This document shows, one piece after another, positions 1 to 64,000 of a stretch of 64,000 nt of DNA. The notes under the pieces are model-generated. The model saw only the letters and a list, made by a program, of their open reading frames with translations. It was not told where the DNA came from and searched no databases. The number at the start of each line of letters is the position of its first letter. Position 1 is the stretch's first letter. Both the position numbers and the translations under genes were made by a program. This DNA comes from Eledone cirrhosa (taxonomy: Eukaryota): positions 391,096,001-391,160,000 of the forward strand of contig OZ024740.1 of NCBI GenBank assembly GCA_964016885.1, written 5' to 3'.

Positions 1-806
1 TTTATCTAAAAACTTTCCATCACAACTTTATATAAGAACCTCTGTTATGTTCCTAACACCAGAGTAATAATGAGAAAACTGGTCCTATTACTAAATCAAT
101 CAAAATTATTTGAAAATCGGTGTCTCTTTCATTAGAAATAAGGTAATGGAAGGGTTAATAAGATAATTCAAGCAATAAGGAAGCAGTTTCAATGCATTTT
201 CAAGGTCTTTCTAATGATGATGATAATAATAATAATGATGTATTCACATAAAGGTAACTTTGGAATGTAAAGCAGGTTTCTGGTAAGACTTTAGAATGTA
301 CTGAGATTAAAACCTTATTTAACTGAAATTATTCAATAAATGAATGTGAGGGTAAATATATTATTTTAAAAATATAACTACCTGTAATACATGCAGCTGT
401 TTCATGATCCCACTTGTTAATTTATAAGAAATAAAATTATATTGTTTCAAAGAAATCTAAACTTGATTTGAGGGTTTAAAAAAAAAGTGAGTGAAAATAA
501 TGAAAGGAAAAACATTAATGTGTAAGTTGCTGACCATTCCACAAACATGTGTACCCTTAACATAATTCTCAGATATTCAGTAAGCTTATGGTAAAGAACA
601 CTAGTCCAAAATGCCATGCAGTGGGATCAAACCCAGGACCTTATGATGGCAAAGAATATTTCTTGGCCATTCTGGCATGCTGTATCCATGAAATATGGAC
701 AAATGAATATATGCATCAAGCATTATTTTTAAAAGTGTCCTCTTAAATAAAGTATTTAAAAAATAGTGTTATCTTTATCAGAAAAATACTTTTAATTTGA
801 AATTTC

Positions 807-1112
807 TATCGGTATCAAACCATTTACCTGGGTTCCAGATATCCAGAAAATCCTGGAAACTGGTTATTTTGGGATTTGGTGCACTAGCACTGCACAACTA
901 TTTTGCTTTTAAACTGTGGCATATGTGTTGACTCACATGCCACTGTTATTTTAAAAAACTTTGACCTAAAATGAAACACACCTTGCTTTAGATATGTATT
1001 AATTTGTATTTGTTGAATTCCTAGACTGTACCCAGAAATCTAGCAAATACAGAAATTTAGACCACGTTCAGTCCTAACTTAATCTTACAGGATAAATGGT
1101 TTGGTACCTGTA
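807..1112. mobile_element. Tigger/pogo-like MITE
   Basis: TIRs GGTATCAAACCATTTACC and GGATAAATGGTTTGGTACCTGTA. Confidence 0.6.
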
Positions 1113-1206
1113 TTTAAACCTGTATTTAATTCTTTAAACCAATTACAGGTTCTAACTTAGACTTGCTTTTTCACAAAGTTTGTTTTGTTTATTGTATACA
1201 TATTTA

Positions 1207-1252
<46 letters not shown>

Positions 1253-2272
1253 CATTTATTGTCTGTTTTCGGTTGGACTATATATATATATATATATAAT
1301 GGAAAAAAAAAAAATGATAAAAAAAACATTTGTAGAATATATAGTCTGCAAAAGTAGTTGGTCTGCATTATGGCATTTATAGCCAAGTTAACTAGTGTCA
1401 GAGAAAGTGGAACTGCTTTACCAATAGTGATGATATACTGGCTTCTCTGGGACATTGGTGGTAGTTTACAAACAGCCTGATACTTATACTGGCAGACAAA
1501 AAGCAAATTCTATGTTTATTCTGCAAACATCAATGATTTGTCAATGCACTAATGGAATGGTTTTTGTGTAAGGTTAGTTGGAAAATATTTATAATTTATA
1601 GTTTACTCTCTCTGCATGCTACCTTTCGAAGAAAAAAAAAAATTCATTTATAGAAGTGAAGAATGTAGTTCAACAGTTAGAATGCTTCAAGACAGGCTTT
1701 GCTGGCTTCAAAATGACCAGCCATACAAATAGTTGATTAAATAAAAAGCAAAAAGAAAGGAGCCGGTTGTCAGAGCAAGGAAACTATGATTCCTTTGATC
1801 TTTCCATTGCTGATGTTAGCTGCCAGTTGCAGGATTTGAACTCAATGCACAGAGCTGAATCAGATATAGCAAAGTATCTCATCCAACTCCTTAAATGAGT
1901 TCACTAATCTCCTACCCATAGGCTTGTACTTATTTAGTGATCCAGGAAAAGGTGTAAGGCAAAGTTGACTGTGGTAGAATTTAATCGCAGAGAGCCAGAT
2001 ACAAACACCAAGGCATTTAATCCAATGCTCTAGACCCTGCCAAATTCACCGCAAGACAAAAACATTTTTTTTTTTTAAATTGGGGGAGGAAAGTTTTAAA
2101 TAACTGTAGAAAATGTCTTAACTATAAAACTTTTTGTTTCATGTACTTGGAGAATAGCAAAAATGTACAGAGAAGGTCAAATAAGAATTCAAACGTGTTT
2201 TTCTGTGTTTCTAGAATGATCACTGTAAATGGAAAATACATGAATTATTAGTAGAGAAACGCATAGTACATT

Positions 2273-2306
<34 letters not shown>

Positions 2307-2850
2307 TGTGTGTGTGTGTGTGTGTGTATGTATCTATGTGTGTGTATACATATATATATATATACACACACACACAGGTTGATAGATTTAGTAAAGTAGA
2401 AATGGAAAAAAAAGGTTTCTAAGACAAACTAGAGAGGAACAGTTTGGTGTGAGATGAAATATTCTAAAGAAAAATGAAACATTTAACAGCAAATTTTTCT
2501 AAATGAAAACATCAAATATCAATTCAGTACCAAGACACATACCATGTAATAAATAGCATCACAAATTTGAGACATGTTATACTCCAGCCAACTACACTCA
2601 CCCAATACTAAGCACTTAAAAAATATATATAAATAGGTAAGAAAAGAAGAAAATAACTATATAAATTAATAAAGTTTTTTTTTTAAACTGTAGCAAATAA
2701 ATATTTCAAAAAGTTTCTTTTAAAATCAAATTCTTTTTACTGAATATATGGAAAATAAATGTAAATATAGATTAAAAATAAAATTTCAAAAGGTAAAAAT
2801 TATATGCTTACACATATATACTAATGATAAAAGAGAATATATATATATAT

Positions 2851-2992
2851 ATAATTATTCAGGACAGTTACTACAATGGCGCCATATCAGGTATGTACAT
2901 TTCGTTGGTCACTGAGGACCAATTTGTTCAACCTGTGCTGATGAAAATGAATCGGAAAGTCTGGTGTTGTAGTAACTGGCCTGAATAATTAT
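2851..2992. mobile_element. Miniature inverted-repeat element, probably a Penelope pseudo-LTR relic with hammerhead-like cores
   Basis: 26-bp arms ATAATTATTCAGG(A/C)CAGTTACTACAA with 1 mismatch; internal hammerhead-like motifs on both strands. Confidence 0.55.
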
Positions 2993-4161
2993 ATTCAAAC
3001 TCACCCTACGGACTTGAGTTACTACTATATGTGTGTGTGTGTGCATATTCAAATATTCTTGAAGGTATTTTTAAGATGACAATCATTTCTTAATGTTTCC
3101 TATATGTTATCATAATTAGCATTAATTGTATCACCAAAAATTTAGGTCTCTGGACAGGGCCATCTTAACAAGATTATAGATCCCTGGAGCCTCTACATAC
3201 ACAACTACAGCATATATAGATTAGCACTTGGTCCCTAGACCACATGGCCCCCAGATAACTACTTGGTGTGCTTATGTCTTAACATACTATCTATAGATCC
3301 ATCTGTGCTATACTCTAGTAATATCTGTTACATTATCTCTCAAACCATATATTCTTTGCAAACTATATTTTCAAAATTAATTGAAAATCACAATTACATT
3401 TTAAAAATTGTTAATTTGCAAGCAAATACTATAATGGATAACTAACTTTCCAGAGATATCTTTGGTCAAACCATATATACACAGATACTACCTTTGCTAG
3501 CAGGAAAAATGAATATTAGAGCCTGCTGCTCTTGGTTAACACTGATTTTCTGGCACCTTTTGTTCCAGACCCATACTGAATTATTTGTTTTGCTGGACTA
3601 ATAATAGTTACATAACAATTAAGGACAAATTTCTAGAAGACTGCCACAATATTAATGAAAACTTTATCATATCACTACAAAACTGTTACAACATATTGCT
3701 ATAAGTCTACATCCTGTATTACATGAAACCACATGAGCAAGGCTTTCTTGAAAAGTATAAAAAAGCACTATGATTGCATCATATCACAAATTAAAGTCTT
3801 TACTCCAATACTGCAAATTTTGATAGATGTCAACAGGGCATTGAAATGTATAGAATTTTTATATTAGTAGGTGAGTGAATAGGGTTTTACTTTTAGTAAG
3901 TATGTTTGTTACAGCTTACTCCAATATGTATGGAGGTTTCTTGTGTTTTAATTATAGTATCCCCAGTCCTGACATAATAAATTTGAAGGTTTAAGTAATA
4001 GTTTTTAGAAATCAACATTTTAAATTTTCATTAGTAAAAAAAAAAATAATTAAAAAAGGAAAATAAATGAAATACTAAAAATAAATTAAATGTGCCATAG
4101 ATTTAATTTTGGCTTTGAGTATATTTGTTGTCTCAAATTTGATATCTACATATTGTGTGTT

Positions 4162-4192
<31 letters not shown>

Positions 4193-6811
4193 GTATTTGA
4201 AGGGATGAGATTTAACAGTAAAACCTGCTTTGTAATATCAATAACGGAAAATATGAACAAACGAGGATGAGTTATTCCAGGAAGGAAATGAGAACTAAAT
4301 AAAGGTACACTGGCATCAAAACTAAATGAAAATACAAACCTTTATTCCTCATTCAGTTTTAGCAGATGAACACTAGGAAGCAAAAATATTTAAAATATAC
4401 AAGAAAAAAAATTCTGAGTCCTCTTTATTTTTACTTTCCTTCCTGAAAATTATTCTCTTGCCAATTTCACCATACTGAGAGAAATGGTCATATTTTGTTC
4501 ATTAATAAATAAAAAAAATGTTAACATTGGGGGGTTTGGAGCAAGATAGATGTTATTCACAAATAGTTTGTGAAAAGAGAAAGATACAAGATTTAAAAAA
4601 AAATTAGGATTAAATCTACAAAAAAAAAAGTGCAAAAAAAAAAGAAAAAAGAAAAGAAAGGAGATCTGTATGATTATAAACTTGATATGATAGATTATTG
4701 ATTCTAGAAGTTTTTAGACACTGAATCCAAATGAATGTTAACTCTTAATGTCCTGCACCACATAAAACTATATTAGCAAGATATTCTTGGAATAAAAACA
4801 GTTGAATGATTGCATCACATTAAAAATTAAAGGCTCTGCTTTAGCTTTCTATAAATTTCCTCATTGATCTGTCCACTAGTTATACTATAAACATTTGAAT
4901 TAGCAAACCTGTTTTTTTTAGATATTTTCTGTTAAATTATTACAGGATGTAAAGAGTTAACAGCCAAAATGCATCAAGAGTTTTCTAAAATAAATATAAA
5001 AGAGAAATTGAATTGATTAGTTTTAGTGACATACATAGTATCCTAGTGGAATGTCTTGAGGGACATAATCCCCTCACCCACCTTGGAGAACAATAACTCC
5101 GATTAAATAGACTTGGTCTTTAGTGACCCATCCAACCCATGCCAACATGGAAAGGTGAATGTAAAGTGATGTTGATGATGATGGTGAAATAAAACAAATC
5201 ATTTGATGACTTTGTTTTCAGTTTTAATTATATTTCTATTAATGTAATTAAAATCAAAGTATTTTAACAATATTGGGACTTTCCAAGAGAAAGTATTTTA
5301 AGGCCATTTTCCCTACCCAAGTAGGGATTGGCCTTGTGGAACCCCATGACACAGAGAGAGGGGGAGAAAAAAAAATTAAACTTGTTTTCGATAATGGTTT
5401 GTTTATGTCTTGAGAGTGTGATCAGAGTAAAAGTATTTACAAATTAATTAAAAAAAAAAAAAAAAAAGGACTAAGCTGCATGTTTTAGTGCAGGAAAAAA
5501 AAAGTTCAAAGGAATTAAAAAAAAAATATGGAAAGGAGCCAATCATCAGGTAAGACCAAGGAAAATATGCTTCCATTGTTGATACTATCTGTTGGTCACA
5601 ACAACTGGAAGAAATGGGCTTTGAGTTCAGAACACACTGAGCTATCACAGAGATATCACAGAGCATTGCATCCAACTCTTTAATAATTCCAACAATTGAT
5701 AAATATAGTACCTCTGGATTGGTGCTTTATTTATTAATCCATTGAAAGAATGAAAGGCAACATTGATACTAGAAGGGTTTGAACTTGGAGTGCAGAGAGC
5801 CGTGACAAATAGTTGGGTATTTAATCCAATGGTCTAATGATTTTGCCATTAGGAATTAAAAAAAAATTCAAAAATAAGATCCAATAAAAAAAAAATTAGG
5901 GTGGGATGGAGTGTATCAAGAATTTAATGAAGTGAATGTTATATTACACGTGCAGTAAATGTACTTACTAGCATTGTGTAAACAAACAACTGCATAACTG
6001 AGCACATAATACAGGATAGATAATACAAGTGTGTGCCTATGTGAGTAATATTCAACAAGTGTTGAGAGAGCTCTATAACAATAGAAGCACTATATATTTA
6101 CATAACTTAAGTTGGCTACGAACGAGACAGCAAGATTTATTATCTCCAATAAAATGATCTGTTCAGGTATAAAATCAGCCAGTAGCCGACAAACCATACT
6201 CACCCTCCAAATTTGTCAAATCATATGCGAACCACCCATTCTCCTAAACCATAATAGTCACCTAATGTATATATGTGTGTTCTATTAATTATTATTATAA
6301 TAAAATGAGTACAATTGCAAGAACATATTAAATAGGAGTCTCCAATCATTTCTGTCTTAGCCAAGCTGTTGTTATTTAGCCCTAGGTCAACCTTAATCAA
6401 GCACTCCTATAATCAGTAGCATTCCAGCCAATCTTTATATTTTTTATAGTCAAGTAGTGGACTATATTATCTAATGCACCCTTCCTTATTCTATTTTCTC
6501 TAAAACAATAGAGTGTTATTAGATGAAGATTTAACTGCTATTTCTATGTCAAGTGAATAGATATGTTTGAATATGTAAATGCAATGATAGGCACCTCCTT
6601 TGAGAAGGTGAGATGATCACTAGTCAGAATTTATCTACAGTAAACCACTTACTGCGGCATTACAAACAGCAGACTGGCTAGTCGTTGATACTGTGATTTG
6701 TTTAAATCATTATTATTGGTTAGTCAAACTAAATAAACAGAAGTTTATCTTACTGGTTATAATTGTTTATAGAAATATCAGTACAATACATGAAATGTCA
6801 AGTAAGACAAA

Positions 6812-7058
6812 TAAAACAAAACCGTTTACACTTTTACCTTATATTTCATGATATTTGGGGATTAAGACCTCTTGCCATTACTATCACAATCTTTCTTTTT
6901 AAAAAAAAAAAATGAAGTGTGATGGTGGTTACAAGCAGGATCTGTGCAGATATAGGGGTTGGAGAAGTGGTGACATGTGCAGACAGTTATAGTTAAAAGG
7001 GGGATCCTAACGCCCAAATATCATGAAATATAATGTAAAAGTGTAAACCATTGTTTTC
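6812..7058. mobile_element. MITE-like fold-back element with long inverted repeats
   Basis: GTTTACACTTTTACCTTATATTTCATGATATTTGGG at ~6823 is the near-perfect reverse complement of ~7013-7048. Confidence 0.7.
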
Positions 7059-7555
7059 ACTCCTATATTGTTTTCACCTTACATTGTACCATCTTTCTCA
7101 AAACAATCCTAACCACATGTCACAAGGCTTCTTATGAATTTTTATTTAGTTTAAGTATCTAATAAATCTTACAGAAATTGATAAAAATATCAAAGACAAA
7201 GCATATACAAGAAATATGATAAGAAGAGAATATAGTGTTTAAAAAAATATAAGAGAATATAGTGTCAAAAAAAAAAAAGATAAGAGAATATGTGTTAAAA
7301 AAAAATATGTAAATTGTGAAAAGAGAAAGGTAGAAGTAAAACAAAATTTAATATATGATGGGGGAAGTCTTTTTCTTTTCCGACGAATTGAAAAATGAGA
7401 ATGTCAAAGTATGTGAAAACAAATAACTATTTTCAGAATAACAAACTATTTAACCCTTTTGTTACCAGATTTCTGATAAAATTATACTGCCTGTAATTTT
7501 CAAATAAATTTTGAAAAGAATGGGCAAGAAATTGGAGGAAATTTGGAAAAAGAAG

Positions 7556-9282
<1,727 letters not shown>

Positions 9283-9823
9283 AATTTATCATTATTAAAT
9301 TGCTGTTTAGAACAAAATATTGTTATATAAAAGTTATGACGGACAGTTTTAATTTAAATAAATATGAATATTTTAAAACAAGCAGATTGTCTATGAAAAA
9401 AAACCATGGATGGTCTCAGGTAGCTTGGTATTAAAAGGGTTAAAAGTGAAAGGTAAAACTAGTTAGCCAGAGAGATGGAGAGACAGATGGTACTATTTAA
9501 CAATTTAAACAGGCTTTACTGTATATTTAAACCAATGGGCAACAAGAAATATCTAGATGTTATAAAAATACATTAAAGTTGTGTCTTGATTCTGCTTAAG
9601 ACAGAAAAAAAAATCGAACAATAACAAAAATCAATAATACGGACAACCTTCAGTGATTCAATCTTTGTTGATAGTTTATAACAAATGAAATTATTTTGTC
9701 ACTCAAATTTATTGTTTGGTTTATACAGAATTATGACAGTAACTGAGATGTTATATTAACCCATGCATTTACACACATACACATACATATATATGTGTGC
9801 GCATACATACACACACACACATA

Positions 9824-9901
<78 letters not shown>

Positions 9902-10688
9902 CATGTGTGTGTGTGTGTGTGTGCAGACAAAACAAGACATTGGATGTACAGGGTACACAAAAGCAAGTCTGCTTTAAATGTTCATATATTTGAACTAAAG
10001 AAGTAATAAAACCAAAAAAAAAAATAGAAAAAAAGAATTGTATGAAGAAAGTGAGAAAAAATCAAAAAGAAAAACAAAAGATTGTAATTAAAAAAATAAT
10101 CTGCTGAATAGAGCAGGTTAACATGTTCTTTTTTGTGGCGAGGGGGTTCCTTCTTGTGTTGCTTTATGATGAAACAGTCCATGTTTCCACAAGGCCAATT
10201 TGAATAATGGATAAAATATAAAAGCAAAGTGAACTGACCACTCATGCATGTCATATAGTGTTCATATCTCCAAACTGGAGAAGAGATAGCCTTGTTTCCC
10301 CATTTCAATGTTTTTTTTTTTTTTTTTTTTTGTTTCAAATATTGGATTAATGTTTTAATTAGCATTGTAACAGTAATATAGTTTGTTTTTGCTTCTGGAA
10401 GGAGGAGAAAAGTATTTTTTTCAACAGAATGTCTTTTATAGGTGAAAGAAGAAAAAAAAACAACAAAGAAACAAATAATAAAAAAAAGGGAGAGAATATA
10501 TATTATATAAGAAGTTATGTAATATGGAAACAGTATATAAACTTGTGATATGTGAAGGGATACACACAGCATTTAAATGAATGAAGAGGCACAAGTGTTG
10601 TCCTCTTCATTTACAAAAAGTTTTGAATAGTTGTTTTTATCCCCATAGTACATTGATAAAGCTGGAAAAATTCAAACACCATTGGTGA

Positions 10689-10759
<71 letters not shown>

Positions 10760-11232
10760 TTATGTATGTATATAGAGATTGCTTTATATTTTTCTTTTTC
10801 TTTTTTTTGCAATGTTTCTTTTTTTCATTATTTTTTTAGATATTGTTTTCATCTTTGCATTGTCTCTTTTTTTTTTCATCACTTTTTTGCTTTTTTTTTT
10901 CATTGTGTTAACTATATTTTTTTCTTCAGCTTCTTTTGATATATTAAGAACTAGTCTTGATGAAAGAAAAAAAACCCATCTTGGCTGAACAAAAAGAACA
11001 TATAAAAACAAAGCAATGATAAAAGGCAATAACCAGATAAATATATTTAAATTAAATGGTCACTGCATAGTTTAGTTACTGACATGATTATTATATCCAT
11101 GTATAATGTTTGTGTGTGTGTCTGTATATATATAATTTATTCCTTGTTTAGAGAGAACAACAACACTGCCGTTCTCAATTAAATGAGAGCTGCATAGTAA
11201 AGTTACTGACATGATTAACACATCAATGTATG

Positions 11233-11278
<46 letters not shown>

Positions 11279-11279
11279 A

Positions 11280-11323
<44 letters not shown>

Positions 11324-11514
11324 CTTAGACAAAAGATAAAGAAGAACACTGCCTCTGTGAATCATGTATATATACATTAGAGAAATGGCCAGTTAAGAAA
11401 TCAAAACTGAAATAAAAACTTTAAAAAAAAAAAAAAAGTAATGGCAGTGAAGAAATAAAAAAAATTTTTTTTTTAAATAAATGAATTATTCATGTTTAAA
11501 GTGGAATCATTTAG

Positions 11515-11545
<31 letters not shown>

Positions 11546-12269
11546 GTTTAAACAAAACTTTAATTAAAAATATGTAAATATAATAGACTTAACAAGAGAA
11601 ATATGGAGCACTAAGACATAAGACAAAGTAATGAGGAATACTTTGTTTTCATATATTAAATATACAATAATTATACAAGCAATGAGTTAACATTTGAAGA
11701 GAGAGGGGAAAAAATCACAAAATCATAAGAACTAATATTACTTTTTTTAACAAATAGAGAAATAAATATATATATATACATGTATATATATATATATATG
11801 CACATATATATATATATATGCATATATATATATACAAACACACAAATGTATTTTCAGTTATGACTGAAGCTTGTAGCAAATGGCAACTGCTTGTTTTTAA
11901 AGAAAATTAAAATTCCAAGATAAGTTATGAGTTTATAAAGATTAAAGTGCATTTTGCAAAGAGAAGAGGAAGTAGTTACATTCTGTATTTTTTGTTATTC
12001 CAAATTCAGCAACTTAGACATTACTACAAACTTAGTTATGGGTATTTAAACAAAGAAAACAAGTAATAATAACACTTCTGGTTTACTTGTCCATATATAA
12101 ACACATCATACTAAATAAATATACTCAGATGCCACTAATATATCTTTCATCTATTTTTTTCTAGGCATTCACACACCAAAAATACAGACACAGACACACA
12201 TATATGTAGAGTAGTGTCCCATTAAGAGAACCACAATTAAAGCAAGGTACTTAATACAACACGTATTAA

Positions 12270-12312
<43 letters not shown>

Positions 12313-12348
12313 ACACGTATTAAGTATATATATATATATATATATATA

Positions 12349-13152
12349 TAAGGTGTGTGATAAAAGTAATAGGACTTAGTATGCTGTGTGAGCTAGGGAT
12401 TGCATCACCATGTGACATAATATCTGGGGAGTAAATAACTGCGATATCGGCTCTCTGCAGCCATTGTGTTTGTTAACAGCTCCTCAATTTTAGGCTGTCA
12501 AACCACGGGCACAGAGCAATGAAGTTTTTGGTCCGGTTGGGGAAAACTCCAACAGAAGAACACAGAATATTGCAGCAAGTGTATGGAGATGATACGACAT
12601 CGTGGTCACGGGTTTTTGAGTGGCACAAAAGGTTCAAAGAGGGATGCAAGGACGTGGAGGACAACTCCCAGGTGTGGAAGGCCTTCAATGAGCAAGATTG
12701 AGGCCAACATGGATCATGTGAGGCAGGTGGTACGTGGCAATCATCAGCTGACTGACTAATCGCAAATAAGCTGGGCATGAAATGTGACAGCATTTGGAAG
12801 ATTATCACTGAAGATTTGGGCATGCAGTAGATCTGCCTGAAGATGGAGCCGGAGCTGCTGAACAATGACCAGAACAAGCAGCACATGAGGTGTGTCAGGA
12901 CATCCTTGACCATCTTGAAACCGAACCAGACCTTTTTCCTTTTCCCCAAGCTCAAGAGGGTCATCAAGGGGACCTGTTTTCCAGACATGTAAGCAATCAA
13001 GTGGGCTATGACAACAGAGCTACAGAGAATCCTTCCAGGAGTGCATTAAACTCAAGGGGGATTATTTCAAAGGGGAAAACACCTGCAGTTTGTAGTTTGG
13101 ATTTGAAATATTTTTTTTGCAACCAGTTCTGTTTCTTTTCTGACACACCTCA
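12349..13152 (+). mobile_element. Degenerate, internally deleted mariner transposon
   Basis: TIRs AGGTGTGTGATAAAAGTAA and TTTCTTTTCTGACACACCT. Mariner HTH (KFLVRLGKTPTE...VYGD...VFEWHKRFKEG) and C-terminal DLFPFPKLK...KG and GDYF remnants are present; the catalytic core is missing and there are stops and frameshifts. Confidence 0.9.
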
Positions 13153-13298
13153 TTAAAACACACACATCCTAAACACCCAATTACATATGCATTATATACT
13201 GATAATTCCATAAATTACTAATTATGCAGAGAAAGTGGTGAGAGTGAAGATAAAGAGTGTAGATAAATGTGTCTGTGTGTGTATTTATGTATACACAC

Positions 13299-13340
<42 letters not shown>

Positions 13341-14089
13341 GAGTAATAAAGAGACAGGGAAAGAAAAATGTAAGGGGTATGCAATTAAAATGAACTTTGT
13401 GAAGAACAGGTTCAATCATTTTCAGTTTACTAAACAGCATCTACAGCTCCTCCTCTCTCTCTCTCTCTCTGTCAACCCACTTCTCTCACTCCACCTTTCA
13501 CATCCTCAAGTCCTCTCTCTATCACCTCAACTCTCTCTCCTCTCCTTCCATCATCTCTCTCACTCTTATATGCAAAGTCTAAAAGATCTATATACTTCCA
13601 TTATCATCATTACAAAATATATTTGACTTTAAACATTAATAACCACAACAGATCCATACATTTTTAACACATAGCATGGAAAGACATAATCATAAGACTT
13701 TACTCTTCAGTTTTCTACAGAAAATCAATGGAAACAAAGCATAACAATTTAGAGGGTTGGATGAAAAACAAAGTATGCAGACATCAATGACAAAAGCTCA
13801 AGTAATAGTAGTGGTAGTAACGCTAGTTTGCTAACCAGAAAGAAACTATATATGTCTCAAAGAAATGTAAAAGTTTACTTAAGAGTGAGGAAAAAATAAA
13901 TAGTATATATATATACATATATATAAATATATGAAAAAAAAAAATTAGGAAAGTTATACACACTCCTACATACATAAAATATATGTGCATGCACATATAC
14001 ATCTGTATATATTTATACACATACATGTATCATCATCATCATATATGTATATACATATATATACACACAACACACATTTGTATATATGC

Positions 14090-14154
<65 letters not shown>

Positions 14155-14158
<4 letters not shown>

Positions 14159-14196
14159 CACACATACTTCTAGTAGAATTTATTTAATATTTTATT
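14155..14196 (-). terminator. Candidate RBM33 polyadenylation signal (two AATAAA plus GU-rich downstream element), implying a ~3 kb 3' UTR
   Basis: TTTATT on + at 14179-14184 and 14191-14196, the first canonical hexamers I found after the stop; the minus strand continues GTATGTGTGTTT. Confidence 0.4.
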
Positions 14197-15387
14197 TAAA
14201 TAAGAAATTTTTAGACTAAGCTTTTGACAATTTAAGTTTCTGCAATGTATGAATGCATGATTAATTATTTAATAAATAAAATGCTATGTCAAATTCTTTT
14301 AAAAAAAAGAAAAAAAAAGAAAAAGAAAAAAGAAAAATACTTCTAAATATTTTTTTTAAATATCAGAGACATATATAGGACATCTAAATAAATACCCTCA
14401 TATATATAACAAATATATGATAAATAGTAATAAAGTAGAAAATAAAGCATGCATTCCTTGGAAAGCAACACAAAATCAATTGTTTTAAGCACAAGAAAAG
14501 CAAGCTGTCTCTTAGACGGCTTTTAATGATTTGTATTCAGAGAACGTTTCTTTTTACAACTGCTGGAAGTGTGGATTCAGTGAGTGGTTTCTAGCAATAT
14601 CAATACCAGTTTAAATATCAAAATATCAATATCATAATTGAAGATTCTAACAGCCATTAAAAAGCTTGTCTAAGACAAAGACACCAAAATACAATGAAGA
14701 TTTGTTTTAAAACTAACTGAAAAATTTCCCATGATTGTAGCATGATTCCAAATGAGAGCTTTTAGAAATTCCTTATTGTGCAGCAATCAACATTAATGAA
14801 AGCTAATGAGCTTCAGTTTAGATATGTCGTAATGCTAATCCATTTTTGTTAAGTCTATCATCTTCACAGCTTAAATATAAATATAGACACAGTGTGTAAT
14901 GTTAGAGAGAGAGAGAAAAAAAAAACAGAGGGGAGAGAGGGAGGTTAGAAAGAGATGCGAAGAGAGTAGATTGAAGAAAGGCAGATAATATATCTTAATT
15001 TTATGATGTGGGAGAAGATAAAAATACAAGTATTAATTTTAAAAAAAAAAGATTTAACTAAAACTAAACCCTGCTTTTAAAAGCATTTCTAAATTTAAAA
15101 AATATACAATAAAAATTAATAAAAAAAAAACAAATCTTAGCAAACATGTGACAAAAAAAAAAATTTTAAATTTAAGCTCAAATTAAAAATATATATATAT
15201 TTAAGTCATCATTATCAATGTTTCTTTCCTTATTGTGAATAAATAATTTTCCTATGTTCAAGCCATTTCTCAAACTATAGATTAACTGTTTCATAGCCAA
15301 AATAAAAGCATGAGTGTATGATATGTAACAAAGTGCCTGTAGCATTGTGGCATATTGAAGTGGATAGAAGGGTGGACAGTTTGATAT

Positions 15388-15440
<53 letters not shown>

Positions 15441-17202
15441 GATGGGTGAGGAGAGTATATGTATTAGTATATGTATGCATGTGTATCATACATATGTATG
15501 TATGTGTATATATATTTATATATATATTGATTGGAAGTTAAAAGTTTACACTGGTAAGACTATGTTCAGCCTAGTACTCGATACTTGAGAAGGTAGAGTC
15601 TATGTATAGCGAAAAGTTAGTGCCCAATGCCTAAACTCACACTTTTTCAATGACGTGTCCACTCGCTGTTGAAACAGCATGGGCTCAGCCACCAGACACT
15701 AACTTTTCATTATATATTTATAATATATATATATATATGGGTGAGAGGGTGTATGTATTAATATTTGTATGAATGTGTATCACACACATGTATACATATA
15801 TACATTATGTACACACACATGTATACATATATATATTATATATACACACACATGAGCCACTGAGGCTATGTTCCAGTTGCTTACCATAACCCTCTTTAAA
15901 AACAGGAGCTTAAATATTAAATAAAGGAATGCATAGGTACTATTATATGGCTAATTATCACAACTAAAACAAGTGCACACATATGCTAATGGATTTATAA
16001 TCATTATTATTGCCATTATCATTAAGGTACCACATGACCTTCTGTACCTGAACAGAGAAGGGAATAAATCACTATTGCTACACACACAGACCACACAAGA
16101 ATAAATTTAAAAAAATAAATTTGTGCACTCGGCTACTTACTGAACCATAACAACCTAACGCACATATGCACACACACACACATACACTCAGTCGCATACA
16201 ATTTTTTATCATTACTATCATAATTGTCATTATGATAGTGATGTTAATAGTATTAATAACGATTATTATTATTAATATTTTTGTTGTTGTTAATGTTATT
16301 TGAACATAGCAGGAAATAAAACCCTAGCTACACACACACACACACACACAATCAAAATTCCTGTACTTTTGAATTTTTGTTATTGCCACATGAAAAATAC
16401 CAACTGTCATTGACTATTGAATACAACAGGCATGAATTGATACTGGCAGAAAGTACCACCAAACTCGGTGCCTAATCACGTGATGACCTTCAGCCTATCA
16501 AATTATACTTTAAACACGAGTCACTTTTCTGCAAAAACTTGAAAGAACCATGACATTCCTGATTTTTGGTGTGAAAATACTAAAAAATTTGATGCCTAAT
16601 CACGTGATCTTCCTCAACCTATCAAACTGTATTTCAAACATATAGCAATTTAGCCACATTTTTTGCATAAAAGAAATTCCTAACATCAATTAAATGCAAA
16701 CTACATGTCAGCATAGCCACACATTTCTCCATCTCTCTTAACTTTTGAAAATTACGAAACTTGTGAAACCAATAAAGTTGTAAATCATTGTAAATAAACC
16801 TTAAAGACTCCAATTGCGTTTTCAACTTTTTTTCCTATATATATATACACACACATATATATGAAATATACATACATATGCATGTATGTATTTATATATA
16901 TATATATATATTGTCTGACACACATACACACATAAGGACCACTTAGCATAATTCATGATGGAAAAACTAACTAAAATTTAGCAATACTTAAATATTTAGC
17001 ACAAATAATGGGACTTTTTGAGGCGTGGAAGATCTGAGGAGAAGACAACAAAAGGACAAAACCTGATATAAAGACTCACTTAACTGTTGGCAGATTTACA
17101 ATAGCCACTAACCTTTTTGTTAATACTGCAATTATTTCTTTGGTGATCAAAATATATGGCAAGATTAACCTCTCTGAAGAATTCTGAGAATGTTTGAGGA
17201 TA

Positions 17203-17254
17203 TCAGGAGGCAGGTAGGACTGTAACATTGATATGTGATAAGTCCAACATATGC
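17203..17254 (-). CDS. RBM33: RBM33 last coding exon (HMLDLSHINVTVLPAS*)
   Basis: TTTCAG acceptor, TGA at 17203-17205; resembles the RBM33 C-terminus HMIDLSHINV. Confidence 0.93.
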
Positions 17255-20200
17255 CTGAAACATAAATAAAAGGAGTTTACAAACAAATGCTGACTGGTTG
17301 GTTGATTTTGTTAGCATGTTTAACTCTTTAGCATTTACATTATATTTACTATTGTATTTTAAAGGTAAACACTTTATTTCACATAATATCGAATCTACGA
17401 GATTTTGATATTTATTTTGAGAAACAATAACTTAACATAAGTATGAGCAGCCAGTTATGGCCAGTTTAAATGCTAAAGGGTTAAATATATACAAATGGAA
17501 ATATATATAATTTAATATGGTAGTGCAGGTGTTATAACATACATCCAGCCCACTCTGTAAAATGGTAGTACTGGCATCATGATAAAAACACATCCCACCC
17601 TTTAAAATGGTAGTCCCAGTGCCATGATAAGATGCACCCAGTACACTCTGTAAAGTACTAGTTCCAGTGCAACAATAAATCCACTCAGTACACTCATTAA
17701 AGTGGTAGTACAGATGCCATAAAATGCACCCAATACACTCAATAAAGTGGTAGTGCCATGATAAAATATTTGCAGCCCACTCATTGAAGTGGAAGTACTG
17801 ATGCCATTTTAAAACGCACCCAGCCCAAACCATAAAGTGGTAATGCGAATGCTATCATAAAATGCACTCAGTACACTCTTTTCCATGCATTGTTTCACAT
17901 TTCATTTCTCTTCAGATAAGGGCAAAGCAATAAGTTCTTCAAACATTTACGGATGTAAGTATTCAGACATATCACTATTGTCATATTCTAGAGTCTCTGG
18001 GTGTTTCAATACACACCCTCATCCAGGACACATCAGTGTCATACCATAGAGACCCTGGGTGTTACAGGTCTTACAATACACACCCTCATCCAGCTGACCT
18101 GAATATAGGATACATCATTCATGTTGTATCCTGGAGTCACTGGATGTTTCAGTGACTCAAGTCAGTCAAGTCTCAGCCTTTATCCAAGTGGTATACATAT
18201 TACTGACCTCCACCTGTTACATCTTTCTTTCCCAAACCATCTGGGTGTTCTCTGCTCTATGTTGTTCCTGATGGCTCATATCCTGCTCACACACAACACC
18301 TACAGTTTTGTAGGCATTACTAAGAGAACAAGCTGCCAATTTCCATCTGTTCTTGCAAACACCCCCACCAACACTTAATACTTTCCTAAACTCTTAAAAT
18401 TTAGCATCTTCAATTCGTTATTGGTGCCAACCTTTACCCATAGTCATGAATCTTGGATAATGACTGAAACAGTACGATTGTGAATACAATCAACTGAAAT
18501 GAAATTCCTCCATAGGGTCTTTGGAGTAGTTACTCAATAGAGTGAATAGCTTGGAGATTAGCGAGTCACTCCAGGTAGAGCCATAACTTCTCCAGAGATC
18601 ACAGCGCTGATACTATGGACATGTGGTTAGAATGTCTCAGGAAAGAATCGCTGGACAGATTTTATGGGCAAAATCAACCAACAGGAGACCCCAGAGGTAG
18701 ACCCCAAGCAAGATGGTTGGATAACATCCATGAGCTTGGCTGGTCTCGCTTGGGGCTCCAGACAGATCAGCTGGAGATGGTTGCTTCTGACAGGACCTGC
18801 TGGATGGAGTATTTGAGGACACTGCCTCCATGACCTTTTCTGAAATAAGTGGGTGAAGAAGATTTAAATACTTACCTGTGAAATTTTTTGAAGAATTTCT
18901 GTGCTTGGTCACCAGTCCTAAATCGTATCAAAGCTTTGCGCTGGCTTTTCAGCAGTTGTAATGACTAAGAAAATAGAGAGTAAAAAAGAAACACAAAAAA
19001 TATTTATCAATATGTTGCTTAGCTGTTAACCCTTTTTTACTATATTTCTTATAAAAGACAATGCCTATCATTTTCAAATTTGGAGAGATTTAGTAATATA
19101 AGTTTCACATTACTAAGCTGGTGTTTGAAACATAACTTACAGCAAAGGTCTCAAATACATGACCTGCGAGCCACATGTGTCCCACAAACTACTTTCCTAT
19201 GGACCATAGCAGAACAATTTGCGTGACTAATTAATGAAAAATTGTCCCTCCTACATTTTGTACTAATTCACATATCCCACTTACTATCATAGGGAAGAAA
19301 GAAAGAAAGAGGAAAAAAAAAAATAAAAAGCAGCCTATCAGTTGTATTGTAGCATTGTTTAAGGTGGAAATCATGACCTCCCCATCATCTCACTTTTGGC
19401 CTGCTGTGCCTCTTCCCCAGGATGTAATGACTCTTTTGAGTTCTTGAGTTTGAGACACCTGATTTAAAGGTTCTTACATAAAATTATGTTGGAAGGTTTT
19501 AGATAAATATAAACATTTTAAAACAGTTTTGTACTTTAGAACCAGGGGTGGTTTTAAATGAAGATGTGAATGGAGAGAGAGAGAGATAGTGAGAAAGAGC
19601 ACCTAAAGGCTATTGTCAACAAAAGTGTAAATAAAAACCCTTCTGATATCTGAAATCACTCCTGGTTCTATGATACAAAACTGTTTTGTTTTAAACTGTA
19701 TATATTCATTAAAAAAAGAAAAAAACTTTCCATCATAATTTTATTTAAGAGCCTTTGTTATATTTAAAACAGTCTTAATAATGAGAAAATTATATTACAA
19801 ACTCTCTCCAAATTCTTGATTATTTGAAAAATGTCAGCCAGTGTCTTTCATTAGAACTATGGCCCAACAATAACAAGTGTTTTAAGGCCATTATCCCTGC
19901 TAAAGGGATTAACTTTGTGGACCTAATGTCATGCTTCTTCATTTTGCCCTATTGTATGTATCCCTCCTCACCAACTTCAATTTACTCCTTCATCATCTTT
20001 AGCCATGTCTTCCTTTTCCTCTATCTCTTTCCACGTTTATTTCCATCACTTCCCACAACTAGCTGCCTTCATCCTTCAACACACAGCCAAATCATCTCAT
20101 TCCATTTCTCTTCACGACATTCATCACCGGCTCTATTCCTCTCACCTAGTCACTTTCATCCTTTCTCAACACATGACCCAACCATCTCATTCCATTTCTC

Positions 20201-23200
20201 TTCACAACAATCATCATAGGCTCTATTCCTATCATCCTCCGCTATTCATTGTTTTTCTACTTCTTATCCACTTGACCATTCCCACTTCTGTTTTTCCAAT
20301 CTACTCTGCTGCTCCATGTCGATACAGTGTGGTCAAATGGTTAAGAAATTTGTGTCAGTCATTAAATTCTAGGTTTGTCCCCACTCTGAGGTGTTGTGGG
20401 AAAGTGTCATTGCATTACTCATAGCCTCAAGTCAACCCAAGCCTTGTGAGTGAAATTGAGTAGACGGAAACTGTTTGGAAGCCCAAAGGATGGACTGCAC
20501 CTATAATTAAATGGGCCAGCCTTGCTACACACTTTGTCATGATCTTAGAATTATGTTAAAAGTACACATGTCTGAGGAATGCTCAACCACTTACACATTA
20601 ATTTCATGAGTAGGCTACTCCATTGATCAAACAACTGGTATACTCATTGTCAAAACCAACAAAGACCTATTCCTCACTCCCATAAATCATGGCATTTAGA
20701 AATAAGGGCAGAAAAGGGTTAAATAGAGTAAATTACAAATGAATGTTTACCTCCACATGTCCACAAGACTTTGCCATTTGGTGCATAGTTCTCTCAGTTG
20801 TAGAAGAAGAAAGATTGTCAACAGCAATCATGGTAGCTTTCTTTATCTTTTGATTACCATCTCCATCAATACGCTAAATAAAAACAATATATAATTATAT
20901 ATATAGTAGGCATTTTCTCATAGAATTACTTAAAAAGGCAAGAAATACATCACATGTGGCAGGGTGTGATACTTTGCATCTGTATTTTATTTTAACTCTT
21001 TGCATACCAAACTATCTGAAATTGCTTCTGGTTTTACGATACAAAGTTTGTTTTTAAATGTTTATATTTATCTAAAAAAAAAACAACCTTACATGTAAGA
21101 ACTGTCGTTAAGTTACGCCCTAAACACCAGCTTAATAATGAGACAGTCAGTTATATTACTAATTCCTTCCAAATTCTCGATTATTTTCTAAATTATTTGA
21201 AAATCATAGGTAGTCTATTTCATTAGAAATAAGATAACGAAAGGGTTAAATATCTATTTTTAATCTAAAAACCATTCATCATAATTCTATGTAAAAACCT
21301 TTAAGATGAGTTCCAAATACAATAAGGAGAAAGTTATTTTACTAAATATTTCCAAATTCTTGTCCACCTTGTATGCTGATCCAGTGCCACAACAAAAGCA
21401 CTCAGTCCATCCTGGAAGGCGGTTATGTTGGTGACATAAATAAAAGCACCCAGTCCACTATGTAAAGTGGTCATGTTGGTGACAACTTGTAAGATGAAAG
21501 TGCTGGTGACAAGACAAAAAGCACACAGTCAAGGTGGTTGTGTTGGTGACATGGCAAAAAACACTCAGTCCATTCAGTTAGATGGTCGTTTCTAGGAAGA
21601 AGTCGTAGACACCAAGCCAAAATACAGATCTGTATGAACATGTTGACCTCAGGACTTGACTTGTCTCATAATGTGACAACCCATCTAACCTATGATGGTG
21701 TGGGAAAATGGACATTAAACAATGATGATGATGATGATGATTGCCATCATATATAATTACCCACTTAACAAGATTATATAATTTTGCTAAGTTTCTACAA
21801 TATTTATAATTCTATCAGATATAAATTAAGAATAAAAAAAAAAAATATATATATATATAAGCACTTACCCTGCCTAAATTAGACTGGTCTTTGTTCATAG
21901 CCATATTTCCAGGAACTTTCCTCATAGACATAGGTCCTTGTGGACGCTGGGGTGGAACTTTACCCCGGCCCATTCCAGGATTCTGGAATTTCATTTGTCT
22001 GTCTTGATTTGAAAACACATTAGACCCTTGCATGTTCATTTGCCGATTGCCTATATTGTTAGTGTTTTGAGGAGTACCCATAGATTGACCCCCGACATTG
22101 GACTGGCTAACTTTCCTTACAAGAACCTTTTTAGCACTAGCAGTAGGTTGGCCCTTGCTAGTTACTGAACTCTTAATAACCTTTTTCAGGATTAGACGAG
22201 TTTTCTTCATTATTTCCTGCTTGGGAATGTTACCGTCCAATTGTTGGGAGAAATCTGGTGGTCCAGACCCCTGAGGAGGAAGCATAGACATCAGATGTCC
22301 CCCTCTACCAGGCTGCATTCCTCTGCCACGTGACATCATACCACGCAAACCACCTCGGCCTTGAGGCATTAAATGTCGTTGAGGATTCGAGGGATGCATA
22401 AAGCGCTGTTGTTGAGGGCAAATGGGCCTAAGCTGATCTTGTGGCATACGAGACTGATTAGGTGGACCAAGAAGGCGGGGTTGACCACGCATTGGCCTAA
22501 GTGCTCCCTGAGGTCCAAAATGTCGAAGTCCTGGCCGCATCGAAGGTCTTAAACCAGATGGTGAGGGATGCCTGAAAACACCAGGAGCCTGTTGCCTCAT
22601 ACCAACTGGCATGTGTGGTCGGAGAGGTCCTTGGTTTTGCCCAGGTCTTATTGGGCTGCGTAAACCCATTGGCCTTTGAGGACCTTGGGTTGGAGATTGA
22701 GGGTAGTTTAATAATTGTCCTTCAAAGTTTACATTATGCATTTGAGCTTGAGCATTTGGTGATGGCATACGGGGTTGCCCACAAAACTGCATTCGAGGGT
22801 TAAATAGTTTCATTTTTCCTCCACGCATAGGCCGTAAATAAGAGCCTCCATATTGTGGAGGTATAAACCCTCCTCCTTGGTTTGATTGTTGATTAAACTT
22901 AGAAATTAAGTTCTCATTACTACTTCTAGTCTGCTGGTCACCATGTTGCTCCTCTCCTGTCTTCTGTTCACTCTCTTTAGATATCATATCACGCTTGTTT
23001 TTCTTAAGTGTTGATATAGACTGGAATTGTTGATGTGGTGGGATATACTGCTTCTGGTAGAAATTCTTCTCTTCTTCAGATAGAATCACATTCCCACCAG
23101 ATTGTTGTTGATGGCGTTCAGACAATGCCTGATTAGTCTGTTGCCGAGAGTCCATCTTGTCTTTGTCTGGTTTTCCTGAAACACATGTTTTCGCCTGTTT

Positions 23201-26200
23201 GGCACCTTTGCCATGAAACTGCTGCTGTGAAGTGTTCTTAGTTGTTCCATCTACAACTGGACTACTCTGTAATGGTCTTTTACCCAAAAACTGTTGCTTC
23301 TTCCCAGCTTGTGGTTGTGACTGATATGACGTTATGGCTTTGTTAACTGCTCCAACCTTTTTCTTTGGTAAGGCTTCCAGTATATGAGCCTTCTGTTCTT
23401 CAGTTACATCAGCCAGTGTCAGACCTGGTCAATTGAAAACAAAGACAAAAAATAAGATTCAATACATGTAAATGAAGTTACTGATTATTTACACCAGTAG
23501 CTCACAAACTTCTCTCTACCAATAACCTCTTTAACCCACCATAATTACTTCCCTCCCAGACTGTTAAACAGCAAGAATAACAAAAAAACTTACAGAAGAA
23601 TAGATATCCAATAGTGTGTGTGTGTATTATGTTTTTAATAGAAAAGTTGAAATTGTTATATAGTGATATTAATAATCAAAAAAGAAATATGTTTAAGCTT
23701 AAAGATGAATGGATACCCAATAGAGTATATTATGTTTATAAGTACTTGAAATTTTGAACTTAGTTCATGGTGGTAATGTTGTAAAAGTGTTGTAAATCAT
23801 TGCCAAAATTCCAAAATTCAAAACCTACTTCCAACCTACTTGAGCATGTAAAGCAGGCATAAAATGATGATGATAAAAAATCTATGATCAAAACAAAATT
23901 TGTTAAAACAATTGACACTGTTGTTAAGTAAATTTATTTGGTGCCATATTTCTATAAATGTTTTCTAATCTAAATTTTTAATACCATGTGTATCCTGGTT
24001 TTTAGATTAGGCACACTGTATCCCTGCATGATGTTAGAAAGAACTGATGTCAGGAAGGGCATTGGCTGTTAAACGCAAGGCAAGTTTCTTTAACCTTGGA
24101 TTAACAAATGCCTTGAGTGAATTTAACAGATGGAAACGATATGAAGCCTGTCATATATGTGTATGCATGTTGTCAGAAATACAATATTGACACCTCTTAT
24201 AAAATCTGTGGTAACAGTTGTTTATTTAGCTATACCTAATATGAGAAGAAAGCAAAACAATATACAAGACTTTAATGTACCAGGTTCAGTTAACACAACA
24301 CAGTATACAAGACTGTAATTTACCTTGTTCAATTAACACAACACAATATAAAAGACTGTAATGTACCTTGTTCAGTTAACACAACACATTATAAAAGACT
24401 GTAATGTACCTTGTTCAGTTAATACAACACAGTGTAAAAGACTGCAATGTACCTTGTTCAGTTAACACAATATACAAGACAGTAACGTACCAGGTTCAGT
24501 TAACACAACACAATATACAAGACTGTAATGTACCAGGCTCAGTTAATACAACACAATATACAAGACTGTAATGTACCAGGTTCAGTTAACACAACACAAT
24601 ATACAAGACTGTAATGTACCAGGTTCAGTTAACACAACACAGTAAACAAGACTGTAATGTACCAGGTTCAGTTAACACAACACAGTATACAAGACTGTAA
24701 TGTACCAGGTTCAGTTAATACAACACAGTATACAAGACTGTAATGTACCAGGTTCAGTTAATACAACACAATATACAAGACTAATGTACCAAGTTCAGTT
24801 AACACAACACAGTATGCAAGACTGAAATGTACCAGGTTCAGTTAACACAACACAATATACAAGACTGTAATGTACCAGGTTCAGTTACACAACACAATAT
24901 ACAAGACTAATGTACCTTGTTCAGTTAACACAATATACAAGACTGTAATATAACTTGTTCAGTTAACACAACACAGTATACAAGACTGTAATGTACCAGG
25001 TTCAGTTAACACAACACAATATTCAAGACTGTAATGTACCAGATTCAGTTAACAGAACACAATATACAAGACTGTAAAGTACCAGGTTCAGTTAACACAA
25101 CACAATATACAAGACTGTAATGTACCAGGTTCAGTTAATACAACACAGTATACAAGACTGTAATGTACCAGGTTCAGTTAACACAACACAATATACAAGA
25201 CTGTAATGTACCAGGTTCAGTTAACACAACACAATATACAAGACTGTAATGTACCAGGTTCAGTTAACACAACACAATATACAAGACTGTAATGTACCAG
25301 GTTCAGTTAACACAACACAGTATACAAGACTGTAATGTACCAGGTTCAGTTAATACAACACAGTATACAAGACTGTAATGTACCAGATTCAGTTAACACA
25401 ACACAGTATACAAGACTGTAATGTACCAGGTTCAGTTAATACAACACAATATACAAGACTAATGTACCAGGTTCAGTTAATACAACACAATATACAAGAC
25501 TAATGTACCCGGTTCAGTTAACACAACACAATATACAAGACTGTAATGTACCAGGTTCAGTTAATACAACACAGTATACAAGACTGTAATGTACCAGGTT
25601 CAGTTAATACAACACAATATACAAGACTGTAATGTACCAGGTTCAGTTAACACAACACAGTATACAAGACTGTAACGTACCAGGTTCAGTTAACACAACA
25701 CAATATACAAGACTGTAATGTACCAGGTTCAGTTAACACAACACAGTATACAAGACTGTAATGTACCAGGTTCAGTTAATACAACACAATATACAAGACT
25801 AATGTACCAAGTTCAGTTAACACAACACAGTATACAAGATTGTAATGTACCAGGTTCAGTTAACACAACACAATATACAACACAGTAAAGTACCAGGTTC
25901 AGTTAACACAACACAGTATACAAGACTGTAATGTACCAGGTTCAGTTAACACAACACAATATACAAGACTGTAATGTACCAGGTTCAGTTAACACAACAC
26001 AATATACAACACAGTAAAGTACCAGGTTCAGTTAACACAACACAGTATACAAGACTAATGTACCAGGTTCAGTTAACACAACACAATATACAAGACTGTA
26101 ATGTACCAGGTTCAGTTAATACAACACAGTATACAAGACTGTAATGTACCAGGTTCAGTTAACACAATATACAAGACTGTAATGTACCAGGTTCAGTTAA

Positions 26201-29200
26201 CACAACACAATATACAAGACTGTAATGTACCAGGTTCAGTTAACACAACACAATATACAAGACTGTAACGTACCAGGTTCAGTTAACACAACACAGTATA
26301 CAAGACTGTAATGTACCAGGTTCAGTTAACACAAAACAATATACAAGACTGTAATGTACCAGGTTCAGTTAACACAACACAATATACAACACAGTAAAGT
26401 ACCAGGTTCAGTTAACACAACACAGTATACAAGACTAATGTACCAGGTTCAGTTAACACAACACAATATACAAGACTGTAATGTACCAGGTTCAGTTAAT
26501 ACAACACAGTATACAAGACTGTAATGTACCAGGTTCAGTTAACACAATATACAAGACTGTAATGTACCAGGTTCAGTTAACACAACACAGTATACAAGAC
26601 TGTAACGTACCAGGTTCAGTTAACACAACACAATATACAAGACTGTCATGTACCAGGTTCAGTTAACACAACACAATATACAAGACTGTAACGTACCAGG
26701 TTCAGTTAATACAACACAGTATACAAGACTGTAACGTACCAGGTTCAGTTAACACAACACAATATACAAGACTGTAATGTACCAGATTCAGTTAACAGAA
26801 CACAATATACAAGACTGTAATGTACCAGGTTCAGTTAATACAACACAGTATACAAGACTGTAATGTACCAGGTTCAGTTAACACAACACAATATACAACA
26901 CAGTAAAGTACCAGGTTCAGTTAACACAACACAGTATACAAGACTGTAATGTACCAGGTTCAGTTAACACAACACAATATACAAGACTGTAATGTACCAG
27001 GTTCAGTTAACACAACACAATATACAACACAGTAAAGTACCAGGTTCAGTTAACACAACACAGTATACAAGACTAATGTACCAGGTTCAGTTAACACAAC
27101 ACAATATACAAGACTGTAATGTACCAGGTTCAGTTAATACAACACAGTATACAAGACTGTAATGTACCAGGTTCAGTTAACACAATATACAAGACTGTAA
27201 TGTACCAGGTTCAGTTAACACAACACAATATACAAGACTGTAATGTACCAGGTTCAGTTAACACAACACAATATACAAGACTGTAACGTACCAGGTTCAG
27301 TTAACACAACACAGTATACAAGACTGTAATGTACCAGGTTCAGTTAACACAAAACAATATACAAGACTGTAATGTACCAGGTTCAGTTAACACAACACAA
27401 TATACAACACAGTAAAGTACCAGGTTCAGTTAACACAACACAGTATACAAGACTAATGTACCAGGTTCAGTTAACACAACACAATATACAAGACTGTAAT
27501 GTACCAGGTTCAGTTAATACAACACAGTATACAAGACTGTAATGTACCAGGTTCAGTTAACACAATATACAAGACTGTAATGTACCAGGTTCAGTTAACA
27601 CAACACAGTATACAAGACTGTAACGTACCAGGTTCAGTTAACACAACACAATATACAAGACTGTCATGTACCAGGTTCAGTTAACACAACACAATATACA
27701 AGACTGTAACGTACCAGGTTCAGTTAATACAACACAGTATACAAGACTGTAACGTACCAGGTTCAGTTAACACAACACAATATACAAGACTGTAATGTAC
27801 CAGATTCAGTTAACAGAACACAATATACAAGACTGTAATGTACCAGGTTCAGTTAATACAACACAGTATACAAGACTGTAATGGACCAGGTTCAGTCAAC
27901 ACAACACAATATACAAGACAGTAACGTACCAGGTTCAGTTAACACAACACAATATACAAGACTGTAATGTACCAGGTTCAGTTAACACAACACAATATAC
28001 AAGACTTTAATGTACCAGGTTCAGTTAACACAACACAGTATACAAGACTGTAATGTACCAGGTTCAGTTAACACAACACAGTATACAAGACTTTAATATA
28101 CCAGGTTCAGTTAACACAACACAGTATACAAGACTTTAATATACCAGGTTCAGTTAACACAACACAGTATACAAGACTGTAATGTACCAGGTTCAGTTAA
28201 CACAACACAGTATACAAGACTGTAAAGTACCAGGTTCAGTTAACACAACACAGTAAACAAGACTGTAATGTACCTGGTTCAGTTAACACAACACAGTATA
28301 CAAGACTGTAATGTACCAGCTTCAGTTAACACAACACAATATACAAGACTTTAATATACCAGGTTCAGTTAACACAACACGGTATACAAGACTGTAATGT
28401 ACCAGGTTCAGTTAATACAACACAGTATACAAGACTGTAATGTACCAGGTTCAGTTAATACAACACAATACAGTATACAAGACTGTAATGTACCAGGTTC
28501 AGTTAATACAACACAGTATACAAGACTGTAATGTACCAGGTTCAGTTAACACAACACAATATACAAGACTGTAATGTACCTGGTTCAGTTAACACAACAC
28601 AATATACAAGACTGTAACGTACCAGGTTCAGTTAACACAACACAGTATACAAGACTGTAATGTACCAGATTCAGTTAATACAACACAGTATACAAGACTG
28701 TAATGTACCAGGTTCAGTTAACACAACACAATATACAAGACTGTAATGTACCAGGTTCAGTTAATACAACACAATATACAAGACTGTAACGTACCAGGTT
28801 CAGTTAACACAACACAGTATACAAGACTGTAATGTACCAGGTTCAGTTAACACAACACAATATACAAAACTGTAATGTACCAGGTTCAGTTAATACAACA
28901 CAATATACAAGACTAACGTACCAGGTTCAGTTAACACAACACAATATACAAGACTGTAATGTACCAGGTTCAGTTAATACAACACAGTATACAAGACTGT
29001 AATGTACCAGGTTCAGTTAATACAACACAACACAGTATACAAGACTGTAATGTACCTGGTTCAGTTAACACAACACAATATACAAGACTGTAACGTACCA
29101 GGTTCAGTTAATATAACACAGTATACAAGACTGTAATGTACCTCGTTCAGTTAACACAACACAATATACAAGACTGTAATGTACCAGGTTCAGTTAACAC

Positions 29201-32200
29201 AACACAATATACAAGACTGTAAAGTACTAGGTTCAGTTAACACAACACAGTATACAAGACTGTAATGTACCAGGTTCAGTTAACACAACACAGTATCCAA
29301 GACTAATGTACCAGGTTCGGTTAACACAATACAGTAAACAAGACTGTAATGTACCAGGCTCAGTTAACACAACACAGTATACAAGACTGTAATGTACCAG
29401 GTTCAGTTAACACAACACAGTATACAAGACTTTAATGTACCAGGTTCAGTTAACACAACACAGTATACAAGACTGTAATGTACCTGGTTCAGTTAACACA
29501 ACACAATATACAAGACTGTAATGTACCAGGTTCAGTTAACACAACACAATATACAAGACTGAAATGTACCAGGTTCAGTTAACACAACACAGTATACAAG
29601 ACTGTAATGTACCAGGTTCAGTTAACACAACACAATATACAAGACTGTAATGTAGCTGGTTCAGTTAACACAACACAATATACAAGACTTTAATATACCA
29701 GGTTCAGTTAACACAACACAGTATACAAGACTGTAATGTACCAGGTTCAGTTAACACAACACAGTATACAAGACTTTAATATACCAGGTTCAGTTAACAC
29801 AACACAGTATACAAGACTGTAATGTACCAGGTTCAGTTAACACAACACAGTATACAAGACTGTAAAGTACCAGGTTCAGTTAACACAACACAGTAAACAA
29901 GACTGTAATGTACCTGGTTCAGTTAACACAACACAGTATACAAGACTGTAATGTACCAGCTTCAGTTAACACAACACAATATACAAGACTTTAATATACC
30001 AGGTTCAGTTAACACAACACAGTATACAAGACTGTAATGTACCAGGTTCAGTTAATACAACACAGTATACAAGACTGTAATGTACCAGGTTCAGTTAATA
30101 CAACACAATACAGTATACAAGACTGTAATGTACCAGGTTCAGTTAATACAACACAGTATACAAGACTGTAATGTACCAGGTTCCGTTAACACAACACAAT
30201 ATACAAGACTGTCATGTACCAGGTTCAGTTACACAACACAGTATACAAGACTGTAATGTACCAGGTTCAGTTAACACAACACAGTATACAAGACTGTAAT
30301 GTACCAGGTTCAGTTAATACAACACAGTATACAAGACTGTAATGTACCAGGTTCAGTTAACACAACACAATATACAAGACTGTAATGTACCAGGTTCAGT
30401 TAATACAACACAGTATACAAGACTGTAATGTACCTGGTTCAGTTAACACAACACAATATATAAGACTGTAATGTACCTGGTTCAGTTAACACAACACAAT
30501 ATACAAGACTGTAACGTACCAGGTTCAGTTAACACAACACAGTATACAAGACTGTAATGTACCAGGTTCAGTTAATACAACACAGTATACAAGACTGTAA
30601 TGTACCAGGTTCAGTTAACACAACACAATATACAAGACTGTAATGTACCTGGTTCAGTTAACACAACACAATATACAAGACTGTAACGTACCAGGTTCAG
30701 TTAACACAACACAGTATACAAGACTGTCATGTACCAGGTTCAGTTAATACAACACAGTATACAAGACTGTAATGTACCAGGTTCAGTTAACACAACACAA
30801 TATACAAGACTGTAATGTACCAGGTTCAGTTAATACAACACAATATACAAGACTGTAACGTACCAGGTTCAGTTAACACAACACAGTATACAAGACTGTA
30901 ATGTACCAGGTTCAGTTAACACAACACAATATACAAGACTGTAATGTACCAGGTTCAGTTAATACAACACAATATACAAGACTGTAACGTACCAGGTTCA
31001 GTTAACACAACACAATATACAAGACTGTAATGTACCAGGTTCAGTTAATACAACACAGTATACAAGACTGTAATGTACCAGGTTCAGTTAATACAACACA
31101 ACACAGTATACAAGACTGTAATGTACCAGGTTCAGTTAACACAACACAGTATACAAGACTGTAATGTACCTGGTTCAGTTAACACAACACAATATACAAG
31201 ACTGTAACGTACCAGGTTCAGTTAATATAACACAGTATACAAGACTGTAATGTACCAGGTTCAGTTAACACAACACAGTATACAAGACTAATGTACCAGG
31301 TTCGGTTAACACAATACAGTAAACAAGACTGTAATGTACCAGGCTCAGTTAACACAACACAGTATACAAGACTGTAATGTACCAGGTTCAGTTAACACAA
31401 CACAGTATACAAGACTTTAATGTACCAGGTTCAGTTAACACAACACAGTATACAAGACTGTAATGTAGCTGGTTCAGTTAACACAACACAATATACAAGA
31501 CTGTAATGTACCAGGTTCAGTTAACACAACACAATATACAAGACTGAAATGTACCAGGTTCAGTTAACACAACACAGTATACAAGACTGTAATGTACCTG
31601 GTTCAGTTAACACAACACAATATACAAGACTGTAATGTACCAGGTTCAGTTAATACAACACAGTATACAAGACTGTAATGTACCAGGTTCAGTTAACACA
31701 ACACAATATACAAGACTGTAATGTACCAGGTTCAGTTAACACAACACAGTATACAAGACTAATGTACCAGGTTCAGTTAACACAACACAGTATACAAGAC
31801 TGTAATGTACCAGGTTCAGTTAACACAACACAGTATACAAGACTGTAATGTACCAGGTTCAGTTAACACAACACAGTATACAAGACTGTAATGTACCAGG
31901 TTCAGTTAACACAACACAGTATACAAGACTGTAATGTACCAGGTTCAGTTAACACAACACAATATACAAGACTGTAATGTACTAGGTTCAGTTAATACAA
32001 CACAGTATACAATACTATACAAGACTAAAGTACCTTGTTCAGCTAATTTTTCATGTAAATCCTTCCTCCTTTGTTCAGCCTGAAGTAAACGTCGCAGTTC
32101 TTTACGACGGATCACTTCAGCCCTCATACGTTTCTGTTGCTCTAACTTTTCTCGTAACAACTTGGATTCTTCATCCTGAAATTATTTCAATAAACAAGGA

Positions 32201-35200
32201 AATATTGTTGAGGAATCATGGTTTTTAAAATTAACTATTTATGACATTTATAGAGATCTGACTACAGCAAGAGTCATGATTTGAATTATTCTTGTTGTAT
32301 CTTAACCTTTTAGTTAAGTCCCCTGCCTCTGCTGGTAACTATTTTTACAGATGAGTGAACTAGAGCAATGTGAAATCAAATGCTTTGCTCAAGGACAATG
32401 TGTCACTCAATCTAGAGAACAAACCCACAATCTGACAATCACAAGGACAACAATGTGCTACTCTAGAGAACAAACACACAATCTTACAATTACAAAATTA
32501 ATATCACAAGTTAATTTCATCTGATGCTCTATCGAATCTACTACCCTCCACCCATTTTGATTACAGTTTACAGACATGAAACTTGATATCTTTCAGCTTT
32601 GGAAGCTTAAAACAATCAGATTGAAGAATGAAGGCAAAATATTAAATAGAATTAAAAGCTGCAGCAAAGTTACTTTTCAATGCTTATTTTTATTTTAACA
32701 CAATTTCATTTGAGGTGTAGTGAAGGTGAGAGGCAAAGCCGGTGGTCATACCAAGTTCTCCAAGATTGATAAGATTGATACAGTTTAAGATGACTAGGAA
32801 GAAGATAGGGTCAATTTCTTCAAGAATACAGTATATACCATTGTGCTAACCAATACTGTGTGTGAATTTGGTAGATGGAAACAACAGAATCCTGTTGAAT
32901 ACATAGATATATATGTAACTATGTCTATGTGGTGTCTAGTAACTTAGTGGTTCAATAATAATTTTTAAAAAAGATCCATAAAATACCAGACTAAAATATA
33001 AGTACTGGATTCAATATGATTGACTAAAACTAAATCATGGCCAGTCTAATAAATGAAACAAATAAAAGAATAAGAGATTACTTAGCAAAATACTAATGAA
33101 AAGCTGCTAATTAGTTGAGAGAAAATGTTAAGAGATGAAATATGAGTTTCTTACATCAGACTGGGTGAGTTGCTTGAGATGAGTTGACACTTTCGGTATC
33201 TTGGGTGCTGGAGGATCATTGTCAGACATTAGTTTTACCTGGGGTAGTGTTGTTAACACTTTAATGTTTTTATTTTGTTGTGTCTGAATCTCTTGCCGGT
33301 TTCGTTTTGGTGATATCAGAGGGTTAACCCTGGAAAACATTTAATGAAACATTAACATAAAAGGTTCTGGATAAGTAATAAATTAAATGTATTGAAACAT
33401 TTCATGAAGTATTTATATTTTCTTTGACAAATATTGAACTGATGTTGTATAGTTAACAGGGATACAGGCATGAGTATGTAGTTAAAAAGGTCACAATTAT
33501 GAGGTCCCAGGCTCAATACCACAAATATGTCATTGATTAATGATTCGTGGTAAAAAAATTGATGTATTTCATTGGTTTGGAAGATAAAAAAATAAATCCA
33601 TGCTGCATAGTTGAAGACATTTCAAGAAGAGGATAGAAGTTTTCATTAAGTGGGGGTGATAGATTCCAAACCTGAAAGCATGGCCTAGAAACAAAGGGTC
33701 TTAAAGTCAACCTGACAAAGACTAAGGTCCTAGTAAGTAGAAGGGAAAACAGATCCGCAATCCCCTCAGGGAAATGGCCTTGCTCAGTGTAGGAAAGGTA
33801 GAAATTCTAACTACTATCCCAAATGCAAACTATGGATACACAAGAGATGTAATGAGATCTCAGGTAGTTTAGCTAAGAATATAGGTTTACATGTAGCCAT
33901 TGCAATGGAGCAGTAAGTCACAAACGACCACAAGAAACAAGCACTATCAAATTCTGGGAAGGTACAGTAAAAGTGGTAGACAGCTTTTGCTACCTAGGAG
34001 ACCAAATTAGCAGCGGATGTCGGTGTTCTGAAAGTATAGTAGCTAGAGTGAGGACAGGATGGAAGAAGTTCAGGGAGCTACTACCATTGTTAGCTACAAA
34101 AGGCTTTTCCCTCAAAATAAAAGGCAGACTGTACGACACAGGTATACGAGCAGCAATGTTGCATGGTAGTGAGGCTTGGGTACTGTGTGCATAGGACTTA
34201 CGACGATTGGAAAGAAATGAAGCTTGCATGCTTCAATGGATGTATAATTGTAATATACGTGAACAGCAAAGCATAAAGTGGTTGTAATGGCAACAGGACA
34301 AACAGTGCCAGCCCACACTGTAAGGTGTTCATGTAGGTGTCACAACAAAAAAGCACCGAGCCCACACTGAAAAGTGGTCGTGTAGGTGTCACAACAAAAA
34401 GCACCAAGCCCACACTGTAAAGTGGTCGTGTAGGTGTCACAACAAAAAGCACCCAGCCCACACTGTAAAGTGGCCATGTAGTGTCACAACAAAAAGCACC
34501 CAGTACTCACTGTAAATGTGGTTGGCATTAGGAAGGGCATCCAGCCATAGAAACCAAGCCCAAATCGGTTCTGTATGAGCAAGACATGATCATCTGAATT
34601 CAACTTGCCTCAAATAGGACAACCCATCTAACCCATGCTAGCATAGAAAATGCACATTAACCCTTTAGCATTCACATTAATTTGTCAAATGGCATGTTTA
34701 TCTGTTCACATTATTTGCAGTTAATCGTACTCAAGAGGGTTATGAATTTTATTTGTTTGTAATTTTCTTAATTTTCTATGTGCAGGCTTGAAATTTTGTC
34801 AGTAGATGTTTAAATATCAATAATTTACAATTATATAATTTTACCTGATATTTTTGGTTAAATTTGACTTTTATGGACAGGTGAAATTAATTAATAGGGG
34901 CATTTGAAGTATCAACCAGGTGCAAATACTGGTTTAATTTTAAATACGTTGTTTTCGCCATAGTACTTGATATATAAGGATCACTAAACCTTATATCAGT
35001 GCTCCAGTAATTCCAGTCTTGGAAATTGTTTTATACCGAACATAATATTTACGGTAAAAAATGCTTGCATTTCCGCAGCCTCTGTTGGTCGCCATAACAG
35101 ATCGGGTTTTCCTCGATTTGAAATCTGTTGTTGGGCATATCGATTAATCTCTTCTGCCACAACTTCGAATAAATTTTGTGGTAAAAAGAAAAAGAAATAA

Positions 35201-38200
35201 TCCAGTGCTTTAGCATCGGGAGCTAATGTATGCTGTGGACCAGTATTTTGAATAAAATCGGGAACATATATTGGCGTGGTATTTTTCAACCACGTTGCTG
35301 TAATATTTTGAATGGCGTCCTGGAGATCTCCTTTGTTTTGACTTTCAAAACAATCATCGTCGGGTGAAATTTCAGAAATGTAAACATCTGATTCATTTGA
35401 AGATAAATCACTAATATTATCTTTTGTTTCTTGTTCATTCTGAATGTCGTCGTGTGTAAAACCTTCAAATTTGGTATCAGTACTTTCATAAGCCATGTTG
35501 ATACAAACAAAAAATCTGTTCTACTTCACTATATTAAGTGTTAATTTTCGCGGTAAGGGCCTAATCTTGCAGTAATCTCAAATTGATGAGATTTTGATGA
35601 CGGTATTGTTTATTTTTAGAACAACATTTTAGTGTGGGTGTTATCGGCCAGTTTCGGGCGGATTGAACAAATGAAGGGGAAATAATTGCGGCTGGTTTGA
35701 ACACTAAAGGGTTAAATGGTGATGATGATGAGGAGGAGGCTCCCTTTGTTCATGGCTGACCATGGGTTTACACTGAGAAAAGTTCTTTTTCAAAGCACAA
35801 GCCTGAGCAAGGTGTTTTGTGGAAGACCAAAAGTAGCTCAGGTATGCCTATCTCTCTTCCCCATACCACCAATGTTGTCTAAGGGAAAGATAAAGGTTGA
35901 TACAGCTTGATACCAGTGTTGTAGCAACAATTTTTACAGGCTGAAAGGGAAGAGACAATGCGAAATAAAGAGTCTTGCTCAAGAACACAATGTGCTGCCT
36001 GGACTAGGAATTGAACCCACAAACTTATTATAAGCCCAATACTGTAACCACTATGCCACACCTTCACAGATAATGATGAAGGCCTGAAAAGAATTGTCAG
36101 AAACGGTAGAAGTACATTCCAAAGACAGGTAGGTGTTGTTGATGTGAGAAATGAAAGCAGTGAGTTCATCTCTAGATAATCAGTGATGTTACTTATACAG
36201 TTGTTGATTTGACAAGATAATTCTAAAGAGGATCCAATAATCTGGGCAGAGGTCTGGAATTGAAAGATGTTGGCATAAGCAAGATCCATTTTGTAATGGA
36301 TGGAGGAGGATTGTGGTCATCTGTTACTGCTGTTGAATGATAGTCAGAACTGACCACAGAATCACAACTGATTATGAAAGCTGCAGTGGTTGGAGGAAGA
36401 TTGTAACCATCAGCTACTCAGAGGTGGGAGCAGGAATTCTAAATGTTGCACTCTACCTTTTTAATAGATTTTTCTTAGGTTTTTAAAATACTTGAAGGAA
36501 GCAGAAAAGTTGTTAGAACTAATCATTCAACTACTGAACAGCAAATACTTATAAAAGCTACAATAGGTAAAGGGGGATTATAACCATCTAACACTATAGT
36601 CAAATGGTGATGATGGTGATAATAATTGTTTCTACTTTTGGCACAAGGCCAGCAATTACCCAGTACATTACTGGTACTTTATTTTATCGACCACGTAAGG
36701 ATGAAAAAGCAAAGTTAGCCTCGGCGGGATTTGAACTCAGACTGTAAAGGGACGTAACTATGCTGGAAAGCATGGCGTCCAACTCTACCGATACTGCCAA
36801 TCCAATGATGATTTGATATTCCACTTACCGTAACCTTTGATATTTTCGATGCAGTTTATTGAATGTACTGATTCTTCCAGTAAAATTACCACGAGTGGAA
36901 GTACGTATCTGCTGCATTGAATTTCCATATTGAAGTGTTATAGGGGCTGGCATTTTGTGTGAAGCTTTTGACATATCATGTTGAGATTGGTGTTGAGCAG
37001 ATAACATCTCTTGATGTGATGGCTACATTGAATGGAATACAAATGGAAACAGCAATTTAAATTATTATAATAATGAAATATTGTGTACAGTGCTCAGGTG
37101 CACTACAACTCATCAAAAAGTGTATGTATAGTACATAGGGTAATGTACAAACATCAGGAAAATGAACAGTGCATGAGTCATGATACACACACACGTGTGC
37201 ATGTGTATGGAAGGGGTACATCAGGTGTAGGAAAGCCAATAGAATTATTTTTGTAACTTAGAAATATAAAAATGTGAATAAAACAAAACAATAGTTGACA
37301 TTTTTAACCTTATATTTTATCATTAAGTGTTGTAAGGTTTGGATAGTTACACTGTTTTATAATAGGTATACTGTATCCCTATGTATCATGGGGGTTTAGA
37401 ATAGGTGCACTGTATCTTTGCTTATCATAAAATTTAAAATAGGTACACTGTATCCTTGAGTGTTGTAAGGTTTAGAAATAGCTACACTATAACCCTGTGT
37501 GCCATAAGGTTTAGAATAAGTACACTATCCTCATGTGTCGCAAAGTTTAGAATAGGCACACTGTATCCCTACTTGTCATAAGAAGCAAATAAAAGTGTTT
37601 TACAGCTAGAAGCATCATCCAGCCATAAAACATTGTTCAAAAAGCTGTCCAACCTATGCTGGCATGAAAATATTGACATAAAAATGATGAAATAATGATG
37701 GATCTTCCACCAATATTGATCAAGTGAACACTCAACTTGTGAACTAATGTGTAAGTGGTTGAGTATTCCACAGACAAAGGTATTCTTAACATAATTCCCA
37801 GAGTGAATTAGCATGACCCAATATGTGTCAAGGCTGGCCCTTTCAATTACATGTACAATCCATCTGACGGGCTTCCATATAGTTTCCATCAACCTACTTC
37901 CACTCACAAAGTTTGGGTCAACCTGAGACATGATTGCATAACAAATTTCCTTTTCCATATGTGGGTCCTTTTGTAAACGAAACCACCAAAGTGATACTTA
38001 TGGGTGTTTTTGGTGATCCCTTGGAAATATATATGTGGTGGGTGATCACAGATGGGGGGATGCTCTGACTTGACCTAATTAGTGGGTTTTAAACCATGTG
38101 TGGATGAGTAGCCCTAAATATTTTTGATATTTTATATTATTTATAGTTCAGCCATATATATCTAGTTTAGAGCAAATAAACCATATCCCTGCATGTCCAC

Positions 38201-41200
38201 AAAAGCAACCAAAAGGGATGGTGTCATGAAGGGCATCTGGCTGTAAAAAATTGCCTGAAAAAGTCCCATCCAACCCATGCCAACATGGATACATTGACAT
38301 AAAAATAATGATGATGATCAATTAATATTAAGTCATATGTTGTGTTTATATATTGTATTTTATATGAAGGCACGTGACCTAGTAGTTAGGGAGGTTGGGC
38401 TTACAATCATAAGGACATGGGGATTCTAGCATAGAAGATGGACGTTAAACGATGATGTTCTTGAGCAAAACATTATTTCCTATTGCTCTGGTTCATTCAG
38501 ATGAAAATGAAAACCAGCAATAGCTGGGGAAGTTTTGTACTCTCAGTCATTTAACACTTAGAAAATAGATGTTAAACAGTGAGATGATGATGAACCCAGG
38601 ATAAGCACCAGGCATTGTCCAAAGCATGGAAAAATGGATATAAAGCAATTTTAACAAACCTAATAATCCTTGCCCTTCCCTTCATTTTTCTAACTTTGTC
38701 CAGCCTTACGTGTATTGTAACCTCCTTGTTTATAACATTATCCAGCCCCAAATATATTGTAATCGCATTATTTATAACTTTGTCCAGCCCCACATGTATT
38801 GTAACCTCTATATTTATAACTCTGTCAAACCTTACATGTATTGTAATGTTTATATTTATAACATTGTCCAACTCCACATGTATTGCAACTTCTACATTTA
38901 TAACTTTTATACACAATATTGTTTCATTATGATATCTCTGGTAGTATACTATCAAGGCACAACATTTAAAAATCATAAAGATATACAATAAATTCCAAGA
39001 AATTGAAAAGTTATTGTTACCTGAACTGGCTGAACTTGATATTGAGGTCGTGGTGGAAATTGTTGCTGGAGTGGTGGTGGACCAGCAGCAGTGCCATGCT
39101 GGTGTTGGGGTAGAGAATGGACTTGAGAATGATGGAGGTGATGTTGTTGATGAACTTGAGGAGATGGTGGAGGAGGTGAAGACATAAAATGAGGAGCCTG
39201 GGGGGCAGGCATGAGATGTGATTGAGAAGTTTGACGGAAAATCATTGATTGATCATTGACTGGACGGGAGGGGACTGGTGGAGGTGCAGACTGGTATGGT
39301 TGGCTCAAATGGTACAGTGACGGTGGTTGTTGATTTGGTACAGGAGCCAGGCTTTGAATTGGTTGAGGGGCACCTGGAAAAAAATGAAATGTCAATGTTA
39401 TTAGAGGACTATCATAACCATATTTCTCATGAAATACATTGAAAGTTTCAATCAATTTAGAAAATAATAAAAGAAGACGTGCTTAAGGACTCTGCCTCCA
39501 TATCCCTCCCAGGAATAAGTGGGTGAAGGAGAAGAAAAAATTTGGAAGTTTTAGTATAATAAAGTTAGAGTTGAGACGACAACAAGGTTCCCACATAAAA
39601 ATCATGAAAGTTTTTAATTTAAATAAGAACACTTTAAAATGGCCTGTTTTATCACAGAACCAAAGTTAGTTTCAGACAAGATGAAATGAAAAGGGTTAAA
39701 AGAATACTTTGCCACAAGATCATTTCTGCCCCTCAGCACTGTGGTTAGTAGAACTCGGGTTTATGGCTGGAGAAAGGATCACAACAGATGCTCTTCCTGA
39801 CACTAATCTTTTTACTTGCTTTTTACAACACACATGGATTCAGTGTACCTATTCTAAACTGGATAACAATTGTACTGGTCTAATTATTTGATCTATGTGC
39901 CAAATTTCCATGAAATAAAATGATGTCAGAGGTTTTCAAACATAAATACCAGAATATTGTGGAGGAACTGTATTAATTGGAGCTGCCATAGGTGGTGCTG
40001 TAGGCATCTGTTGAACTGGTGGTGGTGGAGCTTGCAGATTTTGATGTTGGGGAGCAGCTATTTAGAAATACATACAAAAAACACATAAAACCAATGACAT
40101 GAAAATACATGATAAGCATCATCATACTTTTTACTTATTTATATATTCCACAACCACAAACATTTTAGAGCATGGGTTAGCCTTGTAGGTATTCTTGGCA
40201 AGCTTCTCCAATTTGCCATATCCTCTCCACCCACCTGGCTGTCATTGTTTTTTTCAATCATATTTAGCCATGTCTTTCTTGGTCTTCTTCCTCTGCTTCC
40301 TTCCATATTTATTTCCATCACTCCTCTCACCCAGTCAATTTCATCTTGCCTCAACACATGATGCAATCATCTCGGTCTATTTCTCTTCACACTGTTCATT
40401 ACTGACTATTCCCATCCTCCTCCTAAATTCATTGTTTTTCTTCCTCTCTCTCTCAACAATACACTGTTCATCCATCGAACCATTCTCATTCCAGTTCTTT
40501 CCAGCATTCTCTGTTGCTCCATGTCTCACTACCATAAATCATGACACTTCTCACACATGCACCATACACCTTTCCTTTATGTTCTCTCCAGACTTCTCTG
40601 TTGCTCCATGTTCATTATCCCCGTTTCGCTCACACAAATCATGGAATATCTCACATATGCACCATATACCTTTCCTTTCTGTTCTTATTTCAAACCCAAT
40701 GCTTTCCTAACATGTAAACTTATAAACAGTTAATGTTATTCTTTCACCATAGCCCTCTTAGATGGGTCAGGAGACTATGAATCACTTAATATGTTCCACT
40801 TGTAGCATGGCCTCTAATGGTGAATGCACTTCTTAAAGCCAACCACTTTACAGAGAGTATTGAGAGTATTTTATCATGGAACAAGCACTAGAGAGGCTGT
40901 CGTATCCTTGACAGATACCTAAAAAGCCCTAAAAAATCAGAAAGAATCCCTAATATAGTGGGGTTTTCCAGTGTAGTTTGTACACTTGCTAAATTTCCAA
41001 CTGAAATGTTATAACAATAAACTCTTCTTCCTTTGATTTTTCCCAGAGTAAAAAGATGTCACATGCTGGTACTTTAATAGGGTCACACTGCCTATCGAAA
41101 ACCACATGCACCAACTTTTATTAATCGGTGAGCTGATTATTTCATTAATTGGTCTGTTAAAGTTGTTTCATCACAGACTGACCATATTCATGACTGTGCC

Positions 41201-44200
41201 CTCATGTGCCTCATAGCAAACATTCACATATTTCATGCTCTCTGTCCACCTATCAAGACTTCACAGCAGAGAATTTCTTTCATATAATCATATTCTGCTA
41301 TGTATTTTTTTCTGTTTTACAATAGAAAATTACAATATTTTCTTCAACATATGATTTCACATCAAGAATCTTACAAAACAGCTTTGTATCATAGAACCAG
41401 GGGTGTTTTGCTATCAAACAGAAAAATAAAATACTAAAATAAAATTGCTACTAACCTTGATATGCCTGTGTGTAGTGTGTCTGTGGATGCATCATAGGTT
41501 GAGTGCTGGGAGCATAGGAATGCTGAGGAGGTGCCTGAGCTGCAGGAGGCCAAGCATCAGCTGGGTTGGGCTGGACATAAGTGGTCTGTTGATAGATATT
41601 ACAATAAATACTTGTTTCTAGGTAAAGTTAAAAATAAAGCAATAAAACTGCTGTAGTATATAATGAACCAAAATGTCTTCATGATTGTACAGGCGTTCCT
41701 GCTATGACCATCCCATCATTTTGTAATATATCTCAAACTGGATTGTCCATTGTCAGTTTTACAGCGTCTACCTTTCTCTAACTTGACAAAGATCAAGTAA
41801 AAACAATAAAGTACTTATTGTTTAACACAAGGTCAACCATAATTCAGTAGATGTTTTACCAGCATGAGTGACCATATAGTCTTTTAGTAGATTGTGGACT
41901 TTTTTTTAAGAAGATAGAGCAAGATTTAGCTGCTATTTCTAGTTTATCAAGCGACCTTTTACAGGCTCCCTTATTTGCATTACATCAATCTTTGTATGGT
42001 GGGATTGTTAAAGCTAATAATTTTATATCTAGAAATAATTTGCCACCATTTTACATCCCCTTTCCATGCTGAGATGGGTTGGACTGTCCAAGTGAATTCT
42101 TATTCAGAGCTACTGCCCTCCTAGGTAGATCAAGAGACCACATTATGTTTGGACATTATACATTTTGGTATGGTTTCTATGACTGGACCCCCTTCCCAGG
42201 CTGTATTTTATCATGGCACCAAGATTAGAGTAAATGTCATGTCTTCAGCAGTCCTCTATAATCTATGTCATCAGTTTGATCAACTACTTTACAGAAAACT
42301 GACCTATCATTTCAAAATCAGGGGTAGGGGGTCGTAATCCTAGTATGGGCCTATTTCAGGTAGTCAGCTGGAGTTAGCTGAGCCTGAGACCCAAATTGTG
42401 GAACCAACACTAGAGAGATTGTTATGGCCTCAACAATATTAAAAAGTCCCCTCTCTCTAATGCCATTCACACTGGTTATGAAGTAGGTGTATTAGCTAAA
42501 CTGAGGCCAGCAGAGTAATGTACCTTGTAAATGGCTTCAATATAAATGTTGGAACTTTTCACATAGCTACCGAGTATCAAAATGTGGAAAAATAAGAAAT
42601 TAGTTAAATGATTCAAATTGGCACTAAGATCCTTTATCAAACATCAGATTAAACCAACTATATTTCCATTGCTCACCAGATCAAACCAAAGAAAGTATGT
42701 TTCCATTGGTCTTTCTATTGCTAATACAATCTGTTGGTCATCAGATCAAACCGAGGAAACTGTTTCCACTGCTGATACTATCTGCTGGTCCTAACTCTTG
42801 GTGTTACTGGTTTTCTGATGACAAGGCAAGATTTGAACTCAGAATGCATAGAGCTGCAAGAGACACTGCAAAACATTGTCCAACTCTAACAATTCACCAT
42901 TCCTGGACTGGCACTTTATTTATTGATCCCAAAAGGATGGAAGGCAAAGATCACTTTGGAGGGGTTTGAACTTAGAGCAGAGGGAGCTGGACCAAGTACC
43001 AAAGTATTTAATCCAACACTGTATTTAATTCCCCATCTGAAAATAACAAGACTATAGAGTAATGATTGTTAAATACCTGTTGTGAAACTGGCTGGTAATG
43101 TCGGTGCCTCTGTGGTGGCATTATTGGAGTAGATGCAATAGATGATGTTGACTGCACTACAGGAGGAGGTTGGCTTTCAAGCTTGGCTCCACGAAAATGT
43201 GGATTGATGAGTATTTTACGTCCTTGCTGTTGTGAAGGGTTGCTACTGGTAGGAGCCACAACAACTGATGCAGGGGCTGCTAGAGGTGCCGATGATGGCA
43301 TAGATACCGGTTGGCTATAGTGATGAGGGGGAACCGCAGATTGAGGCTGATTAGTTACCACAGCTGGATGTTGTGGCTGTGGTTGCTGGTACATGTGACT
43401 CGGATGGTGGATTACCTGAGGGGTAGAAACAGGATTAGGAGATGGAGGAGGGTGATGGTGGTGTTGTTGCAAGTGTTGTTGCTGTTGGTGGTGTTGCTGC
43501 TGATGGTGATAGAGATGTTGTTGTTGTGGTGGTGGTGGTGGTGGTGGTGGTTGCTGTTGTGTTTGCTGTTGTTGCTGTAGATGAGGTGGGTTTGTGTTGT
43601 GATGTTGATTATAGCTCCCTCTTCCTGTAATTGTGATAGGATACACTTCAGTCTCGGGAACAGTTATGTTGGGGTGGTTCTGAACTTTATAACTGGCAGC
43701 TGCTGCTCTCTTGTCAGCCATATGTTGTGGCTGCATGCTAGAAGCTGCGGTGCTGCTTGTCCATGTGTTGTAAGTGGTCTGTCTGGCATGTACTCTGTTA
43801 TCATGCCCTCCACGGTGGCCACGTCTTCCTCCACGCCGGTTCCGCTCGTTTAAAAACTGATCAATCTGTGCTTGTTGTTCTTCACTTATCTCTAAATTGA
43901 AATAAGAAGAAAATTATTGATTATTATTATGGTTATTAATGTGAAATTATAGCAAAAATATATTAATACAACAGGAGTTTTAAAGTCATTTATGGGGCCC
44001 AAAAGTATAACCCTTTCTTTAGCGGGGGGTTAGGTTTGTGGGCCCTTTGAGAGACTTGTCTACTTTGCCCTATCTAATGTGTCTTCCCTCACTAACACCC
44101 TGGCTTTCATTTCCTCCAACATCTCTAGCTATAGCTTTCTTGGTCTACTCATTTCTTTTTCTCCCTCATTCATTTCCATCACTCCTCTCATTCAGTCACT

Positions 44201-47200
44201 TCTCAACATATGACCATTTTAAGGCCATTTTCCCAACTGCAGTAAGGATCACCTCTTATGAAATACACTGCCTATGATTTTCAATTAATTTTTAACATCA
44301 TGAATAGTTTTGAAAGATTTAATAAGATAAACTTTTTCATTATTAAGTCACCATGAGGTCCTTTTCATGGCAATATTTTACAACTAGATGTTCTTCTTGG
44401 TGCCAGCCCATGTCTCTCTCTTACGACACAGGGTCATGGTGTATCTATTCTAAAGGATATACACATGGTGTATCTATTCTAAGGGATACACACAGTGAGT
44501 GTTCAACATAACCCTTACGCAAGATATGAAAACAATTACCCAATGTATCTGGAATGTCTGTCCTTGTTTTTGGCTTTGTAGTTGCAATGGAGATAATGTT
44601 GGAACGTTCACTGATGAAACGGCCTCGTCCTTTCTCTTCATCCTCACTCTCACTGCTTTCCTCAAAGCCTTTAATAGTTTTGTCCTGTAAAAAAATTAAT
44701 AACATGAGTAATTAAAAATTCCAGTTGATATCATTTACAAATTACTTTTTGTTTATTACGAAGAAAAAAAATTAATTTATAGCTCATACCCATATAAGTT
44801 TAGCAAGCCTATGATGTTGTATCTGATAGGAAGTTTCTAGGGTGTTCTAATGATAGAGACCCCAGTCCTATCATTAATAACAGCAATATGAATTGAAGCA
44901 TCTTTCTCAAGAACTGTTGTTTGGTACAGGAATTGAATTCATAACATTATGACTGAGTCCAACACCCTAAACACTAGGTCACGTGCCTTCACAAATGAAA
45001 TTTAGATCTAACACCTATGTAGGTTTAGCTAGCTTCCTATGGGGTTGCATCCATAGCCAACTATATCTTAATTTCTAAGACCCCACCTCCCCCGCACATC
45101 ACCTTAGTCTTTTAACCCTTCTATTACCATATTTCTAATGGAAGACACTGCCTATAATTTTCAAATAATGTTAAAAATATATCGAGGATTTCAAAAGATT
45201 TAGTCAAATAATTTTCTTATTATTTAATAGATTTTTCAAATATAACAAATGTTCTTATGAAATTATAATGGAAGGTTTTTAGATAAATATAAACATTTTA
45301 AAACAAACTGTTTCGATGAGCACTTGGTTGTTTAATCAACCGGATGTGATGTGCAGACACGGCTGACCTTTTTAAATACACGTACAGTCCATCTGATTCA
45401 TGCAACAAAGACGTCTTTTTGAAATACAAGTACAGTCCATCTGATGCCCATCTAACTTATGTGACAAGGCCGTCTCTTTGAATTACAGGTACAGTTCATC
45501 TGATGACCATGTATGTGACTTATGTGACAAGTTTGTCTCTCTGAAATACTGGTCCATTCCATCAGATGGGTTTCCATACAATTTCTATCTATCCAATTTC
45601 ATTCACAAAGCTTAGGTCAACCTGAGGCTATGCTAAATGACATGACACTTGCCCAAAATGCCAGGTAGGTGGGATCAAACCCAGAACCTTATGAATGCGA
45701 AGATAAATTCATAAACAACATTCACTAAATAACATAACATACTGAGTGTTAAAAACATTAAAAACTGATTAAGTGATATAAAAGAAGCCACATACCTCAT
45801 AGTCTTCCTCTTGACTCTGGAATGATTCATAATCATTAACAGAGTGGCTGTAGGTATCAGTACCTATCTCACTGATTGATTGTCCTGTCATATTGGAAGC
45901 AGCAAAATGGTCAGCATTTCCATCCTGTGTAATGTAAATGAACTTTCATAAATCACAGTAAAATATTCTACTTTATAGTGATGTTATGTTTTTTTTTTAC
46001 TCTAGGAGCCTAGAATGGTTTAGGTTCAGGCACAAGGCCAGCAATTTTGGAGGAAGGGCAAGTCGTCAATTAAAAGAATTACTCTGGTTTAATACATAAC
46101 CTTAAAAATAAAAAGGTTGCTAGGAGAATTGAAAAGGGTTCCTATATTGGAAGGTGATTTATACTGTATAAGATTCTCTCGTGCATTTTTGGGAGCAAAC
46201 AACAAATGTTAAACCTTTATGAGCTGAAAGATAGTGTGTGTTTATACTAAATAGAACTTCAATAATAAGAGAGAGAAACAAAAGGAGAAAAAGAAGGCTA
46301 CAGTGTGTTCAAAAGTGTAACTGAAGTACATTTATGTAGCGTTGAACAAAATGTGGTCTTTACAAACCCCCCTGGTCATGGACCATGACAACCTAGATGA
46401 CATAAAAGGATGATGACAATATTGTATTTATGGTACGACCAACTCTAGTGAAAATAATTATTTCATTTCAGGAAAGTTTTAACAAAAAGAGTTGAAATGA
46501 GAAGTATTGCCTCACCTCAGTAAGGTTCCCTTGTCCAGTCTCAAAGTCATCTAACTCAGAAGGATCAGCAACTTCAATGACATCTTCCCCTTCAAAATCA
46601 GCATCAGAAGGTACTCTAAAATTAGGAAAGATAAAAAAGAAATTTTTCATTTCTGAAATAGTTCTTTATGAATTCCAATATAAAAGATAAATAATCACCA
46701 GGATGACAATACAACAGCAAGTGTTTTCAAGCCATTTTCTCTGTTAAAAGAAGGTTTAGCCTTGTGGGGCCCCATGACAAGCTTCTCCAACCCACTTCAC
46801 TATCACCTTGGCTTTCATTTTCTCCTCCATTTTTATCCATGTCTTCTTGGTCTTCCCATTCCTCATCCATTCCCATCACTTCTCTCAGTTAATTTCATCC
46901 TTCCTCAACACATGACCAACCATCTCATTCCATAACATTTATGAGTATATTGCTCATAATAAACTATTTCTCACACTATTGTCATTGTATTTTTACAGTT
47001 GTATTAGTTAAAACATAGGGTTAGATATATCTGTCAAACTTACTCTAATAACTCATATTCTTCCATTTCAAGTTCATCTCTTCTTTTTAGCTGACTCTGA
47101 TACTGAGTCTGAGATGGGATTCCTGAAGTATTGCTAGATGGAATCTTTTCAGCTTTAACTGTTGAGTCTTTAGTAGTTTCACTGTATTCATTGTCACTAC

Positions 47201-49955
47201 CAAGCAGAGCATCTTCATCAAGTTCTTCATCAGACTCTTCTTTTTCCTAAAAAGAAAAAAATATATATATATACATACATATATCATCATCACTATTTAA
47301 CACCCATTTTTCCATGCTAATGAAAAATATCCAAGAGTTCAAATTAAAATATAAATGATCAAAAAGTTAAATTTAATTAAGGTGTTTAGTAAAACAGAAT
47401 AGTCATTATTAAGCTGGTGTTTATAACAAAGGTCTTTACATAAAATTATCATAGAAATATTTTCATCACCTTTAATGTCTATTTTCCATGCTTGCATAGA
47501 GTAGATGGGTTGTCATGTTGAATCTAGACAAGCAGGCCAAATGTCTGTGTCTTGTTTATATGTTCCATTTTGGCATGATTTCAATAACTGGATGCTCTTC
47601 CAACAACTTCATGGCTTGTGCCAGGTCCGTTTCCTTGTGGTACCACCACTACACCACTTAAAGTGGACTGGGGCTATTTTTTGTGCCACCAGCACTACCA
47701 CTTTATAGTGTGGACAGGATGCTGTTTTTTGTGCCACTAGCATTACCACTTTCCAGGTTTGACTGGATGCATTTTATCGTAGCACCAGTACTTGAAAGAG
47801 TGAGCTGAGCTCAGCACATTCTTATTGATGTTGCAAAGGGCATCCAGTCAGAGAAAAAAAAAAGATGTGTATGAGCAAGACATGGTCATCTAACCTGACT
47901 AGTCTCAATGTGACAACCCATCTAACCCATGCATGGGAAACAGATGTTAAACAGTGATTGTGATCATGTATCAGCACTATCACATTCTGTTACATATAAA
48001 TATAAATATTTTAAATTAAAACAGTTTATAATCATAGATCCAGGGGGCAGTTTCAGGTGGTTTGGTATTTAAAAGTGGGTTAAAAGTGGAATAATAATTA
48101 CCTTAGAACTTTGAAATGCACTTATACCCAAGATGTCATCTTGCAACAGATCTTCATCACTAAATATATGAAAAAGAAAAAAAAAAAAATTACTCATTTA
48201 TAAACCATCAGAATCTTCCACCATCAACCCTCACTAGCAGGGAAAATGGACATTATATGATGATGATGAGTACTACCTGACAGTTAGGGATGTTGTCTAT
48301 TTCTTAAGTTTATTAGTGTGTGTGCCCGTGGGCAGCTAAAAATGCTGTATAGTATCAGTATTAAGTGGCTATTGTGTATGCTAAACATTTGTTTGTGATT
48401 ATGTAGAGGTCTCTGTTGGGTTAGTATGGAAGATTTGCTTTAATACAGATAATGTAGCGTTTAAGAGGACCTTTTTAACTCTGCTGAAAACGTAACTTCT
48501 CTAGTGCTGGTGCCACAATCAAGTGCAACCAGTACACACTGTAAAATGGTTGGCATTGAGAAAGGCATCAAGCTCTAGAGACCATGCTGAATATGGAACG
48601 TAAGAAAATGACATGGTTCTTTCATCCATCTAGTCTCAGACTTTTGCTTTAGCAAGAAAAATGGCCTTAAAATGCTTGTTGTGTATTGTATTTAGCCTTG
48701 TGGTCTCAGTAAACCTCGGACACAATGTCCAGTTTAACATCACAACTTTGTCCTTGGATGCCTTTAATGGTGCCCACTATATTTATTATAAACATCCTGG
48801 TTTGGCCTCTAGTTTTGAGGCTAACTCCCTCATATAAAGATATATGCAAGCCACTCTACAATATGTTTATGTATAATAAACATACATTTAGCCTCGCTAT
48901 CATCAGAGTAGTATATGCATTCATTTCAATGTTGTTACAATTCGTCAGCACTTGATTTACTTACACCTAGAGGCACAGAAATATTAAAAGGTCAAGAATG
49001 CTGACCTTCCCTGAGTCAGCAGTAAAAAAAAAACAAAAAAAAATAGTAACAGGATATTTTAACTAAGAAATAGCACTGATGGGTGAAAAATTATTTCAAT
49101 TTGTGGAATGTTAATAATGACAAAATTTAACAACATTTTTTTTCAAACTAAAAATAAACAACAATGCAACAAGAAAATTTAATAAATTTATAAATATATT
49201 TTTTAGAAATAGGTGAATTGAATGAAATTTGGAACAATCATACATTTTTTTACTGGTTTCAGTTATTAAACTGTGGCTATGCAAGGGCATAACTTTTACT
49301 GGTTACAGCCATTAAAATACAACCATGTTGGGGTACTGACGACTTCTACTGGTTTCAGTTATTAGACTGCAACGATGTTGGGGTACTGCCTTCTTTTACT
49401 GGTTTCAATCATTAGAGTGCAACCATGCTGGGACACTGCCTTCTTTTACTGGTTTCAGCCATTAGACTGTGGCCAAGATGGGGCACTGCCTTCTTTTACT
49501 GGCTTCAGTCACTAGACTGTGGCCATGCTGGGGCATTGCCTTATTGGTTTCAGTTATTAGACACTGATCATTTCTACAGTTGGAAGCCCTTCCTATCACC
49601 AAGGCCAACTTTGTCACACTGAATCACACTGACAATTATGTTTAGGGTACACACGTCTGTGGAATGTTCAACCACTTGAACGATAATTTCATGAGCAGGC
49701 TGTTCCATTGATCAAACACCAGGAACACTCAACACCCAAACCCATGTAGGTTCATTCCATTCTTCAAAGGGAACTGTAAGGATTAAGAATCATCCTCCTC
49801 ATCATCACCATCCATTTTTACATGCTAGCATGGGTTAGATGAGTTGTCCCGTTGTGAGACAAGCCAGATCAGATAACTGTGTCTTGCTCATACATATAAG
49901 ATGAAAGCACTTACCTGTCCCATGATGCTGCTGTTGGTCTGTTTTTCCGAGACAT
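17203..49955 (-). CDS. RBM33: RNA-binding protein 33 orthologue, full spliced CDS: 17 coding exons, ~1470 aa, C-terminal RRM
   Basis: Exons joined manually; every intron is GT-AG and phases match (total 4413 nt). Recognised RBM33 motifs occur in the expected order: N-terminal WDS-DEDLL and acidic SDEEL; GRFISER...DIPDTLEIS; RRGGRRG; KILINPHFRG; coiled coil EQQKRMRAEVIRRKELRR; C-terminal RRM ending FHRHMLDLSHINV. Confidence 0.92.
17320..17484. mobile_element. piggyBac-derived MITE (family 1)
   Basis: TTAA-C(T)CTTTAGCATTTA...TAAATGCTAAAGGG-TTAA. Confidence 0.85.
18390..18862 (+). mobile_element. RTE-clade LINE 3' fragment
   Basis: Degenerate translation HESWIM...EMKFL.RV...PRGRPQARWLD; the same tail recurs at ~39485-39535. 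Confidence 0.75.
18876..18964 (-). CDS. RBM33: RBM33 coding exon 16, RRM (SLQLLKSQRKALIRFRTGDQAQKFFKKFHR)
   Basis: CTTAG acceptor, AG|GTAAGT donor, 89 nt; resembles SLQMLPQQRKAIAKF...FHR. Confidence 0.93.
19143..19461. mobile_element. hAT (Charlie-like) MITE nested in a family 2 MITE
   Basis: Ends CAAAGGTCTCAAA...TTTGAGACACCTG; degenerate 8-bp TSD ACTTACAG/ATTTAAAG. Confidence 0.7.
19870..20320 (-). mobile_element. RTE LINE 3' fragment with internal duplication; related pieces at ~44030-44230 and ~46740-46935
   Basis: Same sequence family as 40150-40560 (GHVL...RGRGK.RKTW on the minus strand). Confidence 0.65.
20751..20873 (-). CDS. RBM33: RBM33 coding exon 15, RRM N-terminal half (MIAVDNLSSSTTERTMHQMAKSCGHVE)
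   Basis: TTTAG acceptor, GAG|GTAAAC donor, 123 nt; LSSSTT motif of the RBM33 RRM. Confidence 0.92.
20992..21249. mobile_element. TTAA-flanked MITE (family 2); further full or partial copies at 1-158, 7450-9443, ~19026-19560, ~19637-19860, ~45113, ~50180-50590, ~59335-60020 and ~60960
   Basis: TTAAC(C/T)CTTT...AAAGGGTTAA ends and a shared body (CTGGTTCTATGATACAAA...CATTAGAAAT). Confidence 0.75.
21869..23424 (-). CDS. RBM33: RBM33 coding exon 14, large Q/P/G/M/R-rich low-complexity exon
   Basis: ACCAG acceptor, AGG|GTAAGT donor, 1556 nt, open, phase 1 to 0; contains most of ORF 21815..23287. Confidence 0.9.
24257..32046. repeat. 43-bp tandem satellite, ~180 copies, in RBM33 intron 13
   Basis: Consensus ACAAGACTGTAATGTACCAGGTTCAGTTAACACAACACA(A/G)TAT repeated continuously, ending inside exon 13. 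Confidence 0.98.
32034..32175 (-). CDS. RBM33: RBM33 coding exon 13, coiled coil (DEESKLLREKLEQQKRMRAEVIRRKELRR...KLAEQ)
   Basis: TTTCAG acceptor, AAG|GTACTT donor, 142 nt; resembles RBM33 DEETRLYRLKIEEQKRLREEILKQKELRR. Confidence 0.92.
33155..33329 (-). CDS. RBM33: RBM33 coding exon 12 (VNPLISPKRNRQ...LTQSD)
   Basis: TTTCCAG acceptor, GAT|GTAAGA donor, 175 nt, phase 2 to 0. Confidence 0.83.
33650..34270 (+). mobile_element. RTE-clade LINE fragment (RT C-terminus with Cys-rich insertion)
   Basis: GLKVNLTKTKV...GKWPC...WIHKRC...VDSFCYLGD...ARVRTGWKKFRELLPLL...KGRLY...MLHGSEAW. Confidence 0.88.
34290..34660 (+). repeat. SINE-like element with internal ~48-bp tandem repeats; related copies at ~17500-17880, ~21380-21740 and ~47470-47790 (inverted)
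   Basis: Unit CACAACAAAAAGCACC..CCCACACTGTAAAGTGG x4-5, followed by the family tail CCCATCTAACCCATGC...GATGATGATG. Confidence 0.7.
34661..35711 (-). mobile_element. Internally deleted piggyBac transposon carrying the N-terminal transposase ORF (34996..35496)
   Basis: TTAA TSDs at 34657-60 and 35712-15, ends CCCTTTAG...CTAAAGGG. The ORF has an acidic N-terminus and PGBD-type motifs (TGP...ALDYFFFFLP...EINRYAQQ...WRPT...EMQAFF...MFG...P). The insertion splits a SINE-like tail. Confidence 0.9.
36080..36300 (-). mobile_element. Penelope-like reverse transcriptase fragment
   Basis: KMDLAYANIF and DELTAFISHINNT.LSLECTSTVSD resemble the PLE motifs MGP.YANIF and EL..F....N..HP.L.FT. Confidence 0.55.
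36626..36803 (-). mobile_element. tRNA-derived SINE; near-identical copies at 56532-56710 (-) and 63920-64000 (-, truncated), related copy at ~55546-55700 (+)
   Basis: A box TGGCAGTATCGGTAGA and B box GAGTTCAAATCC on the minus strand; multiple dispersed copies. Confidence 0.85.
36829..37022 (-). CDS. RBM33: RBM33 coding exon 11 (PSHQEMLSAQ...KYQRLR)
   Basis: TGTAG acceptor, CG|GTAAGT donor, 194 nt, phase 0 to 2. Confidence 0.83.
37335..37580. repeat. ~39-bp degenerate minisatellite
   Basis: GGTTTAGAATAGGTACACTGTATCC repeated about 6 times. Confidence 0.8.
38685..38910. repeat. 42-bp minisatellite (~5 copies) in RBM33 intron 10
   Basis: TTTATAAC recurs every 42 bp from ~38729 to ~38897. Confidence 0.85.
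39021..39373 (-). CDS. RBM33: RBM33 coding exon 10 (GAPQPIQSLAP...QVQPVQ)
   Basis: TTTCCAG acceptor, CAG|GTAACA donor, 353 nt; lies within ORF 38973..39455. Confidence 0.9.
39950..40057 (-). CDS. RBM33: RBM33 coding exon 9 (AAPQHQNLQAPPPP...PPQYS)
   Basis: AATAG acceptor, CTG|GTATTT donor, 108 nt, phase 1/1. Confidence 0.85.
40150..40560 (-). mobile_element. RTE LINE 3' fragment
   Basis: ORF 40139..40366: HVLRQDEIDWVRGVME...GSRGRRPRKTW. Confidence 0.75.
41456..41585 (-). CDS. RBM33: RBM33 coding exon 8 (TTYVQPNPADAWPP...QAYQ)
   Basis: AACAG acceptor, AAG|GTTAGT donor, 130 nt; P/Q-rich. Confidence 0.85.
43077..43891 (-). CDS. RBM33: RBM33 coding exon 7 (EISEEQQAQID...RRGGRRG...poly-Q/H/P...KILINPHFRG...PVSQQ)
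   Basis: TTTAG acceptor, CAG|GTATTT donor, 815 nt, phase 1 to 0; overlaps ORF 43008..43736. Confidence 0.92.
44540..44684 (-). CDS. RBM33: RBM33 coding exon 6 (DKTIKGFEESSESEDEEKGRGRFISER...DIPDTL)
   Basis: TTACAG acceptor, G|GTAATT donor, 145 nt; conserved RBM33 block. Confidence 0.92.
45796..45924 (-). CDS. RBM33: RBM33 coding exon 5 (DGNADHFAAS...QEEDYE)
   Basis: ACAG acceptor, GAG|GTATGT donor, 129 nt, open, phase 0/0. Confidence 0.8.
46516..46615 (-). CDS. RBM33: RBM33 coding exon 4 (VPSDADFEGEDVIEVADPSELDDFE...)
   Basis: TTTTAG acceptor, GAG|GTGAGG donor, 100 nt; lies within ORF 46468..46650. Confidence 0.87.
47044..47246 (-). CDS. RBM33: RBM33 coding exon 3 (EKEESDEELDEDALLGSDNE...EEYELLE)
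   Basis: Polypyrimidine-TAG acceptor, GA|GTAAGT donor, 203 nt; acidic motif resembles RBM33 SDEELNDDLLQSDNE. Confidence 0.88.
48102..48159 (-). CDS. RBM33: RBM33 coding exon 2 (SDEDLLQDDILGISAFQSSK)
   Basis: TTTAG acceptor, AAG|GTAATT donor, 58 nt, phase 2 to 0. Confidence 0.85.
49247..49562 (-). repeat. 50-bp tandem array of a SINE 3'-tail unit
   Basis: TTCTTTTACT at 49391, 49441 and 49491; about 6 copies. Confidence 0.85.
49915..49955 (-). CDS. RBM33: RBM33 coding exon 1 (MSRKNRPTAASWD); exon starts at 49999 with 5' UTR
   Basis: TTTCAG acceptor at 50000, in-frame stops upstream of the ATG, AG|GTAAGT donor, phase 2. Confidence 0.8.
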
Positions 49956-51251
49956 GCTTAGAGTATTTTGGGTCTTAATTTAAGATATTCATATAGAAAC
50001 TGAAAGATGAAAAATAAGCCAGTTCATATCATATTGCTTTTGTGGCAGTATTTCTAATGAAATACATTTTTTCAATTTCAAGGGATTTACAAAAATGAAT
50101 AATTATTTTGTTATTAAGATAGTATATGGTTATGTAAAATTATTTTGGAAAATTGTAATTCAAAGTAGAATCCTTGAAAATTAGGAGCTTTGTTTCAGAG
50201 AATCGTAGGCCAGGTTGGTATCGTATTCAATTTGTGCAGCTCTTTTTAAAAATATTATTAACACATTAGAAATATGATGTCTATTTAAAAATATTCAAGA
50301 ATCTAAAAAAGAATTTAGTAATTTAACTTTTTCTTTATTAAGCTGGTGTTTGAAATAAATTTAAATATGAACCCTTTAAAACAAACAACTTTGTATTGTA
50401 GAACCAGTAGCAGTTTGGTGTTAAAAAATAATAATATTGGAGGGATTTAGTAAAACAACTAACTTTCTTATTAAGCTGGTGGTAACAAATGTTCTTAAAT
50501 AAAATTATAACAAAAGGTTTAAATTTAAATAACTTTATAACAAATAGCTTTGTATCATAGAACCAGAGGCAGTTTGGTGTCAAAAGAGTTTTAAAAAAAC
50601 GATACATCATATCTAATTTGAAGAAAAATCAAAAAACCTTTAAGTATTATAACTCATTCTTGAAACAATTCTATTATCTATTTTAGAAAACAAAAAAATA
50701 CAAGTACATGCTGACAAAATTAAAAACATGCAGTATGCACTATGATTTATATAATTGTTTCATCTATAAAGAACTTAAAAAAAAAACTAACAAAGCTAAC
50801 TTAATGGAAATCAATGGACAGGGTAAAAATATTGTAAAACAACTGAATTTGGAAAAATACACCAAACCATATATTTCTAAACCCCTTAGATTTAACCTTA
50901 AAGACCATAAAAAGATTTTATTAGTGACCTATCTATTAGATTAATATATCCTTCGACCTCTGATATTGGAAGAATTAATACCTACTATTAAGCAGAAAAC
51001 TACACTGAATTTACAGGGAAATACCAATAATGTTAAATAGTAGTTTATTAAATTGGATAATAAAATGTGAAATTTTTGCAATTTGATATTGATAATTATT
51101 ATGCATCTATTTCTATCCTCCTAAATGAAGCTCTATCTATGGCTTTAGATTTTACTAATATTACAAGACAGGAAATTGATATTGTCTTAGCTAGAGGCAC
51201 TGTGACTGTAAAATCATGATAATATCTTAATAAAATCAGATTGTCACCTCT

Positions 51252-51480
51252 TTAACCCTTTAGCATTTAAATCGGCCATATCCAGCCAGAATTCTCTCAA
51301 CTCTTTCTGTTCAAACCAGCTGTAACTGGCCGCTTATACTGATGTTAAGGTATTTTTCTCAAAACAAATAACATCAAATTCTCGTAGATTCGATATTATG
51401 TGAGATAATTATGTAAGATAAAGCCTTTACTACAAAAATACAATAATATATATAGAGTAATGTAAATGCTAAAGGGTTAA
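51252..51480. mobile_element. piggyBac-derived MITE (family 1)
   Basis: Perfect TIR CCCTTTAGCATTTA with TTAA TSDs. Confidence 0.9.
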
Positions 51481-51984
51481 GACATATATTCTAGGGGTGC
51501 ACAGATATGCATATTGGCCACTCATTATAAAGTAATTAATTATGTGATGTGATATGAAAATATGTATTATAATTAATCACAAAATTAGGTTAATTTTACT
51601 GTAGGAGGTAACATATATGAATCTCCAAGAAATCATCTGAAAATAGGGAAATTTTAATATTTCACATAATAATTAACAAGATCCTAAATTTGATCATTAA
51701 ATTTTATTTTTGCTTTAATAATTTAAAATAACAGGAATTATATTACTGGAAAATGTTTGAATACCTTTAAATAAACATAATTTGAATATTTATAATTCAT
51801 AAATTATGAATTAATTCCATTTTAAAAGATCAATCAAACATATCCTCTCAGGTGGCTAGGAGGGTTTCTCTTCTACTTTAACCTAGTTTTTTTTAATTTA
51901 TTACTACTCCTTCATGTTGAGCTTATACTATATCATAATCACTATTTTATTCTGAAAATAGTAAAACTCCTCTGTTAATACATC

Positions 51985-52187
51985 TTAATCCTTTAGCATT
52001 TAAACCAGCCGTATCTGGCTAAAATTATCTCACCTTTTTCTGTTCAAACTGGCCGTACATAATAACATTAAGTTATTGTTTTCAAAATATATATCAAAAT
52101 CTCGTAGATTCGATATTATGTAAGATGAAGCCTTTACCACAAAAATACAATAGTATATATAGAGTAATGTAAATGCTAAAGGGTTAA
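51985..52187. mobile_element. piggyBac-derived MITE (family 1)
   Basis: Same TIRs and body as the 51252 copy. Confidence 0.88.
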
Positions 52188-52684
52188 GTTATAAGTTTCT
52201 TAGTAACTAAACCTTCACTTAATAATAGATATGATTATTACTGCATTATGCTTCCATAAATTTGTATTGTTTAATATATTCTATAACTTCAGTTAATAAG
52301 TGTAATTAAAATGATATGTTCTAGTTGTATACCTATAATTCTAATTTAGTGAGTAGTATATGTGTATCAATGTATGATAGCTTGTATAACATCTATAATT
52401 ACTGAACGTTATATTTTCCTTTTACTTGCTGATAAATTGTAATTATATATTTAGGCTTCTTTAAATTTTTAACGTTTTCCCAACAATATTTGAATGCTAT
52501 TGTTTAGATATTTTTTTTCATTCTTCCACTGTAATTCATGGGTTTATAAGGTAAATATTATTTGTATTTAATCAATTCTGATGAGGTTCTTCATACAGGA
52601 ATGGAATATTCTAGTTAGGCTAACGAAATGGTCATAAATCAATTAAATGATTTAAATTAAATCCTTGTTAATCTTTATTCTTTA

Positions 52685-52717
<33 letters not shown>

Positions 52718-54765
52718 TGACTAAAAGGGTTAGTGTCAGGAAGAGCATTCAGCTGTAAAAATGGCCTCAAAGAGTCTCATACAACCCATGCAAAAATGGA
52801 AAAGTCAACATAAAAACCATGATGATGATGACAAATCATTGTGTTTAACATCTATTTTCTATACATGCATGGGTTAGACAGGTTGTCATGTTATGTACTA
52901 GACAAGTCAGGTGGGCATATCTTACTCATACAGATCTATTTTAGGTTTGATTTTTATGGCTGGATTCCTTTCTTAACGCCAACCATTTACAGCATGTACA
53001 GAGAGCTTTTCTCTTGGCATCATCACTACCTCTTTACAGAGTGGATTGTGTGCTTTTTTGACATGGTACCAGTATAAACACCTTACAGGGTGGACTAGGT
53101 CATTTTATTTTTGTTATACCACTAGCATGACCTTACAGAGTGGTCAAATACACCCATGTGTATGTGTATGTATGAATGAATAAATAAGTTAGTGAATCAG
53201 ACTGATCAAGAAAATATTTCTGAAATGAGACCCATTATTAAATGATACACTGATTACATGTAATTAAGCATAAGTTAGAAGGCAAAAGGTTGACCTCTGG
53301 ATAAATATGCAACACGTAATATAGTAATATAAACACCTGGAGTATAAGGTGTGTGTGGGGGGGTTAAGTGTTGCATGTTTTAATTTAAATCTATATTACT
53401 AATCACCATCACTGATAGAGAAGTCTAACTGTGATTGGCGACTGAGACTGCTAGAAATAGCAGAATAGATTGACTAATGTAGTCCCAGATATAACTGTTT
53501 GACAAAAAGCTACTAGAAATGATAGCCAAATTGCCCTCAAATAACAACCGTCTTCAAAATAGCAGAATAGATTGGTTATTGTAGTCCTATACAATACCTG
53601 GCGCTTCTTCGTTGGCAGGATTCCCTGAAAACTGAAACTTCAGGGATTTTACAATTGACCAAGACTCCCATCAAACAGAAACTTAAGGGATTTCCAAAGT
53701 GAAAAAGCACTAGTGTTTATTTTTTCCAAATAAAGTTAAGTTTTTTTTTTTTTTCTGATAGTAGAACGTTGACTACACACTGTATTCCAGTGTGACGTTG
53801 TCACTGTTGAAGATATATCTACCAAATATTTTTATCTTCGTAATTAACGAGAACAAAACATGGCTATCAATTAGCCGAGAGTATCTAATGTTAATTAGAA
53901 AGGAGAACTATTAATATCAATTACACGAGACACACTTGCTTTTCTACAAAATTACGGCCTTCTTCACCACCTTTCTCAATAATGCATTTGAACAATTATT
54001 TAAGGATATCAGAGCTGTATATCTTTTATCACGAACAATTTATGTATTATTTGTATGGATATAAATTTATCAAATTAACTTTTGGCCCATTTTTTTCCCT
54101 TAGAAAATGTTTCACTCTAGCTTAGAAACCCCAAATTTAACCTGGAAATTTCCGAATTTGATGGGTAAATACTTGCAGATTTAGGAAACCCTAAAAGAGA
54201 GGAATCACCATAGAGTCTGACAAACAAATTTGGGTTTTGTCAGAGCTGGAATGTATTTGATCATAGATAAGGTCTGTTAGTCTTAGGAGTCATCAACAAC
54301 AACAACCATTAACACGTAAAATAGACCCAGTTCCACTGAGATAAAAAAAATTATTTCTTGAATGAGTATAATTTATAAGAAGAATTAATGAGTACAGCTG
54401 ATCATAATGTTATATAAGAACTCTGATAGTTTAAACAGAAATATATATTAAGTTACAATGTGTTGAGCGTACGTGTGAACTTGACAAGTCTATAACTTGT
54501 AATGTGAAAATGATGAAATATTCTGTTAGAATCTATAAGTATTTTTAGAATCCAATCTACATTCTTTAGGATAGAGATATTAATGGCTTACATGTGGAAT
54601 TTCAATTCAATCGGGTTGTAGAAGAAACTAAATTTACAAATTAATTCACAAGCAGTGTACAAATAAAAACAAAGAAGTTTTAAACATATTATCGACATTT
54701 GCACCTGTTTATATAGTTTATCTTTCCACAATAAAGATAGACACTAAAGTAGTGTTGTAACTTAC

Positions 54766-54860
54766 CAATAGCAATCATGCGATATATTAAATACTTTTAA
54801 CAATAAAATAATTCGACATTGTTGCAGATATCACATCTGATGCTAAAAATGGCGACACAT
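54766..54860 (-). other. RBM33: Probable non-coding first exon of RBM33 (5' end approximate)
   Basis: TTG|GTAAGT donor at 54765, immediately next to the ETS/YY1 motifs; the ATG-containing exon begins with an acceptor, so an upstream exon is required. Confidence 0.6.
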
Positions 54861-54888
54861 TGGACTTCACTGTGCACTAACCGGAAGT
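54846..54888. promoter_or_regulatory. Housekeeping-type core promoter motifs: YY1-like AAAATGGCG, CCAAT (minus strand), ETS/GABP ACCGGAAGT
   Basis: Motifs at 54846-54854, 54859-54863 and 54880-54888, clustered in a locally CpG-retaining region. Confidence 0.6.
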
Positions 54889-56348
54889 CAATTTCTCAAA
54901 GCACATACATCCATATAGATACATACACAATTATCCACAGACATACACACAAAAAAACAGAGACACACATATACACGTTATTAAAAAATTAAAATTAAAA
55001 TATTATTGATATTAATAACAAATTATTCTTAAAATAAATAATTAATTTTTTAGTCCTTTTAATTAATGTTTCGCCACCATATCTTTATTCTTTGCCTCCG
55101 AATGATATAACTGTGCAGCAGTGAAAGGTGTTTAATACAAAAACATTAGCGATAAATATGTTTATTTTTTTTACTTTTACAGATTTTTCTCGAATATTCC
55201 TTAATTTTTCCTTTTTCTTCTCTTATTTTCAAGACAGCGTATAAACTAAGTAAATTAAGGGTCTCTTTTTATATAATTTGATAGATGATAGATATTTGGG
55301 TTTTTCGTTAGAATTCGCAGACAATCCCAACTACTAGCCGTCTGCTACTACACAGGGTAGCAGAAATTTTGTGGGGGAAATACACACATCTTTTAATGAT
55401 GTACATCAAATACACGGAAAAGTAATTTTTAAATTAAAACAATTGAAAAAACAAAAATAATAGACGATAGTACTTTTCTAAATGGCTGTTTAAATTTTAT
55501 TTTCATTATATTAATGTTGTTATTATTCGCCAAACTTTGCAGCATAGAGTTAAGGTCTGAGTTCAAATCCCGCCGAGGTTAACTTTGCCTTTCATCCTTA
55601 AGGGGTCGATAAAATAAATCACCAGTAACGTACTGGGGTCGATTTAATCGACTTTCCCCTCCCCCCACATTACTGGCCTTGTGCCTATAGTAGAAACATT
55701 ATTGAATATACATTTTAAAAGTTCAAGTTATAATGTCAGAGCTTATCCCAGTTTTATTGGCGTTTAAACGACTGAATGTACAAGATCCCTCCCCCTCTCC
55801 TGGACAAGACGCCAGTCCATTGCCGGATTAACTCCCCAGCTGTTGCTCATTTTCAGCTGATCAAATGAAGTGTTTTGTTCAAGAACACAATAAATACAAT
55901 TTATATAAAGATTAATCAGAGTAAAAAATAAAAGATAGAAAAAACTTTTGCCTGTTTAGTTAATTTGTGATGGTGTAGTTGGCGTTATGAGGCAAGTTGA
56001 AATAATTGAATGAATGGTTTGTTGGTCAAGTCAATAGCAAGTGAGTAACGTGTGTCTCAGTGTAGTAGAAGAAAAAGGTATTTTTATAGATAGTACACAT
56101 GTAATTGTGGTGTGTTAAGTTGGTTGGATTGTGTGTGAATGTAGCTCCTAAAAGTAGTAAATTTTACTAACCTTGGTTGAAGTTGTGTGCATGGCCAAAA
56201 CAGCTCACCACATTGGTGGGAACTGCCTGGTCAGATTGGAAGTGAGAGAGAGTCTGTCTGTGGCAGAGAGAAGAGGTAGATTGTCTTTCTGGGGTCAACA
56301 TTTCTTGTATGTATAATGACTGGGTTCCAAGAAACATGAAACAGATGG

Positions 56349-56728
56349 CCTTTAAACCAACTGTATCTGGCCAGAATTCTCTCACCTTTCTGTTGAAACC
56401 AGCCATAACTGGCTCCTCATACTCACTTTAAGATAACGTTCTCAAAATAAATAATATCAAAATTTCATAGATTCAATATCAAGTAAGGCAAAGCTTTTTT
56501 TTGTGAAAATACAATAGTATATATAGAGTAATTGTTTCTACTTTAGGCACAAGGCCAGCAATTATCCAGTGCATTACTGGTACTTTATTGTATCGACCCC
56601 GTAAGGATGAAAGGCAAAGTCAACCTCGGCGGGATTTGAACTCAGATCGTAAAGGGACGTAACTATGCTGGAAAGTATGGCGTCCGACCCTCTACCGATA
56701 CTGCCAATCCACAATGCTAAAGGGTTAA
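56349..56728. mobile_element. Family 1 MITE interrupted by a tRNA-derived SINE (56532-56710)
   Basis: MITE body runs to AGAGTAAT, then the SINE, then AATGCTAAAGGGTTAA. Confidence 0.8.
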
Positions 56729-56874
56729 ACTAAGGTTGTAATTCAAATGGATACATGTGAGCTCAAACATAGGAATTGGTATCTAATTTAAGCTGACTAG
56801 GGTTAAAGGTCAGTGTGTGTTGATATGTGATTATCTGAGAACGTGGAAACAATCTCAATGAGGGTTTGCTACAA

Positions 56875-57160
56875 CAGTGTCCCAGCATGGCTACAGTCTA
56901 ATCACTGAGATAAGTAAAAGAAGGCAGTGCCCCAGCATGGCTCTAGTCAAATGACTGAAACCAGTCAAATAAGCTAGTGCCCCAGTATGGCTGCAATCCA
57001 ATGACTGAAACTAGTAAAAAAAGGCAGTGCCCCAGCATGGCTACAATCTAATGACTGAAACCAGTGAAAGGTGGCAGTGCCCCAGCATGGTCACAATCTA
57101 ATGACTGAAACCAGTAAAAGGTGTTCCAGCATGGTTGCTGTCTAATGACTGAAACCAATA
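56875..57160 (+). repeat. 50-bp tandem array, same unit as 49247-49562 in opposite orientation
   Basis: AGTGCCCCAG(C/T)ATGG recurs every 50 bp from ~56926 to ~57076. Confidence 0.85.
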
Positions 57161-57834
57161 AAGAAAAAAAGAATGTGAAATTATTAAATTTGCACCCTAT
57201 GTCAAAACTTTATGACAACAACTTTACAATAGTGAATATAATAACCATTATTTTAATTCTTAAAATATATAATTAAATAAAAAAAACTCTTTCTATAATT
57301 AAAGTTAATTAAATTTATTGTTTATTTAACTTGAATGCAAATGTGAACACATTTACATTCAAACAAAACACAATATGCAAATAGAGAGATTACATATACA
57401 AGAAGATGGGAGAATACATTATGTTTCAGCACATATCCTTTGTTGATGCCCCAGTCTCATTATCACTATACTATAAAGCAGTATGTAATTGCTGTGGGCC
57501 CACATCTTATGCTGTTTTGAACATATGTAGTCAGAAAATATATATACCATATATACTCGAATATAAGCTGATCCCATATTTTATGTCTGAGAAATTGGCA
57601 AAAATCCAAATCCTGTTTATAAGCTGAGGCAGGTATTTAACACATTATGCTTCAATGATGTAGTTTTGAAATTCTCATGAGCGAAGAATATAGAAACAAA
57701 TAGTATATACAATACTTAACAAATATATAAGATTAAATAGAAAGAAAAAAAGGAGAAACAAAAACGAAAATGACCATCAATTCACCACCAAGTGCAACAA
57801 TCAGTCACACATCATAAAGGTCAAGGGAATATTT

Positions 57835-58460
57835 TGAGACAAGCCAATATGCTTGCAACATTACCATGGGTGATGGTGAGGCTAAGATGCTGAAACGATT
57901 ATGCACCCTTAGGGGCATCACCTGACACCTCAGTAAGGTGAGCTGCCAGCGATGATAAGAACTTCACTGTCAGTGGCCCAACTCCACCGAATGTCTTGAA
58001 CGCAACAGGCTGGAAAAAATTATTATTATTCTGTTAGGCACCGAAGCAGTGACCCCCCCCCCTATTTACCACGGCATCCATGATGTAGGAGGGAGCAAAA
58101 AAGTCACTGACTGTGGTGTGCCAGATGAGACACCAAGGGTAAGGTCGTCTGGTCTCTTCCCATCACTTCTGGATAATCCAGCCAGCACCAGAACCAAGGG
58201 GATATTTATCCGAGTTAGGACCCATATAGCTTGGTGAGGCGGGGAAAACAACCAGCATTCAAGCAGCGGGACAAACCATATAGGCCTATGGAGTCAAGTG
58301 ACCTACCAAAGCGACATCTTAGACCCCCAACAGACATCGGCTCCCACTTGAAGTGCAATGGAGATGCGAAGCTTGTCCTGACTGAGAAGACAACCGATGT
58401 TGGCTACAGGCAGGGCATCAACCCAGTCCCTGGAGAACTTTCCATTTGCAGAAAGTAAGC
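57835..58460 (-). mobile_element. CRE-like non-LTR retrotransposon 3' end (zinc knuckle plus restriction-like endonuclease), degenerate
   Basis: Minus-strand translation WVDALP...LRISIALQVG, CRFG..LDSIGLYGLS, GLSRSDGKRPD, FQPVAFKTFGGVG...QHLSLTITHGNVASIL. Confidence 0.8.
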
Positions 58461-59673
58461 AGCACCTAGAAAATTTATCAGAATGTATTTATGAAGTTTT
58501 ACATTTAAAATGTTTTATGTCGTGTAGAGTATAGTTTTTGTTTGACAACTACATTATGTAATGATTTTTTTTTTACCTTTTTTGAACCATTTTGAAAGCC
58601 ATATTCCCATATTCATTCAAAACATATAAAAACCAATATGAAATACGAATTTTACATCGAATGTGAAACTGGTAATATTCAGCTCCAAAGCGAAAATAAT
58701 TTAGCACCTCATTTAGATACAATTTTGAAGTTGGTAAAAATCTGCAAAATATTACCTTGAATCTCAGCAGATCCCGCATTTTACCATTGATTTTTTTGTC
58801 GCATATTTCTTGGTTTATGATGTATTTTTTTGAATTAAAAAGAAAATAGCAAAACTCTTAATGTCCTAATCCACATGAAACAGTAACATTTAATGTAAGG
58901 GAGACAACTGTAACCCCCTATTGCTATTATTCTTTTCCCACTTTTATACTCCTTCCCAATCATCAACGTAAATAGACTTTTGAATAACGCTAGTGGGGTT
59001 GGGAAGCCAACTAATCACATAAAAAGTGGATCCACTGTAGTGGATTTATTGATTTGCAGTAAACTACAAATAGAGTTATTATTTTATGTCAGTTTTTCTA
59101 TCCTTTGCACAGGTTGAACAAAGCCCAGAGCTTACCCAGGTTTCATAAGCATTAAGTGACTAAGACTCTTCTCTAGATGAAATACCATGTTGTCACAGGG
59201 GTGACTTTCAGCTTCCATTAGTACTCATTTTCAATCAAGTGTACTGGAGTAACATGAATAAAGTGCCTTGATCAAGGACATAATGCAACAATTAACTACT
59301 AGGCCATGTATTCATTATCTATAAATAAATCCTTTTAACCCTGAAACTGCCTCTGGTTCTACAATATGTAACTATTTGTTTAAAGTCTATATATGGACCC
59401 GTAACTCCTGATGGAGTTCTAAAGGCACCATATTGATATACAGTATTTCTTGGGCATTTTTCAAAACCTGGCAGAGCCTATCTCCCCTCCAAGTCTGAAC
59501 CCAACACATTTATTCCAGGGAAGAATAGAGAGGTAGAATCAACCTCAGTACAAGACTGGTACTTTTTTTTATCAACCTTGAAAGGATGAAAAGCAAAGTT
59601 GACTTTGGCAGGATTTGAACTCAGAGGGAACAAATACTGCAAAACATTCTAAGGGCTCTGCCAAATCGTCGTC

Positions 59674-59879
59674 TTAACCATTCAGCATTTACATTACTCT
59701 ATATATACTATTGTATTTTTGAGCTAAAGACTTTATCTTACATAATATCGAATCTACCAGATTTTGATGTTATTTATTTTGAAAACAATACATTAACGTC
59801 AGTATGAGTGGCCAGTTTGAACAGAGAAAGGTGAGAGAACTCTGGCCGGATACGGCCGGTTTAAATGCTGAAGGGTTAA
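59674..59879. mobile_element. piggyBac-derived MITE (family 1)
   Basis: TTAA-flanked, TIR variant with TTCAGCATTTA/TAAATGCTGAA, same body. Confidence 0.85.
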
Positions 59880-61489
59880 AGTGTTTATATTTATCTAAAA
59901 TCTTCCATTATTTCATATAAGAAGATTTAAATTATGTTTTAAACACCATTTTAAAAATGAGAAAGTTATTTATATTATTAAATCTCAATAAATTTATTTA
60001 TGTCATAACAAAAAGGTTAGAATGATCTGAACTAATTAGAAATATGGTAACAAAGTGATGATATTCATCTAATTAGCTCAGATCTGAGTTAATTAGATGT
60101 CAGCACCTTTAGATTACTTGTATTTGTGTCAGCACTTACCAGATGTAGGTTGAATCAGTTCGGCCAGCTAATCCACAGCATCATAAATAGAAGCTAATTA
60201 TGCTCAGTGATCACAGACATCCAATGTGGACATCATCACCCAGTCACTATTCCAATGGCAGACATCAATTCAGCTCACTCTGAGAACATTATTTTCCTTA
60301 TTTTTCTCCAGCCCTTCCCGCTTTAGAACTGCAATTTTCTGGAAAATCTATCTACTCACTCAAATATTTCTCTCCAGACATTAACTGTGTATCTGGTTTA
60401 GAATAGGTAGACAATATCCCTATATGTTGAGGGTAACTAAAAGAATTGGCACCAGGAGATTCTGGCTGTAAAACATTACCGCAAAAAGAATGTCATGGTT
60501 AGTATGAATCTTGTCATGGGGCCTACAAGGCCAAATTTCTAATATCATAGAAAGAAATGGCCTTAGAATGTGTGTGTGTAGACATTAACTCCATGCTTTA
60601 AGAAGTACTTAATAGGGTTGCCACCAGGAGGAGTATCTGACTGTAAAACAGTGCTTCTAAAAAGATCCCATAAGTCTGAAATCTATCATGGGGCTGGCAA
60701 GATTAACATTTGTTTCAGCAGGGAAAATGAAATTAAAATGCCTATCTGTATCCAATTTAGAACCAGTACTCCATATTCCTGCATGTCATAAGATGCAACA
60801 AATAGGATTGGCATCTGGCTTTAACACTTTGCCTCAAAAAGACCCCATGAGTATGAAGACTATGACAAGGGCTGCAAAACTAATTCTTGCTTTAGCAGGC
60901 AAAAATTGTCTTAAAACACATTGTCAACATTAATTTACAATTGGCATCAACAGTTTGAGAGAGACCAAACCACCTGAAATGCCCCTCGTTCTACGATACA
61001 ATACTGTTTGTTTTAAAGTGTTTATATTAATCTAAAAATCTTCCATCATAATTTTATGTAAGAATTTTTATTATATTATGTTCTAAATACCATAACAGTT
61101 AGTTATAATACTAAATCCCACTAAATTTTTGTTATTTCCATTAGAAGTGTAGTAATCAAAAATAAGTTAATATAAAAAATACACATTATAAAATAATAAC
61201 TAACAACAGGTTTCATTCAGGGAATTTTTATTTCAGTTAGAATTTGAAGTCAATGGATTTAAAAAATTTATTTATTCCATAAACAAAATAACATGTGAAG
61301 AAGGTAAATATATATAAATATTATAAAGCTAAATAAGATAACAACAGGAGCTAGTGTAAGATCACACTCTATTGAACAACAATAACTTATAACAAAGACT
61401 TTCAAAACAATGGGCTGATTTGAGAAAAACTTTAGTAGCAGATCTTTGGTTTATATTTCAATGAGTAAGTGAGAGTGAACTGTTCAGCT

Positions 61490-63030
61490 GACTTTGTCAT
61501 ACAGCTTCATGTAGTTCACAGGTTGTGAAGAATGGAAAAAAATTGCAGTTAACTGGACATTAGAAACACAGGCATGAAGAGGAAAACTAATATAAAACAG
61601 GTATAGGATACATATGCAGACATATATTCATAGAAGCTGATGGTTCACATAGCAGAATGGAATTCACAGGTTGTAAAGGATGGCAAAAAATTTGCAGTTT
61701 AACTGCATGGTAGAGAAAAGGAAAGGAAAAAAAGAAAGGAGTTGATCATCAGATCAGACAAAGGAAACAATGTTTCCATTCGTTTTTCCATTGCTGATAT
61801 TTTCTGTCAGTTACAACTCCCGGCAGAAAAAAGGAGCTAATCATCAGATCAAACCAGATAAATAATATTTCCATTGGTCTTTCCGTTATTGATACTATTT
61901 GTCTGTCGCAACTCCTGGCAGAGTGAGGTGGAATTTGAATTCAGAGCACAGTGAGCCAAAAGAAATACTGAGGCATTTAATCTGGCACTCTAATGACTCT
62001 GCCAATTTGCCACCTAAACAGTAGAAGCATAGAGGCAAAAAGAAGAAAAATTATCATAAAACAGGTACAGTATACATATACAATTATAGATTCATAGAAG
62101 CGGATGGTTCACACAGCCTCATAAAGTTAACAGGTGATGAAAAATGGCAAAACACTTGCAGATTAACTGGACAGCAGAAAAAAAAGGAAAGAAAAAGAAC
62201 TGACTATGAACTCAGACCAAGGGAACAATGTTTCCATTGGTCTTTCCATTGCTGGCATTATCTGCCAGCCGCAACTGCTAGTAGAAGAAAGGGGCTGGTC
62301 AACAGATAAAACCAAGGAAACAATATTTCTATTGGTCTTTCCATTGCTGATACTATGTCAGTCACAATTCTTGGTAGAAGAAAGGAGCTGGTCATCAGAA
62401 CAAACCAAATAATGTTTCCATTGATCTTTCCATTGTTGATATTATGTCAGTTACAATTCAGTTCAAACCTAGGAAACAATGTTTCTATTGTTGATTCTAT
62501 CTGTTGATTGCAATTCCTAGCAGAAGAAAGGAACCAACTGTCAGAACAGACCAAGGAAACTATGTTTTAATTGCTTTTTCCATCAGTAACACTATCTGCT
62601 GGTTGCAATTCTTGGCAGAATGAGGCAGGATTTGAACTACGAACACACACAGCTGGATCAGATGCCAAAGATATCCTGCCTGACTCTTTACCAATCCACT
62701 GAGCTAGGATTAGCACATTATTTATCAACCCCTGAAAGGATGAAAGGCAAAGTTGACCTCAGCAGGAATATATATCGGTGCTCTATTAACCCAGCCAATT
62801 CACTGCCACAGTAGAAACAAAAATTATTACAAAACAGGTTCAATATACATATGGAGACATATATTTATCAAAGCTGATATTTCACGCAGCTTAATGAAAA
62901 TCACAGGTTGAGAAAATGGCTAAAATATACAGTTTAAGTAGACAGTAGAACCATAGAGGCTTAAAAAGGAAAACTATTACAAAACAGGCATAGTATACCT
63001 ATAGCAACATATATCAATCGAATCTGATGA
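61490..63030. repeat. Compound degenerate tandem region of two interleaved units
   Basis: One unit (CACAGGTTG...GCAGTTAACTG...AAAACAGGT...CATAT...GCTGATGG) recurs about 4 times; a second (CAGATCAAACCAAGGAAACAATGTTTCCATTG...) recurs about 7 times. Confidence 0.75.
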
Positions 63031-64000
63031 GTTATTCAGTTGCTACTCCAAGTTTCCCCCTATGTGTGCTTTTCTGGGCAATAAAAAAGACCTATTATTT
63101 TTGTTACCTGAAGAAACTGACTAGTAATAAAATGAATCATCTTCAAAGAAATAAATATACTCTACTACATGTATTGAGTACTCTTTCTTCTCCCATTTCT
63201 ACATCCACATGTATGTGTGTGATTGTGTATATATATATATATATAAACATATATATATATTCACATATGCAAACAGATACACACACACAACATATATTCA
63301 CATTCATAAATGGATCTTCATCAGTTTTGACGAGTGTTCCAGTAGTTCGATCAATGGAGGAGCCAGTTCATGAAATTAATGCATAAGTGGCTGAACATTC
63401 CACTGCTACTCATGCCCTTAATGGAATTACAGGTACAGTCCATCTGATGGGCTTCCAGACAGTTTCTGTCTACCCAATTTCATTCACAAAGCTTTGGTCA
63501 ACCTGAGGTATGGTAAATGACAATTGCCTAAGATGATTGTAAATAACTTCTTAACCATTTGGCTAAACTGCATTCACACACAAATATATTCACATACACA
63601 GACATATGTATCTTTGTATAATATAATTATGGCCAATTTGATTCATATAAGACAATTATGCACAAATATTAAAATATTTTTTTAATGGTATATTTCTACT
63701 AAATGTATTTTATACAAATATTTTAAATTTATTATAAATAAAAAAATTAAAAAATCAGAGAAAGGTGCAACTTTGTTTTAAAAACTGCGTCCACAGAATC
63801 TTATAAATATGAAAAATAAATAATGTATCATATAGAAGATGTTATTAATAATGTATTGCATAACGCTTAACAGAAACTATGTATGATGTATTACATTATA
63901 TATACTATTTATAAATAATTGTTTCTACTTTTTGGCACAAGGCCAGCAATTACCCAAGTGCATTACTAGTGCTTTATTTTATTGACCCCGTAGAGATGAA

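What the first reader, a model, noticed from the sequence alone, without database searches (positions are those of the whole stretch)
24257..32046. 7.8-kb intronic satellite whose monomer is a copy of the gene's own exon-13/5' splice-site junction
Seen: on the transcribed strand exon 13 ends TTAGCTGAACAAG|GTACTTTAGTCTTGTAT, and the 43-bp unit reads TTAACTGAACCTG|GTACATTACAGTCTTGTAT...GTGTTGTG. The array is continuous with the real junction, so ~180 donor-like copies follow a non-consensus authentic donor. Inference: the satellite arose in place by tandem amplification of the splice junction. It may be neutral, or act as a decoy or regulatory splice-site array whose copy number tunes RBM33 splicing.
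Basis: partly seen in the sequence, partly recalled or inferred. Interest (0 to 1): 0.75.

Follow-up and report, generated by a model that had tools for sequence, protein, structure and literature searches.

The report
Splice-donor minisatellite in octopod RBM33
In an octopus-type genome the last 13 bases of one RBM33-like exon and its splice signal are repeated 181 times over 7.8 kb of the next intron, yet the one RNA assembly found is cut at the first signal, so this is likely a tolerated, ordinary example of a repeat type already known from human and lancelet genes.

Summary
Observation confirmed. A 43-bp array (24253-32046, 181 copies behind the real junction) fills 90% of intron 13 of an octopod RBM33-like gene; its unit is the last 13 exon bases plus the donor and intron start. 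It is single-locus (114 of 114 and 157 of 158 genome matches lie in it). Junction-like AAG|GTA copies survive only at the far edge, which supports growth in place. A spliced RNA contig joins the authentic donor (32033) to exon 14, and no RNA contig lies on the proximal copies. A relative about 4-5% diverged has the array with the same borders and its own variants. The architecture is known: human F7, CBS, IFI6, LMNB2, ABCA7 (up to about 427 units) and amphioxus 'mirages'. In F7 only the first donor is used, whatever the copy number. Arrays of 1 kb or more cover about 12% of sampled DNA here, so tens of donor-spanning arrays are expected by chance; the scan noted several on other DNA, this genome included. 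One detail: copy 2, the nearest competitor, is crippled in both species. Decoy or regulatory role unsupported. New member of a known kind; low interest.

The parts
32034..32175 (-). RBM33-like coding exon 13 (142 nt); its last 13 bases are the exonic part of the repeat unit
   Evidence: tblastn 46 of 48 residues with O. sinensis and Argonauta proteins; borders; RNA contig
32026..32036 (-). Authentic donor AAG|GTACTTTA (GT at 32033-32032); the site used
   Evidence: 1183-nt contig of run X4: letters 1-141 on 32172-32032, letters 138-1183 on 23426-22381; U1 duplex -5.6 kcal/mol
24253..32046 (-). 43-bp minisatellite, 181 copies behind the authentic junction, single locus
31975..31985 (-). Copy-2 pseudo-donor CTA|GTACATTA, 51 nt behind the real donor; G>A at -1; the only copy whose use would keep an open frame (+17 residues)
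   Evidence: duplex -1.6 kcal/mol; translation; in the relative the exon-anchored contig has also lost the G of GT (place 31982)
25859..27851 (-). Recent block duplication inside the array: 24-unit (1018 bp) lag with 23 consecutive identical units; 9-unit sub-blocks
   Evidence: 16 rare-variant matches at lag 24 against at most 6 in 200 shuffles
24289..24961 (-). Far edge holding all six copies that keep the exon's AAG (copies 166, 167, 178-181)
23425..24256 (-). Non-array rest of intron 13 (832 nt) with the acceptor
21869..23424 (-). RBM33-like coding exon 14
   Evidence: RNA contigs join it to exon 13 and exon 15

Best explanation
This is a single-locus minisatellite whose unit copies the end of RBM33-like exon 13 and its splice donor; it likely arose by one short tandem duplication across the junction, likely grew and was homogenised by slippage and unequal exchange, and is likely a tolerated passenger because the spliceosome takes the first donor. 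Shown: anatomy, single locus, use of the authentic donor in one RNA contig, presence in a relative, recent block duplication. Inferred: the founding duplication; that the copies stay silent because only the first has the whole exon upstream (first-site rule of F7) and because most carry A>T at -2; that rare use of copy 3 or later would give a stop codon and be degraded; that selection acted, at most, against the nearest competitor (copy 2).
For: Single locus: 114 of 114 exact 19-mer matches and 157 of 158 one-mismatch 20-mer matches in 3.0 Gb lie in the array; the one outside equals the reversed-pattern control. Exon end is older than the array's divergence: same residues in O. sinensis and Argonauta. 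All copies with the exon's AAG sit in the last 17 units, as for cluster edges left out of homogenisation in amphioxus mirages. RNA contig spliced at 32033 to 23424 with 0 other letters; RNA depth 0 in all 8 bins from 31775 to 32030. Relative B has both array borders in the same places and A at -3 in 5 of 5 contigs where this genome has C: turnover within each lineage. Base rate: 14 arrays of 1 kb or more in 59 stretches of 10 kb, 11.8% of bases; about 20-180 donor-spanning arrays expected by chance under assumed donor numbers. F7: only the upstream site used, unchanged with 1-12 monomers.
Against: [quoted passage not shown] The array has lasted across a 4-5% divergence. ABCA7 shows that such an array can alter splicing with length. 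The base-rate figure uses an assumed donor count and ignores selection.
Confidence: 0.8

Rival explanations
1. The array tunes RBM33 output: some transcripts would use a pseudo-donor (stop codon, decay) or an intronic polyadenylation signal, in proportion to copy number, as a self-limiting switch for an RNA-binding protein.
For: 17 of 181 copies match U1 at least as well as the real donor; use of copy 3 or later gives a stop; 10 copies carry ATTAAA with UGUA and GU-rich tracts around it. ABCA7 precedent: one unit retained, exon skipping rises with length. Array kept in a relative.
Against: Only the authentic junction seen; no RNA contig on the proximal copies. Nearest strong copy is 436 nt away. 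F7 copy number had no effect. No RNA structure beyond shuffles (z 0.11, -0.04, 0.66). The open extension to copy 2 is not conserved: the relative has a stop two codons into the intron (place 32027).
Confidence: 0.08
2. The 10 CAG|GT and 5 AAG|GT copies would act as recursive-splicing stepping stones, each regenerating a donor, so that the 8.6-kb intron is removed in steps.
For: 16 copies have AG|GT; a copy of a junction is formally acceptor plus donor.
Against: No pyrimidine tract before them (UG-rich), intron only 8.6 kb, positions follow block duplications. The mature RNA would look the same, so one search does not test it. No joint from the four far-edge AAG copies to exon 14 among the 15 joints shown (561 more were not shown).
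Confidence: 0.04
3. The unit came from a dispersed satellite or mobile element that landed at the exon end, and the likeness to the junction is chance or secondary; or the array length is an assembly artefact.
For: The genome holds dispersed 48-bp repeat families.
Against: No copy elsewhere beyond control level; 12 of 13 match to coding bases conserved in two other octopods; DNA contigs of runs X1 and X2 sum to depths up to about 1300 on array bins against 6-17 on the unique flank (these runs may be the assembly's source, and summed depth is no copy number).
Confidence: 0.03

Closest known systems
Human F7 intron 7 37-bp VNTR (Borensztajn et al. 2006, PMC1557585; abstract, introduction, parts 1 and 3 of 6 and searched passages read), with IFI6/6-16, CBS intron 13, LMNB2 and PDGF cases named in its introduction
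   Same: First monomer spans the exon-intron border; donor reiterated in the intron; most upstream site used.
   Different: 5-9 copies (10-25 in the others) against 181 here; F7 pseudo-sites are identical to the real one, here 164 of 181 are weaker; invertebrate host.
Human CBS 31-bp VNTR (Yang et al. 2000; title only, seen in the reference list of PMC1557585)
   Same: [quoted passage not shown]
   Different: 15-20 copies; PMC1557585 says two pseudo-sites are used in CBS; none seen used here.
Human ABCA7 intron 18 25-bp VNTR (De Roeck et al. 2018, PMC5954066; passages read)
   Same: Unit starts at the donor; alleles up to 10,678 bp (about 427 units), so the size here is within the known range.
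   Different: Unit begins with the GT rather than holding 13 exon bases; length affects splicing and disease risk, which is not shown here.
Amphioxus 'mirage' minisatellites (Adh3, globins BflGb6 and BflGb9; PMC3087553; passages read)
   Same: Tandem copies of exon-intron borders in an invertebrate, no disturbance of splicing, edge copies left out of homogenisation.
   Different: 3-6 units in BflGb6, longer units in the globins; here 181 units of 43 bp in a mollusc.

Membership tests
Junction-reiterating minisatellite (F7 type, mirage) | Head-to-tail repeat of minisatellite-size unit | tested here: met
   43 bp, 181 copies, 92%
Junction-reiterating minisatellite (F7 type, mirage) | First unit spans a real exon-intron border of the host gene | tested here: met
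   13 exon bases plus donor; border shown by homology and RNA contig
Junction-reiterating minisatellite (F7 type, mirage) | Splice signal reiterated in the copies | tested here: met
   178 of 181 keep GT; 16 have AG|GT
Junction-reiterating minisatellite (F7 type, mirage) | Locus-specific | tested here: met
Junction-reiterating minisatellite (F7 type, mirage) | Authentic (most upstream) site is the one mainly used | tested here: met
   one RNA contig of one sample; minor sites not excluded
Junction-reiterating minisatellite (F7 type, mirage) | Length differs between individuals (VNTR) | not testable with these tools
   RAD run X6 had no depth at the array edge; recent block duplication suggests instability
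Splicing-associated tandem repeat (ABCA7 type, spl-TR) | Repeat length correlates with isoform ratios | not testable with these tools
   needs paired genotypes and RNA
Splicing-associated tandem repeat (ABCA7 type, spl-TR) | Isoforms using a repeat donor exist | tested here: inconclusive
   none among X4 contigs on 31775-32030; contigs drop rare forms
Recursive-splicing sites | Pyrimidine tract + AG|GT with junction or lariat reads | tested here: inconclusive
   AG|GT in 16 copies but UG-rich, not pyrimidine-rich, upstream; no nascent RNA at hand
Dispersed satellite family | Unit found at many loci | tested here: not met

The most novel reading that the evidence does not exclude
The array is a copy-number rheostat for octopod RBM33: selection knocked out the nearest competing donor (copy 2, crippled in both species) but left distant strong donors and ten ATTAAA signals in UG-rich context, so that a length-dependent share of transcripts is diverted to decay or early 3' end formation.
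Probability: 0.07. Interest if true: 0.6.

Novelty: new member of a known kind. Interest (0 to 1): 0.2.

Why it matters
As it stands it adds a mollusc case to a known oddity and shows that the first-donor rule seems to hold against 181 pseudo-donors. Its best use is as one data point in a genome-wide test: octopod genomes hold many such arrays, and asking whether copy 2 is crippled more often than edge divergence predicts would measure selection against competing splice donors. A length-dependent effect on RBM33 would be a natural splicing rheostat, but nothing here shows one.

Tried and rejected
Pfam scan of four translated pieces gave nothing over cut-off, so the gene name rests on the source labels of P0001 and P0002. 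The run finder listed no holder on record as RNA; X4 was recognised as RNA only from its spliced contigs. RAD run X6 did not cover the array edge. Folding of three stretches was no better than shuffles: no structural masking of donors. Absence of strong copies among units 2-10 is not significant (p 0.40); copy 2 being among the six most crippled has p about 0.03, after the fact and not corrected for faster change at array edges. An in-frame 17-residue extension via copy 2 was rejected as a conserved feature because the relative has a stop right behind the donor. Relative's copy number from summed depth (up to 224 against about 16) hints at a shorter array but is no measure. The middle of the array was not examined with reads. 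Turri et al. 1995 was not held. Searches for 'cephalopod minisatellite intron splice' (2 papers, neither on this) and 'octopus genome intron satellite tandem repeats' (19 papers, 18 listed, none on this by title or abstract start) found no report of this locus; the CBS search found 0 papers; subscription journals are not covered. No look-alike stretch in other scanned genomes. One of 60 sample stretches did not exist, leaving 59.

Full report
Observation. Tandem Repeats Finder reports one large array in the window, 24253-32016, period 43, 181.4 copies, 92% matches. Read on the minus strand and split at a fixed anchor, it gives 182 units: the real junction and 181 copies, 157 of them 43 bp long, 67 distinct variants; mean pairwise difference among 156 full-length units is 5.5%. 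The exon-14 translation found two longer proteins, labelled RNA-binding protein 33-like from Octopus sinensis and Argonauta hians; mapped back they give 17 coding exons on the minus strand, the 13th ending at the array. Exon 13 is 32175-32034, the donor GT is at 32033-32032, exon 14 starts at 23424, and the array takes 7777 of the intron's 8609 nt. The host is therefore an octopod (inference from these labels and the 80% identity).

Origin in place. An exact 19-mer has 114 matches in the 3.0-Gb genome and 114 in the window; a second 20-mer with one mismatch has 158 in the genome and 157 in the array, the one outside equalling the reversed control; a 201-base search gave 53 matches, all in the array. 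The unit holds the last 13 exon bases: 144 copies match them at 10 of 13 and 5 copies at 12 of 13, and likeness stops there. Those bases encode residues shared with both other octopods, so the exon is the source and not the product (inference). All six copies that keep the exon's AAG lie among the last 17 units, the pattern of edge copies escaping homogenisation described for amphioxus mirages (PMC3087553, passages). Turnover is recent: a 24-unit block is duplicated with 23 consecutive identical units (16 rare-variant matches against at most 6 in 200 shuffles).

A relative. Run X5 (organism B) differs at 84 letters and 62 gap places over 1950 bases of exon 14 and at 7 listed places in exon 13, about 4-5%. 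One of its contigs runs from intron 12 through exon 13 into the repeat (31888-32444), and another runs from exon 14 through the unique intron part and ends in repeat letters, so both borders are shared. At -3 of the unit 5 of 5 B contigs have A where this genome has C, and no row shows a change at -2 (11 rows were not shown), so A>T at -2 is likely shared and A>C at -3 spread only here. The contig anchored on exon 13 (told by its depth) has lost the G of copy 2's GT and has a stop two codons into the intron (places 31982, 32027).

Splicing. Run X4 is not labelled, but its contigs join exons 15-14 and 14-13, so it is RNA. Its 1183-nt contig lies with letters 1-141 on 32172-32032 and 138-1183 on 23426-22381, 0 other letters; the four shared letters are the AGGT present at both intron ends. 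The authentic donor is used. X4 depth is 0 in all 8 bins from 31775 to 32030.

Donor strength. With the genome's own U1 5' end, the real donor pairs at -5.6 kcal/mol, third weakest of the gene's 16 homology-inferred donors. 178 of 181 copies keep GT; 164 pair less well (114 are CTG|GTACATTA, -4.1) and 17 as well or better, the nearest being copy 11, 436 nt away. The copies cannot be called dead, since the donors of exons 9 and 12 score -4.3. Use of copy 2 would add 17 residues in frame; use of copy 3 or later meets a stop. Copy 2 has G>A at -1 (-1.6 kcal/mol), among the six weakest copies (p about 0.03, after the fact), and it is crippled in B too, possibly by shared descent. In F7 the second unit is the one activated when the real donor is mutated, in ABCA7 the cryptic donor retains one unit, and the title of Yang et al. 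2000 reports a blocking substitution in the second CBS repeat (reference list). Mild selection against the nearest competitor is plausible but not shown. No structure beyond shuffles.

Base rate. In 59 stretches of 10 kb across 22 large contigs, 14 arrays of 1 kb or more (period 15-200) cover 11.8% of bases. Leaving out four arrays that fill their stretch and one that looks like a zinc-finger coding repeat, 15 array edges give about 38,000 arrays (21,000-63,000) genome-wide; with an assumed 100,000-200,000 donors and units of 30-43 bp, about 20-180 would span a donor by chance, ignoring selection. Earlier notes of this scan list donor- and acceptor-derived arrays in other genes of the same genome and in urchin, mussel, annelid and shark; these are unchecked and I did not test them.

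How it most likely works. A short duplication across the junction seeded a minisatellite (inferred); slippage and unequal exchange enlarged and homogenised it (inferred from block structure and lineage-specific variants); the spliceosome takes the first donor (shown for one contig), as in F7, where 1 to 12 monomers and stronger pseudo-sites short of a perfect match left the choice unchanged (PMC1557585). Confidence 0.8. Rivals: length-dependent regulation through decay or intronic polyadenylation (0.08; ten ATTAAA copies and the ABCA7 precedent keep it open), recursive stepping stones (0.04), outside origin or artefact (0.03).

Comparison and verdict. It meets the tested features of junction-reiterating minisatellites (F7, IFI6, CBS, LMNB2, PDGF as listed in PMC1557585; mirages in PMC3087553); length variation between animals could not be tested. 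Its size lies within the ABCA7 range (up to about 427 units, 10.7 kb). PMC10078293 (passages) shows that repeats tied to splicing are common in humans but gave no closer case; PMC9186391 on RBM33 in RNA export was seen as a listing only. No paper on this locus turned up; supplements were not read. New member of a known kind; interest 0.2.

Noticed in passing
window 31421, 29995, 29780, 29694, 29436, 28355, 28140, 28097, 28011, 24276 (minus strand): Ten array copies carry ATTAAA with UGUA before and a GU-rich tract behind, the layout of a polyadenylation signal (layout recalled, not from a call).
   Followed up: partly
window 32035-32032 and 23426-23423: Intron 13 has AGGT at both ends, and the acceptor context (GACCAG|GT) resembles the CAG|GT variant of the repeat unit; probably chance.
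   Followed up: no
window 36840-36828: The O. sinensis protein lacks two residues (LR) at the end of exon 11 that the Argonauta protein and this window have; an upstream AAG|GT six bases before the donor could be an alternative donor.
   Followed up: no
window 34308-34522, 47663-47775, 17603-17754; also L050, L062, L065, L071: A dispersed family of 45-48-bp tandem repeats with related units occurs in several introns and on other chromosomes; unrelated to the 43-bp array.
   Followed up: no
window 7643-9207: 1.5-kb degenerate AT microsatellite downstream of the gene.
   Followed up: no
G000:C1128 and G000:C2:180973544-180995099: U1 snRNA genes stand in tandem arrays with about 2.67-kb spacing; 42 matches scored.
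   Followed up: no
L015, L046, L053, L063, L067: Five of 59 sampled 10-kb stretches are wholly or almost wholly one tandem array; 12 of the 14 arrays of 1 kb or more were on the smaller chromosomes.
   Followed up: partly
window 49293-49542 and 56875-57162: Two arrays of a related 50-bp unit in opposite orientation, one in intron 1 and one about 7 kb upstream of the start codon.
   Followed up: no
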